Part shown: in pieces, positions 1 through 64,000 of the stretch
How the letters are laid out: every line of letters begins with the position of its first letter
Position numbering within the stretch: position 1 is the stretch's first letter
Sequence record: OK254198.1
Reading direction: 5' to 3' (one strand)
DNA: 64,000 nucleotides
From: Escherichia phage PSD2001
The notes under the pieces: model-generated
What the model was told of the DNA's origin: nothing
The model's input: the letters and a program-made list of their open reading frames with translations, nothing else
The model's database searches: none
Made by a program: the position numbers and the translations under genes

Positions 1-225
1 AACATATTGGTAATCTGGTTCTTCAACCGAGATAAGTCCAGCAGACACTTTGATGATAACCGTCTGAATATCGCGAGTAGTCATACCATCGCGCAGATGC
101 GGTTTGATTGTTTCGTATAATTCATATGGGTCGATATTAGTTCCTTCACATGACCAGGAAAGAACTTTAATAATTTTCTGGCCATCAAAATCTTGGGATA
201 CACCACTACTTTTTTGTACTTGCAT
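1..225 (-). CDS. nrdA: ribonucleotide reductase large subunit NrdA, N-terminal 75 aa (gene runs off the window start)
   Basis: Minus-strand ATG at 223-225 preceded by a GAGG RBS; hand translation MQVQKSSGVSQDFDGQKIIKVLSW...EEPDYQYV matches the T4 NrdA N-terminus; lies downstream of td as in T4. Confidence 0.85.
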   Translation of the reverse strand, partial: MQVQKSSGVSQDFDGQKIIKVLSWSCEGTNIDPYELYETIKPHLRDGMTTRDIQTVIIKVSAGLISVEEPDYQYV

Positions 226-258
226 GTTTTCCTCTATAGTTCAAAAGGGTTGGGAACC

Positions 259-504
259 TTAAATTGTTTCTGGTAGTTCCGAAGTCATTTCATCATTATA
301 TTCTTCTTCTGACTGGACAGTGATGTCAAAATATGACTGGACGTCACCGGCTGAATCATGACAGTAGACACGTTCATGTCTTTTGGCCAGAAATTTGATT
401 CCGTCAATAGTGATATAAGAATTTGGGGCAGGTAAATCCTGTTCGGTAAATTGTGGCATTTCAAAAATGACTTCGCCTGACTGGCGTTTAAATCGTAAAT
501 TCAT
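259..504 (-). CDS. hypothetical protein (81 aa), nrdA-upstream small ORF
   Basis: Six-frame ORF on the same strand as flanking early genes, tightly packed. Confidence 0.5.
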   Translation of the reverse strand: MNLRFKRQSGEVIFEMPQFTEQDLPAPNSYITIDGIKFLAKRHERVYCHDSAGDVQSYFDITVQSEEEYNDEMTSELPETI

Positions 505-563
505 AATTTCCTCTCATTAAATTTTAAATAATTATATCACAGTGCCCTGAAGCGGAATCGTAT

Positions 564-863
564 TTATGTACCCAAATCCTCGAGCGAAAAGGTGTCTTTG
601 AAAAGTTTGTTAACGACTAGAGCGATAATATCACCATGACATGACTTCGGTTTGCATGTGCAGGCTAATCGCATTCCGCGGAGAGTTTCAAGGTGTTCTC
701 TTTTGATTTCACCCGATTTAATCTTTGCTATGAAATATTCTTTAAAGTTCTTTATGTTTTCTTCTCGGGTACCATCTTTATATGGATTTCCCCACATGGT
801 ACCCCGTTGAATATTCACATCAAAGTCGGATTGATATTTGTTAACAACCCGACAGGCTTTCAT
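564..863 (-). CDS. hypothetical protein (99 aa) with Cys/His motif (CTCKPKSCHGD), possibly DUF4326-like
   Basis: ORF track; GNPY...R...CxC...CHGD pattern; domain assignment is from memory only. Confidence 0.5.
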   Translation of the reverse strand: MKACRVVNKYQSDFDVNIQRGTMWGNPYKDGTREENIKNFKEYFIAKIKSGEIKREHLETLRGMRLACTCKPKSCHGDIIALVVNKLFKDTFSLEDLGT

Positions 864-924
864 AGTAGGAAGTTAAGCCCGACCATTACGGCCAGAAATA
901 AAATACCGACAATTTGAATTTTCA

Positions 925-2701
<1,777 letters not shown>

Positions 2702-2711
2702 TATATTTTCC

Positions 2712-2951
2712 TCACGCTTTCTTAGCGATTTTCCAGTCAGCTTTAAATTGGTCAACATCAGAGTGGTGAATCCAGAAACCAGATGAGCTACCATCTTCAT
2801 AAAGAGGACAACCATCACACTCATCTTTCCAACCCATTGCACACAAAGTTTCTTCAGCTTTTTCCAGAGCTTCTGGATTGTTACCCTGGATTGTAAAGTA
2901 CCATTTGCCTTTAACTTCTGAATCTTTGATGCTCTCACGTTGTAATTTCAT
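2712..2951 (-). CDS. hypothetical Cys-rich protein (79 aa)
   Basis: ORF with GGAG RBS; CAMGWKDECDGC motif; early promoter cassette directly upstream. Confidence 0.55.
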   Translation of the reverse strand: MKLQRESIKDSEVKGKWYFTIQGNNPEALEKAEETLCAMGWKDECDGCPLYEDGSSSGFWIHHSDVDQFKADWKIAKKA

Positions 2952-2991
2952 TTTATTCTCCAGGGTTTTAGTTGTTAACTCAGTATGGGAC

Positions 2992-3030
2992 CATTATGTC
3001 ATAGCCCCATTTGGTTGTACACTACTTTTT
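2992..3030 (-). promoter_or_regulatory. T4-type early promoter cassette (UP A-tract, -35 GTGTACA, -10 ATAATG, conserved leader)
   Basis: Plus-strand pattern cattat-N16-gttgtacactacttttt; member of a repeated family. Confidence 0.6.
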
Positions 3031-3295
3031 AAATTTTATCAAGCCATTTTCCAAGTTTAGTCATTTCCTTGGTGGCTTTTTCCATACTTCTGAACTTAAC
3101 TAATAAAGGATAGGTATCTACACCCATCACCAGATTGGTTGCAAGACTATGTTCACCCACAAGCCATAATGAGTATGTTTGAACATCCAGACCATAATTT
3201 CTGTCTTTATGTAAACGTACACCCATTACTTCAAACTGTTCACTCGCCCTTTCTACTGCGTCCAGGAAATCATCTTTAGTCATATTAGACCCCAA
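3029..3295 (-). CDS. hypothetical protein (84-88 aa)
   Basis: ORF track; start may be the internal Met at 3283. Confidence 0.45.
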   Translation of the reverse strand: MGSNMTKDDFLDAVERASEQFEVMGVRLHKDRNYGLDVQTYSLWLVGEHSLATNLVMGVDTYPLLVKFRSMEKATKEMTKLGKWLDKI

Positions 3296-3647
3296 AAGTT
3301 GCTTTAATCAATGCAATGACTTCCGCAGCATTTTTGTGATTGACTTGCACATGAATGGTTTGGGTATCAACATCAGGAGCATCGCCATCAACTTCCAGGA
3401 AGTGGCGGAATTCACTTTCAGAGAGTTCAAAATAATCATCAGCTCCATCGCTATTCAGGATGGTACCATCTTTCATTTCAACTTTTTCAACAAAATAATC
3501 ACCTTCAATATAACACATATCCAGGACTTTGAAGGAATTACCATGTTGTTCCATCAACTTGACCATACACGAATTAGATTTAGGATTTTCTTTAATGAAA
3601 CGTTTTTTGGCAGCAGGGTCTAATACGTAAAATTTACCAGTTTCCAT
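3285..3647 (-). CDS. hypothetical protein (120 aa), paralog of 3994..4356
   Basis: Start moved to internal Met with GAGGA RBS; shares the DDYFELSE.EF motif and C-terminal helix with 3994..4356. Confidence 0.6.
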   Translation of the reverse strand: METGKFYVLDPAAKKRFIKENPKSNSCMVKLMEQHGNSFKVLDMCYIEGDYFVEKVEMKDGTILNSDGADDYFELSESEFRHFLEVDGDAPDVDTQTIHVQVNHKNAAEVIALIKATFGV

Positions 3648-3704
3648 TTTAATTTCCTCATATTCAATTGGGAACATATTATCATGTTCCCGTTGGTTTG
3701 TATA

Positions 3705-3932
3705 CTAAGCTTCAATCAAATTCATATAAAATTCAGCGTCTTCCGGGTGCATCCCTTCGCAATACTCATCAGCCATAAAGCGGGTAAGGTCTTCAAGAGG
3801 ACCTTGGACTTCAATTTGCATACTACAGAATTGCTTATCTTTAATGTAAGTCATGCACAAAGAAGGATAACGATTGCGAATAACTTCGTAAGTGTATTCA
3901 AAATCAACGATATCAATATTAACCTTAGCCAT
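3705..3932 (-). CDS. hypothetical protein (75 aa)
   Basis: ORF track; early promoter cassette upstream. Confidence 0.5.
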
Positions 3933-3959
3933 TTTATTTTCCTCATGTAGTTGATAGGT

Positions 3960-3995
3960 CTATAGTATCTCAACCATAGACCCTTGTAAACTGCT
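3960..3995 (-). promoter_or_regulatory. early promoter (-35 GTTTACA)
   Basis: Plus-strand ttgtaaac with -10-like element ~16 nt away; upstream of 3705..3932. Confidence 0.5.
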
Positions 3996-4356
3996 ATTTG
4001 AAAGCTTTTTGTAGAAGTTCAATGATTTGGTCAACGTTATTAGCATCCACAACACAATTAATAGAAACCGCACCTGAAGGTGTTTTTGCATAACTAGAGT
4101 ATTCACGGAAGCAATAAAACTCTTCTTCACTAAGTTCAAAATAATCATCGCCCATACCATCATCATTATAGATTGCACCATTAGCACAAATGATTTCGGT
4201 TACATAATCATAGCCGTCTGCACTTGATATTGATTTAACTTCAAACCAACCGCCATTTTCTTGGATGATGTCGACCATACCAGCATTCGATGAACTAATA
4301 TCAATGAAAGATTTAATACGATGTGGATTGAACTCATATTTTTTGCCGATTTCCAT
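3994..4356 (-). CDS. hypothetical protein (120 aa), paralog of 3285..3647
   Basis: ORF track; shared motif with 3285..3647; early promoter cassette upstream. Confidence 0.6.
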   Translation of the reverse strand: MEIGKKYEFNPHRIKSFIDISSSNAGMVDIIQENGGWFEVKSISSADGYDYVTEIICANGAIYNDDGMGDDYFELSEEEFYCFREYSSYAKTPSGAVSINCVVDANNVDQIIELLQKAFK

Positions 4357-4393
4357 TTTAATTTCCTCAGTTGTTATCAGTAGTTGATGGAAT

Positions 4394-4433
4394 CATTATG
4401 CCTTAGCTCAAAGGACTTGTACACTACTTTTTG
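4394..4433 (-). promoter_or_regulatory. early promoter cassette
   Basis: cattat...cttgtacactactttttg directly after the gene 32 terminator. Confidence 0.6.
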
Positions 4434-4444
4434 AAAATAAAAAA

Positions 4445-4460
4445 GGGACCCGAAGGTCCC
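4445..4460 (-). terminator. rho-independent terminator after gene 32
   Basis: gggaccCGAAggtccc followed by a T-run on the minus strand. Confidence 0.75.
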
Positions 4461-4466
4461 CTTATA

Positions 4467-5378
4467 TTAAAGGCCAGCCAGAAGGTCGTCAAGACCATCA
4501 TCAGAAGGCTCTGGAGTGCTTGGAGCAGTCGCAGTGCGTTCAGACTTAGCAGGTTTGCTGGAAGTGAAGTCTTCCATATCTTTATCAAAATCGTCCAGGT
4601 CAGCACCCAGTTTATCGGCTTGCGCAGCAGCTTTAGAAGCAGCACCACCGAGAGCAGCTGTACCCATTACTTTAGAGAATTTCTTCTGATTCTCTTCAAG
4701 AGATTTAAATACCAGCAATTCATTCAGGTCAGACATTTCGTCCCAAAGTTTTTTCTGGAATGCTTCATCATTGATGCCAGCGATTTCAGACTGGTTCATG
4801 AATTTGGAATCATCGTAGTTTTTATAATTGGAAACCATTTTAGATTTCAGTACGAAGTTCGCACCTTCAAAAGGACAGGTTACATCAACAGCTGTTTCGC
4901 CCATGTCAACATCGACTTCAACCATCTGGTTGATTTTGTCCATGATTTTCTTACCAAAGCGATATTTGAATACTTGACCTTCGTTAGACGGAACTGCAGG
5001 GTCTTTAATGACCAGGATGTTAGCCCAGTAAGAAGTATTACGCTTCAGTTTACGATATTCGGATTCGTTTGTATTGTACAGGTCATTCTTATTCATGTAC
5101 GCACACACAGGGCAGTTTTCATAATCGCCGTGAGTAGAAGTACAGTTTTCAATATACCATTGACCAGCATTTTTAAAGCCGTGGTTAACGAGCTTGATGA
5201 ATGGAGATGGATTTTCTTCATTCTTAGAAGGCAGGAAACGAATAACCGCAGAGCCGACGCCATCAGTATCTTTCAGTTTCCATTCTTTTTTATCGTCAGA
5301 AGAGAAACCAGAACCACCTTTAAGAGCGTTAAGGGAAGCAGCCAGGTCAGCAGGGTTTTTACGTTTAAACATAGACAT
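4467..5378 (-). CDS. 32: single-stranded DNA-binding protein gp32
   Basis: 303 aa; [23 protein letters not shown]...; Zn-binding Cys/His cluster; acidic C-terminus; terminator hairpin immediately downstream. Confidence 0.95.
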
Positions 5379-5438
5379 ATGATTTTCCTTAGATTATTTG
5401 ATTTTTAGCAGTTGTTTTGATTACGTATTAATTATACT

Positions 5439-6107
5439 TCAAAGTGCTTGAAGCGTTATTTGACAGTTTTTAACGGTCTCGATGAACAATTTACGAGCTT
5501 CAAGAGAATCTATATTTAAGATTTTCTTATAGGCATTTAGTTTGGTTGAATACTTTTCCCAAACCAAGTCGTTAGTCTGTTCATCATGTTTATTTATAAT
5601 ACCTAAAAATGAATCAAGCAAACAAAACGTTTCAAATGAGATAACATTCGATTGGAGAAGTTTGAAAATATAACTTGTGTTTACTTTAGTATTATACTCG
5701 AAAATCTCTTGGAGCGATTTGACTTCGACTTTCTTACTGAAGTAATATATGTTCTTTATATCATCTTCGTATACTTGTCTAATTCTTTTAAGTCGGCCAA
5801 TGTATTCCCTATAAAATATTAGAGCATCGGCATCACTTATATCGCCTATCCATGCATCCTGGTTTGCAACCAGGTTTGACATGAATATTAACGTTAATTC
5901 TTTAAGAGTGTACTTATCGCTAAGCTTTTCGAAAAAATACTTATCGCGACGTTTTTGATAAGCACTATCGGAGATTCGCATGGTCCAGTTATATTTGATA
6001 ATATCATAACGACCCGAAAAATGCTGTTTGATGGATAAGTACAGTTGGTATACTGATTTACCATTTATATATCGGTTGTTATTTGGAGGCATGCGAATCG
6101 TAATCAT
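5439..6107 (-). CDS. 59: helicase loader gp59
   Basis: 222 aa; MITIRMPPNNNRYINGKSVYQLYL... matches T4 gp59 along its length. Confidence 0.92.
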   Translation of the reverse strand: MITIRMPPNNNRYINGKSVYQLYLSIKQHFSGRYDIIKYNWTMRISDSAYQKRRDKYFFEKLSDKYTLKELTLIFMSNLVANQDAWIGDISDADALIFYREYIGRLKRIRQVYEDDIKNIYYFSKKVEVKSLQEIFEYNTKVNTSYIFKLLQSNVISFETFCLLDSFLGIINKHDEQTNDLVWEKYSTKLNAYKKILNIDSLEARKLFIETVKNCQITLQAL

Positions 6108-6397
6108 AACAAAAAGTCCAGCGTATTAGTTTTCTGTGTACGAGACATACTCGGACGAAGCAAGTTATCATCATATGCTTCATTCATAATCTTATCGACG
6201 ATTCCCGCAGGGATATATCGCGCAAAATTGCCTTCAGGAATTCCACGTTCTTCCAACCAGGCAGTCGCAGCTTCCAGATAAGACATTTCAGTTGACTCGA
6301 CCATAGCTTCAATATCAAGCCCGTTTTGCTGCTTACTAATCGCCCCGGAAGGCGATTCAGTTTTCTGTGTATCAAAATTAACTAAAGAGGACATCAT
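6104..6397 (-). CDS. 33: late transcription accessory protein gp33
   Basis: C-terminal 97 aa of the track ORF (start at internal MM) match T4 gp33 (...YLEAATAWLEERGIPE...KTNTLDFLL); upstream part of the track ORF overlaps dsbA. Confidence 0.8.
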   Translation of the reverse strand: MMSSLVNFDTQKTESPSGAISKQQNGLDIEAMVESTEMSYLEAATAWLEERGIPEGNFARYIPAGIVDKIMNEAYDDNLLRPSMSRTQKTNTLDFLL

Positions 6398-6647
6398 AGA
6401 GCTCCACAGCTTCGGTTTTTTCATCTTCAAAACGCTCACGAGTGCCTTTATGATACAGGCCGAGCTGTGTATTGAACATCTTACCGTCAACACCTAATTC
6501 AGTTTTTGCCTTGTCTTTAAGGTCTTTAATTTCGTCTGCATATGCTTCCATTTTTAATTTGGTATCGGAAGCAGCTTTAATCAGCTTGGCCAGTTCAGCA
6601 CCATGAGTATCAGGACAAAATTCAACTTTCACTTTTTTCTCTTTCAT
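6378..6647 (-). CDS. dsbA: dsDNA-binding protein DsbA (late transcription)
   Basis: 89 aa, same size as T4 DsbA, between rnh and 33. Confidence 0.8.
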   Translation of the reverse strand: MKEKKVKVEFCPDTHGAELAKLIKAASDTKLKMEAYADEIKDLKDKAKTELGVDGKMFNTQLGLYHKGTRERFEDEKTEAVELYDVLFS

Positions 6648-6655
6648 AATATACC

Positions 6656-7600
6656 TTAATAAAATTCGGCAATGTTTGCAGTTAGTTTAGACAGACCAGA
6701 CTTAACAAAGTAAGGATAAACTTTACTTTTAGCCGGGATAACGTAGTTATTATATCGTTCTAAGATTGAAGCGGATATTTCCGTTGGGATAAAGTCCATA
6801 TCAATCAACAATTGATTTTCACAGAATCTATTATATTGTTCTTCTGTTAAAAGCGTTTTCAAAACATCGTGGTCGTAATAGTTGAGTGCAATTTGTTCAA
6901 GCTCAGCGGCGCGGGTCGGTGGAGTGCGTTCGCCTTCTTCGTGGGTGTAATAAAAATCACCACGAACCTTGATGCTTGACACGTTATCTTTTTTGTCACC
7001 TTTAACAACCTTTGTCACGCAATCCATAAGGGCATCGCCTGATTTAGTTTTGACATATTTTTTCTGCATCGGGGACCATTGTTTCACCCCAGGGAATTTA
7101 TGTAGCTGTGTAAAGTCACCATCCGAAGAAACAATCATAACCGGATGTCCTAGACCAGTGAGCAACTTCGTTAATACTGCAATATGGTCATCAGCCTCGA
7201 CTTTATCCATATTCATCACGATGTAAGGCATATGTTTTTCCATTTCATCGATGATGATATGCATGGCAGCATGTAGACCTTCCCAATCGAATTGAGACTC
7301 TTCACGAGCTTTCGCACGGTTTTTCTTATAGTAATAAGATTTAGTCCGGCGCCAATAACCGTTCTTCGAGTTATCAACACAAATAATCGGAATCGTATAA
7401 CCGAGCTTCTTGAACTGCACAATATTTTTTCGGATAGAGTTTAGAACCAGGTGTCTGGTCATTGCAGTTGTTACCTTCGGAAAGCCTGCGTCTTTGCCGA
7501 ATTCCTGGAAGGCTGCAGCCATGATGAGCTGACTAAAATCGAGTAACTGAAAACCATCTTTTTGACGGTCTTCTTCAGGGAGTAAAAAATCTAAATTCAT
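6656..7600 (-). CDS. rnh: RNase H / FEN-type 5'-3' exonuclease
   Basis: 314 aa; ...GYWRR...YYKKNRAKAREES..DWEG...SSDGDFTQLHK... matches T4 RNase H. Confidence 0.93.
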   Translation of the reverse strand: MNLDFLLPEEDRQKDGFQLLDFSQLIMAAAFQEFGKDAGFPKVTTAMTRHLVLNSIRKNIVQFKKLGYTIPIICVDNSKNGYWRRTKSYYYKKNRAKAREESQFDWEGLHAAMHIIIDEMEKHMPYIVMNMDKVEADDHIAVLTKLLTGLGHPVMIVSSDGDFTQLHKFPGVKQWSPMQKKYVKTKSGDALMDCVTKVVKGDKKDNVSSIKVRGDFYYTHEEGERTPPTRAAELEQIALNYYDHDVLKTLLTEEQYNRFCENQLLIDMDFIPTEISASILERYNNYVIPAKSKVYPYFVKSGLSKLTANIAEFY

Positions 7601-7628
7601 ATGAACCTCTGTTCAATTAGTTGACTCG

Positions 7629-7658
7629 ATTATATTAGCATAAAATTTTTAAAGCAAT
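7629..7658 (-). promoter_or_regulatory. MotA-dependent middle promoter for rnh (MotA box ATTGCTTTA plus -10 TATAAT)
   Basis: Reverse complement reads ATTGCTTTA-N12/15-TAATATAAT, ~25 nt upstream of the rnh ATG. Confidence 0.6.
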
Positions 7659-7665
7659 ATAAATA
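7657..7665 (+). promoter_or_regulatory. T4-type late promoter (TATAAATA) for gene 34
   Basis: TATAAATA ~35 nt upstream of the gene 34 ATG. Confidence 0.7.
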
Positions 7666-7696
7666 CACATATACCAAATCAATAAGGATAAAGCAC

Positions 7697-10600
7697 ATGG
7701 CCGATATTTTAAAACCAGCATTCAGAGCAACATCCGGTCTCGATGCTGCTGGTGAGAAAGTCATTAATGTCGCAAAAGCTGATTACTCAGTTTTATCAGA
7801 CGGCGTTAACGTAGATTTCTTTATAGAAGAAAACACAGTTCAACAATATGATGCAACACGCGGATACAAAAAGAACTTTGCAGTTATTAATGATAACCGT
7901 ATTTGGGTTGCTCAACGTGATATCGCGGCTCCTGCGGGAGCATTTACCCCTCAGTATTGGTTAGCAACTCGTACTGACCCGAAATGGGAAACTGTTGCAT
8001 CTCCAACTCGTCAGCTTAACTCGGGTGAATTTATCGCCGTCGACTCGGCTGCAAGCTTTACCACATTTACATTGCCTCCAAACCCGGTTGACGGTGATAC
8101 CATCGTTATTAAAGATATCGGTGGGAACGTTGGTTACAATGAAATTAAAATCCAGTCAAGCAACGTACCAGGGGCAGGTAACCAAAAGATTGTTCGCTTT
8201 GGTAATCAGTATCCGGAAATTTTAATTACCAAACCATTCTCTTATAACATGCTTATCTTTTCAAACCGCTTATGGCAATTTTGGGAAGCTGGCAACGAAG
8301 AACGTGGCATCAGAGTAGAACCATCAACGGGTCGTTTCCATGCACAAGCTGGCGACTTTATTATGCGTCGTTATACAACTGGTGCACCGATTACTTTCAT
8401 TCTTCCTAAGTATGCAAACCAGGGTGATATTGTCAAATCTGTTGATATCGATGGCATGGGACCAACGTTCCACCTGATGGTTGAAACTTTTGACACCAGT
8501 TCCAGTCTTGGAAAAGCTGGCCAGCATCAAATGGAATTCCGTACCACAGGTGATGGTTTCTTCGTTTATAATGCTGCCGAAAAACTCTGGTATGTTTGGG
8601 ACGGTGATAATAAAACTCGTCTGCGCGTTATTCGTGACAGTGTTAAACTTTTACCAAACGAAAGCATCATTGTATTTGGCGAAGATAACTCAACTCCGGC
8701 AACGATTAATATCGATTTACCAACTAATGTTTTACAAGGTGACATTGTTAAAATTGCGCTGAACTATCTCCGCAAATCACAGACCGTTAATATAAGAGCT
8801 GCTGTTGGTGATAAGATTGCATCTGACATTAAATTGCTACAATTCCCTAAACGTTCCGAGTATCCACCGGATACAACTTGGGTGCTGGTTGATTCATTAA
8901 CCTTTAATGGCAACATCAGTTATACTCCGGTTATTGAATTGTCATATGCAGAAGATACAGTGGCTGGAACAAGTTATTGGGTTGTCGCTCAGAACGTCCC
9001 GACTGTCGAACGAGTTGACTCATTAAATGATTCCACGCGCGCACGTCTTGGTGTTATTGCTCTGGCAAACCAGACTCAGGCAAACGTTGACCATGAAAAT
9101 AATCCAGAGAAAGAACTTGCAATTACCCCTCAGACTTTAGCCAACCGTGTTGCTAAAGAGAACCAACGAGGCATTGCCAGAATCGCAACGACTGCTCAAG
9201 TAAATCAGAACAGTGATTTTGCATTTGTTGATGATGTAATTATTTCTCCGAAAAAACTCAATGAACGTACGGCAACAGAAACGAGACGTGGGCTCGCAGA
9301 ACTCGCCACACAGCAAGAAACCGATGCAGGTGTAGATGATACCACAATTATCACTCCAAAGAAACTGCAAGCGCGTCAGGGCTCAGAATCGCTATCTGGT
9401 ATTGTAACTTACGTTTCAACGACTGGTACAACTCCTGCTGCTTCACGTGAATTAAATGGTACAAACGTTTATAATAAAAATACGGTTAATCTGGTTGTTT
9501 CCCCGAAAGCTCTTGACCAGTACAAAGCTACTTACACTCAGCAAGGCGCGGTTATTCTTGCGGTTGAAAGTGAAGTAATTGCTGGTACTTCTCAATCTGG
9601 ATGGGCAAACGCAGTCGTTACTCCAGAAATGTTACATCGCAAAACTGCTCTTGATTCCCGTATCGGTTTAATCGAGATTGCTACCCAGGTTGAAACAGAT
9701 GCAGGAACCGATTATACCAGAGCTGTGACTCCCAAAACGTTAAATGACCGTAAAGCATCAGAAACGTTAACCGGCATAGCCGAGATTGCTACGCAATCAG
9801 AATTTGATACTGGAACTGATGATACTCGTATCTCAACCCCATTAAAAATTAAAAATAGATTTAATAATACTGCTCGTACTTCTGTTAATGCATTAAGTGG
9901 TTTAGTAGAAACAGGGACGCTCTGGGACCATTATAGCCTGAATATTCTTGAAGCAAATGAGACTCAGCGTGGCACAGCAAGATTAGCAACTCAGGGCGAA
10001 GTCAATACTGGCACTGACGATAAAACAATCGTTACTCCGCTTAAATTGATGTCGAAAAAAGCTACTGAAAATGCCGAAGGTATTGTTCGCATCGCGACAA
10101 ACGCAGAAGCAACAGCAGGCACATCAAAAGTCTTGGCCATTAGTCCGTCTGCGCTGAAATATATTGCACAAACGGAAACAACCTGGGAAGCATCTGAAAC
10201 ACTGCGTGGATTTGTTCGTTTATCTTCTGGTGCAGCTACTTCGGCCGCAACTACAACGACTGGTGCAGGATTTACATATGCAAATGGTGTGTATACTCCG
10301 GACCCAAGTAAACTGGTTAGCTATGCAAAATCTGGATATGCAGTTTCGCCTTACGAATTAAACCGCGTATTGCAAAACTTCTTACCGATAAATGCAATGG
10401 CTGTTAATGCCGAAAAACTGGATAACCTCGATTCGACCCAGTTTATTCGTCGTGATATTGCTCAGACTGTTGAAGGTGCGTTAACTCTTACTAAACAGAC
10501 AAATATCTCTGCTCCGGTTGTATCGACGAGCACTGCAGTGTTTACTGATGTAACGGCTGGCACTTCGACGTTCGGAACTGTGAATGTTGTTAACGGAACT

Positions 10601-11653
10601 AACAAGTGGAAAATCACTGCTCCTTCCGCCGGAACGACAATGACTATTGGCGATACGACTAACGTATTGACATTAAACACCGCCTCGGGTAATGTTGCTG
10701 TATTGAACAACCTCAGCGCCGGTAACGATGTTCAAGCCAAAAATAATTACGTTCTAAATGGTCGTACTATTGCAACCACGACGGGTGAAGCTTCTGGCGC
10801 AACTCTGGCTCTGGGTGATAACTCGCAGAATTTAGTGCTTAAAACTCTTGATGCTGGTAATATCATAGCAAACGGTGGCGGTGCATTTAAAGTCCTGACC
10901 GAGAAAAACGCTGTTGAGATTGTAGATAGAAACTTTGTTAACCAAGCCGGTGATACAATGTCTGGTGTGCTCCGTGTGAATGCTCCAGTCCGCGTATTCG
11001 GTACGAAACCAAGTCTTATCGCACAAGCCCCGACCGCAGATACTGTTGGCTTCTGGTCTGTCGATATCAATGATGAACCGACTTACAGCCAGTTCCCTGG
11101 CTACTGGACAATGAAGTTAAAACGTCAGGTAAACATTGATACAGTTCAAACTAAACCTGCTGGGGTAACTGATGAAGTTTGGAATGCTTCTGGTTGGTTA
11201 ACTGAAAACGGAACTTTCGCCTCGCCTGCTATTCGTTATCGTAATGATGACGGCTCGCTCGGTGACGAAGTATTGAGTAGTTCTGGTCAGAAACTGCGCG
11301 GAACCTGGTTTGACTATTCAGTTCGTGATAAACAAATTAAATATCCTGGTACATTGACTCAGTTCGGTAATACGCTGGATTCGTGCTATCAAGATTGGGT
11401 TTGCTATCCAACTGGATTGAACGGTGGTACTATTCGTTATACCCGTACCTGGCAGAAAAATAAATCTGCATGGACGACTTTCGCAATGGTTTACACCGCG
11501 GATAACCCTCCATCTGCAGAGGATGTTGGTGCATTACCGGCTGACAACACAACGATGGGGAACTTAACCATTCTCGATTGGTTGCGTATCGGTAACGTGC
11601 GTATCATCCCAGACCCGACCACTAAATCCGTTAAGTTTGAATGGATTGAATAA
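7697..11653 (+). CDS. 34: long tail fibre proximal subunit gp34
   Basis: 1318 aa; N- and C-terminal similarity to T4 gp34 (C-terminus ...GNVRIIPDPTTKSVKFEWIE); late promoter upstream. Confidence 0.95.
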   Translation: MADILKPAFRATSGLDAAGEKVINVAKADYSVLSDGVNVDFFIEENTVQQYDATRGYKKNFAVINDNRIWVAQRDIAAPAGAFTPQYWLATRTDPKWETVASPTRQLNSGEFIAVDSAASFTTFTLPPNPVDGDTIVIKDIGGNVGYNEIKIQSSNVPGAGNQKIVRFGNQYPEILITKPFSYNMLIFSNRLWQFWEAGNEERGIRVEPSTGRFHAQAGDFIMRRYTTGAPITFILPKYANQGDIVKSVDIDGMGPTFHLMVETFDTSSSLGKAGQHQMEFRTTGDGFFVYNAAEKLWYVWDGDNKTRLRVIRDSVKLLPNESIIVFGEDNSTPATINIDLPTNVLQGDIVKIALNYLRKSQTVNIRAAVGDKIASDIKLLQFPKRSEYPPDTTWVLVDSLTFNGNISYTPVIELSYAEDTVAGTSYWVVAQNVPTVERVDSLNDSTRARLGVIALANQTQANVDHENNPEKELAITPQTLANRVAKENQRGIARIATTAQVNQNSDFAFVDDVIISPKKLNERTATETRRGLAELATQQETDAGVDDTTIITPKKLQARQGSESLSGIVTYVSTTGTTPAASRELNGTNVYNKNTVNLVVSPKALDQYKATYTQQGAVILAVESEVIAGTSQSGWANAVVTPEMLHRKTALDSRIGLIEIATQVETDAGTDYTRAVTPKTLNDRKASETLTGIAEIATQSEFDTGTDDTRISTPLKIKNRFNNTARTSVNALSGLVETGTLWDHYSLNILEANETQRGTARLATQGEVNTGTDDKTIVTPLKLMSKKATENAEGIVRIATNAEATAGTSKVLAISPSALKYIAQTETTWEASETLRGFVRLSSGAATSAATTTTGAGFTYANGVYTPDPSKLVSYAKSGYAVSPYELNRVLQNFLPINAMAVNAEKLDNLDSTQFIRRDIAQTVEGALTLTKQTNISAPVVSTSTAVFTDVTAGTSTFGTVNVVNGTNKWKITAPSAGTTMTIGDTTNVLTLNTASGNVAVLNNLSAGNDVQAKNNYVLNGRTIATTTGEASGATLALGDNSQNLVLKTLDAGNIIANGGGAFKVLTEKNAVEIVDRNFVNQAGDTMSGVLRVNAPVRVFGTKPSLIAQAPTADTVGFWSVDINDEPTYSQFPGYWTMKLKRQVNIDTVQTKPAGVTDEVWNASGWLTENGTFASPAIRYRNDDGSLGDEVLSSSGQKLRGTWFDYSVRDKQIKYPGTLTQFGNTLDSCYQDWVCYPTGLNGGTIRYTRTWQKNKSAWTTFAMVYTADNPPSAEDVGALPADNTTMGNLTILDWLRIGNVRIIPDPTTKSVKFEWIE

Positions 11654-11661
11654 GAGGTAAT

Positions 11662-12792
11662 ATGGAAAAATTTATGGCAGAGTTTGGACAAGGATACGTC
11701 CAAACGCCAGTTATATCAGAAAATAATGCCGTTAAATTTAAAATGAGTATAGCAGGGAGCTGTACTCTTTCCACGGTGAAATCGTATATCAAATTTCAGG
11801 ATGAACGAATTGGACCAACTACTTTTGGTAATGGTCTGACTCTATTGGAAATTGATACAACTACGAATAAAATTGTTAACACGAAAAACTATTCATTAAC
11901 TAGCACACATGATGCAATCAGTCAGGCATTAATCACCTTTGTGGAATCTGTTCCAGCCGGAAGATTGATTGCTTTTATTTCTTCAGGGAAACTAAACGCA
12001 TCACAGCCATTAATTGATTGGTTCCGTAAATGCGGTTCAAGGGCATTCCCAGATAAATGGCTGATTGATAAAGTTGATACATCATACTCGGCTTTTTACA
12101 TAACCGGCCGGAACGTAATTGTTTCGGAGCATGTTAAGTATAATGACGGGAAGTTAGTTGAGGATGTTTCGACTCCGCTTGAAGTCATTTATGATACCTT
12201 TAGTGATATAGGAGCAACAGGCTATCCTGTGCGCATAACGGAAGACGAGAGCACGTATTCATCAACAGGTGATGGAACATCAACCGCAATTAGAAGGTTC
12301 CCCACAGAGGACCTGGTGACTCCTATGAGCACCTATAACCTTTTACCTTTGGATGTGCTTTACCTGAAGTTTCAGATGTCATTTGACGCCGCACTGAAAG
12401 CTGCCGGGACTGTAAGGACTTCGGTTCGATTCTTTAAAAGTCCTAGCACTTCTCCGATATCAAATACAAACATCGATATTGCGGCAAACGTTCCAGCTGG
12501 TGCATGGGCAAGTTTCGAAAGATATGTCGAGATTCCAGCGGGAGCCGATGGCTTTACAGTAGTAACATCAAGGACTGTAGCTGTGGGAACTGGGTCAATA
12601 CGTAATATTGTTATTGGCGAGATAACCAGAGGCGATTCGGCATTCAAACCAGCTGAATTTGGTGTCAACGGCATAAGGATGTCATATGCAAACGATGCAA
12701 CAAATACAGGCAATACAATTGTAACATTACCAGATGCACAAGCTCCGAGAGCCGGCAAGATATATGCAGCCGAACTACGGGAAAAACAATAG
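11662..12792 (+). CDS. 35: long tail fibre hinge protein gp35
   Basis: 376 aa; N-terminus MEKFMAEFGQGYVQTP identical in pattern to T4 gp35; terminator hairpin downstream. Confidence 0.93.
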   Translation: MEKFMAEFGQGYVQTPVISENNAVKFKMSIAGSCTLSTVKSYIKFQDERIGPTTFGNGLTLLEIDTTTNKIVNTKNYSLTSTHDAISQALITFVESVPAGRLIAFISSGKLNASQPLIDWFRKCGSRAFPDKWLIDKVDTSYSAFYITGRNVIVSEHVKYNDGKLVEDVSTPLEVIYDTFSDIGATGYPVRITEDESTYSSTGDGTSTAIRRFPTEDLVTPMSTYNLLPLDVLYLKFQMSFDAALKAAGTVRTSVRFFKSPSTSPISNTNIDIAANVPAGAWASFERYVEIPAGADGFTVVTSRTVAVGTGSIRNIVIGEITRGDSAFKPAEFGVNGIRMSYANDATNTGNTIVTLPDAQAPRAGKIYAAELREKQ

Positions 12793-12814
12793 GACTCTTC
12801 GGAGTCCTTTTTTC
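12791..12814 (+). terminator. rho-independent terminator after gene 35
   Basis: aggactcTTCGgagtcct + TTTTTT. Confidence 0.8.
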
Positions 12815-12816
12815 GT

Positions 12817-12824
12817 TATAAATA
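12817..12824 (+). promoter_or_regulatory. late promoter (TATAAATA) for gene 36
   Basis: Exact TATAAATA right after the gp35 terminator. Confidence 0.7.
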
Positions 12825-12859
12825 CAAAATATCATATGCCGGTTGAAGAGGACTTATAA

Positions 12860-13507
12860 ATGGCAGATTTAAAACTAGGCTCAACAGCCGGAGGTTCGGT
12901 CCTCTGGCACCAGGGTAATTTCCCATTAACACCAGTCAGTAATGACTTATATTTCAAAACTTATAAAATTTATTCCGAATATAACAAGCCACAAGCCGTC
13001 GATAACGATTTCGTTTCTAAAGCTCTTGGCGGTAATTATAAAGCAAATGTATATTTCGAACAAGGCCTGACATTTAACGATTCAAATGGTTACGGGATTA
13101 AGTTGGGAGCGAGAACGGGCGGTGTACCATTTACCGCATCTTTCCGTATTAAGGGGCCGTTTGGATTTGAGACTGAAACGGGAACACCATTCGTTATTTT
13201 TGACCCTGACACTACAACAAGAGCAAAACGTCTTACTGTTATGGGTGATACGTTAGCTCGACAAATTTATGATGAAACAGGTCGTGTATTTTCTCCAGGG
13301 AATACTCCGTCAAAAGCTCAAGTTGGTCTTGGTAATGTAACTAACCAGCAACAGGTGGAACTAAATAATAGTACATTGCAAACAATGACAGGTAACTTGT
13401 CAGCACCTAATTTCTTCTCTAGGAACCCTGCATCAGACCCGGCCCATGTGCCTCGTTTTGACCAAATCGTTCTTAAAGACTCCGTACAAGATTTTGGATA
13501 TTATTAA
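12860..13507 (+). CDS. 36: long tail fibre distal connector gp36
   Basis: 215 aa; position and size; TATAAATA late promoter upstream. Confidence 0.88.
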   Translation: MADLKLGSTAGGSVLWHQGNFPLTPVSNDLYFKTYKIYSEYNKPQAVDNDFVSKALGGNYKANVYFEQGLTFNDSNGYGIKLGARTGGVPFTASFRIKGPFGFETETGTPFVIFDPDTTTRAKRLTVMGDTLARQIYDETGRVFSPGNTPSKAQVGLGNVTNQQQVELNNSTLQTMTGNLSAPNFFSRNPASDPAHVPRFDQIVLKDSVQDFGYY

Positions 13508-13515
13508 GAGGCATT

Positions 13516-16500
13516 ATGGCTACTTTAAAACAAATACAATTTAAAAGAAGTAAGGTTGCCGGCGTTCGCCCGGCGCCAACAGTTCTTGCTGAAGGTGAAC
13601 TGGCTATCAACCTGAAAGACCGCTTACTTTTTACTAAAGATGACACCGGCGCCATCATCGACCTTGGCTTTGCCAAAGGTGGTAATATCGACGGAAACGT
13701 TATTCATAACGGTAACTACAATCAAACCGGTGATTATACCCTAAATGGTACCTTTACCCAAACAGGTGATTTTAATTTAACCGGTATTGCTCGTGTAACT
13801 CGTGATATTATTGCTGCAGGTCAGATAATGACTGAAGGCGGAGAACTTATTTCTAAGAGTGCTTCAACTTCTCATTTGAGATTCTTTGATGGTGCATCAC
13901 GTGAACGTGGTATTATCTTTTCTCCTAATAATGCAGGTTTGACAACTCAGGTAGTTAATATCCGCGTTCAAGATTATGCCGCTGATAGCGAAAGCATTTA
14001 TGCGTTTTCAGGCAACGGTGTATTTTCTTCACCTGAAGTATCGGCACGGAAATCTATTTCATCCCCACAAATTCTGACCGATAAAGTTATTACAGATGGG
14101 AAGAAGACGGGCGATTATGATATATCTTCATTAGCAAATAATAATTCTGACACGGATAAAAACTATTTGCGCATTGTACGTACCGACCCAGCGTCTGCAA
14201 TACTTCATGAAATTTGCGAAAATAACGGCATAAGTTGGTATTCAGGTTCGACTCCAACTGAGTATATGTTGTCATTTTCTTATTCCGGTGGGGTGCAGGC
14301 AGGACATTCTATTGCAGTAGGTATGGAATCAGGCCCGATGGTTGGTTCTGCCTTAGGTAAAGGTTCAATTGCCCTCGGTGATAATGATACCGGATTTAAA
14401 TGGCATCAAGATGGGTATTTTTTTAGCGTTAATAACGGCACAAAAACTTTCCTTTCTGGCCCGGCGGAAACCACCAGTCTTAGAAAAATGGTTATGGGTT
14501 ATTCTGTAAACGGTACCGATTTAACCACTCCTCCGGTGGAAAATTATGCTTTGGCTACTGTTGTCACTTATCATGATAATAACGCGTTTGGAGATGGTCA
14601 GACTCTTTTGGGTTATTATCAAGGTGGTAATTATCACCACTATTTCCGCGGTAAGGGTACTACAAACGTTAACACTGCTGGCGGTTTGTTAGTTACTCCT
14701 GGCAATATTGATGTTGTTGGTGGTTCTGTTAATATTGATGGCCGAAATAACAACTCAGTTTTGCTTTTTAAAGGTTATACCACTGGTCAGAGCTCTGTTG
14801 ATAATATGTCTATTGCCGTATGGGGTAACACCTTTAATACAGTAGATGGCATCCGTAAAAACGTGATGGAAATTTCTGATGCAACTAGTTGGATGCATTA
14901 TATTCAACGAACAACTGCAGGTAAAGTCGAATCTGTTATAAATGGCACCCAGATTGTTAATGAAAACTTGACAGTAGTAAAAAATGCTACATTTGACGGT
15001 ACAATCAGCGCAGCCGGTGAAATCGCGACAAATGCTGTAAATGGTCTTCGTATTTGGAACAATGATTACGGTGCCATTTTTAGACGTTCAGAAGGAAGTC
15101 TTCATATTATTCCTACAGCATTTGGCGAAGGACAGAATGGTGATATCGGCCCACTTCGTCCATTTAGTATATCTTTAGATACAGGTAAGGTTGTTATTCC
15201 TGACTTGGATTTGAGTTATGCTTCTTTTGCAGCAAACGGCTATATTAAATTCGGTGGGCATGGCGCTGGTGCAGGCGGTTACGATATTCAATATGCACAA
15301 GCAGCTCCTGTTTTCCAAGAAATTGATGATGACGCGGTAAGTAAATATTATCCTATTGTTAAGCAGAAATTCTTACAAGGAAAAGCTGTTTGGTCTTTAG
15401 GTACTGAAATTAATTCCGGGACTTTTGTTTTGCATCATTACAAAGAAGACGGGACCCAAGGTCATACATCAAGATTTAATGCCGATGGTACAGTTAACTT
15501 CCCGGATAACGTCCAAGTTGGTGGTGGTGAAGCTACTATTGCTAAAAATGGCAATATTTTCTCTGATATTTGGAAAACATTTACTTCAGCTGGCGATGTA
15601 ACTAATATTCGAGACGCTATTGCCACCCGTGTTGCTAAAGAAGGCGATACAATGACCGGCAAATTAATCGTTAAAAGAGACTCCGACGCTATTAATATTG
15701 CTGCTGGTGATGAAACTGATTCTGGCTATTTACTTGGAACAGCAGGTGGAGTAAATTCTTGGTACGTTGGTAAAGGTGGAGCAGATGACAGTGTTTCATT
15801 TTATAATTTCAAAACTACCGCAGGAATTACTCTTAATAGTGTAGGTGATATTGATTTTAATGTTAAAAATCAAGCTACTGCAGCTTCATTAAATTTTTAT
15901 CGCTTATATTTAAATGGAAGACAGTGGGTTGCTACACAAGGTCACGGTTATGGAAACCAATGGCAAACAGAAGCTCCTTATTTCGTCGACTTCGGTGAAT
16001 CTGTTCCTAAAGATAGTTATATGCCAATTATCAAAGGAAAAAGCACTCTAATTACCGATGGATATTCTACTAAAGCAGACTTCGGTATTATTCGATTGGG
16101 TGGAGCTGCTACTTGGGGTTCTGCTGTTATTCGTGTGGGTTCTGCTGAAAGTGGCGATGCAAGTCACCCTAATGCTATATTCGTTTTTGGGGCCGACGGC
16201 ACCTTAACCGCTCCCAATGCTTTGAATGCCTCAGGTCGAATGGGCATTGGTACAGCATGTACATTACCAAATGCTTCTCTTGCCATAGGTGATAACGATA
16301 CAGGCTTTGCCACTAGAGGCGACGGAAGCCTAGGAGCCTATGCCAACGGTCAGAGTGTGTTCTTCTGGGAATTTAACGGTATTACGACCGAGCAAAATAA
16401 GTTTTTAAACGTTAATGCCGGTATGTATGTTCGTGATAATATTGACGTTAATGACGTTTATATTCGTTCTGATATCCGTTGTAAGTCAGAAATTAAGCTT

Positions 16501-16785
16501 ATTGATAACGCCCAAGAGAAATCCAAACTCTTAGGTGGTTACACTTATTTGCTTAAAAACTCCGTTACTGATGAAGTTAAACCCTCTGCTGGTTTGATTG
16601 CACAGGAAGTTCAAGAAGTATTGCCTGAACTTGTGACTGAAGATAAAGAGACTGGCTTACTTCGTTTGAATTATAACGGTATTATCGGTTTAAATACTGC
16701 TACTATCAACGAGCATACTGACGAAATCAAGGAATTGAAATCTGAAATTGCTGAATTGAAAGCATTAATTAAATCATTATTATAA
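13516..16785 (+). CDS. 37: long tail fibre distal subunit gp37, with C-terminal intramolecular-chaperone-like domain
   Basis: 1089 aa; Gly-rich repeats; C-terminal ~110 aa ([10 protein letters not shown]...[14 protein letters not shown]...[13 protein letters not shown]) resemble the autoproteolytic chaperone domains of phage fibres. Confidence 0.9.
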
Positions 16786-16789
16786 GAAA

Positions 16790-16803
16790 GGGCCTTCGGG
16801 CCC
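16790..16803 (+). terminator. stem-loop after gene 37 (no clear T-run; may be attenuating or structural)
   Basis: gggccTTCGggccc immediately before the gp38 RBS. Confidence 0.4.
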
Positions 16804-16814
16804 TGGAGGTTTTT

Positions 16815-17600
16815 ATGGCAGTAGTAGGAATACCTGGTTGGATTGGAACATCAGCAGTGGCCGAAACAGGTCAACGTTGGATGTCTGCAGCTTCTAGAGA
16901 ATTGCGTCTAGGGAACCCATCTTGGATGTCGCAATTTGCTGGTCGGTCAAGAGAAATTATTCACACAGTAAGTGAAAACCATAACTTTAACGGTCAATGG
17001 TTCCGCGACCGTTGCTTTGAAGCTGGCGCTGCCCCTATTGTGTTTAATATCGTCGGGAATATTGTATCTTATACTCGTGATGTTCCGTTGTTCTTTATGT
17101 ATGGCGATACACCTAATGAATACGTTACTTTGAATATCCACGGCGGTGTTCATATGTGGGGACGTGGTGGGAATGGCTGGGCAGCAGGGGCGATAAATGC
17201 CTCAAACGGCGGGGATGTTATACAAAATGATATTGGGGGTCGATTACGTATATGGAACTATGGTGTCATTGCTTCAGGTGGCGGCGGTGGCGGTGGATAT
17301 TCAATGGCCAACAACTGGGCTGGTAAGTATGTGGCCGGTGGTGGTGGTGGTCGTCCATATGGTTTAGGCGGTACTAATGGTGCCGCTTGGCCCGGTGGTA
17401 ATGCTTCTTATGAAAGTCCAGGAGCTGGTGGTAATACAGGGCAATATTGGGCCGGTGCAGGTGGCGATGCTGGTGCCCCTGGTCAGGCTGCAAATCCTGG
17501 TCATGGTTATTCTACCCCTCCTATGGCCGCCGGACGCGCGGTGTTCGGAAGTTCTCCTGCTTGGGGGGCAACGGGCACTATCTATGGCTCATGGTTATAG
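16815..17600 (+). CDS. 38: tail fibre adhesin gp38 (T2/T6-type, glycine-rich motifs)
   Basis: 261 aa; poly-Gly motifs ([21 protein letters not shown]) separated by variable segments; GGAGG RBS; directly after gp37. Confidence 0.88.
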
Positions 17601-17611
17601 TACATAAGCGC

Positions 17612-17619
17612 TATAAATA
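17612..17619 (+). promoter_or_regulatory. late promoter (TATAAATA) for holin t
   Basis: Exact TATAAATA 18 nt upstream of the t RBS. Confidence 0.7.
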
Positions 17620-17637
17620 TCTTTAAAGGAGAAAAGT

Positions 17638-18291
17638 ATGGAACCAAAAGTAGGAATATCAATACCCGACCTACTTTTTGGACTTCTTGATAGAATTTTT
17701 AAAGATAATGCGACCGGGAAAGTTGTTTTTTCCAGGGTACTAGTTATTGTTCTATTATTTTTAATGGCGGTAATCTGGTATAAAGGTGATGCACTTTTAG
17801 ATGCGTACAGGGATGCTTCATATGCCTCATACACTGAAATGATAAGGCAAGACCAGGATAACAGATTTAAAATTGCAGCTATCGAGCAAATCCAGATAGT
17901 CCACTCGTCAAGTGGGGCAGACTTTACAGCAATATATTCTTTTAGACCAACTAACCTTAACTACTTTGTGGATATGGTGGGATACGAGGGGATATTGCCT
18001 GATACAGTCGACGAAAAAAATTTAGGTGGGTTTCCAATAGATAAAACTTCGGCGGAATATTTGGCGGGGGTTAATGGTAATTATTTTGAATCCAGTACGG
18101 AATCTGTATTCTTACCAACAAAGAAAAAAAGCAGCTTCACATATATGTTCAGCTGCCCATTCTTTAATTTGGAAAACGTTTATGCAGGTACAGTCTCACT
18201 GTACTGGTATAAGCAAAAACCTAACCTTGGTTTTGATAGGCTTTCTGCTATGTGTGGACAAGCAGGTCGTACGCTCGGGCGTACACGTTAG
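17638..18291 (+). CDS. t: holin T
   Basis: 217 aa; ...LLFGLLDRIFKDNATGKV...single TM...; matches T4 holin; late promoter TATAAATA upstream. Confidence 0.93.
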   Translation: MEPKVGISIPDLLFGLLDRIFKDNATGKVVFSRVLVIVLLFLMAVIWYKGDALLDAYRDASYASYTEMIRQDQDNRFKIAAIEQIQIVHSSSGADFTAIYSFRPTNLNYFVDMVGYEGILPDTVDEKNLGGFPIDKTSAEYLAGVNGNYFESSTESVFLPTKKKSSFTYMFSCPFFNLENVYAGTVSLYWYKQKPNLGFDRLSAMCGQAGRTLGRTR

Positions 18292-18563
18292 AATCCGGAG
18301 GTATACATCATAAGATAACGGTGTATATCTTCGAATCCTTCGTTAAATTGTTCAATGATTTGTTCAATTTCATCTTCAGATAAACTTTTAAACAATTTGT
18401 TAAACGATACATTGTTTAACTCATTCCCATTCTCATTTCTCAATCCCAACTCATTCAAAAACGCGATAAACACATCACGCTTCATCGTAATATCTTCCCG
18501 GTCGGTTTTAATCAAAATTGAAGTTACAGTAACAATTTCAGAAACGATTTCAAATTTAGTCAT
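18288..18563 (-). CDS. asiA: anti-sigma70 factor AsiA
   Basis: 91 aa; ...VTVTSILIK...FIAFLNE...EQFNEGFEDIHRYL matches T4 AsiA. Confidence 0.9.
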   Translation of the reverse strand: MTKFEIVSEIVTVTSILIKTDREDITMKRDVFIAFLNELGLRNENGNELNNVSFNKLFKSLSEDEIEQIIEQFNEGFEDIHRYLMMYTSGF

Positions 18564-18621
18564 TTTAATTTACTCAAGTATTCAATAAGACATTCAATTA
18601 TTCAGTAAGGATATTGTACTA

Positions 18622-18786
18622 TTATTCCTCTGGGTTGTACACATGATTTTCCATCTGTACAACATATTCCTGATACATCTGTTCAACCGGTTCCTGGAAC
18701 TTAAAATCAGTCCCAAGGAATTCATCAAAGCAAGTCTGTTCGCGTGTGCGTTGCCCAGTGATGGTGTTCTCTAAGTTATGACTCAT
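18622..18786 (-). CDS. hypothetical small protein (54 aa); not in ORF track
   Basis: Hand-translated; GAGGAG RBS; fills the asiA-arn gap; coordinates approximate. Confidence 0.4.
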   Translation of the reverse strand: MSHNLENTITGQRTREQTCFDEFLGTDFKFQEPVEQMYQEYVVQMENHVYNPEE

Positions 18787-18796
18787 AGTTTACTCC

Positions 18797-19078
18797 TCAA
18801 TCAATATAATCTTCTAAACCAAAATCATCAATTTCTTCTTGAATTTCTCTTAATACTTGTTCTTCATCTAGACCAGGACCAAAAATCACTTTAGCGTAGC
18901 CAGGTCGTTCACTAGAGAATCGAATTGTATATTCCGGTTGAATATAGCCAAAGCTGCTATCCAAATCACAAAGAATTTCTGCATAGATTTCGGCTGGAAC
19001 TGAAGCATGGATTTTAAAAAGCTCATCAATAAGAATAACCAATTCAGTTGCTTGATATGTATGGAGTTTAGTAATCAT
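18797..19078 (-). CDS. acidic protein in the T4 arn position (candidate Arn-like anti-restriction DNA mimic)
   Basis: 93 aa, strongly acidic C-terminus (EEQVLREIQEEIDDFGLEDYID); position between asiA and motA. Confidence 0.45.
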   Translation of the reverse strand: MITKLHTYQATELVILIDELFKIHASVPAEIYAEILCDLDSSFGYIQPEYTIRFSSERPGYAKVIFGPGLDEEQVLREIQEEIDDFGLEDYID

Positions 19079-19187
19079 AGCCTTTACCCTTGTGCTTCTG
19101 CTTGCGTTTGGACTGCATTTCAGTTTTCTTCTTATCCTTATGGACAGACGCCTTATTGAAATCGTGTTTAGCTACCAGGTTGTTCAT
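19068..19187 (-). CDS. hypothetical very basic small protein (39 aa); not in ORF track
   Basis: Hand-translated MNNLVAKHDFNKASVHKDKKKTEMQSKRKQKHKGKGYDY; overlaps the arn-like start by 11 nt; coordinates approximate. Confidence 0.3.
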   Translation of the reverse strand: MNNLVAKHDFNKASVHKDKKKTEMQSKRKQKHKGKGYDY

Positions 19188-19446
19188 GTAATTTCCTTAA
19201 TTGGTATTCAAGAGAGCTAATAATTTCTTTATTAGTCGCAATATACATATCACGCAGGAAGGGCTTCAGGCCTTCCCTAACTCTATATGTGTTATCACTA
19301 ATATCCTTTATATATTCATGGTCTAAAGCATCCCAACCTGGCTGGTTAACATAAGTTCCCCAGTTGTCTTCCATCATAGTATTCAGATGTTTGATATGAT
19401 TAATATGGTTTTCAATCGCATCAATTTGGAGTTGTTTAAGGTTCAT
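19168..19446 (-). CDS. hypothetical protein (92 aa)
   Basis: ORF track; tightly packed with neighbours. Confidence 0.5.
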   Translation of the reverse strand: MNLKQLQIDAIENHINHIKHLNTMMEDNWGTYVNQPGWDALDHEYIKDISDNTYRVREGLKPFLRDMYIATNKEIISSLEYQLRKLHEQPGS

Positions 19447-19907
19447 TAGTAAAGGTCCTCTGAATAAAGTTCTTTCTCACTACCGCCACGTTCAATACGC
19501 ACCTGATTTGCATAAGTCGCAATAATCATTGCTTCTTCGCGGGTCCAGTAATTGCTGTATTGGTCAATAAACCCTTGGTTATCACCGCAAACATGGTCTG
19601 ACACAAGTTTATCACTTACCTGGTCAAGCACTTCTGCCATATCTTTTGAATAATGTCTGGCACCAGGAATAACCAGAGTCCCACCATCTTTTAACTTAAA
19701 GCGGTTGGCTGCGCACACAATCCTGCGCTGATATTTTTCATTGTTGTTCCAATGAGCAATCTGCCAACAGATTTCAGGAACTTCCTTTAGAATATCTTCT
19801 TCTGTGCATTTATAACCATGTGCTTTAAATTTTTCAGCAAGACTTTCTGGAGTCTCACGAGATAAAGGAACATTCAGCATTTTTAAACGATTAATAAATG
19901 GGTTCAT
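19446..19907 (-). CDS. hypothetical protein (153 aa)
   Basis: ORF track; 1-nt overlap with neighbours. Confidence 0.55.
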
Positions 19908-20236
19908 TTAAACCATCCTTTAACACGTTGCCACAGACTTTTCTGTTGAGCTTTATTAACACCAATTGAGCGAATAACTGGTTGTGATTCCAGGTATTCT
20001 TTATAGTCAGCTTTATAGACTTCATATGCTGCTGGAACAAAGGCACCAATCGCCGCCATGAAGTTCTTGCGAGCACCAAATGGAGCTACTGCATCATCCT
20101 GGCGATGGATAAGATACTGACCAGCTTTGACCTTGACAATAGTCCCAAGGTAAGCGCCATGATACCAAACATCCCAACCCTCTTGAGTAGGTTCTACGCA
20201 AGCACGCAATTCATTAACAATATTCAGCTTATTCAT
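19904..20236 (-). CDS. hypothetical protein (110 aa), motA.1-like position
   Basis: ORF track. Confidence 0.5.
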
Positions 20237-20243
20237 AATTTCC

Positions 20244-20852
20244 TCACTTTAAGATGTTAATAACATGTTGAATGTTTTCAGTTGACATATGATTGTCAAT
20301 GTAGGTATTCAATCCACCTACTTTAACGCTAAATCCCACGTCTGTAAACTGTTTTACTATCTTTTGTTCAGTATTATACGCATGCACGCGAATCTGACCA
20401 TCACGACGTACATCAATCTGTTTTAATGTCTTGACACGCTTGAACTTCACAATCAGATTGCTGCGGTCTTCTGAAATGCTCTTAAAGTCAATACCAATAG
20501 ACAACAATTGCTCTTTGATATATTCTGCAGTCGCTTCCATTTCATCAGTCACACCGCGTTTTGTTCTTGTCTTCTTCACTTCCAGAAGGTCAGGATTATT
20601 TTCATTCGCCCAAAGTTCAGCTGCATCCAGAATAAGGTCAACGCCTTTTTCTGTAACCATCAAACCATCACCAGAAGCTTCAACATAGTTGTTATTCAAC
20701 AATGTCTGCACACTATCAATTGATGTGTTCTGCTGGTCTAAAACAACCTCTGGACTCACGAAGTTGTTTTTGTATACAAACACCAGAGCATTGACATCAG
20801 TCTCATGCAGCGCGTTCTGGGAGCATTTAACGATATAATTTAACTTGTTCAC
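20244..20852 (-). CDS. motA: middle-transcription activator MotA
   Basis: 202 aa; SGDGL motif and overall resemblance to T4 MotA. Confidence 0.85.
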   Translation of the reverse strand: MNKLNYIVKCSQNALHETDVNALVFVYKNNFVSPEVVLDQQNTSIDSVQTLLNNNYVEASGDGLMVTEKGVDLILDAAELWANENNPDLLEVKKTRTKRGVTDEMEATAEYIKEQLLSIGIDFKSISEDRSNLIVKFKRVKTLKQIDVRRDGQIRVHAYNTEQKIVKQFTDVGFSVKVGGLNTYIDNHMSTENIQHVINILK

Positions 20853-20854
20853 AA

Positions 20855-21082
20855 TTATCCCTTAATAGATTTCATGTAATTTGATGCATATGATTGTACC
20901 ACAGTACGTTTCATATGGGAAGTAGAAACAATCACATCAATTGCTTGTTTACGTTCTTCTTTAGAGTTTGCCAGTTTGAACATGTCAAAGTAGTAGTAGC
21001 AAGCTTCTTTGTTAGATTTGAATTTGATGTTGATGTATTCTTGACCTTCATTCTGTTGTGCAGTAAACATTTTATTCTCCAA
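20855..21082 (-). CDS. hypothetical protein (75 aa)
   Basis: ORF track; early promoter cassette immediately upstream. Confidence 0.5.
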   Translation of the reverse strand: MENKMFTAQQNEGQEYINIKFKSNKEACYYYFDMFKLANSKEERKQAIDVIVSTSHMKRTVVQSYASNYMKSIKG

Positions 21083-21098
21083 AGTTTTTGTGATTCAG

Positions 21099-21151
21099 TG
21101 TGTAACTCAGTATGGAATCATTATGTCCTAAGACAAGGGGGTTGTACACTA
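21099..21151. repeat. 53-bp exact direct repeat, copy 1 (partner at ~47422-47474)
   Basis: tgtgtaactcagtatggaatcattatgtcctaagacaagggggttgtacacta read identically at both places. Confidence 0.85.
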
Positions 21152-21160
21152 CTTTTTTTA
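21119..21160 (-). promoter_or_regulatory. early promoter cassette (copy inside the 53-bp exact repeat)
   Basis: cattat...gttgtacactactttttttaaaa; upstream of 20855..21082. Confidence 0.65.
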
Positions 21161-21170
21161 AAATAAAAAA

Positions 21171-21186
21171 GGACCCCGAAGGGTCC
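21171..21186 (-). terminator. rho-independent terminator after the gene 52 unit
   Basis: ggaccccGAAgggtcc with a T-run on the minus strand. Confidence 0.7.
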
Positions 21187-21284
21187 TAGTCTTTATCTAT
21201 CTTATTACCAATAAACATACCAACAATCACACCTGCGATTGCCGCAAAAATACAAAGCAATGCAAACTCAACTCCAAAACTCAT
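21186..21284 (-). CDS. small hydrophobic peptide (32 aa), translationally coupled to the gene 52 stop; not in ORF track
   Basis: ATGA overlap with gene 52 stop; MSFGVEFALLCIFAAIAGVIVGMFIGNKIDKD; ends inside the terminator hairpin. Confidence 0.4.
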   Translation of the reverse strand: MSFGVEFALLCIFAAIAGVIVGMFIGNKIDKD

Positions 21285-22660
21285 AGAGCCTCCAAGTCAT
21301 TAAGGTATTCAGTTTTAACATCAGTTGTCTTCCAGTATTCATGCTCAGCTTTCTTAGCCTTTGCTTCGTCTGCAAGCTTCTTGGCTTCATCAGAGGTCAT
21401 ATGGTAGATGTTCATCGCCACTAACTTCTCTGCATAATCGCCATATATTTCACTTGCCTGGAGTTCCTCAATCAACTTCTTACGAGGTTTCCCCTGGATA
21501 ACAACCTTACCGTCAATCACTTCTTTAATAAAGAAGACTTTTGCCCGGGCCAGTTTAAATGCTGCTTCAGTTTCTTTAATCTTACTGTCAATTCGCACTT
21601 GAACATAAGTCTTACGGACATCAACGAAATCGCGAATCAGGTCAAGCGTGTTGGTGTATTCGGCCAGCTTACCTTTGTGATTAAGCACCGTTAAGTTCTG
21701 GGAGAGCTTCTCAATCAGACCGAAGTCTTTCATGATTTTCTCATGATTCTCTTCTTCAGTACCATCCAACTTGTATTCTTTGCGGAATTTAATCTTAAAC
21801 CCAAAACCATGCTCGCCGCAGTTATCTTTCCAGGTGATAAAACCTTTCTCTTCCAGCGGGTCCAGGATTTTACTTGTATACTTTTCCAGGTTCCATTGGA
21901 CCGGGATTTCAGTAATTTCCATTTGGGTCCTGGAGGTCATTTTGTATGTGCCATGAAGTTCATACTTACCAGGCTCTTCCAGCTCAACAACTTCACCGCG
22001 GAATTCTGGATATTTTACTTTCGGAGCAACCGGCTCACGACCTTCCACGATAGCTTTAACAGCTTCCTTGACGTCCTGGAACGAATGAGGAAGTATATCA
22101 GTAGCGAAGCCAACAGCAATCCCAGAAGTGGCGTTAAGTAATACAGTAGGAATAACAGGAAGATAAAAAGCAGGAGGCTTATGTTCTTCATCAGGATGGA
22201 CCGGAGCATATTCTGTATCCTTAAACAAGTTATAAAAGTTCTTTGAAACCCTTGCGAATACATAACGAGCTGATGATGCTTCTGGCACCATTCTGGAACC
22301 AAAGTTGCCTTGCCCATCAAACATGGGGTATTCATTTTTATATGTTGCGACCAGACCAGAAGTTGCTTCTTCCGCCGATGCTTCGCCATGGTGATAACCA
22401 TAATCAGCTACGCCGCCGGCGATAGATGCAACTTTATGGAATTTATTCTTATCACCACGAGCCAGGTCTAATGCTCTCGCCATAACAAATCTGTGAACTG
22501 GTTTAAAACCATCAATCATGTTTGGGATGGCACGACCTTCCACAGTGTAGATAGCATATGATAATGCTTCCACATCAATAATGTCTTTTAGACTGCGTGG
22601 GTTAAGGGTCCCCATGGAATCACTGAACTGTTTGGACATCATACTTAAAACGTCAGACAT
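21281..22660 (-). CDS. 52: DNA topoisomerase II medium subunit gp52
   Basis: 459 aa; GyrA/ParC-like N-terminus (...AIPNMIDGFKPVHRFV...) as in T4 gp52. Confidence 0.93.
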   Translation of the reverse strand: MSDVLSMMSKQFSDSMGTLNPRSLKDIIDVEALSYAIYTVEGRAIPNMIDGFKPVHRFVMARALDLARGDKNKFHKVASIAGGVADYGYHHGEASAEEATSGLVATYKNEYPMFDGQGNFGSRMVPEASSARYVFARVSKNFYNLFKDTEYAPVHPDEEHKPPAFYLPVIPTVLLNATSGIAVGFATDILPHSFQDVKEAVKAIVEGREPVAPKVKYPEFRGEVVELEEPGKYELHGTYKMTSRTQMEITEIPVQWNLEKYTSKILDPLEEKGFITWKDNCGEHGFGFKIKFRKEYKLDGTEEENHEKIMKDFGLIEKLSQNLTVLNHKGKLAEYTNTLDLIRDFVDVRKTYVQVRIDSKIKETEAAFKLARAKVFFIKEVIDGKVVIQGKPRKKLIEELQASEIYGDYAEKLVAMNIYHMTSDEAKKLADEAKAKKAEHEYWKTTDVKTEYLNDLEAL

Positions 22661-22668
22661 ATATCACC

Positions 22669-22809
22669 TTACCAGATTAACGAATGTACTGCCATTATAG
22701 CATCAGAAATAAAAAGCACAACCTGCACTAATGCAAACATAACTCCATAATACAACGCCACCAATAAGGTAGCAAGGGCTAACGAGTAGCCCAGGATTTT
22801 CTTAATCAT
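22669..22809 (-). CDS. small membrane protein (46 aa); not in ORF track
   Basis: ATGA overlap with the upstream gene stop; hydrophobic; ends 8 nt before the gene 52 ATG. Confidence 0.4.
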   Translation of the reverse strand: MIKKILGYSLALATLLVALYYGVMFALVQVVLFISDAIMAVHSLIW

Positions 22810-22991
22810 TTGTTAACCGCTGATTCCAGAAATTTGACTAAGGCATCCAGTACAAACCATGTGCAAATAAATCCTGCAAAAAGAGTACTTGGGACCCATA
22901 CACCTGTAGCAAAAAGAGTCACAGCAACGATAACAGCTACGAGCCAGATAAAAGTAAAAACTGTTTGCATATTTTCCTCAAGGGCGTCCAA
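22806..22991 (-). CDS. small membrane protein (61 aa), in the T4 ac/stp region
   Basis: ORF track; two predicted hydrophobic helices. Confidence 0.5.
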
Positions 22992-23059
22992 AGACGCCAG
23001 TTAATTTCAGATTATGACGATGCCATTGCATCACGTGCTCATTATGGAAATTACTCATA

Positions 23060-23509
23060 TTAATAGCTCTGCAGAATGAATTTAAAGTTATCAGCAAGCA
23101 TGCGATTCATTTCTGAAAGGGTCTGACAATCAGAACTATGTGAGCGTGTGAACGCCATCGCAATTTGACCTTTACCATAACCAGTTGTCAAAGGTTTCAT
23201 TTTAGAAACTGGAACAAACAGGACTTCATAGATAACACCATTGTTCGCCATTGTGCGCGACAGTTGTGAACGCTGTTTGCGGATGTGACTTAATACAGTG
23301 TCAAACCCTTGTTGTGAACGTTGGTTACCAACGTAAAAACGTGCAGCAACAATACGTGATTCGCCTTCACCTTTAACCACGAAATAAAAACCTGGTTGGG
23401 TGATAGCTTCTTTAGTTGGACGCCCTACAACATAATTGCCATTATGGATGTGAGCAACAGTGGTAGCGCCAGCATTCAGTACGTCACGACGGGTCATGTA
23501 AGTAGTCAT
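23060..23509 (-). CDS. ndd: nucleoid disruption protein Ndd
   Basis: 149 aa; ...PGFYF...[29 protein letters not shown]...[12 protein letters not shown]...AFTR...[15 protein letters not shown] matches T4 Ndd. Confidence 0.9.
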
Positions 23510-23552
23510 ATTAATTTCCTCAGTAAGTTAAAGTTTTGTGCTCCAGTGGGGT

Positions 23553-23592
23553 CATTATACTCTGACCCCAAGAGTTTGTACACTATTTTTGA
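23553..23592 (-). promoter_or_regulatory. early promoter cassette with stem-loop spanning the -10 region
   Basis: ggggtcattatactctgacccc ... tttgtacactattttt. Confidence 0.55.
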
Positions 23593-23927
23593 AGTTGTTC
23601 TAAAATAAATCCGCTGGTGTAAAAGGGAGCATTATAAACCTTGTTCAGTGGGTTCAAAGCCTGTCCGTAAGTATCACATAGTTCTTTGATAACATTTTCA
23701 TAGCTTACATAATAACCACTATGATAATACGGGTCCATACTCATACGAAATTTAATGAACCGATAAAAGCCTGTTTCTGGGTCTTGAACGAAAACGAAAT
23801 CAGCACTCGTCATAATTTTTGAATCTACGCCGGGAATCATACTTTGATTGAATGCCGCCGATGCATCCTGAAGGCTGAGTTGTTTAAAGAACATCACCTT
23901 AGCATTACCAAAAAAGATTTTAGACAT
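23583..23927 (-). CDS. hypothetical protein (114 aa)
   Basis: Start set at internal Met with AAGGA RBS. Confidence 0.5.
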   Translation of the reverse strand: MSKIFFGNAKVMFFKQLSLQDASAAFNQSMIPGVDSKIMTSADFVFVQDPETGFYRFIKFRMSMDPYYHSGYYVSYENVIKELCDTYGQALNPLNKVYNAPFYTSGFILEQLQK

Positions 23928-23937
23928 GATAATTTCC

Positions 23938-24150
23938 TTATTCAGCGTCAACAGAAATAGCCATCAGTTCATCAACAGTAAGACACTGTACACTAGGACC
24001 TACGCAAAAACGCTTAGTTGAATCATTGAGGTCTGTAGCATTAACAGGTTGTAATTCGGTCCCAACTTGCAAAGGAGAAATACGAATAAGTTGTTGGCCA
24101 TTATGCAATACAAAGCTCTCACCGACTACCACATCTTTAAAAAGTTTCAT
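23938..24150 (-). CDS. hypothetical protein (70 aa)
   Basis: ORF track; GAGG RBS. Confidence 0.5.
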   Translation of the reverse strand: MKLFKDVVVGESFVLHNGQQLIRISPLQVGTELQPVNATDLNDSTKRFCVGPSVQCLTVDELMAISVDAE

Positions 24151-24167
24151 AATATTTTCCTCAGTAA

Positions 24168-24314
24168 TTAAAGAATTTCTTCAATTTGAATGTATTTGCT
24201 ATAACCTTCCTCAATGAGGATATCACGAGCACAATCAGCACTGATATAAGCATTAAAGCTAAGGGTTTTAATCACTTTACCATGCAGCTTTACTTTATAA
24301 ATTCGATTACCCAT
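24168..24314 (-). CDS. hypothetical protein (48 aa)
   Basis: Internal Met with GAGG RBS; intergenic cassette near-identical to that of 23938..24150. Confidence 0.45.
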   Translation of the reverse strand: MGNRIYKVKLHGKVIKTLSFNAYISADCARDILIEEGYSKYIQIEEIL

Positions 24315-24324
24315 AATATTTTCC

Positions 24325-24435
24325 TCAGAAGTTAAAGAATACGCGTACATGGTCAATCATAAAAACAATTGGGAAAATGCTCAGGACAACAAACAGTACA
24401 AACATGTTCCAAATGGCTTTAAGTAACTTTTTCAT
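24325..24435 (-). CDS. small hydrophobic peptide (36 aa); not in ORF track
   Basis: GGAG RBS and early promoter cassette upstream; coordinates approximate. Confidence 0.35.
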   Translation of the reverse strand: MKKLLKAIWNMFVLFVVLSIFPIVFMIDHVRVFFNF

Positions 24436-24460
24436 AATCATCTCCAGTAGTTGATAGGTT

Positions 24461-24498
24461 CATTATACTACAACCACTGGAGATGTACACTCTTTTAT
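24461..24498 (-). promoter_or_regulatory. early promoter cassette
   Basis: cattatacta...gatgtacactctttt. Confidence 0.55.
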
Positions 24499-24580
24499 GC
24501 AAGTTTCAATAATAATAAACTAAAACAAACGCAAATTACTGGGATGCACAACATCCAGATAAAACACCAGGTTCTGCTGC

Positions 24581-24844
24581 TCACAATTCCACCTCAATGA
24601 TTTCAAGTTGATTTTCAACAATTGCATGCTGAATACATTTATACACATCAATGGACCAGGAATTATTATATTGCCCATCAATCAAACGTTGAAGGTCTTC
24701 GCGAGTTGACAGATATGGTTGGTCTGATTCCCATTTTGATAAAAACATTGTGGTGTATGTATCGCCTTCGCCGGTGACAAAGGTCGCGGATGCAACAAAT
24801 TCCCCAGTAACTTTATGCTTGACATAGTAAAATTTAAATTTCAT
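24581..24844 (-). CDS. hypothetical protein (87 aa)
   Basis: Internal Met with GGAG RBS; early promoter cassette upstream. Confidence 0.5.
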   Translation of the reverse strand: MKFKFYYVKHKVTGEFVASATFVTGEGDTYTTMFLSKWESDQPYLSTREDLQRLIDGQYNNSWSIDVYKCIQHAIVENQLEIIEVEL

Positions 24845-24872
24845 TTTGTTTCTCCAGTCTGTTTGGTAACTC

Positions 24873-24912
24873 AGTATGAAGCCATTATGCACTGACTCCA
24901 TACTGATGTACA
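24873..24912 (-). promoter_or_regulatory. early promoter cassette
   Basis: aactcagtatgaagccattat...gatgtacactatttt. Confidence 0.55.
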
Positions 24913-24917
24913 CTATT

Positions 24918-25193
24918 TTAATTGTGCATTTGTTCTTTAACTTCTTTATATGCGCCAACTGCATTCACGACCCCAGTAAAATCTGCAGTACCGCGATAGA
25001 GATATAAAGCAATTTCAGTCAGGTGGTAGACTTCAAATTCTGAAAGATAAACGATAACGTCATAATATGCAACTTGACCCTGGACTTCGTTGAATACCAC
25101 ATCAAAAATTTCATGAGTTGGAAAATTGATGTTGTTGTTTTTGAGTGCTTGGATAAGAATTTGTTTGATGTTGTGAGTAGTAACGTGTTCCAT
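24918..25193 (-). CDS. hypothetical protein (91 aa)
   Basis: Internal Met with GAGGA RBS; the track ORF's 5' extension overlaps the next gene. Confidence 0.5.
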   Translation of the reverse strand: MEHVTTHNIKQILIQALKNNNINFPTHEIFDVVFNEVQGQVAYYDVIVYLSEFEVYHLTEIALYLYRGTADFTGVVNAVGAYKEVKEQMHN

Positions 25194-25222
25194 GATAATG
25201 TCCTCATTTGTTGGTATGAGGA

Positions 25223-25256
25223 CATTATTACACAGTTGGTTCAGCTTGTAAACCGG
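25223..25256 (-). promoter_or_regulatory. early promoter (-35 GTTTACA)
   Basis: cattattacacag...cttgtaaacc; hairpin cctcat...atgagg adjacent. Confidence 0.5.
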
Positions 25257-25834
25257 TGATAGGGAAATTTTTCTTCTGAACAAGAACGGAGGTACCAGCC
25301 ATCCCCTTGTGACTTTTGCACAAGACCAGACTCAGGAACGAAAGCACCAGGTCCAGCAAGGAATTTTGGCTTAAAACGATAACCTTTGATAGTCTCTTTT
25401 ACATTAAACATAATCATAAGGTCAGCAAGCTTGTGTTGCATAAAAGGACCAAGATTGACCCCGTAACCATGCGGATAATCGCCCTGGTGACCAGTATGCA
25501 CGGATATCCATTTGGAACCGGACTGATGAGTCTTGACTTCAATTCTTACGCCTTCTTTCGAAACTACATCAAATGCAAAGGAATAAGGATTATCGTAATC
25601 TTCATCACCGCCGCATAAAAAGCCGGAGGTCCATTTGGCAATAGCTTGTTCTGCCATTGTAGCCACCATACATCTTTGCATGACTTGCTCACGGTCCTGG
25701 CCAGGGTCTTTACGTAATGAATACCTGGCAGTGTCTACAATCTTTTGCAGTGATTCTGGGGTTAAGTCTTCTTTTGTATAAAGAAAGGAAGGCATCTTTT
25801 TCAGATGCTCCCATGTTTTACTCTTCTGAATCAT
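25241..25834 (-). CDS. hypothetical protein (197 aa) in the T4 denB (endonuclease IV) position
   Basis: Size and position next to rIIB resemble T4 denB; sequence identity not confirmed from memory. Confidence 0.45.
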   Translation of the reverse strand: MIQKSKTWEHLKKMPSFLYTKEDLTPESLQKIVDTARYSLRKDPGQDREQVMQRCMVATMAEQAIAKWTSGFLCGGDEDYDNPYSFAFDVVSKEGVRIEVKTHQSGSKWISVHTGHQGDYPHGYGVNLGPFMQHKLADLMIMFNVKETIKGYRFKPKFLAGPGAFVPESGLVQKSQGDGWYLRSCSEEKFPYHRFTS

Positions 25835-26087
25835 CTTTTACCTCATCGATACCGACGATTCCCCGGATATGAAGCTCGCCATAGTACAAACGGTCATTAG
25901 CATCAAATGTATCAGAATCCGGGTCAGGAAATTCCCCAACAACTACTTCATCACATTCCAACCAGCCATAGTGAACATCACCTTCATGCTTGATAAGCTT
26001 ACCACAGTAAACTATTCCTGCATAATGATGACCCCGGAGATTTGAAACTTTGATGTCACGGTCTGACACATTGAAATGCTTAATCAT
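25818..26087 (-). CDS. hypothetical protein (89 aa)
   Basis: ORF track. Confidence 0.5.
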   Translation of the reverse strand: MIKHFNVSDRDIKVSNLRGHHYAGIVYCGKLIKHEGDVHYGWLECDEVVVGEFPDPDSDTFDANDRLYYGELHIRGIVGIDEVKDDSEE

Positions 26088-26090
26088 AAT

Positions 26091-26288
26091 TTATTCACCA
26101 AAATAAGAGATACGAGTTGCCAGTACATGAGCATATGCGCCCATCGCATCTAACTGGGCAATCAAAAGACCTTGTTGACGAGCATCGAGAGTTTCAAAAA
26201 CTCCACCCTTAATAAACTCTTCAAGAGCATTAATTTTCAAAACCAGCTGGTCATATTCTTCAACTACACGTGCTTGGAAACCTAACAT
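26091..26288 (-). CDS. hypothetical protein (65 aa)
   Basis: ORF track; directly downstream of rIIB. Confidence 0.5.
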   Translation of the reverse strand: MLGFQARVVEEYDQLVLKINALEEFIKGGVFETLDARQQGLLIAQLDAMGAYAHVLATRISYFGE

Positions 26289-26300
26289 AAAGCCTCATTA

Positions 26301-26314
26301 GGGGCCGAAGCCCC
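26301..26314 (-). terminator. stem-loop terminator after rIIB
   Basis: ggggcCGAAgcccc. Confidence 0.55.
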
Positions 26315-26321
26315 GATTAAT

Positions 26322-27296
26322 TTAGAATTGTTCAGTTACATCATCAAGGACCAGATAACCACATACCCTCATTTTGGAATCATTATAATCCACCGGGATG
26401 CTTACAACATCGCGCGGGTGAACTTTACAGGATACGATGCGCCCATCACCATGACCAAAGCCACTTCCGATATAACCTTTAGAACAAACGTGCAGCCCAG
26501 TTGAACAGGTCTGTTCGTCATTGTCATTCACACGAGAGCGCGGCATTTTAACATATTGGCCAGGGCTGTTGTCGAATGTGTTTGAGTGGCAATCTTTGTA
26601 GGTTGAACGAACCATTTTCCATGCGATGAAATGGCCGTCTTCGGTGATTTCGATATCGTTCGCAACCAGGAAGTCAAACAAACGCTGTACGGCTTTCTCA
26701 CTCGGGTTCTCAAGGAGATTCTCAAGGAACGGCAGATAAAATTCAAAGTCTTCGCCATTTTGCATTGAATCAATGATACGAGTAACCAGGCCAGAGCGCA
26801 GTTCAATTCCCTGATAGAACAGACTACCACCTTCAATACGCACATCGCCTTTTACATATTTTTGTACTGCAGCTTTGATTGAAATAAACTCGATAGCATC
26901 ATCAAAACGAGATTCAATCAATGCCTGAATAATATCATTAAAGTGTTTATGGTCTTTTGTTGCGTTCCAGACTGTACGACCTTCAGTGATGGAAACGAAT
27001 TTGCTTGATGCGTTCCATACGATTTCTGGACGGCTACCGCCGATTGTATCTTCAACAACCGGAACTTCAACCGTTACTGTCACTGGAGCATTAATCGCCA
27101 CACCAACAGCTGCTTTCAGTGATGCAGAAATGGTTTTAGATAATTTTGATTCTTTATCATTTTTCAAAACACGGCGAATGGTGTCAACCGATACACCGAA
27201 ATTATCTGCTAGTTCCTGTTGGGTATAATTACCAGTTTTATAAAGAGAAACTACCTGGTTTTGGTCAAATTTGGATAAAGCTTTAATATTAAACAT
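26322..27296 (-). CDS. rIIB: rIIB membrane-associated protein
   Basis: 324 aa; ...YTQQELAD.FGVSVDTIRRVLKN... matches T4 rIIB. Confidence 0.93.
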   Translation of the reverse strand: MFNIKALSKFDQNQVVSLYKTGNYTQQELADNFGVSVDTIRRVLKNDKESKLSKTISASLKAAVGVAINAPVTVTVEVPVVEDTIGGSRPEIVWNASSKFVSITEGRTVWNATKDHKHFNDIIQALIESRFDDAIEFISIKAAVQKYVKGDVRIEGGSLFYQGIELRSGLVTRIIDSMQNGEDFEFYLPFLENLLENPSEKAVQRLFDFLVANDIEITEDGHFIAWKMVRSTYKDCHSNTFDNSPGQYVKMPRSRVNDNDEQTCSTGLHVCSKGYIGSGFGHGDGRIVSCKVHPRDVVSIPVDYNDSKMRVCGYLVLDDVTEQF

Positions 27297-27297
27297 A

Positions 27298-29532
27298 TTA
27301 TTCCTTATTGGCCGCTTCCACGGCTTTCATGATTTGAGCAACGTTCTGTACTTGTTCAGTTGACATGGCGTTACGGTTATATAAAAAGTGTGAAACAATC
27401 GGGTGATTCTTTTCAAATTCAAAAACCATTTTATCGCTTGTTACCGAAGCGTTTTTGGTCAGGTCGTCATAAATCTTATTACAAAGGACCAGTGTTTCCT
27501 GCATGGTCTTATCAACCGTTCCACTGTTATATGCGTTATAAGCAAAGAACTTATTGAACTGCATTAGTTCGGCATAGTCAGTATTCACATCTTTCTGAAC
27601 ATCTTTTGCATAAAAATACTTGAACATAAAATTCAGTTCTGCATATTCAGACAGGATAGGAATATAATAACGCGAACGGCTTGAAGCGGCAATGTACTGG
27701 TCAGCATCAACCGCATCAATCAATTCCACATAACGATTGACTGCAGCTTCAATCAGACAATCACACTGCGCCAGCTTGGTAACCTTTTTCTGAAGCTGTG
27801 GACGAATAACACAGAATTCATTGATTTCCAACAGGTTTGCCAGTTTACACAATGTCTGGGTCCCGAAGGTCGTGGTGCCATATTCTTGATTCAACGGGGA
27901 AATGCTACTGCGGTTAATGAATACAGCATAACCATCGATTTCCTCTGCATCAGCTGCACATGTAAATTCTTCAACAGACTGCCATTTGCCATTAGTTTTA
28001 GTCCAACGAATCAATGATGGAGTCTTTGACTTAACGCGCGCTTTCGGGTCAGCAACCGGAATCCAGTCTTTTACAAGGGCGGTCAGTTCAGACGTACGAT
28101 AGATATTAACTGTATCGCCTTTAAATCGTTCTTGAAGTTGAACCATCAGACGTGTTTGAATTTCGCTGGTTGGGTCAACGAACAATAGACTACTACCTTG
28201 TACAGTCGGGACTTTACCAGATGCTTTGAGCTTTTTGGCTTTCGCGCTGGTGTCATATAGCATTGAACTGATACCACGAATCATCGCAATTCGCCCTTTA
28301 GCATCGTCAATAACAATGTTCAAGGTATTATTCTGAATACCAAACATGCTCGTCAGACTTGCAGTATTCGTGTTCGAGCTTGAGTTACGCAGACGTTTCA
28401 GACGGGTAGTGCTATAGATATCATAGACAACCCCGGCATTAATAAGGTCTTTGTCCAGCTCGAACATTTCATACATCTGGTTAAAGGTCAATTGCGATTT
28501 CGTAAATTTCGTTTCAGCATTACGAGCTTTCAGAAAATTACGAGCTTCATAACTCAGACTCTGTAATTCGCGATACGTGTGGCGGATACATTCTGATTCC
28601 TGCCATTTCTTACAATCATCTTCCATGACTTTCTTATCAAGGGATTCAATACGTTCAACGATATTTGCGACCGTACGTTTATCCAGTGATAATGCTTCGC
28701 GAGAAGGTGCAATATCCAACGAACCCATCGGGAACTTAATAAAGACAACATCATTTTTGGCAGTCATCCAGGTTTTCTTTGTATAACCGTCGGCAATTGG
28801 ATAAACAATTCCACCGTAAATTGCATAAAGACCATAACGTTCTGGGCTGCTATAATTAATACGCTCTGGAGCATAATAATCATCAAATTCCGGGAAATAA
28901 TTAATTTCGCCTACGCCTTGTACTTCAGCCAGTCCAGCAAATGGGCGCATGATATATGCAATCTCGTGGCGGAACTTACCAAAATCATTACTATCAACCG
29001 GGACAACAACTTCAATCCCTGTGCGGTCGCCAGGTTTCATTGGTTCGCTAAAGGTTGGCTTAATCTGTGGACCATCACCATCCATATAAGCGACATAACC
29101 ATTAACTTGACCATCATGATACGAAATCAGGCTAAACGTCTCTGTATAACTGAACGGAGATTTAGAACCCAGACCAAAGCCACCAATAAAATCATTGGAT
29201 TCAGCCTTGGATGATGCAAAGAAACTGTTATACAGACCTGGGGTATTTTCATCACCACGAATCTGGAAATCACTCATACCCGGACCAAAGTCACGACACA
29301 CAAAACGTGGGTCCAGTTCACCAGGAGCCTGGACAATGAATTTATCCTGACAACCATTGAGCATATGAGCATCAATCATATTGGTAATCAGCTCACGAAC
29401 AACCGCACGCACCTTGTTTGTATAAAGGTCGCTGGTCAGAATCTTAAACACCTTTGGAGATGCCTGGATTGTGAATGCTGATGCCTTGGCACCATTACCA
29501 AGGATTGTTTCCTTTTCAGTTTCTAAAATCAT
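27298..29532 (-). CDS. rIIA: rIIA protein
   Basis: 744 aa; N-terminus ...KETILGNG.K...SPKVFKIL.SDLYTNK.RAVVRELITNMIDAH... matches T4 rIIA. Confidence 0.95.
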   Translation of the reverse strand: MILETEKETILGNGAKASAFTIQASPKVFKILTSDLYTNKVRAVVRELITNMIDAHMLNGCQDKFIVQAPGELDPRFVCRDFGPGMSDFQIRGDENTPGLYNSFFASSKAESNDFIGGFGLGSKSPFSYTETFSLISYHDGQVNGYVAYMDGDGPQIKPTFSEPMKPGDRTGIEVVVPVDSNDFGKFRHEIAYIMRPFAGLAEVQGVGEINYFPEFDDYYAPERINYSSPERYGLYAIYGGIVYPIADGYTKKTWMTAKNDVVFIKFPMGSLDIAPSREALSLDKRTVANIVERIESLDKKVMEDDCKKWQESECIRHTYRELQSLSYEARNFLKARNAETKFTKSQLTFNQMYEMFELDKDLINAGVVYDIYSTTRLKRLRNSSSNTNTASLTSMFGIQNNTLNIVIDDAKGRIAMIRGISSMLYDTSAKAKKLKASGKVPTVQGSSLLFVDPTSEIQTRLMVQLQERFKGDTVNIYRTSELTALVKDWIPVADPKARVKSKTPSLIRWTKTNGKWQSVEEFTCAADAEEIDGYAVFINRSSISPLNQEYGTTTFGTQTLCKLANLLEINEFCVIRPQLQKKVTKLAQCDCLIEAAVNRYVELIDAVDADQYIAASSRSRYYIPILSEYAELNFMFKYFYAKDVQKDVNTDYAELMQFNKFFAYNAYNSGTVDKTMQETLVLCNKIYDDLTKNASVTSDKMVFEFEKNHPIVSHFLYNRNAMSTEQVQNVAQIMKAVEAANKE

Positions 29533-29539
29533 GTTTTTC

Positions 29540-29749
29540 TCACTTTATGTTACGTTTGATTAATTCTGCAACTTCAAGAAGTTCATCCTTTGTTGCGGTG
29601 TCTGAAGCTATTTTAATACGGATTTCTTTGAAGCGTTCTTTAAACTCTTCAGCTTCTCTTATATCAAAAAATCGTTGGATAACGCGGTATTCTTTATGGA
29701 CAGCCTTATCAAACAGTTCCATATTAACTTTGAAGTTCGTCATTTCCAA
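29540..29749 (-). CDS. hypothetical protein (60-69 aa), rIIA.1-like position
   Basis: ORF track; an alternative start at ~29722 sits 2 nt before the upstream stop. Confidence 0.45.
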   Translation of the reverse strand: MEMTNFKVNMELFDKAVHKEYRVIQRFFDIREAEEFKERFKEIRIKIASDTATKDELLEVAELIKRNIK

Positions 29750-30008
29750 TCTCCTGTAATATTTTTCTCATACTACGCATGGTAGCTTTATGTTCTTGGT
29801 CATGGTATATCAATGCAAGGAGTGCTTCAATTCGCTCCTCAGGAACCTTCTGACCAGCTTTAATGCTCATGGCTGTTGTTCTTACAGCCAACAAGTAACT
29901 TCGCTTCCTGTCGCTATCTGGGAGCTCCTGCACCTTCCTCAGGCCTGCTTCCATAATACAACGAGCAACATTCTGTAGATTAACTAAACTTCCGTCAGAC
30001 ATAATCAT
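29724..30008 (-). CDS. hypothetical protein (94 aa)
   Basis: ORF track. Confidence 0.5.
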   Translation of the reverse strand: MIMSDGSLVNLQNVARCIMEAGLRKVQELPDSDRKRSYLLAVRTTAMSIKAGQKVPEERIEALLALIYHDQEHKATMRSMRKILQEIGNDELQS

Positions 30009-30063
30009 ATTTTCACCTCAAGGACATCTTAACGCAATTTTTATGGCTTGTACATAATAAAAA

Positions 30064-30079
30064 AGGACCCGAAGGTCCT
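30064..30079 (-). terminator. rho-independent terminator downstream of the gene 39 unit
   Basis: aggaccCGAAggtcct + T-run on the minus strand. Confidence 0.7.
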
Positions 30080-30084
30080 TTTGG

Positions 30085-30237
30085 CTACTCAACTTTATAG
30101 ACTTGCCCATATGCGGTATAGTATTCACCATCCCAGGTCTCGCACATAATGGTGACAAAGGATGCAAACAGGGGTTTAGTATCGGCCCACAGATAACCGT
30201 ATTCGCCATTTGACAACGTAACCCACCACTTTTTCAT
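30085..30237 (-). CDS. hypothetical small protein (50 aa); not in ORF track
   Basis: Hand-translated MKKWWVTLSNGEYGYLWADTKPLF...; followed by a terminator hairpin. Confidence 0.4.
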   Translation of the reverse strand: MKKWWVTLSNGEYGYLWADTKPLFASFVTIMCETWDGEYYTAYGQVYKVE

Positions 30238-30279
30238 GGACTTCTCCTATAAGACGGGAGAATATTCTCCCACATCTAT

Positions 30280-32112
30280 TTATAGCGTCGCATTCATCCA
30301 GTCTTTACGCTGCTGGGAATCTTTACCGAATAGCATTTCGAACAGTTCTTTCCAGTTGTCGGGCAATTGAACAACTTCGAATACCGGTTCGAGCAATACA
30401 CGTTTATACTCGGAATCTTCCAGAGAACCAAGTCCCTTGATATATCGGATGGTGTGCTTCGGAAGTTTATCCTTAGCTTCTTCATAGTCAGGAAGAGAAT
30501 AGAACCATTCTTGTTTATCTTTGAGCTGTGCAATAATAACAGGAGTTTTCACAAAGCGAATTCGTCCTTCATGGAACAGCTCCGGCCAGTTACTGAAAAA
30601 CGCCAATAATGATGGATAGATACTACCGACACCATCCACATCCGCATCTGTCATGATAGCAATGTTTCGGTAATTCATATTCTCGGCCGGCTGACCAATC
30701 GTTAACCCAGTAATTGCACACACATCAAAGGCTTCGGCGTTCTTCATAACGTCAACGGCTTTCAGACCCCATGTGTTTTTAAACTTACCACGTAATGGAT
30801 AAGCACCTTGCAATTCACGGTCGCGAACCTTGATAAATGGACCAGTTGCAGAATCACCCTCGGTCAGGAACAGAGTCGTTTCCAGCTTATCATTGCCCCA
30901 TTCGTTGGCCTTGATATGCTTCTGTACCTTGGCCTTTGAAGCTTTCTTATTTGCCTTAGTCTCTGCTGCTTTCTCTGCAGCCAATTTACGGGCTAACGCA
31001 GCTTCAACAATCGGCATAATCAGCGGTTCATTTTTCAGAATAGCTTGCGCGATTTTCTTAGCATCAATCTTAATGTGATTTCGGATTTCACCAGCCGGAG
31101 AAGTCAATCGCTCCTTGGTCTGGGAATCAAATCGCATGTTGCTCATATCGCGGATGAACATAAGCATGGTGAGACATTCTTTAACTCGTGCCTTGGTCAC
31201 CTCGATGCCTTTATATTTGCGCTTAATCGCCGGCTGAAGGTGTTCACAGATATCATCCATAACACATTCAACGTGGTGTCCGCCATTCTTTGTATGAATG
31301 TTGTTGACATAAGTCAGCTGACGGAAACCGTCCGGGCTGGTCGTAAAGGCCATCGATACTGTATCAGTTTCCTGGATAACAACTTCAGTCCCGAATTGCT
31401 TGGAGAACTTCTTGAAATTACCATCAACCTTTTTACCATTAAAGGTGAACTGAATATCCGGATAAACAACCGCGAGAGTTTGCAGACGGTCCAATGTAAT
31501 ATCCAGATAAATCTGGGACAGACTATTTTCTTCAAAGTGACTAAAATCTGGAACAAATATAACAGTTGTACCTTTGCCCTTAGATTTCTTGGTGGACCAA
31601 CCTTTGTTTTCCATACCGTTGGAGCAGTTAACGGTGATTTCATTTGCACCATCAGCGGTAATCCCGGTGAACAATACAGAGAAAATATTGGTCAGAGAAG
31701 ACCCGACACCATTCATCCCGCCAGTTTTACGTTCAGCATCATCACCGAAGTTGCCACCGGCTTTTGGAATAGTCCATGCTGCAACAGGGCCAGGGATTTG
31801 TTCACCGTTTTGGTCTGTAACCATTGCTTGTGGAATACCACGGCCATTATCAGAAACCGAAATCTGATTATCTTTAATTTGGACATCAATTTTATTGGCA
31901 AATTTAAAACTGGTGCGAATTGCTTCATCAACAGAGTTATCGATAATTTCATCAATCAGTTTTACAATACCAGGAACATAGCTTACGGACTTATATTCAC
32001 CAAACAAGAATCGCTCATGCGCTTCATTTGAACTGGAACCAATATACATCCCGGAACGTTTTTTGATATGTTCGACGTCCGAGAGTACTTTAATTTCATT
32101 ATTAATCATCAT
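30280..32112 (-). CDS. 39: DNA topoisomerase II large (ATPase) subunit, uninterrupted 39+60 fusion form
   Basis: 610 aa single ORF; GyrB-like N-terminus; longer than the split T4 gp39 as recalled, consistent with a contiguous 39+60. Confidence 0.93.
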   Translation of the reverse strand: MMINNEIKVLSDVEHIKKRSGMYIGSSSNEAHERFLFGEYKSVSYVPGIVKLIDEIIDNSVDEAIRTSFKFANKIDVQIKDNQISVSDNGRGIPQAMVTDQNGEQIPGPVAAWTIPKAGGNFGDDAERKTGGMNGVGSSLTNIFSVLFTGITADGANEITVNCSNGMENKGWSTKKSKGKGTTVIFVPDFSHFEENSLSQIYLDITLDRLQTLAVVYPDIQFTFNGKKVDGNFKKFSKQFGTEVVIQETDTVSMAFTTSPDGFRQLTYVNNIHTKNGGHHVECVMDDICEHLQPAIKRKYKGIEVTKARVKECLTMLMFIRDMSNMRFDSQTKERLTSPAGEIRNHIKIDAKKIAQAILKNEPLIMPIVEAALARKLAAEKAAETKANKKASKAKVQKHIKANEWGNDKLETTLFLTEGDSATGPFIKVRDRELQGAYPLRGKFKNTWGLKAVDVMKNAEAFDVCAITGLTIGQPAENMNYRNIAIMTDADVDGVGSIYPSLLAFFSNWPELFHEGRIRFVKTPVIIAQLKDKQEWFYSLPDYEEAKDKLPKHTIRYIKGLGSLEDSEYKRVLLEPVFEVVQLPDNWKELFEMLFGKDSQQRKDWMNATL

Positions 32113-32162
32113 CTTTCCTCTTGTGTATGGAGGTATTATAAGTCACATATTTTAAAGCAAAA

Positions 32163-32176
32163 AGGCCCGAAGGCCT
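32163..32176 (-). terminator. rho-independent terminator after 32178..32582
   Basis: aggccCGAAggcct + T-run. Confidence 0.65.
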
Positions 32177-32177
32177 T

Positions 32178-32582
32178 TTATTTGAATCGAAGCTGCTCTA
32201 ACATTTTAATAGCTTGTAGGCGCCCGGCTTCAGTTTTAACCGTAATAATAACATCGCCGCCGGTAACAACGATATCCTCTTTTGATTCCTGTTCGGTTAT
32301 TTCAGAATCATATTCCTTTATCGGGGTTTCTTCAAAATATTTAAATTCATCACCAAAAATAAGACCGGTTCCATTACGGCTATGGAAAGAAAATTCAGTT
32401 CCATCGATAGTACTAAATTCCGTAACAACATTTGCTTCCATCTTAGTGACTGAAAACTCTTTGGTAGTAACCAAATCAATGATAGAGGTTCCTTGTTGGT
32501 TCAAAATGCTACCAGGCATACCGACATGTTTAAGGAAGCCATCTAAATCTTTAATGTGATAACTCTTTCCAATTTTAAACAT
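32178..32582 (-). CDS. hypothetical protein (134 aa)
   Basis: Internal Met with GAGGA RBS; upstream extension overlaps the lipoprotein gene; terminator hairpin directly downstream. Confidence 0.5.
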   Translation of the reverse strand: MFKIGKSYHIKDLDGFLKHVGMPGSILNQQGTSIIDLVTTKEFSVTKMEANVVTEFSTIDGTEFSFHSRNGTGLIFGDEFKYFEETPIKEYDSEITEQESKEDIVVTGGDVIITVKTEAGRLQAIKMLEQLRFK

Positions 32583-32589
32583 AATATCC

Positions 32590-32850
32590 TCATTCGAATC
32601 GGATGGTTGAATTCTTAAACAGCAATCCAGAACAAACAGTTCCTTTAACTTTCTTACCAGTTGGCCCGACGGCCGTAAAGCCTGTATGTTGGAAATCATC
32701 TTCAGAGCAACCCATCCAGTTATATCCGGTGATTTGGATTTGCTCATAGCCGTTTGCATCTAATACACGAATGGCATTATCTGCATCAGTACAACCAGCC
32801 AATGAAACCGCCAGTACCAGTGCTGCAATAGAACGATTAATGTATTTCAT
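32590..32850 (-). CDS. small lipoprotein (86 aa; signal peptide with LAGC lipobox)
   Basis: MKYINRSIAALVLAVSLAGCTD... lipoprotein signal peptide. Confidence 0.6.
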   Translation of the reverse strand: MKYINRSIAALVLAVSLAGCTDADNAIRVLDANGYEQIQITGYNWMGCSEDDFQHTGFTAVGPTGKKVKGTVCSGLLFKNSTIRFE

Positions 32851-32856
32851 AATTTC

Positions 32857-33033
32857 TCACTTAGTCAGCAGGTCGTAAAAACCGCCATTAACATGTTTAG
32901 GAGCCGAGACTAACCGAACAGCCAGCCGATGGCAATCAGGACAAACATCATTATCTCTTTCAGAGATTTTCTTGATTTTTTCGTATTCTTTCGCGCAGTC
33001 ATTGGATTGGCATTTGTAGTCATAAAGTGGCAT
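32857..33033 (-). CDS. zinc-ribbon protein (58 aa; FmdB-like CxxxxC...CPDC); not in ORF track
   Basis: Hand-translated MPLYDYKCQSNDCAKEYEKIKKISERDNDVCPDCHRLAVRLVSAPKHVNGG...; AAGGA RBS. Confidence 0.55.
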   Translation of the reverse strand: MPLYDYKCQSNDCAKEYEKIKKISERDNDVCPDCHRLAVRLVSAPKHVNGGFYDLLTK

Positions 33034-33034
33034 G

Positions 33035-33409
33035 TTATTCCTTAAAATGTGCTTTCAACATCTGGTAAACGGTCCAGGCTTCAGAGTTATTAGAAATAGT
33101 GATTTTAGTCAAAGGGAATTCGCTTGGTTCAAATGCTTCATCAGCGTCTTCACATTCATCTTCAGTATCGTCATCTTTTTCTTCTTCAAAGAAACGACGT
33201 TCATCTTCCTTTATGAATATTCTCTCTATTCCACCGGTCGAAAATTCTATCCGATATACATCACCACCTTCAATTCCGACTGGTCTAAATCCTTCACCAT
33301 TGATTATAGCATCAGCTATATTATCATTATCAGAGCATAACAAACGGAATCTGCTTTCAGCAACATTATCTTTAAAATAATACCATTTATCAGTTTCAAA
33401 TTTCAACAT
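33035..33409 (-). CDS. hypothetical acidic protein (124 aa)
   Basis: Internal Met with AGGAGA RBS; acidic tract EEEKDDDTEDECEDADEAFEPSEF. Confidence 0.5.
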   Translation of the reverse strand: MLKFETDKWYYFKDNVAESRFRLLCSDNDNIADAIINGEGFRPVGIEGGDVYRIEFSTGGIERIFIKEDERRFFEEEKDDDTEDECEDADEAFEPSEFPLTKITISNNSEAWTVYQMLKAHFKE

Positions 33410-33626
33410 GATAAGTCTCCTTCCAAAAATCTGTACCATCTTCTGATTCTTCGCGGAACAGCGCATAGCTGGGTAGTTCCGCACCTTCATACGCATACAC
33501 ATAAATGATGTCAGTGGTGCAAAGAAATTCATTGATATTTTTCTTAACAATCACTTTATCACTTTCAGCGGTTTCCCAGAACTCTTCAGCGGTCAGGGAA
33601 GTGGTCACGCAATCTTCATTAAACAT
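33396..33626 (-). CDS. hypothetical acidic protein (76 aa)
   Basis: ORF track; GAGGAG RBS. Confidence 0.5.
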   Translation of the reverse strand: MFNEDCVTTSLTAEEFWETAESDKVIVKKNINEFLCTTDIIYVYAYEGAELPSYALFREESEDGTDFWKETYHVEI

Positions 33627-33672
33627 AATATTCTCCTCAATGATAGGGCAAAAACCCTATCATTTTTATAAT

Positions 33673-34164
33673 TTAGGCAAAATGAATATCAGCATACTCA
33701 ACGATAAAGCTCTCAGGAACAACCTTAAAGGTTCCAAGGAATACGATATTATACAGTTTGACACCTTCTTCAACCCACTGGTCGGTGATGTAACCGGACA
33801 TACTAGTGGTTTCATAAGTCGGACCGTACTTGCAATTGTATTCAAACGGTTTAGGTGAAACGAAAAAGACACCTTTACCTAATTTCCATTTAAAATCAAC
33901 CCCAACATGAGACTGGTCGATGGTTTCAACTTCTTCAACCACAGGGGCGATATATCCAGTAAATTCAGTTGATTCCAGGAATTTAGGATGTACATAAGCC
34001 AATTGAGTTTCAGCATGACCATGTTTAGGAATAATACGCACTTTAACTTCTTTAATTCCACCCACTAAATTAGTGCGAAGACCTACAACCTCAACAAAAC
34101 GACCAGCAGCTTTAGAACGAGATTCTTTAGAAACACGTACAATATCACCAGCTTCAACTTTCAT
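33673..34164 (-). CDS. hypothetical protein (163 aa), paralog of 34244..34999 by C-terminal domain
   Basis: Shared C-terminal motif GY.TDQW.E.GV.L.N.V..G.F.VVP.S..VE; early promoter cassette upstream. Confidence 0.6.
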   Translation of the reverse strand: MKVEAGDIVRVSKESRSKAAGRFVEVVGLRTNLVGGIKEVKVRIIPKHGHAETQLAYVHPKFLESTEFTGYIAPVVEEVETIDQSHVGVDFKWKLGKGVFFVSPKPFEYNCKYGPTYETTSMSGYITDQWVEEGVKLYNIVFLGTFKVVPESFIVEYADIHFA

Positions 34165-34204
34165 AATTTTCTCTCTTGGTTAATAAGTTTATTCTCCAGT
34201 GGGA

Positions 34205-34240
34205 CCATTATACTCTGGCCCCAAGAGTTTGTACACTTTA
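34205..34240 (-). promoter_or_regulatory. early promoter cassette with stem-loop
   Basis: gggaccattatactctggcccc...tttgtacact; upstream of 33673..34164. Confidence 0.55.
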
Positions 34241-34243
34241 AAT

Positions 34244-34999
34244 TTAATTAAAAATTTCAACAACCATGGAACGTGGTACAACAGTAAATTCACCAGCATG
34301 GACAACGTTCAGGAGTTCAACACCATCCTCAATCCACTGGTCTGTTACCCAACCACAAATGGAACTGTTAAATGGGCGTTTGATTTGAACTGGTTTACAC
34401 AACAAGTCAATAGGGTCACCCAGTTCGCTAACTTCTTTCAGCAGCACAGATTCACGCGGATAAAGGATAGCTTCAAGATTGTCACCTGATTCATTGACTG
34501 CAGTAAATTCAAAGATGCTTTGGTGATTGTGGTACTTAACTGTTTTAACGGTAAATGGAGTAAATCCAAAAATACCTTTCAGTACGCGCCAACCAGCATG
34601 CATTGCAACAGTCTTTCCAAATTGACTATCATCTTCAATAAGCTGATAGGTTTTACCAACTTTGATAGGAGTTTCTTCAACTTCTTTGAAGAGTTCAATC
34701 TCAGCTTCATAAACCATAATTTTTTCTACTTCATTAGTATCAAGGCGACGTGCATGCAGAATATATGCTTTATCAAACCAGTTACTTTTTACAAAAGTTT
34801 CAACAATAAATTCGCCTTCACCTAAAGCATCAGTCAAAGTATTATATCCAGAAACCATAGCTGCGTTTTGAATAATAGGTTCAATCAGTTGATAAGTTTT
34901 GTTAATTTCAATAGTCATATTTTGTTTCTCAAGTTTTAATGGTTTAATTGGGCGAACATACATACTTACAACATCAAAGTCAATAAATTCTGGTTTCAT
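34244..34999 (-). CDS. hypothetical protein (251 aa) with internal repeat and C-terminal domain shared with 33673..34164
   Basis: Internal duplication (..NKTYQLIEP.. / ..GKTYQLIEDD..); shared C-terminal domain. Confidence 0.6.
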   Translation of the reverse strand: MKPEFIDFDVVSMYVRPIKPLKLEKQNMTIEINKTYQLIEPIIQNAAMVSGYNTLTDALGEGEFIVETFVKSNWFDKAYILHARRLDTNEVEKIMVYEAEIELFKEVEETPIKVGKTYQLIEDDSQFGKTVAMHAGWRVLKGIFGFTPFTVKTVKYHNHQSIFEFTAVNESGDNLEAILYPRESVLLKEVSELGDPIDLLCKPVQIKRPFNSSICGWVTDQWIEDGVELLNVVHAGEFTVVPRSMVVEIFN

Positions 35000-35256
35000 T
35001 ATGCAACCTTATTGAACATCGCCAGTTGATTAGGTTGTACAACCATAATTTCACGACGACCTTTTGCATTTGACACGTTCAGGTAGATGCCTTTGTTCAT
35101 GTCTGTTTCTTTATCATATACCGCAATTTTATTGACAGTAAAGATTTTACCACGAATATTTGTAAATGCACATTCAAACGCTTTAGTCAGACCTGCTTCA
35201 GCAGCTTGAAGAGCAGACATTTCATATTGTTGGCCAATTTCAAAAGAAGTAATCAT
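34999..35256 (-). CDS. hypothetical protein (85 aa)
   Basis: Internal Met with GAGGA RBS; the track ORF's 5' extension (STTDEDNK) is the translated conserved leader cassette. Confidence 0.5.
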   Translation of the reverse strand: MITSFEIGQQYEMSALQAAEAGLTKAFECAFTNIRGKIFTVNKIAVYDKETDMNKGIYLNVSNAKGRREIMVVQPNQLAMFNKVA

Positions 35257-35287
35257 TTTGTTATCCTCATCAGTAGTTGATGAGATG

Positions 35288-35325
35288 ATTATGTCTCTTT
35301 CCATTGGCCTTGTACACTACTTTTT
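35288..35325 (-). promoter_or_regulatory. early promoter cassette
   Basis: gattatg...cttgtacactactttttat; between dexA and 34999..35256. Confidence 0.5.
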
Positions 35326-36010
35326 ATCGTTTTTTCGGCAAAGATAATGGGTCTGCATCTTCTTCGGAAGGAACTTCATCTAAACCAAGAGCATAGCGCT
35401 GGGCATACTTCAACATCAAAATATCTTTCGCGCAGTCATGTACCGAATCGTGCGCCACAAATCCATCTAAAGTCCCTTTTGGTAATGGGGTTTCACACAT
35501 CTTACGGACGAGTGACAGGGCTTCGATTGCTGTCCTAATATCACGCTGGTTCCAGAATACAACCGGCTCCAGGTCATAGGTATTCAATTCACGCTCAGGA
35601 ATCCCCTCATTGCGCTGTAGGTCGCGGATAAGGTCAACAAACAACGGGAAGTCAAAAGACATTCCACGGCACCACATAAGGCTTTCGTATTTGTTAATTC
35701 CATTGCCATTCAGATAGTCAATCGCCTGTTGGATACCGGTCAGAGTATCAATATCATGCGCAGAAGGAGCCAGGTTAACACGAGCTTCTGGTGATTGTTT
35801 TTTCCACCAACCCATGGTTGTTGTGTCGAACAACCGCTTACCTTTTTGGTATTCGAGGCTGAACTTAATACGTTTGCCGCGATTAACCAGGGTTTCGAAT
35901 GATTCCACAATAGCAGGGTCAGATTCGAATGTAATCAGAGCCAGGTCAATAACGGCCCCCTTCGAGCCGTTTCCCAGAGTTTCAAAGTCAATAATAGCAT
36001 CAATCATCAC
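35324..36010 (-). CDS. dexA: exonuclease A (DexA)
   Basis: 228 aa; ...IDFETLG...AVIDLA...WCRGMSFDFP..VDLIRD...LPKGTLDGFVAHDS.HDCAKDI.M.KYA.RYA.GL... matches T4 DexA. Confidence 0.92.
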   Translation of the reverse strand: MMIDAIIDFETLGNGSKGAVIDLALITFESDPAIVESFETLVNRGKRIKFSLEYQKGKRLFDTTTMGWWKKQSPEARVNLAPSAHDIDTLTGIQQAIDYLNGNGINKYESLMWCRGMSFDFPLFVDLIRDLQRNEGIPERELNTYDLEPVVFWNQRDIRTAIEALSLVRKMCETPLPKGTLDGFVAHDSVHDCAKDILMLKYAQRYALGLDEVPSEEDADPLSLPKKR

Positions 36011-36239
36011 ACATCTCTTTTAATTTCTGAATTTCGCCAGCAACATAATCAGAGATAAAAATCCCTGGCTCTTCATTGTTAAAATATTCAATCGCGGCCA
36101 TACGTTTCCGAATAAGATTCAGTTCCAGTAAAACGTAATTACCCTGTTGGACGATAGTCGGATTATCTTCGAAAAATTCAACCGCGTCCTGAATACCATA
36201 GATAAGAGTATCTAAATCTTCTTTATGTACTTTATACAT
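36000..36239 (-). CDS. hypothetical protein (79 aa), dexA.1-like
   Basis: ORF track; short overlaps with dda and dexA. Confidence 0.45.
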   Translation of the reverse strand: MYKVHKEDLDTLIYGIQDAVEFFEDNPTIVQQGNYVLLELNLIRKRMAAIEYFNNEEPGIFISDYVAGEIQKLKEMCDD

Positions 36240-37560
36240 AATATGCGTCGTACCTCGCTCGTGTGATTCCTACATAAGCCAACTGGCTCGCTAATGAAGC
36301 TTCGGCCATATGGATGCATGGAGTATAGATGAATGCTTTGTCCACTGAAACGCCCTGGGCCTTGTGGATTGTACTGACCGGAAGAGCACGAACTTTCAAG
36401 AAGGTCCGGCGAGCTTTCCAGAAGTCTTTCCACTCTGGACGTTTACCAGCGGCTTTCATCTGTTTGTATGTGTCAGCAACTTTAGCCAGATATGCCTGGA
36501 ATTTCGGTTGCTGGTCTTCTGGTAAAACTTTGATGCGGTCAACCTGATATTCTTCATCTTCATCAATTGACTCAACTTCCAGGTCCCAGTAATTAATCAC
36601 TAACTGGTGCGATTCACCTTTACAACGGAGAATTGTGGAAGTGTATTTGCAATCCTTGATGCGAACCAACTGACCATTATTAAAAATGGTTTCGCTGAAT
36701 TTCTTACCTTCAAATTCCAGCTCTTTCATGTGTGGCTCTTGCATAACCAGGACTTCATACGGTAAAAATGCTTTATCCGTTTCATAGAGCTTACGGCGAA
36801 TGATATTGTTCAGTTTTTCAACTGATTTATTCGTGTAAGCATACATCCGGTTTTCCATCAACATATCAGCATCTTTTACAATACTGAAATAGTTTATCAT
36901 GAAATCCTTTAAAGCGGTTTGTGAGGTGAAACCTTGTACGCCATGACCTTCATACATACAATCACGGAACCAGCCACCATTACGAATTTCTGTCGCCACT
37001 TCAATGATAGGAGCATTGCTTCGCATGACCTCAGTCAGATGAATCTGTTTGAACTTAGGATGCGTAAAGAATGGGCTTATCTTTTGTTGTGTGCTTCCTG
37101 GGTCAACTGGTTGCAGCTGGTGCATATCACCAATCCCAAGAATAGTACACCATTCAGGAACAGAGTTAAGAATAATCTTAAACAGAGACCCGTCATACAT
37201 ACTTGCTTCATCACAAACCAGAACATTGCATTTTGACATGTCAGGCATTTCGCGCTGTTCAAAAACGTTTTGGTCTTCATATGTGGTCGGGTTAATCTTC
37301 AGAATACTATGGATTGTATTCGCCGTTTGACCAGACAATTTAGATAGAACCTTTTTTGCCTGGTGAGTTGGTGCAGCAAGCACAATTCCCATAACTCCAT
37401 TACGCACTAAGTGGTCAATGACAAATTTTGTCAGAGTAGTTTTACCTGTGCCAGCTGGGCCATTCAGAGTGATACATTCCCCTGAACGTCGCTGAATAGC
37501 TTCAGTGATATAATCAAAAGCTTCTTTTTGTCCTGTGTTCAAGTCTTCAAATTTAATCAT
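36232..37560 (-). CDS. dda: Dda DNA helicase (SF1)
   Basis: 442 aa; Walker A GPAGTGKTTLTKF; matches T4 Dda throughout. Confidence 0.95.
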   Translation of the reverse strand: MIKFEDLNTGQKEAFDYITEAIQRRSGECITLNGPAGTGKTTLTKFVIDHLVRNGVMGIVLAAPTHQAKKVLSKLSGQTANTIHSILKINPTTYEDQNVFEQREMPDMSKCNVLVCDEASMYDGSLFKIILNSVPEWCTILGIGDMHQLQPVDPGSTQQKISPFFTHPKFKQIHLTEVMRSNAPIIEVATEIRNGGWFRDCMYEGHGVQGFTSQTALKDFMINYFSIVKDADMLMENRMYAYTNKSVEKLNNIIRRKLYETDKAFLPYEVLVMQEPHMKELEFEGKKFSETIFNNGQLVRIKDCKYTSTILRCKGESHQLVINYWDLEVESIDEDEEYQVDRIKVLPEDQQPKFQAYLAKVADTYKQMKAAGKRPEWKDFWKARRTFLKVRALPVSTIHKAQGVSVDKAFIYTPCIHMAEASLASQLAYVGITRARYDAYYV

Positions 37561-37856
37561 GCCAATTTTACTCGCTTAACATATAAAGTATCTAAAACTA
37601 ATTTCAATTCTCGTGCGTGTTCTTCAGTAGGAAAAACTGTTTTTGTTTCGCGCTTATCAAACCACCATTTTCTGGGAATATACCGTGTTTCAATACGTCC
37701 CATGCGTAAATAGCGGTTTGTAGTATATGAATAGTTGGCAAGTTCATATTCTGCGCCCGCTTTTGTGGTGTATAAGGTAACCTTTCCATCATACTCCAAT
37801 GGGCGTTCAAAACCATCTTTATCTTTGTGAACCAGCACATATGCGTAGTACATCAC
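37557..37856 (-). CDS. hypothetical protein (99 aa), dda.1-like
   Basis: ORF track; 4-nt overlap with dda. Confidence 0.5.
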   Translation of the reverse strand: MMYYAYVLVHKDKDGFERPLEYDGKVTLYTTKAGAEYELANYSYTTNRYLRMGRIETRYIPRKWWFDKRETKTVFPTEEHARELKLVLDTLYVKRVKLA

Positions 37857-37857
37857 A

Positions 37858-38601
37858 TTAACCTCTAATCAGTTTAAAAATTGACGCGTTCAAAGGTAGA
37901 CCACGTTTCAGTTTAAGGCGGTCAATGAATGACAACTTATCTAAACGCTCCAGACCTTGAATAATTTTATCATACATATCGTAACGCGTTTCAGCGTCAG
38001 ATGATTTCATTTTCAGACGCCAGTCAGGACCACCCATAACCATTTTCAGCCCACGTTGACTAGTTCCGATGGAAGCCATTTGTCCATGGATACGAGCCTT
38101 GACTGCAATCACAGAAGGGGTGGTATCTTTAGCGCCACTTTTATAAAGCTCTTTTAAATGTTTTTGACGTTTCTTGATTCCACGTTCGGTATCTTTAATA
38201 TTTTTAACAATTTTGCGAATTTTATAATAGTCAGCAGGAGTTACTTTAAAACTATTGGGCATCTTAGAACCGCCATTAATACGCACCGCCAAACGAGTCT
38301 GCGCACGTTTAAGTTCATCAAGAGATAAATCAGCACGTAAACCGTTGTACTTAGTTTTGACAGGGATAACATTGCCTTCAATATAACCTATATCATTGTT
38401 AAAGCGTTCAAAGGAAACTTTATCTTGAGTTGAATTTTCATCAAAACGTTCACCAGAATACGCACAGAATTCTTGTTTCAAAAGATTGGCGATATACTTA
38501 CTAGACAGATTGAAATCCTTGTTACGACGTTTTGCAGACGTTTTGGTATGCTCGCGACGTTTGTAAACTTTTAATTCAAACTCTTCTTTTGACATATTCA
38601 T
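37858..38601 (-). CDS. hypothetical protein (247 aa) in the T4 srd position; contains a possible degenerate HNH/His-Me-finger-like segment
   Basis: Position and size; CAYSGERF...SFERFNNDIGYIEGNVIPV segment; assignment uncertain. Confidence 0.45.
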   Translation of the reverse strand: MNMSKEEFELKVYKRREHTKTSAKRRNKDFNLSSKYIANLLKQEFCAYSGERFDENSTQDKVSFERFNNDIGYIEGNVIPVKTKYNGLRADLSLDELKRAQTRLAVRINGGSKMPNSFKVTPADYYKIRKIVKNIKDTERGIKKRQKHLKELYKSGAKDTTPSVIAVKARIHGQMASIGTSQRGLKMVMGGPDWRLKMKSSDAETRYDMYDKIIQGLERLDKLSFIDRLKLKRGLPLNASIFKLIRG

Positions 38602-38646
38602 GATATTTTTCTCATCTTACGGACGATTGAAAACTCAGTATGGATT

Positions 38647-38685
38647 CATTATACACTATACATCTTTTATGTACACTACTTTTTA
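38647..38685 (-). promoter_or_regulatory. early promoter cassette
   Basis: aactcagtatggattcattat...tgtacactactttttag; upstream of the srd-slot gene. Confidence 0.55.
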
Positions 38686-38757
38686 GCCTTTAACGCTTTT
38701 ATTTTTACTGTGTATAATGGTTCTAAGGTCTTTGGCCTTTTGTTAACCCAGAATACT

Positions 38758-39372
38758 TCAGTAAGAAAGAACGGAAAGATTCCATAATTTATAGTCTTCC
38801 CATCTATAAATGCTCTCAATAGAGTCCACGCGTAGCGTAGTTCCCGCAGGGAACATCATCTCATCTTCATCATTTACTAATTGCAAGTTTGAAGAACGAG
38901 TTATTTCAGGATATAGTCCATTGAACTCTTCAGGAGGTGCCGCACAAATCATTTTAAAAATCGCTTCCTGATAATCAAATGCGAATGGTGCATCATTAAT
39001 ACAGAAAATATTTTTGGTTCCATAGAAGCTAAAGGAAGCAAAGTTACGCGCAACACTGAAATCTTTGGAGAAACTCATTACACGGTCAAACTCAATCGTA
39101 GCACCAACACATCCTACGGTTTCAAGATATGCCAAAGTTTTCTTAGAAATCCCGCGATATAACTTACCAGGCACAACAGAAGTCAAATTCTTACGAATAA
39201 TTTTGTTCAAAGTTTCCTGGATAGTGTCTGGCTTATTTTCCATGCACTGCCAGAGTGTACTCTGTTCCAACTCAGAGTAAATTTCATCAATTTCAATCTG
39301 GGTATTTTCACGAAAATATTCACATTTAACTGCATTGATGTACTCTGCTAATTGGTGACTTGCGTACAGCAT
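38758..39372 (-). CDS. modA: ADP-ribosyltransferase, ModA-like
   Basis: 204 aa from internal Met with GAGGA RBS; R (LYRGIS), S (SFS) and E-x-E-like (EDEMMF) motifs; paralog of the next gene; position after srd slot. Confidence 0.6.
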   Translation of the reverse strand: MLYASHQLAEYINAVKCEYFRENTQIEIDEIYSELEQSTLWQCMENKPDTIQETLNKIIRKNLTSVVPGKLYRGISKKTLAYLETVGCVGATIEFDRVMSFSKDFSVARNFASFSFYGTKNIFCINDAPFAFDYQEAIFKMICAAPPEEFNGLYPEITRSSNLQLVNDEDEMMFPAGTTLRVDSIESIYRWEDYKLWNLSVLSY

Positions 39373-39416
39373 TTTATTATCCTCATCAGTAGTTGATAGG
39401 AACATCTTAACGTGTC

Positions 39417-39977
39417 TTATTGCTCTTGTATACAGTCAAGAACATAATAATCACCAACAAATCCAGCATCAACTATCACGAATTTCTGGTCAACTGGAAC
39501 AAACCATTCAAGCTCAGAATCAATCATGTCCATGTATTCTTCACGTCTTAACGTTGCCGCCTGTTCGGAACCAGAAGCAGTATTGAAGAATTCCAGTGGA
39601 ACGTCAAGCGCGATTTTGCGCATCGCATCATGGTAACAAAAAGCTTTGGTCTGATTCAATCTGATGATAGTCCTTGACACATATTCCATTGCAGCAAAAT
39701 CCCTGGCAATACCATAGTCTTCTGTAAAGGAGGTTATCCTTCCAAATTCAAAAGGTTGCATTGATTCTTTTGCTTCATCTAACAAATCAATCTCTTGCTG
39801 GGTTACCCCACGATACAAGACTGTATCAGGTACAGATAACCTTGACTTGATGATTGAGTTAACGTTTGAATGCAAGGTCTTATCGACTTTTGATGTGCGG
39901 CATTCAAATAATGAAGCTATCTCCATTTCACTAAATTTTAACTGGTTGGGTTCGGTATCAGATTTGATGATGTTCAT
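39417..39977 (-). CDS. modB: ADP-ribosyltransferase, ModB-like
   Basis: 186 aa; R (VLYRGV), S-x-T (SFTEDYG), E-x-E (ELEWFVP) motifs. Confidence 0.6.
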   Translation of the reverse strand: MNIIKSDTEPNQLKFSEMEIASLFECRTSKVDKTLHSNVNSIIKSRLSVPDTVLYRGVTQQEIDLLDEAKESMQPFEFGRITSFTEDYGIARDFAAMEYVSRTIIRLNQTKAFCYHDAMRKIALDVPLEFFNTASGSEQAATLRREEYMDMIDSELEWFVPVDQKFVIVDAGFVGDYYVLDCIQEQ

Positions 39978-40033
39978 AATGGCCTCTCTGTTGTAAGAAA
40001 GACCATTATGTCATTAGGAGGGGAGTAAGTAAA

Positions 40034-40267
40034 CTACTTAAATACTCCAAGTGGGACGCCAAAGACTGCAATGTCTGCGGCCATGCCAATCGGAGATTGA
40101 TATGATGAGTAAGAACTTTTCGATTCTGTCGGGCGTTTGACTTTAATTGTCTCGGATTCAGTCTTAATCCTTTGTAAGCGATTAATTTTTTGTTGCTCAA
40201 TTTCCTTATGAGCGTGTTTACGGTCGATATCCAGCGCCGATGTGGGAATATTTGTTAACCAGTTCAT
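40034..40267 (-). CDS. hypothetical protein (77 aa) with C-terminal SSYSSY motif
   Basis: Start set at the Met that gives an ATGA overlap with the upstream ORF. Confidence 0.45.
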   Translation of the reverse strand: MNWLTNIPTSALDIDRKHAHKEIEQQKINRLQRIKTESETIKVKRPTESKSSYSSYQSPIGMAADIAVFGVPLGVFK

Positions 40268-40443
40268 CGTTTCACCCATGGTGCCCATGGAGGTGGGTCG
40301 TCGTAATATGAGGCCAGGTCGCGTAGAACTTCCATTGGGAGACTAAAACCATGCTTCTGTATAATCGCATCAAGTTCGTCAACTAGGTCCACACGGGCTT
40401 CCGTAGGAGCTTTAGGCTCTTCAAAAAGTTCAAATAAATCCAT
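40264..40443 (-). CDS. hypothetical acidic protein (59 aa); not in ORF track
   Basis: Hand-translated [28 protein letters not shown]...; start codon overlaps the upstream stop by 1 nt. Confidence 0.4.
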   Translation of the reverse strand: MDLFELFEEPKAPTEARVDLVDELDAIIQKHGFSLPMEVLRDLASYYDDPPPWAPWVKR

Positions 40444-40931
40444 TAGTAACCACCAATCGGACCGTAACCATACATACGAGCACGCATTTTAGTATCTTGA
40501 ATAGCTTCTTCTGTTAAAGTAAAGCGTAGACCAATATCAAAGTGCTTCCAAATCTGACGTTCAACTTCAGCAAGGTCGTCGGTAGTGGAAATCAGATATG
40601 TGCGACCTTTAAGGCGTTCTTCTGAAATTCTATCGGTATCTTTATAGAAGATATCCGCAGTACCTTCTGCATAAGGGTCCGGGTGACGATAGCCTTTAAT
40701 GTGTAGAGCTTCGGAAACAGTAAACGGACACCCTTCAGCCACATTAACGTTTTTGTTATGAAATACCTTCATCGTGATATTTTCTGGCATTGTCAGGTTC
40801 ATTAATTTTGTTTCCAACTCAGTAACCGAATCCATGCCATTATATGCAAAGATAAGACAGGCTGTTGCATCGTAAGGTCGTGTTTGCCCAGCAGAATCAC
40901 GGACATAGAATTCTAATTCATATACTTTCAT
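40443..40931 (-). CDS. hypothetical protein (162 aa), mrh/srh region
   Basis: ORF track. Confidence 0.55.
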
Positions 40932-41077
40932 AATGTTTTCCTCTTACCAACTAATGGACCATCAGGAACTTTATTTTCCTTGATGTACTTTTCATTTTCT
41001 TCCATCATTTTACTGCCAATTTTCAAAAGCAAATCCAGTGCTTCTTTTGCCTGACGTTCAGCTTCTTCTTGTGTCAT
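40928..41077 (-). CDS. hypothetical small protein (49 aa); not in ORF track
   Basis: Hand-translated; overlapping start/stop with both neighbours. Confidence 0.35.
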
Positions 41078-41268
41078 GATTTATCTCCGTAGATATCACG
41101 CATCAGTTTAAGCACAGCTCGTTCGGTCTTCTTTTCCTGCATATCTTTGACGCTTGCGGCGGCCCATTCTTCAGCTTCGCGCTGCATTTCTTCCTCGGCT
41201 CTGGCCACCCAGGAATCATCAATCCCCGGGGTAACCAACCAATCTTTAAGCCAACTTGTAATTCTCAT
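41074..41268 (-). CDS. hypothetical protein (64 aa)
   Basis: ORF track. Confidence 0.5.
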
Positions 41269-41628
41269 TTAATCACACGAGCTGGAAGATGAATCACAGC
41301 TTCCTGAATCATAGGAGGAATAAGACGAATCACCAGTCCACGAACTGACAGCGGCCGCAGTAACCACAATCGGAGTCATATCAATATGCGGTGTAGTATC
41401 GACATGGCTTGTAGAACGTCTTGAATCCAGATGCTCTTTTAACTTTTTCGAATTCAATGGCAATGCGCCTGGTCCGACATTACCGGCTTTTTCTGGGCGG
41501 CGACGAACTTCTTCCATCATACCATCGCCCATGTAAACATATTCTCTTAGTTTAACATCTGGCAGGCTAACAGGAACCACCCCTTCACCAGGTTTAGTCT
41601 TGAATAAATTCTTGAGCCAACTAATCAT
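41269..41628 (-). CDS. hypothetical protein (119 aa) with Ser/Cys-rich C-terminal tail
   Basis: ORF track; tail ...DSSYSSYDSGSCDSSSSSCD. Confidence 0.45.
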   Translation of the reverse strand: MISWLKNLFKTKPGEGVVPVSLPDVKLREYVYMGDGMMEEVRRRPEKAGNVGPGALPLNSKKLKEHLDSRRSTSHVDTTPHIDMTPIVVTAAAVSSWTGDSSYSSYDSGSCDSSSSSCD

Positions 41629-41822
41629 AGGAAACCTCGTTTAAATTCAACTTGACCATCATCATAACGGATTTCAATATTGAATTCTAAAGAATCATCA
41701 TCGTGCATCATGAATGAATGTACGATAACCTCATCAAACACACCCAGACCATACTTAAAATGCACATCATGGGCAATAACTTCATCTAAAGTTTTATTTG
41801 GTTTAATCCAACGGTTTAACAT
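41625..41822 (-). CDS. hypothetical protein (65 aa)
   Basis: ORF track. Confidence 0.5.
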   Translation of the reverse strand: MLNRWIKPNKTLDEVIAHDVHFKYGLGVFDEVIVHSFMMHDDDSLEFNIEIRYDDGQVEFKRGFL

Positions 41823-41877
41823 AGTATTCTCCTCTGTAGTTGAGATAATTATACCATCTCTATTAAAAGCAAAAAAG

Positions 41878-41895
41878 GGAACCCGAAGGTTCCCT
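41878..41895 (-). terminator. rho-independent terminator after soc
   Basis: gggaaccCGAAggttccc + T-run on the minus strand. Confidence 0.75.
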
Positions 41896-41899
41896 ATAA

Positions 41900-42133
41900 T
41901 TAAACTACTGGGGTAGGCGTAAACATCGCCGCGTTCTTAGTTCGCCAATCGGCTGCATCAGTCACTACAGTAGTATAGGCTGCAACGGCCGAAGGGAAAG
42001 TCTGATAATGAGCATTGGCAATACGGTGCTCGTTTGAATAGATTTCAAACGGAACAGATACTTCAACACCTTTAACTTCTTTACCTTCACCAGCTGGATG
42101 CGTAAAGGTTTTGATATTAACGAAACCACCCAT
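41900..42133 (-). CDS. soc: small outer capsid protein Soc
   Basis: 77 aa; ...VNIKTF...AHYQTFPS..AAY.TV... matches T4 Soc; minus-strand late promoter upstream and terminator downstream. Confidence 0.9.
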   Translation of the reverse strand: MGGFVNIKTFTHPAGEGKEVKGVEVSVPFEIYSNEHRIANAHYQTFPSAVAAYTTVVTDAADWRTKNAAMFTPTPVV

Positions 42134-42164
42134 AATAAACTCCTTTGTTGTTTAATTACAGGTG

Positions 42165-42172
42165 TATTTATA
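42165..42172 (-). promoter_or_regulatory. late promoter (TATAAATA) for soc
   Basis: Reverse complement TATAAATA ~30 nt upstream of the soc ATG. Confidence 0.65.
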
Positions 42173-42174
42173 AC

Positions 42175-42456
42175 TTACAATTTGGCGGCTTGGACTGCTT
42201 TATTGGCTTCAGTCATTTTAGCTAGATTTTCAGCAGTAGGATTGACAATGTATTCGGCTGTAGCTTGAGCAAAAACATTATGAGTTTCGATTACATTTTT
42301 AGCATTTTCAATATTCATATCAATTTCTTGTTTAGATAAATTTTTTAGTTGATTGGCTAAGAGTTCTACAAAGATTTCAACATTAGCGTTTTCAATTATA
42401 TCATTAATATGCTTCTTACGAGCTTTCTTAAGCTGACGTTTATTTAAACGAGGCAT
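42175..42456 (-). CDS. hypothetical protein (93 aa)
   Basis: ORF track; start overlaps the gene 56 stop. Confidence 0.5.
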   Translation of the reverse strand: MPRLNKRQLKKARKKHINDIIENANVEIFVELLANQLKNLSKQEIDMNIENAKNVIETHNVFAQATAEYIVNPTAENLAKMTEANKAVQAAKL

Positions 42457-42974
42457 TAATAACCTCGGTCCTGACGAGCAAAGTTCTCGGCATTTTTCAG
42501 GTAATACAGTTTAAAGATTTCTTCTGCAGTCAGTCCAAGACCATGGAACATATTTAGAACGAAATGTAGAATATCAATCATCTCGAATTTAATTTCTAGC
42601 TGGTCTTCAGGAGACAATTCATCAATACGACGATTACGGAATTCAGCATGTTGCGCTTTCCACGGCTTCCAGCAACTGGATGCGGCTTTCTCACCATTAG
42701 ACATGCCACCGAGCGAAGTCAGAAGTTCACGGAATTCGTCGTCAACATAATCTTTCTGGTTGCGAAGCCATGCAACAACATCGCCTGCGGTTGCCAATTC
42801 ATCTGGATGTGCGTTATATTCTGGTTTTTCTGTAGCCAGACGAACCTGCAAAGATTTCTGCATATCAAGCATAATCTGCAGAGGGTCATCATTGCCTTTT
42901 AGGACATCATTATACGCATCTTGCGCTTTATCAACACCAGCAATCAGTTGAGAACACTCGTTAAAATGAGCCAT
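42456..42974 (-). CDS. 56: dCTP pyrophosphatase (dCTPase/dUTPase, MazG-like) gp56
   Basis: 172 aa from Met with AAGGA RBS; size and position of T4 gp56; MazG-like helical pattern. Confidence 0.8.
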   Translation of the reverse strand: MAHFNECSQLIAGVDKAQDAYNDVLKGNDDPLQIMLDMQKSLQVRLATEKPEYNAHPDELATAGDVVAWLRNQKDYVDDEFRELLTSLGGMSNGEKAASSCWKPWKAQHAEFRNRRIDELSPEDQLEIKFEMIDILHFVLNMFHGLGLTAEEIFKLYYLKNAENFARQDRGY

Positions 42975-43058
42975 TATATTTTTCCTTATCAATTCATATT
43001 GTTTGTATGTTAATTATATCATATTGGTTTAAAGCATAAATACAAGAAAGGAGGATGT

Positions 43059-43256
43059 ATGCTCAAACTATCTAGTCTAATTCAAGCCATCAAAGGCAGT
43101 CGTAAGCGAACGATTCTGGTCCTTTCGATACTCTGTTTTGTTCTACTCTGGAATTTCATTGTTGCCCCTATTGCATTGACACATGGTGTTATATTACCAG
43201 TCGTCGCGCTCGAATCAGTTGTAGATGTTTCACTAGCATTAATCGGCCTTATATAG
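43059..43256 (+). CDS. small membrane protein (65 aa) on the opposite strand to its neighbours
   Basis: Strong AAGGAGG RBS; two hydrophobic helices; ATAAATA late-promoter-like motif ~30 nt upstream. Confidence 0.5.
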   Translation: MLKLSSLIQAIKGSRKRTILVLSILCFVLLWNFIVAPIALTHGVILPVVALESVVDVSLALIGLI

Positions 43257-43364
43257 GTGGAACTTACTGGTTGTGCCCATCGCTGCAACACAAGGGGTGC
43301 ACTTACCCCAGGTCACAATGGAACATATCCATTCCATCATCGGTTACTTTACCGGAATCCCTTC

Positions 43365-44393
43365 CTAAACTTTTGCGTACTTCGAAAGTCGCATTCTCGC
43401 CATCAATCCTTGAGCAACGTTATCGGCCATATATGATTCGATTTGTTCAGGGGTTGCCCCTTCTGATTTAACCATCTCATTTATGTCTTTTGTATGCCAT
43501 GGCGCATTGTCCCAGAACATAACAGCTTCGCCAGCTTCAACGAGCTTCTTCATACGTTTAATCGTATCCGGATGTCTTGGCTCGTTGTCCATCACCCACA
43601 CTCTGGTTTCTGGATAAGGAACAGCTTCTAATGCTAATGTTCCACCGGTTATCGCAATGCTGTTAGGGATAAACAAACTATCAATCGGACCTTCCATTAC
43701 CCATACACGTTTACGCTCATCAATCTTGTCTACGCCATAGACTTTGGAAGCTTCTGGGTGAGCTTTGATTGTGATATATTTTTGTGGTGCATCTTTGCGA
43801 AGAGCTCGTCCTTGGAAAGATTCGATTTCTTTTTTGCCGTTGAAGATAGGAATAACCAAGCGTGGTTCATTCGTTTCATTCTTATACGTCCCAGGATTAA
43901 CGGAGTTAACTAATGCAGGCCATTGGTTTGTAAACCATAGTCGGTTCCAAACATTGCTTGGAATACATCGACTTTTTACATACTTAACTATCGGATGTGC
44001 TTCTGGTAAAGTATCGAGTCTTTCACAAAAAGCAAGCTGCTCGATAACCGGAGTTTTTTCTGGTTCTTTCGGAGTTTCAATGACTTCATTGCGTTGTCGC
44101 CCGAAGGCGTTCTCCTTGTACTTCTCAACCATATATTCCCGGTGTAAATCAGGCTCAAACTCTTTTATGTATTTGCTTATATGCGTGGAGTAGTCACAGT
44201 TAAAACATTTCACATAAACCGCACCATCAGACGGATTGGTATACGCCCAGAATCGAGCCTTGTGTGAATCTTTCTGGGAGTCCCCGCAAACCTTACAACG
44301 ACAGTTTGCTTTAAATGTGCTCCCGGTGACTTCTCTATAACGTGGTTGATACGATAAAGCTCTGACTGCAAATTCTTTATCAATATATGACAT
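43365..44393 (-). CDS. 61: DNA primase gp61
   Basis: 342 aa; N-terminal zinc-ribbon CRCKVCGDS...CFNC; same length as T4 gp61. Confidence 0.93.
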   Translation of the reverse strand: MSYIDKEFAVRALSYQPRYREVTGSTFKANCRCKVCGDSQKDSHKARFWAYTNPSDGAVYVKCFNCDYSTHISKYIKEFEPDLHREYMVEKYKENAFGRQRNEVIETPKEPEKTPVIEQLAFCERLDTLPEAHPIVKYVKSRCIPSNVWNRLWFTNQWPALVNSVNPGTYKNETNEPRLVIPIFNGKKEIESFQGRALRKDAPQKYITIKAHPEASKVYGVDKIDERKRVWVMEGPIDSLFIPNSIAITGGTLALEAVPYPETRVWVMDNEPRHPDTIKRMKKLVEAGEAVMFWDNAPWHTKDINEMVKSEGATPEQIESYMADNVAQGLMARMRLSKYAKV

Positions 44394-44424
44394 AGTTTCC
44401 TCATTTCAATGGCCCCGAGGACCA

Positions 44425-44592
44425 TTATACTGTAGGTTTATCGTCTTTGTTCTTACGCTTTTTTGATGGGATTTGTTCAGGGCCTTTATTGACAACTGCC
44501 CCGGAAGTGGTACCTGTTGCGATATTAGTTGGGTTTCCACCTGCATCGCCAGCAACCATATCTTCGTTGATAAAATCTTTGAATGTTTTCAT
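44425..44592 (-). CDS. hypothetical small protein (55 aa); not in ORF track
   Basis: Hand-translated MKTFKDFINEDMVAGDAGGNPTNIATGTTSG...; G-rich RBS; coordinates approximate. Confidence 0.35.
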   Translation of the reverse strand: MKTFKDFINEDMVAGDAGGNPTNIATGTTSGAVVNKGPEQIPSKKRKNKDDKPTV

Positions 44593-44611
44593 AACACCCC
44601 CTTTCCGCTAT

Positions 44612-44803
44612 TTATACAACGAAGATAGCTTTATCACCATTTGCATCAGTCACTTCATAAGTGTCTTCATGATACAACGGAATAATCCAGGTAACACCAT
44701 CATCAGCGATAACATGGATTGCTTCTTGGTCTTGCGACACGATTTCATATTCTTCAAAAATCTGGAAGACCGAAATCTTAGAGCCCGTACACATTGCACT
44801 CAT
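44612..44803 (-). CDS. hypothetical protein (63 aa)
   Basis: ORF track. Confidence 0.4.
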   Translation of the reverse strand: MSAMCTGSKISVFQIFEEYEIVSQDQEAIHVIADDGVTWIIPLYHEDTYEVTDANGDKAIFVV

Positions 44804-44999
44804 ATTGTTCCCTTCTTTTAATTAGTTGACGATGCGCCTTTTTAAGTTTACGAATCTGGCGTTTAGTTGGTCGAGCAACGTAAGCTTGAGTAGTTACTCG
44901 TCCAAAAACTCCATACTTGGGAGACGGCGTATCAATAAAGACTTCCCATTGGCAAGAGTAACTATATATTGCTTTAGAGAATTGGGTCAAAACAAACAT
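44778..44999 (-). CDS. hypothetical basic protein (73 aa)
   Basis: ORF track; basic C-terminal region. Confidence 0.45.
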   Translation of the reverse strand: MFVLTQFSKAIYSYSCQWEVFIDTPSPKYGVFGRVTTQAYVARPTKRQIRKLKKAHRQLIKRREQYECNVYGL

Positions 45000-45000
45000 A

Positions 45001-45046
45001 TTAACCTCGCTTCATGAAGGCATTAAAAATCTGGTCGTCGACAGAC
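45001..45046. repeat. ~45-bp near-identical direct repeat at the 3' ends of two adjacent genes (partner at ~45356-45401)
   Basis: ttaacctcgcttcatgaaggcattaaaaatctggtcgtcgac vs ttaatctcgcttcatgaaagcattaaaaatctggtcgtcaac. Confidence 0.8.
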
Positions 45047-45354
45047 TGTTCTTGAGCTTTGACCCAAGCCCCTTCCAAAATGTCATTTGCTTCAGTAGAT
45101 AGCATGACCCCAATTTCAGGGTTTCCGGTTATCCATGCTGCACAATCACGTACATTCTTTTTATCAAATGGATAGCCGCGAGTATCTTCATAAGGTCCAT
45201 TCATTACCATAAATGAGCGAGCCTTTATGATAACACCATCTTTAACGATAATATAACCAATCGCCTGATTAAACCGAGGCTCACGAAATTCATAATGAGC
45301 ATTACCATCATTATTGCTCGTCAGTTCAAAATTCAGAAAATTATAATAACTCAT
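45001..45354 (-). CDS. hypothetical protein (117 aa) with C-terminal tail SVDDQIFNAFMKRG shared with the next gene
   Basis: ORF track; ~45-bp near-identical DNA repeat at the 3' ends of both genes. Confidence 0.55.
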   Translation of the reverse strand: MSYYNFLNFELTSNNDGNAHYEFREPRFNQAIGYIIVKDGVIIKARSFMVMNGPYEDTRGYPFDKKNVRDCAAWITGNPEIGVMLSTEANDILEGAWVKAQEQSVDDQIFNAFMKRG

Positions 45355-45355
45355 A

Positions 45356-45796
45356 TTAATCTCGCTTCATGAAAGCATTAAAAATCTGGTCGTCAACTGA
45401 ATAAACAGGGGTTTCCAGAAGTTTCAAAAGACTGTTTTTGATGTACTTACCAGGGATACCCATATTAACAATACTGTCATTCAATTCATTATCTGGGATG
45501 ATGTCTTTAAATTCAAACCCGTCAAACTCAACCTTGTCAGGAATACCGTCAGCGAAAAAATAAACCAATTGGTGCATTGTATTGCGCGAAAATAATTTAG
45601 ACTTGACCGCAATAAGTTCTTGCCAATGGTTTAATTCTTTGTTAAGAAGTTTATGAGCAAACGTAATTCTATTGTCACTATCGACAAGAAAATAACCCAG
45701 GTATTGAATGGGTTCGTCGCTCCAAAACATCCTGTATGCTTGTGCATTTTGATTTTTACAACGAAGTTTTTTGATAACTAAATTTCTGTTAATCAT
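45356..45796 (-). CDS. hypothetical protein (146 aa) with C-terminal tail SVDDQIFNAFMKRD
   Basis: Internal Met start lying 1 nt after the sp stop; shared C-terminal tail. Confidence 0.55.
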   Translation of the reverse strand: MINRNLVIKKLRCKNQNAQAYRMFWSDEPIQYLGYFLVDSDNRITFAHKLLNKELNHWQELIAVKSKLFSRNTMHQLVYFFADGIPDKVEFDGFEFKDIIPDNELNDSIVNMGIPGKYIKNSLLKLLETPVYSVDDQIFNAFMKRD

Positions 45797-45797
45797 T

Positions 45798-46091
45798 TTA
45801 TTCACCTGTAACCCATTGAACAATCTTGCTGTTGTCAAATGAAGCATCGCAATACAGAACATAGTTATACTGCATAACGTCACCAGAAGCCAGTTGGTCA
45901 GATACTTCTTTAACCATATCAGGGTGGTCACGTTTAGTAATGTTCATGATATCAGCATAAATCTGATGTTCAACATCGGTCTGGTCAGCAGTCATGGACC
46001 ACTCACAAAGGTCTTTATCAAGTCCAGCAGTAACTGGAGCTGTACCACATGATGCTACGGTAAGAATTGCTGCGATTAATAACTTTTTCAT
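45798..46091 (-). CDS. sp: Spackle periplasmic protein (superinfection exclusion / lysozyme inhibitor)
   Basis: 97 aa; signal peptide; ...DKDLCEWSMTADQT.VE.QI.ADIMNI.KRD.P.M...GDVMQYNYVLYCD... matches T4 Sp. Confidence 0.9.
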   Translation of the reverse strand: MKKLLIAAILTVASCGTAPVTAGLDKDLCEWSMTADQTDVEHQIYADIMNITKRDHPDMVKEVSDQLASGDVMQYNYVLYCDASFDNSKIVQWVTGE

Positions 46092-46109
46092 TTCAATCTC
46101 CTCAGTAGT

Positions 46110-46152
46110 TGATAGGGATAATATACTGCATTATCCCTTTGATGTACACTTA
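46110..46152 (-). promoter_or_regulatory. early promoter with stem-loop (gggataat...attatccc)
   Basis: gatgtacact plus a perfect 8-bp inverted repeat; upstream of sp. Confidence 0.45.
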
Positions 46153-46491
46153 TTTTTCACCTTCAACTGAAAAACCGGTCAATTTGTAATATTCGGCACG
46201 TGCAATATGAAGAGCTGCTTCAATATCAGTAAGGCAGATTTCTTCATTTAACAGTTGCGCTTCAACGGTCAAAATCAGATTACGCAATGCGGTACCCTTA
46301 CGCATGTCTACTTTATGAATTAGCTTGTCATCAACAAAAGCTTCAACCAGCGCATTATAGTTATCAGCAGTCTTCTGGACATACCAGTGAATACCTGCGG
46401 GGTGGAACATGCTAGAACGTTCAAAAGATGGTACACCAACAGCACTCACTTTGATTGTTACTTTTACGCGGTCTTCTGGATTAAAAGCCAT
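46150..46491 (-). CDS. hypothetical protein (113 aa), tandem paralog of 46492..46704
   Basis: Shared segment NYNALVEAFVDDKLIHKVD vs VNNALVKAFVNDNKVFECD. Confidence 0.5.
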   Translation of the reverse strand: MAFNPEDRVKVTIKVSAVGVPSFERSSMFHPAGIHWYVQKTADNYNALVEAFVDDKLIHKVDMRKGTALRNLILTVEAQLLNEEICLTDIEAALHIARAEYYKLTGFSVEGEK

Positions 46492-46704
46492 TTAGATTTC
46501 CTCAGATAAGTGGATACGATAATCACATTCAAAAACTTTATTGTCATTAACAAAGGCTTTCACCAGCGCATTATTCACTTCTGCATACTGCACTGTAACC
46601 CATTCAATCATATTTTGGTCACTAACATCCAGCGCAGTTTCTTTGGTAAACATATTACCATTTTCAAACCAACCAATAAACACTACGTTCTCTAATTTAT
46701 ACAT
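46492..46704 (-). CDS. hypothetical protein (70 aa), tandem paralog of 46150..46491
   Basis: ORF track; shared motif. Confidence 0.5.
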   Translation of the reverse strand: MYKLENVVFIGWFENGNMFTKETALDVSDQNMIEWVTVQYAEVNNALVKAFVNDNKVFECDYRIHLSEEI

Positions 46705-47022
46705 TTAGATTTCCTCACAAAACGCCCAGTCTGCATGATAAACTGTTGCGCCTTTAGTATCATTTAAACAAACCACGTCAACAGGTGCAATCACACGATA
46801 AAGACGGGGTTCTCCTCCATACGAGCGAGCTGCTCTTCCTGCATAGATACGCGCCAAACCAATATCTTCAGTAAAAAACACACGCCCTAAATTTTTCTTA
46901 CGCCCAACTTCTGACAGAACACCAGTTACATCAGGAGGACAAAGCATATTTTGGATTCCAGCATTAGAGCTTGACCCATGATAATAAACTTTGTATTCTG
47001 CCTTGCAATCAATGGTTTTCAT
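46705..47022 (-). CDS. hypothetical protein (105 aa)
   Basis: ORF track; early promoter cassette upstream. Confidence 0.5.
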   Translation of the reverse strand: MKTIDCKAEYKVYYHGSSSNAGIQNMLCPPDVTGVLSEVGRKKNLGRVFFTEDIGLARIYAGRAARSYGGEPRLYRVIAPVDVVCLNDTKGATVYHADWAFCEEI

Positions 47023-47065
47023 TTTATTCTCCAGTAGTTGATAGAGTCATTATAACATAAGAAAA

Positions 47066-47082
47066 AGGGGCTGTAAGCCCCT
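47066..47082 (-). terminator. rho-independent terminator after 47091..47393
   Basis: aggggcTGTAAgcccct + T-run. Confidence 0.65.
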
Positions 47083-47090
47083 TTATTCAC

Positions 47091-47393
47091 TTACGCCAAC
47101 TCATAGTTGTGCATAGTCAGACAACGAATTTTCCCAGTAGTTGGGTGCATAACAGTCACACTAATTGTGTAATCATCGCACACGTTAACAAAAGGTTCAG
47201 CGATAACATATACTTCACCGCCTGCAAGCAGATACTCACGAAGAGAGCTGCGAACAGATGAAGGTTGAACATCGCTTTTGAGCTTTATTAATTTACCAGT
47301 TTGAATGCCTGATGCGATAAGAGCAGCACAGTTTTCATCACGGCGAGCGAATTGTCCAAAATAGTAACGATTCATGTCGGTTTGATTAAACAT
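47091..47393 (-). CDS. hypothetical protein (100 aa)
   Basis: ORF track; terminator hairpin downstream. Confidence 0.5.
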   Translation of the reverse strand: MFNQTDMNRYYFGQFARRDENCAALIASGIQTGKLIKLKSDVQPSSVRSSLREYLLAGGEVYVIAEPFVNVCDDYTISVTVMHPTTGKIRCLTMHNYELA

Positions 47394-47421
47394 ATGGTTT
47401 TCCTTTTAACAGTTGGTTTAT

Positions 47422-47474
47422 TGTGTAACTCAGTATGGAATCATTATGTCCTAAGACAAGGGGGTTGTACACTA
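47422..47474. repeat. 53-bp exact direct repeat, copy 2
   Basis: Same 53-mer as at ~21099-21151. Confidence 0.85.
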
Positions 47475-47480
47475 TTTTAA
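47442..47480 (-). promoter_or_regulatory. early promoter cassette (second copy of the 53-bp exact repeat)
   Basis: Identical to the 21.1-kb copy. Confidence 0.65.
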
Positions 47481-47720
47481 TTCATTAATTAAATGAAAAT
47501 CTTGTGCATTGAAAGTAATGAAAAAATAATCATTCCCTTCAACTGAAGCATGACAAGCAACACTACACCAGCGCCTTGCTCTGTTCAATGAGCAATCCAA
47601 AATTTTAAAAGGCTTCAGACCAACAATGTCAGCTGTTCTTTTATTATGCTCACAAATATCAGCATACTTTTGGAGAGCTTCTTCAGATTTGAACTGGTAA
47701 TGCACATTAACTAATAACAT
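47472..47720 (-). CDS. hypothetical protein (82 aa) in the slot next to gene 41 where T4 carries dmd
   Basis: Position only; GAGGA RBS. Confidence 0.45.
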   Translation of the reverse strand: MLLVNVHYQFKSEEALQKYADICEHNKRTADIVGLKPFKILDCSLNRARRWCSVACHASVEGNDYFFITFNAQDFHLINELK

Positions 47721-47794
47721 TTTATTATCCTCATCAGTAGTTGATGGGATAATAGTACACTCTTTTTATGGTGATGTAAACCCCTAAATGAAAA

Positions 47795-47808
47795 AGACCC
47801 GAAGGTCT
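47795..47808 (-). terminator. rho-independent terminator after gene 41
   Basis: agaccCGAAggtct + T-run right after the stop codon. Confidence 0.65.
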
Positions 47809-49248
47809 TTAGAATTTCATTTGAGCAGCAAGGTCGTCCAGGTCGCTCCTGTTGACCCTGGTTTGTCTATTCATTTCAGCCTGGCGATTCATCTCACCGG
47901 TGGCTTCTTTAACCGTAGGGCCTTGTTTAGGAGCTGAATCATCATCAATCTCGTACCAGCGCTGATTGCCTTTCTTAACACCCATCTTGAATTTATTATA
48001 GTAGTTCTTATCGCCATAACGAGACTTAAGCTGTTTGATTAACTGTAGTCCCATTTGAGCGAATTCTTCGGTCTCAACAACACCCAACATAAAGTCGGCC
48101 GTGTGAGCAATACCAAAGGATTCTGCGATGTCAGCCATATCAATCTCAGCTGCAACGTTTGCGCCCCTTGTTGTCTGCGCTGCAGTCCACAGGACTACAT
48201 TTTTCTCGACCGCCAGACCACGAAGTTCTTCTGCAACCATCTTAATCAGACCGTAACTGTTTTCGGTAAACGTTTTCAGTCTTGAGCTTGCACAGATTGC
48301 CAGGTAGTCAACAATAATCACATCCGGCACAAACCCTTGCTTCAGTTTGTATTCATTCAATAATGCACGGAAGGTATCCGCATGAGCACCGCCAGTTGGA
48401 TATTGTTTTATCTTCAGAGTCCCAAGAGTCCCGGCTGCACGCCATTTTTCCATCTTAGCTTTATATTCCGCCCATGACACATGACCTTCATCAATATCAT
48501 CCAGAGATACATCCAGCAAGTTGGCATCAATACGTTTGGCACATACTTCTTCAGCCATTTCCATGCTTATATAAAGCACGTTATGACCAGTCTGAAGATA
48601 GTCGGCCGCTAACGAACAAAGTCCCAGAGATTTCCCGACGTTGGTCCCGGCCAGTAAAACGTTCTCTGTGCCGTACTCAACTCCACCCTTCGTGATTTTA
48701 TTCAGGATGTTAATGCGGAACGGAACCTTTTTCGATTTGTTCAGATAAGTCTGGAATCGAGCTTCGTAATCGTTTAACCAATCATGGCCCAGAGCAGAGT
48801 CAAAACAGATAGACAATGCATCGCGCATGATGTCGGGGATAGCACCAATATCCGGGATTCGTTTATCACGTTTATCTTTCGGAAGTTCGGCATTACTCTG
48901 GATTTCGATAATCCTGGATGTGGCATTGAACATCGCAGATTTCTGCACATACTTCTCGGTTTCTCTAACCAACCATTCTTGGTCTTCTGGAGTATCGGCC
49001 AGGACTCCTAAGAGTTTCTTTGTGCCTTCATATTCGACTTCAGAAAGGTCAGAACTGTCGAGCGCGATATCAAGTGCAGTCTTAGTTGGTACCGCTTGAT
49101 ATTCTTTTACGTGTTCGTTAATCGTATTAAAAAGGGTCTTCGCGGGACCCTTTTCAAAATATGTGTTATTCAGATACGGCCAGACTTTAACAAAATATTC
49201 CTTGTTAAAGAGTAGCTGGGATAAAATAGTTTCTACCACTTCCACCAC
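47809..49248 (-). CDS. 41: replicative DNA helicase gp41 (DnaB-like)
   Basis: 479 aa; Walker A ...GTNVGKSLGLCSLA...; close to the T4 gp41 length. Confidence 0.95.
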   Translation of the reverse strand: MVEVVETILSQLLFNKEYFVKVWPYLNNTYFEKGPAKTLFNTINEHVKEYQAVPTKTALDIALDSSDLSEVEYEGTKKLLGVLADTPEDQEWLVRETEKYVQKSAMFNATSRIIEIQSNAELPKDKRDKRIPDIGAIPDIMRDALSICFDSALGHDWLNDYEARFQTYLNKSKKVPFRINILNKITKGGVEYGTENVLLAGTNVGKSLGLCSLAADYLQTGHNVLYISMEMAEEVCAKRIDANLLDVSLDDIDEGHVSWAEYKAKMEKWRAAGTLGTLKIKQYPTGGAHADTFRALLNEYKLKQGFVPDVIIVDYLAICASSRLKTFTENSYGLIKMVAEELRGLAVEKNVVLWTAAQTTRGANVAAEIDMADIAESFGIAHTADFMLGVVETEEFAQMGLQLIKQLKSRYGDKNYYNKFKMGVKKGNQRWYEIDDDSAPKQGPTVKEATGEMNRQAEMNRQTRVNRSDLDDLAAQMKF

Positions 49249-49577
49249 CTCTTTTTCATTTTAATCTTATCAATTTCATCTTGTATTTGCATTGTAACAC
49301 ACTTTTCTACATGCACTGCAAGCTCCGCTTTGCGGTCTTCAGAAGGGGTGCCGAAATCAACTGAAACTTTTCCAGATGGTTCAATTTTAATTCCGGTTAC
49401 GTACACAATGTGACTGGACCCATCAGGGAGTGATAACAGAATTTCCTGCCGTACAGTTCCCATGGATTGCCGGATAATCTCCAAACTTTTTTCGTAGTAA
49501 GGTACAGAAGGAGCCTTAGCTCCCTCCGCATCTTTCTCGAAATTATCTAAATCAGATAAATCGATATCATTCATCAA
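49233..49577 (-). CDS. 40: head vertex assembly chaperone gp40
   Basis: 114 aa between 41 and uvsX; size and position match T4 gene 40. Confidence 0.6.
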   Translation of the reverse strand: MMNDIDLSDLDNFEKDAEGAKAPSVPYYEKSLEIIRQSMGTVRQEILLSLPDGSSHIVYVTGIKIEPSGKVSVDFGTPSEDRKAELAVHVEKCVTMQIQDEIDKIKMKKRWWKW

Positions 49578-50745
49578 GGTCTTCCATCATATCTAAATCG
49601 TTTTCGATATCTGCCGCAGATGGTTTTGCCTTACCTTCAGGAGCAGTGTATTTTTCAACCTTGGAGGCAATAAGCGCATCAACTTCGGCATCAACAACAG
49701 CATTGCTATCGATTGCACCCAGTTGGTAATGGCGTTTGATTGCATCACGGAAAGGTTCGTGTTTGAACAGTGGGCCCCAGAATTCGGTGCAGTTAGTATC
49801 TTTTGCGCGCCATGATTTTTCTTCGCGGACCATTTCACCGGTCTCAACATCAAGATATTCACGGTTATACCAACCAACTTTTGGTTTCACCACAAATCCG
49901 ATTTCCATTGCCATATCAAGCAGGCCAGAATACGGGTCAATACCGCCATCGAATTTTACATCAATGAAGAATTTACTTTTCTCTTTGACCATACGAGATT
50001 TTTCGGCGTTCAGAACAAATTGGAAGCCTTCAAGTTCTTTACCAGTTTCTTTAATCTGGCGTTTGCCGATAATGAATACGGTGTCCGCGGAATACATAAC
50101 ACCTGTACCGCCGGTCATAACGGTTTTGCTATACATCTCAATCGTCTCGATTGTATGGTTAACCGCGACACAAGGAATATCCTTGATGCTAAAATACGGG
50201 GTAACAATACGGAACAGAGATTTCAGGGATTTGGCACGAGTCATATCACCAACGACTTTTTCGTTCATTGCATCTTCTGTTTCTTTTTTCGACGCCATGT
50301 TACCGATTGAGTCAATAAAGATAATGACTTTTTCACCACGCTCAATTGCTTCAAGCTGATTAACCATATCAACTTTCAATTGTTCAACCGACTGGATTGG
50401 TGTATGGATAACACGTTCCGGGTCAACTTTCATTGCACGAAGATATGCTTCTGTGATACCAAATTCTGAATCATAGAACAAACAGATTGCATCGGGGTAT
50501 TTGTTCATATATGCAGAGACCATCGTTAAACCCATATTGGATTTAAAGTGTTTTGACGGACCAGCAAAAATAGTCAAACCTGACTGCATACCACCATCTA
50601 GTGCACCGCTGATTGCAATGTTCAGCATCGGGATTTTTGTACGAACTACATCTTTATCATTAAAGAACTTGGACTTGGTAAGAGTCGCGGTCATTTTGGA
50701 TGTAGAAGCTTTAATCAAACGGGATTTCAAATCTGCAATAGACAT
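49567..50745 (-). CDS. uvsX: UvsX recombinase (RecA-like)
   Basis: 392 aa; N-terminus MSIADLKSRLIKASTSKMTA...; RecA-fold ATPase motifs. Confidence 0.95.
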   Translation of the reverse strand: MSIADLKSRLIKASTSKMTATLTKSKFFNDKDVVRTKIPMLNIAISGALDGGMQSGLTIFAGPSKHFKSNMGLTMVSAYMNKYPDAICLFYDSEFGITEAYLRAMKVDPERVIHTPIQSVEQLKVDMVNQLEAIERGEKVIIFIDSIGNMASKKETEDAMNEKVVGDMTRAKSLKSLFRIVTPYFSIKDIPCVAVNHTIETIEMYSKTVMTGGTGVMYSADTVFIIGKRQIKETGKELEGFQFVLNAEKSRMVKEKSKFFIDVKFDGGIDPYSGLLDMAMEIGFVVKPKVGWYNREYLDVETGEMVREEKSWRAKDTNCTEFWGPLFKHEPFRDAIKRHYQLGAIDSNAVVDAEVDALIASKVEKYTAPEGKAKPSAADIENDLDMMEDLDE

Positions 50746-50830
50746 TCATTTTTTCCATAGGCACCATTATATTTTTCTCACAGGTTTAAGATAGGATAAT
50801 TATATCACTGTATTTTCAGAGCAATTAATG

Positions 50831-51334
50831 TTAGTTAATACCTTGGCGTGCTTTCTCTTTAGCTACACATTTATTAATATAGCTCAGACGGTTTTGAGCA
50901 GAACGCTGATACATATCGCGATACTCATTGGCTTTTGGAGAACCCGTCTCCGCTGCCTGATAAGCTTCAGCGCGCATGATGTTTATCTGCATATTGATAT
51001 ATGACATGCAGACCTGTGAAATCTGGTTAACAGTATCCAGGTCATTTTGTCGCTTGGTTTTTGCTTCCAGCTTGGCAATGATTTCGTCATGCTTCGCCGC
51101 TTGCTCGCGTTTGTACTCAATTTCACGTTGAGCATATTTCGCGCAGTTGTTTCCGCATTGATTGTTGTCGCGTTTGTAGATAAGTCCAGTACCACCTTTG
51201 AAATCAAAGGAACCATTATGCACCTGACGGTCCGCAGCAATTCGCGCTTTACCAATCTCGTTGGCATTAACAACATCACCCTGGTAAGCACAACCAGATA
51301 GCAGCATAACAGCTGCGATAGCTAACTTTTTCAT
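50831..51334 (-). CDS. lipoprotein (167 aa; signal peptide with LLSGC lipobox)
   Basis: MKKLAIAAVMLLSGCAYQG...; occupies the slot where T4 has beta-gt/42. Confidence 0.6.
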   Translation of the reverse strand: MKKLAIAAVMLLSGCAYQGDVVNANEIGKARIAADRQVHNGSFDFKGGTGLIYKRDNNQCGNNCAKYAQREIEYKREQAAKHDEIIAKLEAKTKRQNDLDTVNQISQVCMSYINMQINIMRAEAYQAAETGSPKANEYRDMYQRSAQNRLSYINKCVAKEKARQGIN

Positions 51335-51342
51335 TTTGCTTC

Positions 51343-51486
51343 CTAATTAAAACATTCATAGCGGGCTTGGAGCCCCAAAAATACCCAACCCAAAATTAAA
51401 GTTGGAATCATATGTGGAGTCATTATTGCCCAGTAGATTGACATACTAAAAAATGCAATCAGTACAATAATTGTAATTATCTTCAT
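51343..51486 (-). CDS. small membrane protein (47 aa); not in ORF track
   Basis: ATGA overlap with the imm stop; hydrophobic; AGGAAG RBS for the lipoprotein follows. Confidence 0.4.
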   Translation of the reverse strand: MKIITIIVLIAFFSMSIYWAIMTPHMIPTLILGWVFLGLQARYECFN

Positions 51487-51725
51487 TTTGCTTCCTTGAT
51501 GATAATTACTTGTGCGTTTGATTTACGTTCAGCAACGAGTGCCCAGATAAATGCAATAAACCATCCGACCATTGTCCAACCTAACAGGAGGTTAACAAAG
51601 AAGATTCCGCAATTACTTTTGGTTCCACGCAGTAGCGCGATAATCCACGGCAGAAAATATGCTAGTGCAGCCAGGAAGAAAGAACCTGCACCAAGAACAA
51701 CAGTACCCGCAATTAATGTTTCCAT
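51483..51725 (-). CDS. imm: superinfection immunity protein Imm-like (two TM helices)
   Basis: 80 aa; ...LPWIIALLRG...FFVNLLLGWTMVGWFIAFIWAL... resembles the Imm family; directly upstream of 43 as in T4. Confidence 0.65.
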   Translation of the reverse strand: METLIAGTVVLGAGSFFLAALAYFLPWIIALLRGTKSNCGIFFVNLLLGWTMVGWFIAFIWALVAERKSNAQVIIIKEAK

Positions 51726-51759
51726 TTTAATATCCTTAAGTTATTCATCAGTTGATGAG

Positions 51760-51795
51760 GTAATCATACGGCAATCCATTGCCGTTGTAAACACT
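51760..51795 (-). promoter_or_regulatory. early promoter (-35 GTTTACA) with 8-bp stem-loop in the spacer, upstream of imm
   Basis: acggcaatccattgccgt hairpin followed by ttgtaaacac. Confidence 0.45.
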
Positions 51796-54509
51796 TAAAA
51801 GTCAAACATGTCAAAAAGAGTTGCTTTCTTTTCGTAATCAACCTTTGCAGCTTCAGAGAAACCTGTTAATGGCTTAACAAAAGTCTTCTGGAACAGTGTG
51901 TTGTAGTCCATCCACTGCAGAACCTGGTCACGGATTTCAATCGGGAGTTCAATCCCAGATGGCCATGCAATCACGGTTTCACCAAACGGGTTACCAACTT
52001 TAAGAGGAAGTACATACACCTTTTCCCCTTCCATGATTTGCGGAACAGTCTTCAGACCTTTAGTTGCACGCATATATGCAAGCACACCTTTGATATGAGC
52101 AGGACACTTAAATCCAGGGAAACCGCCTTCATTATATTTCTGGATGTTGTTAACCGATGATACACCAGCGATGGTCATGTAGTTAAGCTCATTAAATTCC
52201 TTATTGAATTCCTTGAAGTATGTCTGCAGAGATTCTTCGCCTTCTTGCAGCATACGGCGGATACATTCTTTCAGAGCTTTCTGACATGCCTTTGGAGTAC
52301 TCGACTTTTGAGTTTCCAGACCCATGATTTTCAGTTTCGGAACAGCATATCGCGTGCCTTCCATATCGTACACGTTCAACGCATAACGCTTCTTCGCCGT
52401 CCAGAATCCACCCACACCTTTAGAACCCAGCGGAGGACATGCAATCGCCTCACGGTCCATAAACATAAGGTGCTGTTTGTTGTTCATGTATTCAGCCAGC
52501 TCACGGAAAGCTTTATCGATTGCCGGTTCCAGACGGTCTTTCGCAAACTTGTCCATGAAGTCAACCAGGTGGTTTGTATCACGGAATTTAGATTCGCCAC
52601 CAACCTTTTTAATCAGGTTATCGCATTGGATATAAATGGAGTCAGTATCGCCATAGAACACATAAGTTTCGCCGCTTGTCCCACAAACACTATCGAAGTA
52701 TTCGTTAACTTTACGCTCAATCCACTGCAATGCAAGTTGTCCGAAAGATGTAATCGCGGTTGCATTTCGCAGGTCAAAGTAACGGAACCAGATATTGCCC
52801 AGAGCGCCATAACAACTGTTGATAAGCAGTTTACGGTTAATCTGTGCGGTCATGCCTGCAACTTCTTCCATCTGTGCTTTGTACAACATACCATTCAGGA
52901 CTGTTTGATTCAGACCATGCAAGGTTGTTTTCATATTGTCATCAAAGTCATGACGATAATCAACTTCAGGCTCGGTTGTACCAGTTCCTGGATTACGCAG
53001 AGCTTCCTTAATCAGTTCACCATTACGTTGAGCCGCAAGCATATAGCCTTTGTGTTCTTTACGCTGATTAAACACCTTGGTGACTTCTGTCGGAATAATA
53101 CCCGCAACATCTTTAAAATACATCATACCATTTGGAGCACAACTAAATGTATCAGACGGACGGTCAGCAGTTCCTGCGATGTATTCATACATCTGGGCTG
53201 GTGCAAATGAACCGGCAATCGTTTCTGGACTGATGTTAATCTGTCGGATAATGCTTGGATACAGAGATGTTAAGTCACAGCTCATTACATATTTGTATGC
53301 GTTCGGAATCGGTTCCTTAACAAATGCACCAGGGAATGATTGACGAACATGTGATTTGGTTTCCGGAATGACTTTGTTTTGAGTCTTCAGGCTGTTAAAG
53401 ATAATCGCATCCCAAGTTTTGATTGGGCTGAATACAGACTGAATCTGCATTTTTGCATAATAACCCATTGACTGGCTCAGATTAATAAACTGTCGCTTAC
53501 GGTCAATCTGCACAACACGATAAACGTCGATGATGTTATAAGAAATATACCGCTGGTGATTTGATTCGCGCAGTTTAGAAATCGGGCCATCATACGGGAG
53601 TTTACCAACACCCAGTTCAGATTCCGCAACATAATCCAACGAATAAGACGGTTGGTTTGTGAAGCTGAACTTTTTATACAGGTCCAGATAATCCAGAACA
53701 GAGATACCCAGAATCTGAATGATTTCTTGTTCTTCACCAAAGCCATTGTTAATGACCTTAACTTTTGTACGACGATGTGGACTCAGACGTTTTGCCGTAG
53801 CTTCACCAAATACATTTTTAAGGCGGTTGTAGATATATGGAATATCAAATTTCTCGATGTTCCAACCAGTTAACATAACCGGAGTTTTCTCGTTCCAGAA
53901 TACCAAATACTGCTGGAGCATTTCTTCTTCTGAATCGAAAGCCATATAAACAATTTTTTCCAGGATTTCTTCAGGGACTTCATCGCCACCGTCTTCCTGC
54001 AGCTTAGCAGCAATATCAATAGACCATTGCTCCACAGTGGCGTATGGTGAGCTCAAAAGGTCAAAGACATAGAATTTATCGTCTACCGAATCATAGTGCG
54101 TCAGGGCATCAATAGGGTGACGTGCTTCAGACGGCTCAGGAAACCCATCGGGAGATGTCACCTCGATATCGAAGTTAGCAACACGGATTTTACTTGAATC
54201 ATATTTGATTTCGTGCGGGTAACGGTCGGACAAGTATGCGAGTTTAAAGTCGTCCATACCCATAGCTTCGAGACCCATGTCATTCATTCGCTTCATCCAC
54301 TGGGATGCATCACGCATGGAATCGAATTCTTTTTTCACACAACCTTTATTATAGATGTCTGTATACTTTGCAGCTTGGTCTTCACGGGCGTGCATAAACA
54401 AGCATGGAGCATAAGGGATTTCACGAACACGTTCATGACCATTCTTGTCAATATATCGTTCGTGTAGGTTGTCACCGATTTGTTCGATAGTTAAATAAAA
54501 TTCTTGCAT
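51795..54509 (-). CDS. 43: DNA polymerase gp43 (family B), single uninterrupted ORF
   Basis: 904 aa; N-terminus MQEFYLTIEQIGDN..ERYIDKNG.ER.RE..Y matches T4 gp43; exonuclease and polymerase motifs. Confidence 0.97.
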   Translation of the reverse strand: MQEFYLTIEQIGDNLHERYIDKNGHERVREIPYAPCLFMHAREDQAAKYTDIYNKGCVKKEFDSMRDASQWMKRMNDMGLEAMGMDDFKLAYLSDRYPHEIKYDSSKIRVANFDIEVTSPDGFPEPSEARHPIDALTHYDSVDDKFYVFDLLSSPYATVEQWSIDIAAKLQEDGGDEVPEEILEKIVYMAFDSEEEMLQQYLVFWNEKTPVMLTGWNIEKFDIPYIYNRLKNVFGEATAKRLSPHRRTKVKVINNGFGEEQEIIQILGISVLDYLDLYKKFSFTNQPSYSLDYVAESELGVGKLPYDGPISKLRESNHQRYISYNIIDVYRVVQIDRKRQFINLSQSMGYYAKMQIQSVFSPIKTWDAIIFNSLKTQNKVIPETKSHVRQSFPGAFVKEPIPNAYKYVMSCDLTSLYPSIIRQINISPETIAGSFAPAQMYEYIAGTADRPSDTFSCAPNGMMYFKDVAGIIPTEVTKVFNQRKEHKGYMLAAQRNGELIKEALRNPGTGTTEPEVDYRHDFDDNMKTTLHGLNQTVLNGMLYKAQMEEVAGMTAQINRKLLINSCYGALGNIWFRYFDLRNATAITSFGQLALQWIERKVNEYFDSVCGTSGETYVFYGDTDSIYIQCDNLIKKVGGESKFRDTNHLVDFMDKFAKDRLEPAIDKAFRELAEYMNNKQHLMFMDREAIACPPLGSKGVGGFWTAKKRYALNVYDMEGTRYAVPKLKIMGLETQKSSTPKACQKALKECIRRMLQEGEESLQTYFKEFNKEFNELNYMTIAGVSSVNNIQKYNEGGFPGFKCPAHIKGVLAYMRATKGLKTVPQIMEGEKVYVLPLKVGNPFGETVIAWPSGIELPIEIRDQVLQWMDYNTLFQKTFVKPLTGFSEAAKVDYEKKATLFDMFDF

Positions 54510-54573
54510 TTGGTTTCCTTTATAGTCGAGTGATTGACTTTTGTTTTATGACTTGACGCTATTATACTACAAA

Positions 54574-54589
54574 AGGGACCGAAGTCCCT
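54574..54589 (-). terminator. rho-independent terminator after regA
   Basis: agggacCGAAgtccct + T-rich tail. Confidence 0.7.
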
Positions 54590-54599
54590 TTGCTTTAAA

Positions 54600-54968
54600 T
54601 CAATTACCAATTGTATATTTGGCTACGAGCTTCCAGTCGTCTTTTTGTTTGAATGAAATAACACGGAAGTTATTTGTTACTGCGAACAATTCATTATGCT
54701 CTTCTTCTTTGATAGCAATTAAGCCCCAGTCTTCAAGCAGTTGGGCGATGGAATCACGGCGCTGATAGTCTTCGCCGTCAATATCAACCTGACGACCATC
54801 CATGCGCAGCATTTCTTTGAAGTGAACAATATAATAACGACCTTGCTTTTGGAGGATGTGGCAGCTCTGGTACAGTACACGGTCTTTATTATTTGCGATG
54901 CCCATACGGGTCAGAGTTTCTTTAACTTTCAGGAAGTCTTCAGGTTGCTTTAATGTAATTTCAATCAT
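54600..54968 (-). CDS. regA: translational repressor RegA
   Basis: 122 aa; near-identical in pattern to T4 RegA (MIEITLK.PEDFLKVKETLTRMGIANNKD.VLYQSCHILQK...). Confidence 0.95.
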   Translation of the reverse strand: MIEITLKQPEDFLKVKETLTRMGIANNKDRVLYQSCHILQKQGRYYIVHFKEMLRMDGRQVDIDGEDYQRRDSIAQLLEDWGLIAIKEEEHNELFAVTNNFRVISFKQKDDWKLVAKYTIGN

Positions 54969-54969
54969 T

Positions 54970-55548
54970 TTACCATTCCAATATTTGTTTTTTAATTTCT
55001 TTTTGTTCTTTCACATTACTGGTAACGGTCTTTAAGAATTCATCCGTTACCAGACCTTTTGTCTTTTTCAAAACATCTTTAAGACTACCTTTGACTTTCA
55101 ATGTTTCCATATACATCAAAGCATCATCTGCATTAATTGTATAATATTTCATCAAAAGCTTAAGCACAAGCTGGACGTTGACTACATCCGGTTCAGCCTT
55201 GGCCCATTTGCCATAACGCTTGCCTTGTGGAACTGCATGCAGCAAATAATTATAATGCTGCTGGTCTGTTAACCCGGAACCGATTAAGTTCATCACGTTC
55301 ACCTGCATGATGCAATCAACATGTTGACTCAATGCGTTATCCAGCCAGAATTTATTGTAGTTTTCCGATTGAATCAGGTTCCGTGGTTTTTTGCTAACGG
55401 TTATGTCGTTAAGAATCGCGAACAATTCATTTTCTGCTTTCTCTTTGTATGAATCGGACAATTCCTGAATTTTGTTAAAGTCGCGTGATTTCCACGCAAC
55501 TTCATGTTCGTTTAATTGAACGTCATCATCAAAGAGACTTACAGCCAT
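54970..55548 (-). CDS. 62: clamp loader small subunit gp62
   Basis: 192 aa; position between regA and 44. Confidence 0.85.
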   Translation of the reverse strand: MAVSLFDDDVQLNEHEVAWKSRDFNKIQELSDSYKEKAENELFAILNDITVSKKPRNLIQSENYNKFWLDNALSQHVDCIMQVNVMNLIGSGLTDQQHYNYLLHAVPQGKRYGKWAKAEPDVVNVQLVLKLLMKYYTINADDALMYMETLKVKGSLKDVLKKTKGLVTDEFLKTVTSNVKEQKEIKKQILEW

Positions 55549-56498
55549 TTCATTTCCCCAGCCAGTTGAGCAAACAGATAAGTCAAGTGAACTTCGGTAT
55601 TGGCCGCAATGCCATGATACTGATTATTCTCACCCACAATCTCATACATGCGGATGATACTTGCACCAGTCAGTTTGCCATACATTTCATCAGCCAGCTT
55701 TGCAATGAAGCTTGAATAATCATTTGCATGCTTAGGAGCCAGCCCACGGAGAACTTTAAAGTTACGGTCCTTAAGGGCATCAATCACATCATCAATTGGC
55801 GTGCGATTGTTTGTCACGATACTCAGAATACCAGAATCGATAACACCCTTTGCAGAGTAACGGTCAAGCTCGTTAATTGTCTTACGCAGGTCCGGGAAGT
55901 TATGCTTAACCAGAGCAGCAACAACTTTCAGGTCTTCGATTTCAACACCTTCATTTTTACATACCGCAACTGCACGATGAATCATCTCTTTCATCATGGT
56001 AGTCTGGTCAGCCGGAGTTGCTTCACCAAACTTAATTACGCGACAACGAGACTGCAACGGAGTAATGATGCCATCGATATTGTTTGCAGTCATAATGATT
56101 GAACAGTTGCTCGAATAAGCTTCCATAAAGCTACGGAGGTGACGTTGTGATTCAGCCAGCCCCGCGCGGTCGAACTCATCGATAACGATTACCTTGCGGC
56201 GACCTTCGATTGATTTAGATGATGCAAAGCGAGTCAATTCATTACGCACAAAGTCAATTCGGCAATCGGAGCCGTTAACAAACAGCATATCAGAATTCGT
56301 ATCTGCACACATAGCTTTTGCAACTGTTGTCTTACCAGTACCAGGGGAACTACTGACCAGAATCAAGTTAGGAATCAAACCTTTTTTAACAATCGCCTCT
56401 AATGTTTCTTTATCATGAGCCGGGAGAATACACTCTGATAATGTACCTGGGCGGTATTTTTGTTCCCACATGAATTCTTTGTCATTAACCGTTAACAT
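55539..56498 (-). CDS. 44: clamp loader large subunit gp44 (AAA+)
   Basis: 319 aa; Walker A SPGTGKTT; same length as T4 gp44. Confidence 0.95.
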   Translation of the reverse strand: MLTVNDKEFMWEQKYRPGTLSECILPAHDKETLEAIVKKGLIPNLILVSSSPGTGKTTVAKAMCADTNSDMLFVNGSDCRIDFVRNELTRFASSKSIEGRRKVIVIDEFDRAGLAESQRHLRSFMEAYSSNCSIIMTANNIDGIITPLQSRCRVIKFGEATPADQTTMMKEMIHRAVAVCKNEGVEIEDLKVVAALVKHNFPDLRKTINELDRYSAKGVIDSGILSIVTNNRTPIDDVIDALKDRNFKVLRGLAPKHANDYSSFIAKLADEMYGKLTGASIIRMYEIVGENNQYHGIAANTEVHLTYLFAQLAGEMKWL

Positions 56499-56532
56499 AT
56501 ATTTTCCTCATATTAGTTTCTACTTTGTACTC

Positions 56533-56550
56533 CATGGGGCCGGAGCCCCA
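56533..56550 (-). terminator. rho-independent terminator after gene 45
   Basis: atggggcCGGAgccccat + T-rich tail. Confidence 0.7.
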
Positions 56551-56554
56551 TTTA

Positions 56555-57250
56555 TTAATCTTGGAATTCGTGGCTAGAGCCTTGTTCCATTGCAATCACA
56601 TAGCTTGCTTGTGTACCTTCAAACTTCGTAGCAAATTTATCATCTTTCGCCCAAAGCATAACACGGTAATCAGCCGGAATCATTTTCATGTTCAGTTTGT
56701 TAATGATAAATTTGAACGCTGCATCGCCTTCGTAATCGCCACACACCAGGGAATACAATGGACGTGCTAATTCTTTATCTTCGAGCTGGTTATAACCATG
56801 GATAACAATCTTACCGTCTTTGTTGGTGATTGCAAAGGTGTCTAGAGACAAACCACCAGCCACACGCAGAAGCTGCTGCAGGTCACTGCCTTTCAGGTCG
56901 AAGATAACCTTAGCTACCGGGAAAGGAATCTTCTTAGCAGGAAACACGATAGTGCTCGGGTCTGCTGCAGGCCAGTGAATCGTTGAACGTTGGTCTTTGA
57001 TAATGATATTCGATGCATCTTCAGCCAGGGATACTTCAGCTTGGTCAGTTACCAGACCCAGGATACTTAAGAAGCCATTCAGGTCATAAATTGCAGCTTC
57101 AAAGTCGATTGTATCATTGATTTCAGATTCACCATATGACGCTCCAGTTACGGAACGAGTCAGGATGGTATTACCTGGCTTAAGCATAATGCCAGAGTAG
57201 ATAGAAGTGAAGTTTTTCAGAACTGCGATAGTGTCTTTAGAGAATTTCAT
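56555..57250 (-). CDS. 45: sliding clamp gp45
   Basis: 231 aa; matches T4 gp45 (...IYDLNGFL..L.LV.D.AE...WPAADPST.V.P...LQQLLRV...). Confidence 0.95.
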   Translation of the reverse strand: MKFSKDTIAVLKNFTSIYSGIMLKPGNTILTRSVTGASYGESEINDTIDFEAAIYDLNGFLSILGLVTDQAEVSLAEDASNIIIKDQRSTIHWPAADPSTIVFPAKKIPFPVAKVIFDLKGSDLQQLLRVAGGLSLDTFAITNKDGKIVIHGYNQLEDKELARPLYSLVCGDYEGDAAFKFIINKLNMKMIPADYRVMLWAKDDKFATKFEGTQASYVIAMEQGSSHEFQD

Positions 57251-57280
57251 TTAATTACCTTTTATTCAAATCAAAATTAA

Positions 57281-57712
57281 TTAAGCAACAACTGCCATTT
57301 GTTTGCGGATAGCTTCTGGAAGAGATTCAATATACTCTGGAAGTTGCGCAGCAATAATAGAACCAGCTTGCGCCAGATGGTCATCAGAGTTAACACAATA
57401 ATCATCTTCAAGACGTTCGGAACCGTCACGGTCGATAACCAGTTTAGCACCAGCAGCCAGTGAATCGTTGTAATGACGTTGCATCAGTTCAATCCACTTA
57501 TCAGATACATCAGTATCAATCACACCGTACAGCATGAATTTAACTTCTTGAGGAAGTGATTTCAAACGGGTGGCAGATACTTCATCACATGCCAGGACCC
57601 AGGATTTGCGGATGCGGTTTTGGTTATGTGGGTTAGCGTCGGTGCGGATGGTTTTAACTTGGATATCTTTAGCAGTTACGTTGTTCATAATATTCTCTCT
57701 ATTCATTATCAA
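57281..57712 (-). CDS. hypothetical protein (143 aa) in the T4 rpbA position (RNA polymerase binding protein A)
   Basis: Position between 45 and 46; sequence not verified from memory. Confidence 0.5.
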   Translation of the reverse strand: MIMNRENIMNNVTAKDIQVKTIRTDANPHNQNRIRKSWVLACDEVSATRLKSLPQEVKFMLYGVIDTDVSDKWIELMQRHYNDSLAAGAKLVIDRDGSERLEDDYCVNSDDHLAQAGSIIAAQLPEYIESLPEAIRKQMAVVA

Positions 57713-57931
57713 TTAATCAAAGTATTCATATGCAAACCAGGCATTGTGTCTGTTCGCGATTATTTTAACATATTCTTCACCGAAAGCGTTTTGTAAGTCA
57801 CGTTCAGTAACAAGGTGTTCATCTTTCGAAAAGGTATTAACTAACACATACCGTTTAATTTCAGGGACAGCCAGTAAATGCTGCCCGGTTAAAAAATTGC
57901 TCATAAATAATATTATCCGTTGCAGTATCAA
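57713..57931 (-). CDS. hypothetical protein (72 aa), 45.2-like position
   Basis: ORF track. Confidence 0.5.
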   Translation of the reverse strand: MILQRIILFMSNFLTGQHLLAVPEIKRYVLVNTFSKDEHLVTERDLQNAFGEEYVKIIANRHNAWFAYEYFD

Positions 57932-58666
57932 ACAAGGGTCTGATATGAATTATAACATCATTTACCAAAAGCTTATTAGCAGAGCATTGAATCGCAAATT
58001 AACCACATACTCTGAAAGTCATCACATTATACCCCGTTGTATGGGTGGGGCAGACGATGCTTCAAATCTTGTTGATTTAACTCCCGAGGAACATTTCGTT
58101 TGTCATCAACTGTTGGTCAAAATGCATCCAAATAATGCTTCTTTGGTCTATGCCGCGCGCATGATGACAGTTTCCTCACCAAACGCCGACAGAAGCAAAA
58201 ACAAATTATTTGGATGGCTTCGTCGTAAAAACTTGGAAGCTCAACAAAATAAAATTTTCTCCGATGAAACCAGAAAGAAAATGTCAGAATCCGCCAAATT
58301 AAAACCGAGAGTTGAATGTCCACACTGTGGAAAAACCGGTCTCGTTGGCAATATGAATCGTTGGCATTTTGATAACTGTTCCAAAGGTCCAAACAAGGTT
58401 GTTCATACTATTCCAGAAAAACAAAAGCAAAAAATTTCAGTAGGATTAAAACAAGCTAAACATGAAATTTTAACTTGTGAATTTTGTGGTCTTGAAGGTA
58501 AAAAGTGTGTTATATCCACTCACCAACAATTCTGCAAATCCAATCCAAACCGGAAGAAAAAGGTGGACCCCAAAATTCAGTGTCCACATTGTAATGTAGT
58601 CGGTACGCCAGCCAATATGAAACGTTGGCATTTTGATAACTGCAAAATGAAGCCTCAATAAGAGGC
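57932..58666 (+). mobile_element. putative homing endonuclease insertion between 45.2 and 46
   Basis: Single oppositely oriented HNH gene filling an intergenic slot in a conserved replication gene block; boundaries inferred. Confidence 0.5.
57945..58661 (+). CDS. free-standing HNH homing endonuclease (mob-like) with tandem zinc-binding repeats
   Basis: 238 aa from internal Met; HNH motif SHHIIPRCMGGADDASNLVDLTPEEHFVCH; repeats CPHCGKTGLVGNMNRWHFDNC / CPHCNVVGTPANMKRWHFDNC; opposite strand to all neighbours. Confidence 0.8.
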   Translation: MNYNIIYQKLISRALNRKLTTYSESHHIIPRCMGGADDASNLVDLTPEEHFVCHQLLVKMHPNNASLVYAARMMTVSSPNADRSKNKLFGWLRRKNLEAQQNKIFSDETRKKMSESAKLKPRVECPHCGKTGLVGNMNRWHFDNCSKGPNKVVHTIPEKQKQKISVGLKQAKHEILTCEFCGLEGKKCVISTHQQFCKSNPNRKKKVDPKIQCPHCNVVGTPANMKRWHFDNCKMKPQ

Positions 58667-60349
58667 TCATTCCAGAACAGTAAATCGACCGACTTTTTTC
58701 ATTTGAAGATGCTGCCCATATGCTTCTGGGTCGTGTTCACGATGGCTAATGATAAACACGTTTTGACCTTCCAATTTATTAATAATTGCCTGGATAGCTT
58801 TGATGCCTTCGGCGTCAGTGGCTGAATCCATGACCTCATCCAGAATCAACGTACTAATTTGCACACCAGATACTTTCGCAGCAATATCACGCCATGTAAA
58901 CAGCAATGCAATATCGATACGAGCTTTTTCGCCCTGGCTAAATGATGCATAGCTGAAGTCTTCACGTCCACGAGATTTAATCGTTTCGTTGAACTCTTCA
59001 TCTAACGTAAAACTATAATCAGCTTCCATAACTTTAAGGTAAGCGTTTATCTGCTTATTAAAGATAGGAATATATTTCTTAATAATCGCACCTTTGATAC
59101 CAGAATCTTTCAACATATCCGTTAGGATGCCACGTTGATATTTTTCCATCACAAGGTCAGATTTCTGTTTGACTATTTTATCAAGCTGGTCTTGAAGCAT
59201 TTTAATGTCTGCTGCATGGTCAATAAATTCTGACTTAGCTTGCTCGATTAATGCTTTAACCTTTTTAGCCTTTTCAACAGTCTGGACTAAGGTTTGTTTC
59301 TTAGTTTGAATGTCTTGGGCTATTGTACGCTGGTTTTGTCTTGCAGCAGAATACGTATCAAATTGCTCCTGAACAGCATTCTGACGAGCTTTATGCTTAT
59401 CAGCTGATGCATTACATTCTTCAATCTTTGACTCAATCCTGGCGACAATGGGGTCTCCTGGATGCAACTGACTGGCACAAGTCTGACAGCAACCACCTTT
59501 CTCGTACAGACCAACAACCTTTCGGTAATCGTCAATCTTCGATTTAATCAGGAATGATTCCTGCTTTAACTTCGTGAGTTCATGCTCAGGGTCTTCTCCC
59601 AAGATTATCTCGGTCAGTCTTGTCGTTGCTTCTTCGATAGTCGTTTTGATTCCACGTGCTTCCGTGGCAAGTTCATCATACATCGTTTGCAGCCGCAACA
59701 GATTATCACCTGATAATTTTCTTTGACGGTCTTCGTTGTCCTGATAGATTTTAATCTGTTGAACAATACCATCATGCTGCACATCCATCACCTGGATTTG
59801 ACTATTGACTTCGCGGATAAGAGATTTGTTCAGCTTATCCATATCGGCCAGTACAGAAACCTCTAAAAGGTCTTCGACAAGTTTTCTTCTTGCAGGAGTG
59901 GATAGGCCCATAAAAGGGGTATATCCAGCTGTGCCGAGTACGACAATCTGTTTGAAGCTTGCATAGGACATTCCGATAAGCTGTTCAAATTCTGCTTGGA
60001 AGTCTTTACTGCTGGCAGATTCATCAAGACGTTTACCGCCACAAGAGATTTCAAAAACATTGGGTTTTTGCCCGCGTTTGATATAGTATTCTTTTCCATC
60101 ATATTCCATCCACAATTCAACGAGCATATCTTTTTTGTTGCTCGAGTTAATCAACTGGCCTTTCTTTACATCACGGAAAGGCTTACCGAACATAGCAAAG
60201 GTAACCGCTTCAAGGAACGTAGATTTACCCGCACCATTCTTACCGGTGACCAGAGTTTTTTGGACTTTATCCAGTTCAACAGTAATCGGTTGAGCACCAA
60301 CCGACATAATATTTTTATAGATAACTTTCTTAAGCTTAAAAGTCTTCAC
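58667..60349 (-). CDS. 46: recombination endonuclease subunit gp46 (Rad50/SbcC-like ATPase)
   Basis: 560 aa; Walker A GKNGAGKSTFLEA; coiled-coil middle; same length as T4 gp46. Confidence 0.95.
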   Translation of the reverse strand: MKTFKLKKVIYKNIMSVGAQPITVELDKVQKTLVTGKNGAGKSTFLEAVTFAMFGKPFRDVKKGQLINSSNKKDMLVELWMEYDGKEYYIKRGQKPNVFEISCGGKRLDESASSKDFQAEFEQLIGMSYASFKQIVVLGTAGYTPFMGLSTPARRKLVEDLLEVSVLADMDKLNKSLIREVNSQIQVMDVQHDGIVQQIKIYQDNEDRQRKLSGDNLLRLQTMYDELATEARGIKTTIEEATTRLTEIILGEDPEHELTKLKQESFLIKSKIDDYRKVVGLYEKGGCCQTCASQLHPGDPIVARIESKIEECNASADKHKARQNAVQEQFDTYSAARQNQRTIAQDIQTKKQTLVQTVEKAKKVKALIEQAKSEFIDHAADIKMLQDQLDKIVKQKSDLVMEKYQRGILTDMLKDSGIKGAIIKKYIPIFNKQINAYLKVMEADYSFTLDEEFNETIKSRGREDFSYASFSQGEKARIDIALLFTWRDIAAKVSGVQISTLILDEVMDSATDAEGIKAIQAIINKLEGQNVFIISHREHDPEAYGQHLQMKKVGRFTVLE

Positions 60350-60564
60350 AAAAGATTCCTTTTAATGTATCTTTTAGACCATTCTATCATATCATCATAA
60401 TCTAAAAAGCATTCATCAAATTCAGCCATGCAAACCACTCCCTGCGCCGTTTTTGATGTGATATAAATTATTCCGACATATCTCGAATCTTCTTCGGTAT
60501 AATCAATATTTGCTACAAATTCATCATCAAGATTAAATTCAAAAGTCTTCATCATAATAAGCAT
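60346..60564 (-). CDS. hypothetical protein (72 aa), 46.1-like
   Basis: ORF track. Confidence 0.5.
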   Translation of the reverse strand: MLIMMKTFEFNLDDEFVANIDYTEEDSRYVGIIYITSKTAQGVVCMAEFDECFLDYDDMIEWSKRYIKRNLL

Positions 60565-60802
60565 CCTTGATGCATGATTCAGCCATATGAATTAATGTCT
60601 CTGGGGTATCATCTTCCATTACATTAAAGCTAAATTCTACGGCCCAATCGGTGACTACATAGACTTTGATAAGTTGACCGGTTTCCCGGTCAGTGATAGC
60701 TTCAAACCAATACTTAATAGTATTCGGTTGATTATCGTCGTCAACCACATCACATTCGCGGATATGTTCAAGACCCGCTTCATTAAAATCATAAAGTCTC
60801 AC
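60539..60802 (-). CDS. hypothetical protein (87 aa), 46.2-like
   Basis: ORF track. Confidence 0.5.
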   Translation of the reverse strand: MRLYDFNEAGLEHIRECDVVDDDNQPNTIKYWFEAITDRETGQLIKVYVVTDWAVEFSFNVMEDDTPETLIHMAESCIKDAYYDEDF

Positions 60803-61818
60803 GGTTGCACCTCAAGGTATAATTTGTTGGCCAATGCTTTGAGAGCTTTTGACTCTTTCTCATTGGCGTCAGGTAATGCATCGATATATTCTGCCATCAT
60901 ATCTGTTAAGCGTTTTATGTCTAACTCTTCATCAGAGTCTGATGTGTCAACACTGTTATCAACCTTATTGACAACACGCAATTCATGCACACGCTTTTCT
61001 AATTCAGATTCAAACTTGGTCAGGTCTTTATCGACTTTTTCTACAATAACACGGACTGATAAGTCTTTGAAGTCGTCGTAATTAATAGTTTCGTTTGGAT
61101 AGAAAATCTTCCGATGCCAGGTGGTTTCATTCGGAATAAATTTCATCTCTTCGGTTTCTGTATCAAATTCCCAGAATCCGCGCGGGTCATTCTCATCACC
61201 TGCTGTTAATGTCCATGGTGTCCCGATGTACTTAACGTTTGCAGCTTCTGAAATTGTGTGGAAGTGACCAGACCAAACTTGCTTGTACTTCTTAAGGAAA
61301 TCAGGCTCAAGTCCGTGAGATTTCAATCCTTTATAGAAATAAAACCCAGTTAATTCCCAGTGACCGATGCAATATTCAGCCCCAGAAGTTTTGATGTGTT
61401 GATGAATGTCAGTTGCGTTCTCGTCGCACATCCATGGAATCATATCAATCTGGCAACCGTCAAAATCAACAGTCGTTGGCTTATCATAGATTTTAACATG
61501 GTCATACTTATTCAGGAGTTCGGTGATAGCATTAGGATGAATCTTATTCTTCAGATTCATGTCATGATTCCCGACTATCGTGTGCATAGTAATTCCTGCT
61601 TCACGAAGGAGTTCCATAATCTCACGGCTGAATTCCATCGTCTTATGCGTTACGGCCTTACGGACGTCAAAAATATCCCCATATTGAATCCAGACTTTAA
61701 TCCCATTCGCTTTGGAATATGCAATCGCTTGTAAAATACCATCGCGTTGAATGTTTTGAGCCCATGGGTCGTCAGCTTTGACACCTAAGTGCCAATCACC
61801 TAAATTTAAAATTTTCAT
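60799..61818 (-). CDS. 47: recombination endonuclease subunit gp47 (Mre11/SbcD-like)
   Basis: 339 aa from internal Met MKILNLGDWHLG (phosphoesterase motif I); GNHD motif. Confidence 0.93.
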   Translation of the reverse strand: MKILNLGDWHLGVKADDPWAQNIQRDGILQAIAYSKANGIKVWIQYGDIFDVRKAVTHKTMEFSREIMELLREAGITMHTIVGNHDMNLKNKIHPNAITELLNKYDHVKIYDKPTTVDFDGCQIDMIPWMCDENATDIHQHIKTSGAEYCIGHWELTGFYFYKGLKSHGLEPDFLKKYKQVWSGHFHTISEAANVKYIGTPWTLTAGDENDPRGFWEFDTETEEMKFIPNETTWHRKIFYPNETINYDDFKDLSVRVIVEKVDKDLTKFESELEKRVHELRVVNKVDNSVDTSDSDEELDIKRLTDMMAEYIDALPDANEKESKALKALANKLYLEVQP

Positions 61819-61958
61819 AAGCCAAGCACCGTTATCGCAATGCAAAATAAAATTACTGAAATGAACCCGTCAGGAGTAGAAAAGAATCCTATCCAACAAG
61901 CTCTTGTGAATGTGTAGAATGCCATGAATAACACGACATATCCTAAAAATAATTCCAT
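61815..61958 (-). CDS. small membrane protein (47 aa), translationally coupled to gene 47; not in ORF track
   Basis: GAGGAG RBS; stop overlaps the gp47 ATG; hydrophobic. Confidence 0.4.
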   Translation of the reverse strand: MELFLGYVVLFMAFYTFTRACWIGFFSTPDGFISVILFCIAITVLGL

Positions 61959-62008
61959 ATACTCTCCTCAGTTGGTTCATTTTATCATCCCGAATATAAA
62001 GCAAAAAA

Positions 62009-62027
62009 GGAAGCGCTAGGCTTCCTT
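62009..62027 (-). terminator. stem-loop terminator in the 47-55 region
   Basis: aggaagcGCTAggcttcct + T-run. Confidence 0.5.
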
Positions 62028-62189
62028 TCCAATTAATACACCGTACAGAGGTTCGTGAGAAGACCTGAACTTGATAGGCTTATAGGTAATAGTACCTTCA
62101 TTTTCTGCTTTAATGCGAGCGGCTTCAAATTGAAGAATCATCTCGTTTTTGTCAGATTTAATCTTATCAAAATCCATCGAATTCATCAT
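62016..62189 (-). CDS. hypothetical small protein (57 aa); not in ORF track
   Basis: Hand-translated; AAGAGG RBS; coordinates approximate (+/-1). Confidence 0.3.
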   Translation of the reverse strand: MMNSMDFDKIKSDKNEMILQFEAARIKAENEGTITYKPIKFRSSHEPLYGVLIGKEA

Positions 62190-62247
62190 TCATATAACCT
62201 CTTAAACTTTTTCGTATTCGTCGTTCATTAGCCTGCTGTCCATGTTA

Positions 62248-62454
62248 TCATCGTTGCCACCATTTCTTAAGTTGATGTGAGTCTACCCAAACTTTGGATG
62301 TCGGCTCAATTTTAACAATACCTTTTGGAACACCATAAGGGCCAAGGAGCTTACATTCGGTTTCGGTCTGCTTGATACAGATATCACCATATGAGCGAAA
62401 TCTGAAAGCGGCCCCTACACGAAGCCGCTTAAACGGTTTATTTACTAATGCCAT
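62248..62454 (-). CDS. hypothetical protein (68 aa)
   Basis: ORF track. Confidence 0.45.
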   Translation of the reverse strand: MALVNKPFKRLRVGAAFRFRSYGDICIKQTETECKLLGPYGVPKGIVKIEPTSKVWVDSHQLKKWWQR

Positions 62455-62749
62455 TTACGATTTCCCAAATTTGTTTGCGAGTAGTTTCCCACATCAACTT
62501 AATCAGGTCTTCCGTAACTGGTTGGCGGTAAATTCCACGCAGTTTAACTAAAGCATATTTGTATGCTTCAAAATTGTTTTCCAGCACTGCCCCTTGAGCA
62601 TGCTTATTCAGTCGTGCAATTTCACGAGCATTCTTTTTCAGAATCTTTGCTGCTTGACTCTGTGCTTCGAGTGCGTTCGCTTCTTCGAGACGTTCCTGTG
62701 CTTCTTCAATCTGCTTATCGGTCAGTTGAGAAATATCTGGAGCTTGCAT
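62438..62749 (-). CDS. hypothetical protein (103 aa)
   Basis: ORF track. Confidence 0.5.
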   Translation of the reverse strand: MQAPDISQLTDKQIEEAQERLEEANALEAQSQAAKILKKNAREIARLNKHAQGAVLENNFEAYKYALVKLRGIYRQPVTEDLIKLMWETTRKQIWEIVNGISK

Positions 62750-62750
62750 A

Positions 62751-63002
62751 TTAATCCTTGGGAGTTAACTCAATTGTAAAATATAGATTAGCATTATCCA
62801 CATGATAACGGTAATCAACGTTATTATCCGGTGAAGTAAATTCCAGATTCCGGACGTTTAAAGGGTCGATATCAATTGGAAGACCTTTTATGTCTCGTAG
62901 ATAAAGTTTAATGAAATATGGGAGAGCCGTAAAGTCTTCCTCGATTTTATCTAAAAAATCGGTAATATCAAATTGATGTTCCATATAAAAAATCCAAATC
63001 AC
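62751..63002 (-). CDS. hypothetical protein (83 aa)
   Basis: ORF track. Confidence 0.45.
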
Positions 63003-63525
63003 CCTCTTTATCTTTGGCGCTCTTATCAGACCCTGGCGCTTTAACTAAAGAGGATTCGTACTGTGTCATTTTGTCATAGATGTCCTGGATAAATGTTTCA
63101 TCAGCCAGAGCCACCATATCGTCGTCACGTGAATCATATACGTTATGGACGAAGTAGCTATATTTCTTTGCCATTTCTTTACGTTCTTTTTTGATACGCT
63201 GAACGAAAGCATTGAAGCAAGCCATTGTTATGTAAGCATGTGGATTATCGTATTTTGTTTCGTCGAAGTTGTGAAGACCTTTTATTGCGGCCTCAATTCC
63301 GTCTGCTATCATTTCTTGCTTCCAGGATTGGGTATATCCGGAGAAGTTGAAACGTTTGCTAAGACCTTCGGCTATAAGCATAATCGCCAGACCGATAACA
63401 TCGTTCTGGCGAATAATTTTGTTCGGGTCGGTGTTCGCATTCAGCTTCTGTTTCCACTCCGAAATAGCTTTCAAAAGCTCTTTATTATTTACATAGTTAT
63501 TCTTGGTTAATTTAATTTCGTTCAT
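62968..63525 (-). CDS. 55: late sigma factor gp55
   Basis: 185 aa; ...[13 protein letters not shown].......[111 protein letters not shown] matches T4 gp55. Confidence 0.95.
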
Positions 63526-63573
63526 ATCGCCTCACTTAGTATATGAATATTATATCATCCTTAATACAAAGCA

Positions 63574-63840
63574 TTAGCGAAGTAAACAGTAAGCCTGGAA
63601 GACCTTCTCCATAATTGCCTTAAATTCATGGATGTCAATATAAGGGATAACCTCGGCATCACTAATGAATTCCATCAGACGGTCATGCTCGTTGCGGTAT
63701 TGTCCTTCATTCAACATACTGATATGGGACTCCCAAGAGCCATACCCTTCTGCGTGTGGGAAGAATGTTATTTTCATGAATTCATCCACCCAAAACGTTC
63801 CCAGGTCCTGGATGGATATCATTGTATGATTGATGTGCAT
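63574..63840 (-). CDS. hypothetical protein (88 aa), 55.1-like
   Basis: ORF track. Confidence 0.5.
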   Translation of the reverse strand: MHINHTMISIQDLGTFWVDEFMKITFFPHAEGYGSWESHISMLNEGQYRNEHDRLMEFISDAEVIPYIDIHEFKAIMEKVFQAYCLLR

Positions 63841-64000
63841 CAGTACACCATCTGGGCAGCTTCTAAAACATCGTCAAGCTTATCAAACTGGTCAACATAA
63901 TCAATCCCACCTACTTCATCTTTAGCATACAACCAATACTGGTGGAATTCATATTCAATAATAAAGTGGTCACCTTCAATCTGGAGAACCCCATCACCAT
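63840..64000 (-). CDS. C-terminal fragment of a hypothetical protein (gene starts beyond the window end)
   Basis: Open frame to the window edge ending ...DKLDDVLEAAQMVY; stop overlaps the next ATG by 1 nt. Confidence 0.4.
   Translation of the reverse strand, partial: GDGVLQIEGDHFIIEYEFHQYWLYAKDEVGGIDYVDQFDKLDDVLEAAQMVY

Follow-up and report, generated by a model that had tools for sequence, protein, structure and literature searches.

A small conserved gene tail to tail with gene 61 of T-even phages probably encodes a late-expressed membrane protein

Phage T4 has several small envelope proteins acting in lysis control or exclusion. The exclusion proteins Imm and Sp are products of early genes, and the antiholin RI combines a releasable signal-anchor with a globular periplasmic domain. 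T4 mutants in the holin gene t do not lyse. Although T4 is one of the most thoroughly studied viruses, another of its small genes, dam.1, is left unannotated in the reference records NC_000866 and AF158101. It is intact, encodes 66 aa and lies between dam and gene 61 (NC_000866, 17738..17938, plus strand). The name dam.1 comes from the record of phage T4T (HM137666, ADJ39749); in RB32-type phages the gene is called RB32ORF030w, and elsewhere its product is mostly a "hypothetical protein". A literature search covering dam.1 and RB32ORF030w, T4 ribosome profiling, and unannotated T4 ORFs found no paper on this gene.

Late promoters of T4 consist of the 8-bp sequence TATAAATA at positions −13 to −6 (PMC2988020, Geiduschek and Kassavetis). 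Among the 50 late sites listed for T4, 32 are perfect, nine have A at −13, and most of the others carry another single deviation (PMC2988020). The T at −13 is also poorly conserved in related phages (PMC1524935, Nolan et al.).

The window, by which we mean the whole 64,000-nt stretch of Escherichia phage PSD2001 (OK254198.1) analysed here, comes from a Gaprivervirus-type T-even phage, and the 2 kb around the gene studied are 95–97% identical to phages DCP80, 212, P896, and SP18. The first-pass annotation of this DNA had described a 65-aa plus-strand ORF with an AAGGAGG ribosome-binding site, opposite in orientation to genes 56 and 61. We found the ORF exactly so, with both flanking genes on the minus strand (Table 1). 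A GGAG(G) sequence stands at the equivalent position in all homologous loci examined. The region is hyperplastic and given to gene swapping, and homing-endonuclease insertions adjoin the locus. The soc gene lies just past gene 56 (Pfam Soc, E 1e-17), and spackle is found about 2 kb from the ORF. The phage also encodes a canonical T holin (Pfam Phage_holin_T, E 2.4e-66), and its gene t is 25 kb away. A minus-strand ORF at 43082..43291 overlaps the plus-strand frame; we rejected it as a real gene, as it has no T4 counterpart and the selection described below fits the plus frame.

Table 1. Features at the locus, with positions counted in the window
Feature	Position	Strand	Remarks
Gene 56 (dCTPase/dUTPase), divergent neighbour	42456..42974	-	PHROG 173 NTP pyrophosphohydrolase, E 3e-44; Pfam dUTPase_2
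MotA-type middle promoter of gene 56	core 43013..43036	-	TGCTTTA-N11-TATAAT; 9 in window vs 1.8 expected
Late-promoter-like box CATAAATA	43035..43042	+	T4 consensus TATAAATA, positions -13 to -6; ATAAATA at 43036..43042
Shine-Dalgarno AAGGAGG	43048..43054	+	4 nt between GGAGG and ATG
65-aa CDS, dam.1 / RB32ORF030w / PHROG 2024 family	43059..43256	+	ATG start, intact
Truncated type-B paralog remnant	43258..43368	+	C-terminal 37 codons, WNLLVVPIAATQGVHLPQVTMEHIHSIIGYFTGIPS then stop; 4-nt overlap with gene 61 stop
Gene 61 (DNA primase), convergent neighbour	43365..44393	-	PHROG 47, E 4e-94

In profile searches, the top scorer for the ORF protein was the PHROG 2024 group ("unknown function"), with E 2.7e-26 and residues 1–65 aligned to profile positions 1–65 of 65. 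Matches to the protein were found by tblastn in 718 phage records, 698 of them covering at least 80% of its length, and the family is intact in 500 of the 503 T4-type records. The phages that carry it infect Escherichia, Shigella, Yersinia, Salmonella, Citrobacter, Klebsiella, and Enterobacter. For scale, 941 phage records contain a gp61 at least 60% identical to the gp61 of the window. The search of phage records did not detect the family in the T4 relatives of Aeromonas, Vibrio, or cyanobacteria, and a profile search of 1.84 billion representative proteins yielded only 18 clusters, all of 45–82 aa. As far as these searches reach, the family is small and narrowly distributed. The window ORF and the T4 copy are 49% identical over the full length. 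Judged by this similarity, the ORF is an ortholog of the uncharacterised gene present in most enterobacterial T-even phages. The corresponding identity of gp61 to that of T4-type phages is ∼61%, so that by this measure the ORF diverges somewhat faster than its neighbours.

The gene itself is not new: hundreds of genome annotations already include its product as a hypothetical protein. More specific labels on family members appear to have little behind them: we set aside "putative head morphogenesis protein" (BW-1) and "DNA packaging ATPase" (SAKp28) as annotation noise, and a further label, "putative transmembrane protein", is also given unsupported. No Pfam family matched the ORF protein at E ≤ 0.1 and no relevant NCBIfam model at E ≤ 1, and PADLOC gave no family either. 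A sequence-profile search of the PDB with the family returned nothing meaningful (best E 0.11).

Substitution patterns, estimated as dN/dS by the Nei–Gojobori method, indicate that the ORF is a protein-coding gene under purifying selection. In close pairs with enough substitutions (T4 versus RB32-type, two Mosigviruses, and L016b versus phiC120), dN/dS was 0.07–0.16; it was 0.11–0.32 in distant pairs, for which synonymous sites are near saturation. The first-pass annotation had taken the ORF for a real gene, and both its intactness in 698 of 718 phage records and dN/dS values well below 1 bear this out. Six residues, W31, N32, P37, G43, P47, and V49, are invariant in 17 diverse members with identity down to 28%, and an acidic residue (E52 in the window protein) stands at or adjoining position 52 in nearly all members. 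The window protein carries the core W-N-[FYL]-x3-P-x5-G-x3-P-x-V-x-[LVM]-[ED], which is also present in distant members.

In T-even genomes, the family gene and gene 61 almost always stand tail to tail. In most cases, seen in T4 and in the RB32, Klebsiella-phage, Moonvirus, and Mosigvirus types, their stop codons share a 4-nt overlap; in the window the two genes are likewise tail to tail, with 108 nt between them. The neighbour on the other side varies and may be gene 56, dam, or small NTP-pyrophosphohydrolase-like ORFs. On one metagenomic contig, the family gene lies next to dam instead.

The wider spacing in the window has its origin in a second copy of the gene. Members of the family fall into two sequence types, A starting with M.KL..LI.AIKGNKK and B starting with MGT[IL]FYQIWKL, and one contig (L016) holds an intact tandem pair of A and B, in which the second copy has no late-promoter box of its own. 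The 108-nt gap between the ORF and gene 61 exists because a truncated type-B paralog lies there. This remnant gives a local tblastn match at 43246..43326 (E 3.6e-6), with 26 of the 34 aligned residues identical to the Klebsiella-phage type. Phage EAWsc9, a relative, keeps a different, frameshifted type-B piece. Since different pieces have been retained, the ancestor would have had both copies, and type B would have decayed independently in each lineage. Such decay points to redundancy and, as far as it can be read from the genomes, to an accessory rather than essential role. We also considered the gap as a terminator or a structured RNA and rejected this candidate, as fold z-scores were −1.3 and −1.1 and the remnant accounts for the gap. 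In the window, the ORF is followed by no convincing terminator, and on the plus strand the hairpin has no T-run after it.

This arrangement raises the question of whether the RNA could be the key product. A late transcript antisense to gene 61 would then silence residual primase mRNA, and the ORF would be incidental. The 4-nt overlap of the stop codons in most genera and the lack of a convincing terminator past the window ORF would both suit such a role, and in T4 some sites are known to have both strands transcribed, though not at the same time (PMC2988020). However, purifying selection acts on the amino acids, with W, N, P, G, and P invariant across ∼30% identity; the strong Shine–Dalgarno sequence is conserved; and homologs are found in unrelated phages in which no gene 61 lies downstream. 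We consider this explanation very improbable, and it was rejected as the main role on the ground of conservation at the protein level. A late transcript of the ORF nevertheless probably runs antisense into gene 61, which may be a side effect.

Upstream of the ORF, the box CATAAATA matches TATAAATA at seven of eight positions, the sole deviation being C for T at −13. The first-pass annotation had noticed an ATAAATA motif about 30 nt upstream; the motif is present, but its 3′ end is only 16 nt before the ATG. To see how the box behaves in the family, we used 12 lineage representatives chosen such that their intergenic DNA is no longer alignable. In 10 of them, NATAAATA (ATAAATA) occurs at a distance of 23–30 nt from the ATG, on its upstream side; TTAAATA takes its place in the remaining two. 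By shuffles of each upstream region, ∼0.012 would be expected per locus by chance; the corresponding binomial tail is ∼6e-18, a value that exaggerates the significance because the lineages have ancestry in common. The base at −13 is C in the window, G in T4, A in RB32-type phages and Mosigvirus, and T in the Klebsiella and Kanagawavirus types.

Other occurrences of the motif in the window are informative as well. ATAAATA is rarer there than expected (10 sites versus 21 ± 4.6), and 9 of the 10 sites are followed on the same strand, within 16–56 nt, by a Shine–Dalgarno sequence and a start codon. These nine include the sites of gp34, the ORF at the position of gp36, holin t, and soc, which have the same layout of box, Shine–Dalgarno sequence, and ATG as our ORF; the spacing from box to ATG is 16 nt at the ORF versus 18 nt at t. 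The ATAAATA before the ORF is no chance A/T run. Moreover, in the GenBank record of phage Lutter, an 8-bp promoter on the plus strand is marked ∼20 nt ahead of the gene.

Other routes of transcription seem less suitable. Early and middle T4 transcripts are all of opposite polarity to this strand (PMC2988020), and the plus strand ahead of the ORF start offers just one sigma-70-like site, TTCATA-18-TATCAT (42993..43022), which is weak, with 9/12 positions matched, and of a kind that occurs at chance frequency. The first-pass annotation had suggested late expression. Given a box that keeps its distance from the ATG across genera with unalignable intergenic DNA, predicted late transcription of the ORF is well supported by comparison.

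The late box and the gene 56 middle promoter, a perfect MotA type (TTATGCTTTA-N11-TATAAT), stand back to back and overlap by a few bases. This accounts for the C at −13, which is the complement of the G in the TGCTT of the MotA box of gene 56. Because of the overlap, the first two or three bases of the late box would be constrained from both strands, which, like the C at −13, weighs against the late reading. A back-to-back layout of MotA and late promoters is also seen at the late promoter of gene 34 (7632..7665).

To characterize the product, we built an AlphaFold2 model from a 17-sequence alignment (mean pLDDT 79.5). The model contains a short amphipathic helix at residues 2–11, a long helix at 15–41, and a short, 11-residue helix at 51–61, with a loop at 42–50. 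Residues 18–40 have a mean Kyte–Doolittle hydropathy of 2.5. A second hydrophobic stretch covers residues 44–65; its part from 51 to 65 is amphipathic (moment 1.35) and includes E52 and D56. The means for 124 family members are 4.6 K/R and 1.0 D/E residues before the transmembrane helix, and 0.14 and 1.65 after it. This charge split clearly follows the positive-inside pattern and predicts a cytoplasmic N-terminus. With the N-terminus inside, the 25-residue C-terminal part would be periplasmic or rest against the outer side of the membrane. It is less likely to cross the membrane fully a second time, since H, K, E, or Q often comes after the acidic residue.

The protein had been described in the first-pass annotation as a two-helix membrane protein. 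The model, the hydrophobicity, and the charge split agree on the membrane; as to the helices, there is one strong hydrophobic helix at about 18–40, and the C-terminal segment 51–65 is amphipathic, acidic, and short. According to the model and the charge distribution, the gene product is very probably a small inner-membrane protein with its N-terminus inside and one firm transmembrane helix. Conserved residues cluster in the loop and at the outer end of this helix, and we infer that they form its working surface. In a Foldseek comparison, the model had no match in the PDB and matched only family members in BFVD. Taking promoter, conservation, and topology together, we think it probable that the gene is conserved, expressed late, and gives a membrane product.

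Uncultured siphophages and enterobacterial prophages contain distant members of the family (PHROG 2024, E from 1e-9 to 4e-4), which there belong to a recurring late-operon module. The order of the module is the tail tip; a protein of 81–153 aa with a transmembrane segment and a coiled coil, which twice gave weak matches to Rz-like spanins (E ∼1e-3); an endonuclease VII-like protein; the small ORF; a basic protein of ∼180 aa (PHROG 1924 "minor tail protein", E 7e-8); and a protein of ∼100 aa. On some contigs, the module is followed by a T4-type lysozyme, which has no N-terminal hydrophobic segment in a Kyte–Doolittle scan, and then by terS. In the DCP80 region, no holin candidate other than the small ORF occurs from the spanin-like gene to the endolysin, nor is there another before terS. 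In the PSS-15 prophage of E. coli, the homolog is surrounded by tail-end genes, and no endolysin lies close to it. As start and stop codons overlap in this prophage, the small ORF is part of the late operon and not a separately promoted insert. By these contexts, late expression seems to be a property common to the family. Neither Pfam nor the PDB gave a match for the 180-aa and 100-aa partners, and the only homologs found are hypothetical proteins of enterobacterial prophages; no homolog of either partner was detected in the window, and DCP80 was the one phage record that contained them.

The family link to lysis that these distant homologs provide is suggestive only. Their position near spanin-like and endolysin genes is the sole positive hint for what we tentatively propose as the function, namely an accessory role in lysis timing or lysis inhibition, in which the protein would act as a helper or a brake of the T holin and not as the holin itself. 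The first-pass annotation had pointed in a similar direction, noting that oppositely oriented membrane genes of T-even phages often act in lysis timing or exclusion. We place the accessory lysis role first among the functions considered here, some further function also having a share of the probability, but hold it to be a guess that is somewhat unlikely as it stands: the protein has no similarity to the T4 holin and antiholin families, the gene is not linked to lysis genes in T-even genomes, and the PSS-15 homolog has no endolysin nearby.

A stronger claim would be that the protein is a true holin or pinholin, the hole-forming lysis protein. It is labelled "holin family protein" in EAWsc9 and "Holin" in UniProt for OE5505, in both cases with no stated evidence; it is a small protein with one or two hydrophobic segments; and its homolog is the only candidate in the spanin–endolysin region of DCP80. 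However, when six holin features were examined, just one was found, small size (65 aa) with a transmembrane helix. The protein has no charged, basic C-terminal tail (it ends in ...SLALIGLI) and no dual start, as the Met at position 1 (MLKLSS...) is the single one and no second in-frame start occurs near the N-terminus. It matches no curated holin HMM in Pfam or NCBIfam. Linkage to endolysin or spanin genes is absent from the window, and a loose one is seen in the distant siphophage homologs only. The phage, moreover, already has a T holin, and the failure of T4 t mutants to lyse means that Dam.1 is not a sufficient holin in that phage. In our view, a holin function is highly unlikely, and the ORF protein should not be filed as a holin.

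The company of tail genes suggests another role, that of a membrane-bound helper of late morphogenesis, for example in prohead initiation or in the assembly of the tail or fibres at the inner membrane. Expression appears late, as this would require, and the siphophage and prophage relatives have the gene in one operon with tail-end genes, adjoining the 180-aa protein that matches PHROG 1924. Yet the 180-aa and 100-aa partners are those for which the window holds no homolog, one paralog has been pseudogenised and is hence dispensable, and the family was undetected in T4-like phages of Aeromonas, Vibrio, and cyanobacteria, which share the core morphogenetic genes. We find an assembly role distinctly unlikely.

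Exclusion genes often sit just after the tail-tip gene. The prophage homologs of the ORF stand directly after a tail-tip gene too, and they suggest a late factor of superinfection exclusion or inter-phage competition, which from the inner membrane would keep the DNA of secondary phages from entering, or put these phages at some other disadvantage, during the long lysis-inhibited state. Several properties of the T-even locus are in line with this: the gene lies in a hyperplastic region of gene swapping, with homing-endonuclease insertions beside it; two divergent paralogs in tandem, one of them decayed, suggest an accessory gene of fast turnover; and the ORF diverges somewhat faster than its neighbours, as the values for the T4 copy and gp61 given above show. 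On the other hand, the protein has no similarity to Imm_superinfect (PF14373) or T4_Spackle (PF25676), nor any Pfam hit at the cutoff used, and the phage already has spackle nearby. The ORF has a late-type box only, while Imm and Sp of T4 are early, and the prophage homolog is translationally coupled within a late operon. On balance, an exclusion function appears rather unlikely.

For the late membrane protein that we prefer, expression and placement might proceed as follows. Late in infection, RNA polymerase with gp55/gp33 and the gp45 clamp would start ∼6 nt after the box, which predicts a transcript start near 43048 and an mRNA with an 11-nt leader; for the T4 copy, the late 5′ end would be expected ∼6 nt after GATAAATA. 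The product would cross the inner membrane by a single transmembrane helix at about 18–40 and keep its basic N-terminus on the cytoplasmic side, so that the segment W-N...P...G...P-x-V-x-L-(E/D) and the short acidic amphipathic helix would lie at or beyond the periplasmic face. The conserved periplasm-proximal motif may then bind another envelope protein late in infection. Going further, the dam.1 family could be an overlooked late envelope component, widespread in enterobacterial T-even phages, which perhaps as a small membrane partner sets the time at which the T holin fires or stabilises lysis inhibition, and which the gap in the T4 reference annotation could have kept hidden for decades; a group of enterobacterial prophages would share it, and there it may be the actual holin. 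We offer this as a speculation with a rather low chance of being right as a whole.

The absence of dam.1 from the T4 reference annotation has a practical side, as array, RNA-seq, and knock-down screens that count annotated genes only skip it; the published T4 RNA-seq study consulted here was confined to annotated genes. If the gene does act in lysis timing, lysis inhibition, or exclusion, it would be a new player in a classic system and could matter for the engineering of therapeutic T-even phages. What is added here is the link to the unannotated dam.1 of T4, the conserved late box, the topology and the motif, the paralog remnant, and the homologs in late operons of prophages.

Among known proteins of T-even phages, the RI antiholin of T4 is similar in being a small envelope protein with an N-terminal membrane segment. 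This likeness is one of functional analogy only: the two are not homologous, and the ORF protein has only ∼25 residues past its transmembrane helix. T4 Imm and Spackle are likewise small envelope proteins and share with the ORF a neighbourhood of early genes. Unlike them, the ORF is on the opposite strand with a late-type promoter, and its product has no sequence similarity to theirs.

Class II holins and pinholins, such as S21 of phage 21, offer a further comparison. The ORF protein shares with them a length of ∼65–70 aa, late expression as far as predicted, an N-in orientation, and two hydrophobic stretches with a short turn. It differs in the tail, the start, and the HMM similarity discussed above, and in its second stretch, which is short, amphipathic, and acidic.

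By far the closest counterpart is dam.1 itself. Like the dam.1 of T4T, the window gene encodes a protein of 65–66 aa with the W-N...P...G...P-x-V motif, has a strong Shine–Dalgarno sequence and a NATAAATA box upstream, and stands tail to tail with gene 61. The T4 gene has dam as its other neighbour and a stop codon that overlaps the stop of gene 61, whereas in the window these places are taken by gene 56 and by the 108-nt remnant of the second paralog.

The seeming intergenic gap that precedes the stop of gene 61 consists of the C-terminal half of a divergent second paralog of the dam.1 family, truncated in this phage (see table). The related phage EAWsc9 has retained another, frameshifted fragment (retrieved locus L001, 2303..2424), and contig L016 carries two dam.1-family copies in tandem, both intact.

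Members of the family also occur in a late-operon module conserved in enterobacterial prophages and siphophages, found in locus L029 from E. coli PSS-15 and, besides it, in loci L017, L020, and L023. The module is comprised of a protein with transmembrane and coiled-coil segments, an endonuclease VII-like protein, the small dam.1-family membrane protein, and two further proteins, a basic one of ~180 aa and another of ~100 aa, every one of them hypothetical. The 180-aa protein is encoded in chromosomes of E. coli, Klebsiella, Citrobacter, Enterobacter, Serratia, and Pantoea. Separately, a 2.2-kb metagenomic contig (L022, 129..1383) has a 352-aa RelA/SpoT-domain protein directly downstream of a 59-aa dam.1-family member.

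The GenBank record of Escherichia phage DCP80 (140,978 bp, labeled Gaprivervirus) looks chimeric. Its region L025 (PQ671644.1, 14614..33141) contains ~16 kb without any match in the window, encoding a siphophage tail tip, endonuclease VII, a dam.1-family member, endolysin, and terS. This segment adjoins DNA of the motA region, for which translated comparison with the window gives ~87–100% amino-acid identity.

Features identified in the window and in related loci
Feature	Location	Strand	Remarks
Middle promoter of gene 56	window 43013..43036	-	perfect MotA box; TTATGCTTTA-N11-TATAAT
Second dam.1-family paralog, decayed	window 43258..43368	+	C-terminal half, truncated
ORF in position of T4 gene 61.1	window 44425..44592	-	55 aa; upstream ATAAATA
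ORF	window, start 30237	-	50 aa; upstream ATAAATA
DUF5496 ORF	window, start 504	-	upstream ATAAATA
ORF with HNH-like motif	window 57945..58661	+	238 aa; HHIIPRCMGG...; zinc-ribbon repeats
Late-operon module, E. coli PSS-15	L029 19646..21459 (NZ_AP027709 ~3.376–3.378 Mb)
dam.1-family member, DCP80	L025 8798..8971		57 aa; unannotated
dam.1 ortholog, T4 reference	L003 3239..3439 = NC_000866 17738..17938	+	66 aa; intact

In the whole window, ATAAATA is depleted about two-fold (10 sites vs. 21 expected), and nine of the ten copies are followed by a Shine–Dalgarno sequence and a start codon 16–56 nt downstream. Hence, judging by its distribution, the motif seems to be selected against wherever it does not serve as a late promoter. 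Elsewhere, CATAAATA lies 35 nt upstream of the 238-aa ORF, which from its sequence looks like a free-standing homing endonuclease. It is flanked by a minus-strand 143-aa ORF (57281..57712), where T4 has rpbA, and by a 560-aa ORF (58667..60349), where T4 has gene 46.

The middle promoter of gene 56 and the late box on the plus strand stand back to back and overlap; the region upstream of gene 34 has a matching middle/late layout (window 7632..7665). This middle promoter probably corresponds to the gene 56 promoter of T4; the T4 record names the transcript from the latter as the oriA primer RNA. The ortholog of the window ORF in the T4 reference genome is flanked by dam and gene 61. It is left unannotated in NC_000866.4 and AF158101.6. 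The T4T record (HM137666) names it dam.1, and some newer T4 records list it as a "hypothetical protein."

Follow-up and report, generated by a model that had tools for sequence, protein, structure and literature searches.

What does an Escherichia phage keep between its genes 61 and 41, where phage T4 carries its "anti-TA island"? In Escherichia phage PSD2001 (OK254198.1; the window analysed is a stretch of 64,000 nucleotides), this 3.3-kb interval (44425-47720) is bordered by the primase gene 61 (43365-44393) on one side and the helicase gene 41 (47809-49248) on the other, and it holds 11 tightly packed ORFs, all on the minus strand. The same accessory region of T4 was named the anti-TA island by Srikant et al. 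2022 and contains dmd, tifA (61.4), sp, adfA (61.2) and 61.1 (PMC9391042). An earlier note on this DNA reported Sp and other small ORFs of 55-146 aa in the interval, held that the non-Sp ORFs have no assignable function, and proposed an island of alternative anti-defence factors matched to the hosts of this phage.

The small ORFs were borne out. Eleven are counted, sp included, and every one of them has a dN/dS of 0.01-0.34 against its orthologues; they are therefore real genes, and the whole island is under purifying selection. The supposed lack of function turned out to be largely wrong, since Dmd, the TifA family, 61.1, the N-terminal part of goF, an ADP-ribosyltransferase (ART) fold and AdfA tails were all found. 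Escherichia phages 212 and UPEC01 show 97% identity to the region, and 90% of the SP18 island is covered. We consider it likely that the island represents the T-even 61-41 hyperplastic region in the form it takes in Gaprivervirus (SP18/VR20-like) phages, the equivalent of the T4 "anti-TA island", with eleven probably early genes in three promoter-like units.

Relatives of T4 genes and the goF-like unit

46492..46704, minus strand: O8, 70 aa, Dmd, antitoxin against RnlA/LsoA-type HEPN RNases
46150..46491, minus strand: O7, 113 aa, chimeric, with a Dmd-like domain at about residues 4-64 joined to a C-terminal module of 45 aa

By sequence, O8 is unambiguously Dmd. It matches the Pfam Dmd model with 2.9e-20 and 72.8 bits (cut-off 27), phrog_2102 with 1.9e-33, and the PDB entries 5I8J_A and 5HY3_B with 1.4e-22 and 1.3e-16, respectively, and it is 56% identical to T4 Dmd. 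The neighbouring O7 shows 34% identity to T4 Dmd over 56 aa (E 4e-6) and matches phrog_2102 with 9e-6, its Pfam Dmd score of 19.1 bits being under the cut-off; its C-terminus shows 67% identity to an ORF of 50 aa that stands alone in Dhakavirus ESCO10. The tandem paralogues noted earlier at 46150-46704 are indeed related (42% identity over 31 aa, with a 34-nt DNA stretch 88% identical). O7 was found in only 14 phage records and is missing from SP18. By analogy with the T4 homologue, O8 would plug the groove of RnlA/LsoA-type HEPN RNases, and O7 may be a second, diverged Dmd-type binder, perhaps for another RnlA-family toxin.

45798..46091, minus strand: sp, 97 aa, Spackle, periplasmic superinfection-exclusion protein
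44778..44999, minus strand: O3, 73 aa, TifA (T4 61.4) family, in a position unlike that of T4 tifA
44612..44803, minus strand: O2, 63 aa, overlapping the O3 end by 26 nt
44425..44592, minus strand: O1, 55 aa, orthologue of T4 61.1 (75% identity)

Sp is confirmed where the earlier note had placed it (Pfam T4_Spackle 2.5e-43, 65% identity to T4 Sp) and, as in T4, would block the lysozyme of superinfecting phages. O3 matches Pfam DUF7279 with 3.3e-20, T4 TifA reaching 2.3e-20 on the same model, and it is 39% identical to T4 61.4 (E 9e-13), with dN/dS of 0.01-0.05. It carries a PT motif followed by a basic helix, ARPTKRQIRKLKKAHRQLIKRR, a motif described in PMC10853763, and may work in a TifA-like manner, binding RNA along with a ToxN-type RNase. 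TifA homologues of other coliphages neutralised no tested ToxN (PMC10853763) and deletion of T4 adfA gave no phenotype on DarTG1 (PMC11257639), so homology does not guarantee the same target. O2 matches phrog_3249 (2.5e-33; dN/dS 0.04-0.10), is found in JS98-like and RB69-like loci too, and has no match in PDB or Pfam. O1 matches phrog_1823 with 1e-32; in more distant T4-like phages, 61.1 is found as the C-terminal part of a protein of 123-177 aa.

47472..47720, minus strand: O11, 82 aa, homologue of the goF N-terminal part, in T4's dmd position
47091..47393, minus strand: O10, 100 aa, Gaprivervirus-restricted

The earlier note correctly located an 82-aa ORF in the dmd slot: O11 adjoins gene 41 on its downstream side. 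As a Dmd substitute it was rejected, being goF-like (phrog_2980 'goF' 2e-20; 33% identity to residues 7-69 of T4 goF, E 1e-7). It occurs in 83 phage records, some Tequatrovirus islands among them. O10 is found in 21 phage records, in every case with at least 95% identity, and has a dN/dS of 0.2; phrog_17014 is its sole match, and searches of Pfam, NCBIfam, PADLOC and PDB, as well as a comparison with the O9 profile, gave none.

Proteins with an AdfA-type tail

45356..45796, minus strand: O5, 146 aa, carries the AdfA-type C-terminal tail
45001..45354, minus strand: O4, 117 aa, a single AdfA repeat domain followed by the tail; a 355-bp cassette between tail repeats
45352..45400, unstranded: 49-nt direct repeat, copy 2 (last 14 tail codons, stop, one base, the next gene's ATG)
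44997..45045, unstranded: 49-nt direct repeat, copy 1 (O4 end and O3 start)

The earlier note had proposed profile searches for Dmd and AdfA. That for Dmd succeeded at 46492-46704, whereas that for AdfA reached only the last 16 residues, with 20.6 bits (cut-off 27); full-length AdfA is absent from the island. The C-terminal peptide SVDDQIFNAFMKRG is common to AdfA, O4 (45001-45354) and O5 (45356-45796), identical in all three, and it was found in 703 phage genomes.

AdfA carries a domain of roughly 95 aa twice, and O4 corresponds to one copy. With the tail included, hhalign aligns O4 to AdfA residues 96-208 with 97% probability; without it, O4 scores 23 against each AdfA half (z 4.7 and 6.6), above 40 of 40 shuffles, and the tail-less AdfA halves score z 5.4 against each other. 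An O4-like gene follows AdfA in the Tequatrovirus island L013 and takes T4's AdfA place in L038. The AF2 model of O4 (pLDDT 78.6) matched, in a Foldseek search of BFVD, a 145-aa VR25 protein (E 2.6e-4, TM 0.57, the identical tail being included in the match), which we infer from its length and host phage to belong to the O5 family, and also a 212-aa protein. O5 itself matches phrog_8539 with 7e-91; its body gave z of 1.0-1.6 in a tail-less profile comparison with AdfA, which is not significant. These relationships are consistent with AdfA being a tandem duplication of an O4-type domain. By analogy, O4, and probably O5 too, would be AdfA-type stoichiometric inhibitors built of a variable, target-recognising body and a constant amphipathic C-terminal helix, ...DDQIFNAFM(K/N)RG.

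It is very unlikely that the tail shared by O4, O5 and AdfA is instead a translated DNA or RNA element, a recombination joint or translational-coupling signal with no function as a peptide. The downstream gene's Shine-Dalgarno sequence (GAGG) does lie inside the last codons, the stop-N-ATG junction is invariant, and O4 indels fall exactly at the 49-nt repeats. However, among 15 distinct tails the third codon positions have 9 variable sites, against 3 for first and 2 for second positions, with the amino acids fixed, and over 14 codons the O4 and O5 tails are separated by three changes, all of them synonymous; this indicates selection on the peptide. Moreover, the conserved part runs about 30 nt past what a ribosome-binding site needs.

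A widely conserved ADP-ribosyltransferase-fold protein

46705..47022, minus strand: O9, 105 aa, stand-alone Arr-like ADP-ribosyltransferase-fold protein

At 59% identity or above, O9 recurs in 609 genomes of phages that infect Escherichia, Klebsiella, Acinetobacter, Aeromonas and Vibrio, and this small, widely conserved gene seems to be unstudied. Its distribution over many host genera contradicts the idea of factors matched to this phage's hosts; O9, at least, is not host-matched. The β1 His-Gly-Ser/Thr motif is invariant in the family, as are many residues near the predicted NAD+ pocket (H15, G16, F49, T51, Y60, A61, R63). Most likely, O9 is an NAD+-binding, Arr-like ADP-ribosyltransferase made early, whose predicted substrate would be a host target of broad conservation, a nucleic acid or a small molecule. 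Its domain also travels within giant, probably injected, phage proteins; in polyvalent-type proteins, which have a presumed role in phage-host conflict (PMC5512222), it is found alongside ART-PolyVal, Acb1-like, NUDIX and GNAT domains.

Catalysis by O9 is only putative, since an invariant Phe stands in the place of the ART Tyr (Y49 in the rifampin ADP-ribosyltransferase Arr) and no position could be assigned to the acidic catalytic residue: no conserved acid aligns with Arr D84, and E103 is conserved in the T4-like subfamily only, being missing in homologues within long proteins. Together with the failure of O9 to reach any Pfam ART model, this would fit a catalytically dead ART fold that acts by binding, perhaps sequestering NAD+ or ADP-ribose or serving as a decoy. 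We regard that as somewhat unlikely: the β1 motif and many residues near the predicted NAD+ pocket are invariant, a Phe should be able to stack on nicotinamide, and Tpt1, the top structural match, likewise lacks the classic ART Glu.

Organisation of the island and comparison with known systems

47752..47780, minus strand: early-promoter-like site TTTACA-17-TACTAT, preceding O11 (consensus scan and sequence reading)
47049..47084, minus strand: PeSL-like composite element upstream of O9, with hairpin AAAGGGGCTTACAGCCCCTTT overlapping the -35 box (CTTACA), 17 nt, TATAAT
46120..46148, minus strand: early-promoter-like site TGTACA-17-TATATT, upstream of sp (consensus scan and sequence reading)

The island appears to comprise three early-promoter units, its promoter-like sites being consensus matches alone. 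A terminator-like hairpin at the gene 41 end (47793-47810) immediately precedes the first site; at 47049..47084, terminator-like and promoter-like matches coincide. The PeSL motif class is described in PMC2839356 and PMC4122927. All three sites share the downstream block ATCAACTACTG (repeats D2, D9, D12). The predicted units would read goF-N-like O11 to O10; ART-fold O9 to Dmd (O8) and Dmd-like O7; and Sp to O5, O4, TifA-like O3, O2 and 61.1, with this last unit continuing into gene 61.

Short direct repeats are found at the cassette boundaries. The 49-nt copies (D1), 92% identical, flank O4, and phages without O4 (L005, L007) have one copy, exactly at the 45352..45400 site; a 21-nt junction repeat lies on both sides of dmd, and SP18 is without 46159-46515, the junction being in-frame. 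Cassettes may thus be gained and lost through recombination at short conserved junctions, with the 49-nt tail repeat, the "EEI-stop-ATG" junction and the PeSL-like promoter cassettes as candidates.

Sp targets other phages, not host defence, the T4 annotation connects goF with Rho and with effects on mRNA, and O9, O2 and 61.1 are highly conserved (dN/dS 0.04-0.11), unlike fast-evolving anti-defence genes; in addition, a PADLOC search of the island gave no match, and Dmd and the AdfA tail are its sole anti-defence Pfam matches. The region could accordingly be read as hyperplastic early "host-takeover / RNA-metabolism" genes and fragments, in which O2, O5, O9, O10, O11 and 61.1 mostly serve phage physiology or phage-phage competition. 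This is unlikely, given that three of the five T4 genes of the interval have experimentally demonstrated anti-toxin activity (PMC9391042, PMC11257639), that the T4 anti-toxin proteins have paralogues or relatives in O4, O5 and O7, and that the O9 domain co-occurs with the domains named above in polyvalent-type proteins, whose presumed role is in phage-host conflict.

Still less probable is that Dmd and AdfA were lost and unrelated factors tuned to this phage's hosts took their place. For Dmd and TifA, replacement is refuted by the family matches; 61.1 is also present, the AdfA repeat has a relative in O4, and O9 spans phages of many host genera. The absence of full-length AdfA, the patchiness of O7, O10 and O11 in close relatives (14, 21 and 83 records) and the lack of known relatives for O10 and O2 speak for such replacement. 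Of the earlier proposal, then, the kind of region and this patchy part stand, but Dmd and a TifA-family gene are kept. A counter-defence role for most genes of the Gaprivervirus version of the anti-TA island is plausible, the mechanisms being carried over by analogy from T4 or RB69 homologues of 34-56% identity. For the island idea and for how Dmd, TifA and AdfA act, the sources are PMC9391042, PMC10853763, PMC8266594 and PMC11257639.

Among known proteins, Arr (PF12120; PDB 2HW2) and the Arr-like domains of giant phage "polyvalent" proteins resemble O9, which scores below the Arr-ms model and by contrast is a stand-alone early phage gene; rifamycin is an unlikely target. No sequence-level relationship of O9 to the anti-CRISPR ADP-ribosyltransferase AcrIF11 or to Tpt1/KptA was found; O9 is without the N-terminal RNA-binding lobe of Tpt1, whose Arg-His-Arg-Arg tetrad was not recognised in it either. 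AdfA (T4/RB69 gp61.2; PF23813), the anti-DarT1 factor, shares with O4 and O5 the C-terminal peptide and the slot downstream of sp, and the O4 body aligns with each of its two repeats; AdfA has two domains, whereas O4 and O5 are single-domain, fall under the Pfam cut-off and, in the case of O5, have a body not significantly similar.

The island concept was published before (Srikant 2022), and near-identical sequence is already in GenBank: the Gaprivervirus genomes of Shigella phage SP18 (NC_014595) and Escherichia phages VR20, 212 and UPEC01 have 96-97% nucleotide identity over the island, SP18 differing in its lack of O7 and in the end of its dmd. In these records dmd and sp are annotated, and O3, O4, O5, O9 and O10 are hypothetical or mislabelled. 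The UPEC01 record labels O9 "clamp loaded subunit DNA polymerase". The island yields some useful candidate genes.

Compared with the T4 anti-TA island, the core flanks (41, 61) and the strand are the same, early expression apparently so, and Dmd, a TifA-family protein, Sp, 61.1 and AdfA-tail proteins are common content, with cassette turnover by recombination at short homologies likely in both. There are five genes in T4 and eleven here. T4 dmd lies next to gene 41, whereas here it is pushed away by three extra genes (goF-N-like O11, O10, ART-fold O9); the tifA slot beside dmd is taken by the Dmd-like chimera, the TifA-family gene standing near 61.1 instead; and two shorter proteins with its tail replace the two-domain AdfA.

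Gene content of the 61-41 island

The 3.5 kb around the island share 96-97% identity with the Escherichia phages 212, UPEC01, TH41, and TH44, and Shigella phage SP18 covers 90% of this stretch; all of these phages belong to the genus Gaprivervirus, subfamily Tevenvirinae. The earlier note placed an accessory island with a recognizable sp gene at 44425-47720, and this turned out to be correct. The interval, flanked by the primase gene 61 (43365-44393) and the helicase gene 41 (47809-49248), holds eleven tightly packed ORFs, all genes lying on the minus strand. Each ORF shows a dN/dS of 0.01-0.34 (Nei-Gojobori, against orthologues in related phages), and hence all are real genes under purifying selection.

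ORFs of the island, labelled O11 to O1 in the direction of transcription (coordinates, strand, label, product length)
47472-47720, minus strand, O11, 82 aa
47091-47393, minus strand, O10, 100 aa
46705-47022, minus strand, O9, 105 aa
46492-46704, minus strand, O8, 70 aa
46150-46491, minus strand, O7, 113 aa
45798-46091, minus strand, Sp, 97 aa
45356-45796, minus strand, O5, 146 aa, counted from the ATG used in SP18 too
45001-45354, minus strand, O4, 117 aa
44778-44999, minus strand, O3, 73 aa
44612-44803, minus strand, O2, 63 aa
44425-44592, minus strand, O1, 55 aa

Promoter-like sites are over-represented in the island region (28 vs. 11.8 ± 2.6 in shuffles). Three of them resemble sigma-70-type early promoters and have a downstream block, ATCAACTACTG, in common; transcripts from them would begin near 47750, 47045, and 46115.

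Early-promoter-like sites and hairpins
47780-47752, coding strand, early-promoter-like site upstream of O11
47077-47049, coding strand, early-promoter-like site upstream of O9
46148-46120, coding strand, early-promoter-like site upstream of sp
47810-47793, terminator-like hairpin at the end of gene 41, followed by the promoter-like site 47780-47752
47084-47064, strong hairpin AAAGGGGCTTACAGCCCCTTT, overlapping the -35 box of the promoter-like site 47077-47049

PeSL is a composite terminator-promoter that mediates module shuffling in T4-type phages (PMC2839356, PMC4122927). An arrangement of this type, with a terminator-like hairpin and an early-promoter-like site at a cassette boundary, appears to be present in the island.

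Sp matches the Pfam model T4_Spackle (PF25676) over residues 1-96 of 96 (2.5e-43, 147 bits vs. a cut-off of 27), is 65% identical to T4 Sp, and has a visible hydrophobic leader at its N-terminus, MKKLLIAAILTVASCG; the full-length match above the gathering score assigns it to the T4 Spackle family, and it would inhibit the gp5 lysozyme of superinfecting phages in the periplasm. The remaining ORFs had been described as having no assignable function, a statement that does not hold, since Dmd, TifA-family, and 61.1 genes are recognized by family matches. O8 matches Pfam Dmd (PF17587) at 2.9e-20 (72.8 bits vs. a cut-off of 27) and phrog_2102 at 1.9e-33, and is 56% identical to T4 Dmd, the antitoxin against RnlA and LsoA. 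It also aligns over its full length with the solved structures 5I8J_A (Dmd, 1.4e-22) and 5HY3_B (Dmd in complex with LsoA, 1.3e-16). Family model and structure matches together identify O8 as Dmd, which would neutralize RnlA or LsoA directly.

O3 matches DUF7279 (PF23945) at 3.3e-20 (72.2 bits vs. a cut-off of 24.5), practically as T4 61.4 (TifA) does (2.3e-20, 72.7 bits), and is 39% identical to T4 TifA (E 9e-13). It carries a Pro-Thr cap followed by a basic C-terminal helix (...VARPTKRQIRKLKKAHRQLIKRREQ...; ARPTKRQIRKLKKAHRQLIKRR), which Guegler et al. described as a conserved feature of TifA (PMC10853763). Falling on the same model as T4 TifA, O3 is assigned to the TifA family. It is neither beside dmd nor in the dmd operon: it is found between O4 and O2, at a distance of 1.5 kb downstream of dmd, and judging from the promoter-like sites it is within the sp transcription unit. 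The JS98-like loci (L007-L011) and VR25 (L006) have two DUF7279 genes in the island, one adjoining dmd (79-98 aa) and the other of the O3 type near 61.1; the PSD2001 window has the O3 type only. O3 may inhibit a ToxN-type RNase; some TifA homologues neutralize none of the ToxNs tested (PMC10853763), and paralogous TifAs may differ in ToxN specificity.

O1 is 61.1 (75% identity). In distant T4-like phages (IMG/VR loci L016-L027), the 61.1 sequence forms the C-terminal ~50 aa of a 123-177-aa protein encoded upstream of gene 61, and in phrog_2086 it occupies positions 108-152 of 156. T4 61.1 and O1 may be a remnant or minimal form of this larger conserved primase-adjacent gene.

O11 matches phrog_2980 (72 positions, labelled goF) at 2e-20, and its residues 4-64 align with residues 7-69 of T4 goF (33% identity, E 1e-7). 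The similarity concerns the N-terminal part only and does not extend over the full length of the 141-aa goF (T4 comC-alpha), about which the T4 annotation says only that it "overcomes rho mutant effects". The 83 records with O11 include some of the Tequatrovirus phages, in which it likewise falls within the 61-41 island. JS98-like and RB69-like phages have a conserved O2 as well, and O10, restricted to Gaprivervirus (21 records, at least 95% identity), has no detectable relatives. The unknown ORFs of the island gave chance-level matches only in PADLOC, NCBIfam, and PDB sequence searches.

In the GenBank record of UPEC01 (MW233709), the product names in the island seem to be mistaken, with "clamp loaded subunit DNA polymerase" given for the O9 homologue, "nucleotidyltransferase" for the TifA-family gene, "major capsid domain-containing protein" for 61.1, and "periplasmic rIV" for Sp. 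Outside the island, T4 has a dam methyltransferase gene between genes 56 and 61, which PSD2001 lacks there (window 42993-43364 vs. 347-1126 of the related locus L003). Its position is taken by a short gap with small plus-strand ORFs, e.g., 43059-43256 with a very hydrophobic 65-aa product, and UPEC01 has CDSs annotated at the positions of these ORFs.

Proposed modular proteins and probable exchange of cassettes

The earlier note also reported a tandem paralog pair at 46150-46704, and O7 and O8 indeed share 42% identity over 31 aa, with a 34-nt stretch of O7 88% identical to dmd DNA. The N-terminal part of O7 (approximately residues 4-64) aligns with T4 Dmd over 56 aa at 34% identity (E 4e-6), and O7 matches phrog_2102 at 9e-6. 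On Pfam Dmd (PF17587) it stays below the gathering score (19.1 bits vs. 27, model positions 29-59 only). We assign a Dmd-like domain to O7, which by the Pfam criterion lies outside the Dmd family. The last 45 residues share 67% identity with a 50-aa ORF that stands alone in the 39-dexA accessory region of Dhakavirus ESCO10 (locus L061, 1489-1641, matching window 46150-46290), and O7 is therefore a chimera. This C-terminal module is weakly similar to ORFs of unrelated phages and is seen in phiWec179-type and Pseudomonas phages. Full-length O7 occurs in only 14 phage records. SP18 lacks window 46159-46515, i.e., O7 and a 3' extension of dmd, and has an in-frame junction DYR|...|EK*. As a second Dmd-type protein, O7 may target another RnlA-family toxin. 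For the ESCO10 ORF, the annotation reads "cef modifier of suppressor tRNAs"; a relationship of the O7 C-terminus to T4 Cef was considered and rejected, as no alignment with T4 Cef was found, and the label therefore looks positional.

The gene dmd is flanked by a 21-nt repeat, GAGGAAATCTAAATG, which encodes "EEI-stop-ATG" and contains the Shine-Dalgarno sequence of the next gene.

Copies of the junction repeat
46489-46509, 21-nt repeat flanking dmd
46702-46722, 21-nt repeat flanking dmd

O9 and Dmd both end with E-E-I, encoded by the same 16 nt within GAGGAAATCTAAATG. These 16 nt also provide the next gene with its ribosome-binding site and start codon, and the C-termini of O9 and Dmd are therefore partly dictated by translational coupling.

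Profile searches against Dmd and AdfA had been proposed in the earlier note; the former is found, as O8, and full-length AdfA is not. No ORF of the island matches Pfam AdfA (PF23813, 211 positions) above the gathering score, on which T4 61.2 (AdfA, directed against DarT1) reaches 450 bits. O4 reaches 20.6 bits vs. a cut-off of 27, at model positions 196-211 only, which correspond to its last 16 residues, and O5 gives no match at all. The matching region is a C-terminal peptide, S(V/I)DDQIFNAFM(K/N)(R/K)(G/D), present in both O4 and O5, which end SVDDQIFNAFMKR(G/D); O4, O5, and T4 61.2 are identical over 13 C-terminal residues. When this tail is kept, the O4 family can be aligned over its entire length to AdfA residues 96-208 (hhalign probability 97%). 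The bodies, i.e., the proteins without the tail, were compared profile against profile, with all tails removed and 40 column-shuffle controls.

Tail-less profile comparisons
O4 vs. AdfA C-terminal half, score 23.2, z 4.7, above all 40 shuffles
O4 vs. AdfA N-terminal half, score 23.1, z 6.6, above all 40 shuffles
AdfA N-terminal half vs. AdfA C-terminal half, score 25.3, z 5.4, above all 40 shuffles
O5 vs. AdfA C-terminal half, AdfA N-terminal half, or O4, score 14-16, z 1.0-1.6

As three of the tail-less scores exceed every shuffle, AdfA appears to be an internal duplication of a ~95-aa domain. O4 is, by the same comparisons, a predicted single copy of this domain plus the tail. The body of O5 has no significant sequence similarity to anything, and its z of 1.0-1.6 in these comparisons is at noise level; it is colinear in a MAFFT alignment and shares the motifs G-x-hydrophobic-x-V-(K/D)-D and F-x-x-N. 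O4 modelled with AlphaFold (pLDDT 78.6) has a sheet of five strands, a helix, another strand, and, at the C-terminus, a long helix that contains the tail. Searched against BFVD with Foldseek, the model retrieves its own family, a 145-aa protein of VR25 (E 2.6e-4, TM 0.57), and a 212-aa protein of AdfA length (E 5.5e-3, TM 0.49), the tails contributing to both of the latter matches. The VR25 protein probably represents the O5 family, to judge from its length and host phage. Deeper searches with O4 and AdfA did not strengthen the profiles, as they retrieved only narrow families (8 and 16 clusters).

In 703 phage genomes, the tail peptide is present at a total of 858 places, and many genomes must therefore have two tail-bearing genes. 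The slot downstream of sp is occupied by AdfA alone (T4-like phages), AdfA and an O4-like gene (locus L013), an O4-like gene alone (L038), O5 alone (JS98-like phages, VR26), or O5 and O4 (the PSD2001 window). Here, a 49-nt direct repeat, 92% identical between its copies, extends from the last 14 tail codons over the stop codon and one further base to the next ATG, and brackets O4 as a 355-bp cassette.

Copies of the 49-nt direct repeat
44997-45045, 49-nt repeat bracketing O4
45352-45400, 49-nt repeat bracketing O4

In phages that lack O4, the matches to the two flanks overlap by 49 nt, i.e., one copy of the repeat is kept. This indel is the signature expected of gain or loss by homologous recombination between tails. 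Such exact agreement of a cassette indel with a short repeat offers concrete examples of how the island is rebuilt.

The tail might be retained merely as a DNA joint or as a ribosome-binding site, and its final codons do contain the Shine-Dalgarno sequence of the downstream gene. Among 15 distinct tails, however, codon positions 1 and 2 have 3 and 2 variable sites and position 3 has 9, a third-position bias which argues that the peptide itself is under selection. AdfA is reported to act by binding DarT1, and a single substitution at residue 164 to alter its specificity (PMC11257639). Similarly, O4 and O5 would be stoichiometric inhibitors of the AdfA type with exchangeable recognition bodies, in which the constant amphipathic tail helix would engage a common partner. 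We tentatively propose that in such modular inhibitors the C-terminal helix (DDQIFNAFM) may provide a shared function, for which docking to either a common partner or a conserved surface of the toxin might be considered, that the interchangeable ~95-aa bodies may set target specificity, and that the tail-coding repeat may double as the recombination joint by which bodies are swapped. As candidate single-domain relatives, O4 and O5 make the AdfA tail a conserved element of a wider family.

O9, a candidate ADP-ribosyltransferase-fold protein

By the fold criterion, O9 falls within the ART-fold ADP-ribosyltransferase superfamily. Searched directly, it gives no match in Pfam (E up to 0.1), NCBIfam, PADLOC, or a PDB sequence search; it has 115 close homologues, one of which was deposited under the name "ADP-ribosyl transferase". 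Searched with a profile, 1.84 billion representatives yielded 242 relatives, many of them stand-alone proteins of ~100 aa and many others domains within proteins of 250-3,900 aa. With E-values of 1e-25 to 1e-28, the profile matches long proteins such as P0134, P0150, and P0146, whose matched regions score 27-31 bits on Arr-ms (PF12120) vs. a cut-off of 25. The link of O9 to Arr-ms is thus transitive only, via homologues in long proteins. The original O9 profile finds no match in the PDB, and the profile broadened with the long-protein homologues reaches solved Arr structures (2HW2, 9IAF) at E 0.003. Arr H19 corresponds in the alignment to H15 of O9 and Arr Y49 to F49, both O9 residues being invariant. 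Of the catalytic H-Y-D/E triad, the His is kept, the Tyr position is Phe, and the acidic residue is unplaceable by alignment: E103 is near-invariant in the T4-like subfamily only, and ungapped extension puts N87 opposite Arr D84, which we regard as an uncertain reading. Catalytic competence of O9 seems plausible.

In the long relatives, the domain is joined to a lambda-type portal and a 2H/Acb1-like domain, to ART-PolyVal and NUDIX, to GNAT and Toprim, or to a phage minor-tail domain. Giant proteins with the O9-type domain include P0157, P0152, P0139, and P0140, whose partners are of the portal and 2H/Acb1-like, the ART-PolyVal and NUDIX, or the minor-tail type, and some of these proteins have two different ART domains.

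A single O9 homologue per genome is present in 609 phage records, with at least 59% identity, and nearly all of these homologues are labelled hypothetical. The hosts include Escherichia, Klebsiella, Acinetobacter, Aeromonas, Vibrio, and others, and the identity of O9 exceeds that of the neighbouring primase in the same comparisons. The island had been thought to encode alternative anti-defence factors matched to the hosts of this phage; for O9, 609 records over many host genera argue against a host-matched factor, and such broad conservation points to a conserved target. O9 is absent from T4 and from the other T4-like (Tequatrovirus) islands among the related loci compared, which may explain why a gene carried by ~600 T4-like phage genomes has escaped study. 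In a 2022 survey of viral NAD+/ADP-ribose systems, ARTs of the Arr family are listed for phages of actinobacteria and Sinorhizobium only (PMC9503650), and our literature search found neither a characterized Arr-like ART in T4-like phages nor a paper on the O9 family.

O10 was also considered as a degenerate paralogue of O9. The likeness is by eye only ("RYYFGQ" to "VYYHGS" and "GGEVYVIAEP" to "GGEPRLYRVIAP"), and the idea was rejected, as two O9-family HMMs score O10 near zero, like other island proteins.

Relation to known systems

The earlier note rightly recognized a locus of a known kind but gave an inaccurate inventory of it. Both the concept of the island and three of its mechanisms have been published, and a near-identical GenBank sequence has dmd and sp annotated. 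The present analysis adds an assignment, with functions inferred throughout, for nine of the eleven ORFs. It also adds the probable origin of AdfA as a duplicated domain whose single-domain relatives share a selected C-terminal peptide, the coincidence of indel boundaries with short repeats, and the recognition of an unstudied, widely conserved Arr-like ART-fold early gene. It corrects the wrong impression that PSD2001 has lost the known anti-toxin genes, which it has kept, and turns "hypothetical" ORFs into specific testable candidates: O7, O3 (a TifA paralogue in a new position), O4, O5, and O9. That O9 is a new enzymatic effector and the AdfA-type proteins are a modular inhibitor family, both together, is a tentative proposal that we consider rather unlikely to hold in full.

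O9 may represent an unstudied family of ~100-aa Arr-like ADP-ribosyltransferases made early by hundreds of T4-like phages. It may be co-transcribed with dmd in PSD2001, and other phages may carry the domain in giant injected proteins; the long relatives resemble the "polyvalent protein" architecture of injected conflict effectors (PMC5512222). By analogy with AcrIF11, which acts on the CRISPR complex, O9 may be an enzymatic counter-defence or takeover effector acting on a conserved bacterial target. The PSD2001 island has exactly the same flanking genes as that of T4 (order 41, dmd, 61.4, sp, 61.2, 61.1, 61), the region which Srikant et al. already proposed in 2022 to be an "anti-TA island" (PMC9391042).

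Follow-up and report, generated by a model that had tools for sequence, protein, structure and literature searches.

The region around gene 61.2 of T4 was named the "anti-TA island" by T4 researchers, since it contains dmd (anti-RnlA), tifA (anti-ToxN) and adfA (gene 61.2, anti-DarT) (PMC9391042). The R164H variant of RB69 AdfA binds DarT1 (PMC11257639). In published descriptions, AdfA lacks homologues among known protein families as well as structural homologues among other proteins. Already known are AdfA and its Pfam model, in which the C-terminal tail analyzed below is included; the sharing of this tail, single-domain paralogues of AdfA, an internal duplication in AdfA and a third family with only the tail in common are not described in the literature searched, the original AdfA paper excepted.

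Three other systems invite comparison. PeSLs are non-coding units consisting of a promoter and a stem-loop, and Arbiol et al. are said to have described PeSL cassettes in 2010 as short conserved boundary sequences in the modular gene shuffling of T4-type phages. Chaperone-addiction (ChAD) extensions belong to toxin-antitoxin-chaperone systems with a SecB-like chaperone. In these systems, antitoxins from families unrelated to each other have a short element at the C-terminus, and a single shared partner recognises it (10.1101/2024.02.24.581848). Finally, the epitopes of T4 gp43, gp55 and gp33 that bind gp45 are hydrophobic and acidic C-termini on divergent linkers (PMC2988020).

The window, i.e. 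the whole stretch of 64,000 nt analyzed here, belongs to a T4-like Gaprivervirus. All genes around the two ORFs of interest are on the minus strand, and Escherichia phages UPEC01 and VR20 show 97% identity to this region. The gene order is as follows: gp41 helicase, three small ORFs, dmd (46492-46704), a dmd-like paralogue (46150-46491), spackle (sp, 45798..46091; Pfam T4_Spackle, E 2.5e-43), ORF2 (45356..45796), ORF1 (45001..45354), a tifA-like gene (44778..44999), a 63-aa gene, 61.1 and the primase gp61. ORF1 (117 aa) and ORF2 (146 aa) are early genes matching phrog_4122 and phrog_8539 (VR7 gp039-like), respectively; the start of ORF2 was set at the ATG at 45796, as a longer GTG-started ORF would overlap spackle, unlike the annotation in relatives. 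Spackle is the conserved left anchor of the slot that ORF2 and ORF1 occupy. On the other side of the slot, the tifA (T4 61.4)-like gene (Pfam DUF7279, E 3e-20), whose product has 39% identity to T4 gp61.4 (E 1e-13), is translationally coupled to ORF1. A promoter-like site upstream of sp (46120..46148, minus strand) was recognised by consensus match only, and one unit sp-ORF2-ORF1-tifA-like may be driven from there. Scans of the neighbouring small genes with PADLOC and Pfam yielded nothing relevant.

ORF1 and ORF2 both terminate in SVDDQIFNAFMKR(G/D), the complete tails being SVDDQIFNAFMKRG in ORF1 (codons S104-G117, 45004..45045, minus strand) and SVDDQIFNAFMKRD in ORF2 (codons S133-D146, 45359..45400, minus strand). 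The sole part of the two proteins aligned by BLASTP is the 13-residue stretch SVDDQIFNAFMKR, which is 100% identical (E 2e-6). At the nucleotide level, a repeat search identified a single 49-nt direct repeat (44997-45045 and 45352-45400; 92% identity, spacing 355 nt), and its 34-nt core has exactly two copies in the window, with zero expected from 100 shuffles. The 14 tail codons show four differences, three synonymous (TCT/TCA, GTC/GTT and GCC/GCT) and one replacing Gly by Asp (GGT/GAT).

Coordinates, BLASTP and the repeat agree with a sequence-only reading of this DNA, which had pointed out a common C-terminal tail on adjacent ORFs encoded by near-identical DNA. The same reading let the repeat end at the stop codon; in both copies it actually continues for 4 nt, through TAA-T-ATG into the next start codon. 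The statement that the two genes are otherwise dissimilar is correct by BLAST, but ORF1 is a demonstrable homologue of AdfA and ORF2 probably has the same fold (see below). ORF1 and ORF2 therefore look like very old diverged paralogues, neither unrelated genes nor the product of a simple recent duplication. A search for the same tail in related phages, proposed along with these claims, found it there.

One of its carriers, overlooked in the sequence-only reading, is T4 gp61.2, that is, AdfA (anti-DarT factor A, Pfam PF23813), which ends with VSIDDQIFNAFMNRG. The final 16 residues of ORF1 (102-117) match the last 16 positions (196-211) of the Pfam AdfA model, and the cross-match to phrog_3781 is of the same kind; judging by published primers, RB69 adfA ends with IFNAFMNRG (PMC11257639). 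The consensus of the tail is S-(V/I)-D-D-Q-I-F-N-A-F-M-(K/N)-R-G, preceded by a linker of variable length. Scanning DNA for DDQIFNAFM identified 16 loci in viral contigs and 12 loci in metagenome contigs. Every match to the pattern was the C-terminus of an AdfA (208-216 aa), an ORF1-type protein (116-125 aa) or an ORF2-type protein (144-148 aa), and in every scanned locus with a readable upstream gene the tail-bearing genes were directly downstream of sp. The pattern had no matches in 185,579 bacterial and archaeal genomes (species representatives), and the idea that the tail came from bacteria or from a host was rejected on the grounds of zero exact-pattern matches in this collection. An initial word-indexed search of proteins, using just ORF1 as a query, returned only close relatives. 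A profile search in a collection of 5.8 billion proteins found 66 proteins, all of them from the AdfA, ORF1-type and ORF2-type families. A phmmer search with the 22-residue tail region against PDB sequences gave nothing at E<=10.

Among 50,697 phage records the tail was found at 906 places in 708 records, and the bodies, searched for with the tail removed, at 910 places (335 for ORF1, 88 for ORF2 and 487 for AdfA). Hence practically every member is tailed, and no fourth family is needed to account for the tails. The loci anchored by sp form an unbiased sample, as their retrieval is independent of the tail: 16 of 19 such loci had tail-bearing genes in the slot, and in three distant loci the slot holds an unrelated 69-aa gene without the tail. 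The observed arrangements were sp-AdfA-61.1 (T4), sp-AdfA-ORF1type-61.1, sp-ORF1type-61.1, sp-AdfA-65aa (RB69-like), sp-ORF2-tifA-like, sp-ORF2-ORF1-tifA-like (this window, VR20 and VR25), sp-ORF2-ORF1-63aa and sp-ORF1type-64aa. About 33 of the 85 phage records bearing ORF2 also have the Gaprivervirus-type ORF1. Phage T2 was described as having no adfA (PMC11257639); in the phage collection, a T2 record contains the tail and the T2-group phages RB14 and RB32 contain an ORF1-type gene, and T2 is probably among the phages with single-domain AdfA paralogues.

To describe the pattern of constraint, we compared codons that encode the same residue. The proportion of such codon pairs that differ was 0.18 in the tail and 0.18 in the body for the AdfA family, 0.30 and 0.29 for the ORF1 family, and 0.16 and 0.18 for the ORF2 family. 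Amino-acid differences within families were 0 in the nine-residue core vs 0.15-0.49 in the bodies, the zero being partly built in, since many sequences were retrieved via the DDQIFNAFM pattern or tail-seeded word searches; only the sp-anchored loci and the balance of counts (906 vs 910) are unbiased with respect to the tail, and both agree with the constancy of the core. Divergent ORF1-type proteins, with 28-47% identity to ORF1, keep the tail exactly. As synonymous sites are free and amino acids are fixed, the constraint acts on the peptide and not on the DNA or RNA. These codon comparisons indicate that the tail peptide is held by purifying selection at the protein level. The suggestion that the tail is a selected C-terminal tag is supported by several observations: the DDQIFNAFM core is invariant in three families and several phage genera, its synonymous turnover equals that of the bodies, and the tail is outside the modelled domains.

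The last codons of the tail have a second function at the nucleotide level. A Shine-Dalgarno sequence, (A/C)GAGGT, is located within the final Arg-Gly codons, 6 nt before the start of the next gene. At the junction of the ORF1 end with the tifA-like start (44997..45012, minus strand; AAG CGA GGT TAA T ATG), GAGG is inside the Arg-Gly codons of ORF1, after which come TAA, a single base and the start codon, and at the junction of the ORF2 end with the ORF1 start (45352..45367, minus strand; AAG CGA GAT TAA T ATG) it is weakened to GAGA. The stop codon, one base and ATG were seen at all tail junctions inspected except one (locus L055), which has a 9-nt duplication, AGAGGCTAA. The KRD and NKG variants, with a weaker Shine-Dalgarno sequence, occur where an ORF1-type gene follows; KRD is also present in VR26, which has no ORF1. 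RNA folding at both window junctions and at the T4 junction was no better than that of shuffled sequences (z 0.77, 0.60 and -0.53). Judging from the junction sequences, the nucleotide-level role is limited to the last codons, as the ribosome-binding site of the coupled next gene.

The tails in the window share 36 of 39 nt, while 31.3 would be expected from an identical peptide and the codon usage of the phage (P about 0.016), so the conservation of the peptide explains most of the identity seen in the DNA. Within a phage group, the synonymous difference of tails was 0.25 for paralogues and 20% for orthologues, and across phage groups it was 0.37 for orthologues and 42% for paralogues. The tails cluster by phage lineage and not by gene family, which near-even codon usage cannot account for; this suggests that they have been exchanged or homogenised within lineages. 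In two cases whole genes differ at this place. VR26 equals VR25 minus a 361-nt segment comprising the ORF1 body and tail and bounded by TTAATATG, with 83% identity of the two phages upstream of the junction and 98% downstream, and the arrangement of T4 equals that of a metagenome phage (L049) minus the ORF1-type gene, via a 37-nt identical stretch of the two tails. From these alignments, the conserved tail DNA coincides with gene-sized indels and mosaic breakpoints. Efficient recombination of T4 at homologies of 6-10 bp was reported for this very locus (PMC9391042). The other early suggestion, recent gene conversion, is weakly supported: the excess of 36 over 31.3 identical nucleotides and the homogenisation at the level of lineages argue for conversion, but the copies in the window differ at three synonymous sites, so that any conversion in this genome is not recent. 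Like the boundaries formed by PeSLs or microhomology, the tail is a short conserved gene-boundary sequence in a variable early region, situated at points of gene gain and loss and at mosaic breakpoints; unlike PeSLs, it is coding, and it is conserved as a peptide and not as nucleotides.

To compare the bodies, we removed the tails from all sequences first. With the tails trimmed on both sides, the HMM of the ORF1 family matched AdfA with 30 bits, along residues 39-74 and 125-175 of AdfA, whereas none of 3000 shuffled decoys scored above 8.4 bits, and hhalign aligned ORF1 both with the C-terminal half of AdfA (P 3.5e-5) and with the N-terminal half (P 6.4e-4). An exhaustive HMMER search of 1.84 billion representatives matched AdfA with E 2e-9 (profile positions 19-118 vs residues 112-210) and found no real homologues of the ORF1/AdfA domain beyond the ORF1 family and AdfA; hence, this search located the domain in this group of phages only. 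One more candidate from this search (P0068, 1035 aa) is a repetitive Ig-like surface protein, in which seven weak repeats add up, and was rejected as a false positive. The Pfam AdfA model itself matches only the tail of ORF1, with 20.6 bits, which is below the gathering cut-off of 27 bits, and exceeds this cut-off with the Tequatrovirus ORF1-type protein P0024 (32.4 bits, residues 21-118 vs profile positions 112-211).

As ORF1 matches both halves of AdfA, the latter is an internal duplication of a domain of ~100 residues and ORF1 its single-domain paralogue. On the strength of these alignments, we regard ORF1 as a "half-AdfA". The helix with the DarT1-specificity residue 164 of RB69 AdfA (NNIN[H/R]IASVYF) aligns with the conserved ORF1 helix KKNVRDCA, and the residue aligned to position 164 is Asp70 in ORF1 and Asn or His in Tequatrovirus ORF1-type proteins. 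The AF2 model of ORF1 has a mean pLDDT of 81. ORF1 thus resembles AdfA in its position directly after spackle (in a slot shared with ORF2), in the C-terminal ...DDQIFNAFM(N/K)RG and in the homology of its body to the AdfA domains, including the helix with residue 164. The two-domain architecture of AdfA is absent from both ORFs: AdfA has two tandem domains and one tail, while ORF1 and ORF2 have a single folded domain and one tail each. AdfA also has anti-DarT activity, whereas ORF1 and ORF2 are candidates known from sequence.

The body of ORF2 is more distant. ORF2 had no match to Pfam AdfA, and HMM scores of its body with the ORF1 and AdfA bodies were within the decoy range. Pairwise shuffle tests of ORF2 gave a mean z of 1.7 with the C-terminal half of AdfA, 38% of pairs having p<0.05, and nothing with ORF1, and hhalign produced a weak match of ORF2 to ORF1 (P 0.022) at an equivalent beta-hairpin. 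In the AF2 model of ORF2, a linker of ~30 aa, modelled with low confidence, joins a folded domain of ~100 aa to the tail; the pLDDT is 75-86 in the body and below 50 for residues 103-146. The secondary-structure elements come in an equal order in the AlphaFold models of both ORFs: four antiparallel strands and a short one, then a helix, another strand and the C-terminal helix or tail. With the ORF1 model as a query, Foldseek found the BFVD model of the VR25 ORF2 orthologue (E 4e-4, TMq 0.58, the match including the identical tail) and an AdfA-sized protein (E 6e-3). In the opposite direction, the ORF2 model, which is the weaker one, matched nothing but the orthologue of ORF2. We consider it probable that ORF2 and the AdfA domain have a common ancestor. 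A "split AdfA", with ORF2 corresponding to the N-terminal AdfA domain and ORF2 plus ORF1 colinear with the whole, was also considered, based on three colinear blocks seen by eye, and was dropped, as shuffle tests lent it no support (mean z 0.5).

The lowest pLDDT of either model is that of the tail (about 55 for ORF1, below 50 for ORF2), although low pLDDT arises from shallow alignments and is no proof of disorder. The linker before the tail differs between members in sequence and by up to ~15 residues in length, and in the ORF1 model the tail forms the last part of a long helix (residues 87-115). In both models it lies beyond the folded domain. An unusually amphipathic tail helix was rejected, as its hydrophobic moment was reached by 30% of shuffled sequences.

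Taken together, we consider it fairly likely that three families (AdfA, ORF1-type and ORF2-type) with diverging domains share one selected C-terminal peptide in the slot after spackle. The homology of ORF1 to both AdfA halves, the equal order of elements and fold match of ORF1 and ORF2 (TMq 0.58), and the modelling of the ORF1 tail as a continuation of the last helix could also be expected from an old tandem duplication in which the tail is an integral element of the fold, kept for folding, stability or self-association rather than for docking or inhibition. This seems improbable to us, given that the N-terminal domain of AdfA has the fold without the tail, that the length of the linker varies by up to ~15 residues, with ~30 low-confidence residues in ORF2, and that the tail is the part with the lowest pLDDT in both models; moreover, if the tail were a core element, it should have changed along with the strongly diverged domains instead of staying identical.

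If, on the other hand, the repeat were a recombination "linker" acting at the DNA level, or the product of recent gene conversion, and the peptide itself had no function, all three codon positions should be equally protected. Third positions vary in the tail as they do in the bodies while the amino acids are fixed, and phage groups that differ from each other at 37-42% of the synonymous tail codons have an identical peptide. We give this explanation only a small chance, although it would fit the surplus of identical nucleotides in the window pair (36 vs 31.3 of 39 nt, P 0.016), the grouping of tails by lineage over gene family, the indels and the mosaic breakpoint at the tail or junction and the efficient recombination of T4 at short homologies (PMC9391042). 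It is very improbable that the conserved segment is an RNA-level element for translation initiation or coupling of the next gene, with the peptide as a by-product: this would account for the last two or three codons only, leaving nine upstream codons that are free at synonymous sites, the junction RNAs fold like shuffled ones, and four different genes follow the tail (61.1, the tifA-like gene, a 63-67 aa gene and the ORF1-type gene), so that there is no common downstream partner sequence. Consistent with such an element are the stop-N-ATG after the tail at the inspected loci (with the 9-nt duplication in L055), the Shine-Dalgarno sequence in the Arg-Gly codons 6 nt from the start, the change of the last residues to KRD or NKG exactly before ORF1-type genes, save for VR26, and the published T4 adfA deletion (residues 65-196), which spares the last 12 codons (PMC11257639).

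Under the favoured reading, one selected peptide on diverging domains, the slot downstream of spackle would be filled by one or two genes from the three families, the globular domains of which would have diverged to the edge of recognition or past it, with the peptide retained via a variable linker. The proteins would form a small, fast-diverging counter-defence family, and the tail probably serves them as a shared tag for docking or inhibition. We infer that the peptide is a short linear motif touching one conserved partner and that the variable domains supply target specificity; in AdfA, the DarT1-specificity residue 164 is in the domain and not in the tail. The tail could dock the protein onto some conserved machinery of the phage or the host (docking), or it could insert into a conserved site of DarT-type toxins (warhead). 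The resemblance to ChAD is an analogy only, the locus here having no gene for a SecB-like chaperone. Finally, by keeping ~40 nt of DNA nearly constant, the peptide would enable T4-type recombination to add, remove and homogenise cassettes at this place.

A more specific form of docking would be binding to the gp45 sliding clamp, whose gene is at 56555-57250 of the window, by a peptide like the C-termini of gp43, gp55 and gp33. This would tether a diversifying set of AdfA-type anti-toxin domains to the replisome, where DarT-type enzymes encounter phage DNA in single-stranded form. The gp43 of this phage ends with ATLFDMFDF, and the tail core QIFNAFM fits the pattern hydrophobic-F-(D/N)-x-F, which among the real genes of the window is present in the last 16 residues of gp43, ORF1 and ORF2 only; furthermore, an acidic DD precedes I-F-x-x-F-M in the tail, and the linker in front of it is variable. 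The differences are that the tail has a basic K/N-R-G end and not an acidic or aromatic one, that the likeness is a five-residue pattern (I-F-N-A-F vs L-F-D-M-F), and that gp55 (DLDFLYG) fits another register. As the pattern is short and was noticed after the fact, and as the tail end is basic, we treat clamp binding as a lead of low probability. If true, it would make the counter-defence proteins clients of the clamp "tool-belt".

In summary, few phage inhibitors of toxin-antitoxin defence have been characterised, AdfA among them, and hundreds of phages of the T-even type have single-domain paralogues of it in the same slot. AdfA, these paralogues and a third, far more divergent family share one invariant peptide under constraint at the protein level. 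Its 9-12 residues provide a small and precise target for understanding how AdfA-type proteins work, possibly by a warhead or docking peptide combined with a variable specificity domain, and the ORF1-type and ORF2-type genes can be nominated as candidate anti-toxin factors. The locus also suggests how a strongly selected peptide may create a patch of DNA homology that is then used by recombination to shuffle counter-defence cassettes.

The literature describes T2 as lacking adfA (PMC11257639). A match to the C-terminal tail shared by AdfA, ORF1-type and ORF2-type proteins (core DDQIFNAFM) was found in the T2 record PV648364.1. Tail matches were also present in RB32 (DQ904452.1), and RB14 (NC_012638.1) carries the ORF1-type single-domain paralogue of AdfA. 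As estimated from hit counts, the ORF1-type gene occurs in roughly 300 Tequatrovirus-type records and, apparently, together with AdfA in about 160 of them. The exhaustive search with the ORF1 profile also retrieved P0068, a protein of 1035 aa, with an E-value of 2e-5. P0068 is an Ig-like surface protein of repetitive build, in which a unit of about 84 residues recurs eight times almost unchanged. Its score is the sum of seven weak repeat matches, and it is thus a false positive. The case calls for caution in interpreting the exhaustive search.

The homologue of tifA (T4 61.4, anti-ToxN) is found at 44778-44999 (minus strand), coupled to ORF1 and downstream of the AdfA-type genes, whereas T4 has tifA between dmd and spackle. 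The anti-toxin island thus shows a rearranged gene order in the genus of the window phage. In two of the compared loci, L052 and L055, a DUF7279 gene has instead been retained upstream of sp. L055 also contains a 9-nt tandem duplication (3370-3390, AGAGGCTAA AGAGGCTAATG) at the junction of the tail and the next gene, which takes in the Shine-Dalgarno sequence and the stop codon and is a small footprint of slippage or recombination situated exactly at this junction. In a third locus, L027 (5331-6830; IMGVR_UViG_2974741249_000001, similar to Escherichia phage vB_EcoM_005), the primase gene 61 is apparently split into several short ORFs and is preceded by a 176-aa ORF absent from the relatives. 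This arrangement may reflect insertion of a homing endonuclease or sequencing errors.

The dmd gene (46492-46704, minus strand) is followed by a gene for a 113-aa protein (46150-46491, minus strand) with a weak match to the Pfam Dmd family and an additional C-terminal part. The two products share 31% identity over 58 residues (BLASTP, E 1e-6), and both genes contain a 34-nt repeat (46325-46358 and 46541-46574; 88% identical) encoding the peptide NALV(E/K)AFV(D/N)D. The two genes are diverged paralogues. The pair is a second case of neighbouring, partially similar genes within the island.

Promoter-plus-stem-loop cassettes are known from gene boundaries of T4-type phages, and two promoter-like sites in the window, both on the minus strand, resemble them. 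The first (47049-47084), upstream of the gene for a 105-aa protein, combines a good sigma-70-like promoter (CTTACA-17-TATAAT with TG) with an overlapping GC-rich stem-loop that has a T-run; the second (46105-46148), which has an 18-nt inverted repeat, precedes spackle.

Between gp41 and dmd, three small genes (46705-47022, 47091-47393 and 47472-47720, all minus strand) have no Pfam or PADLOC assignment, except for a sub-threshold match of one of their products, the 82-aa protein, to the CGNR zinc finger. Located in the same island, these genes are candidates for further anti-defence functions.
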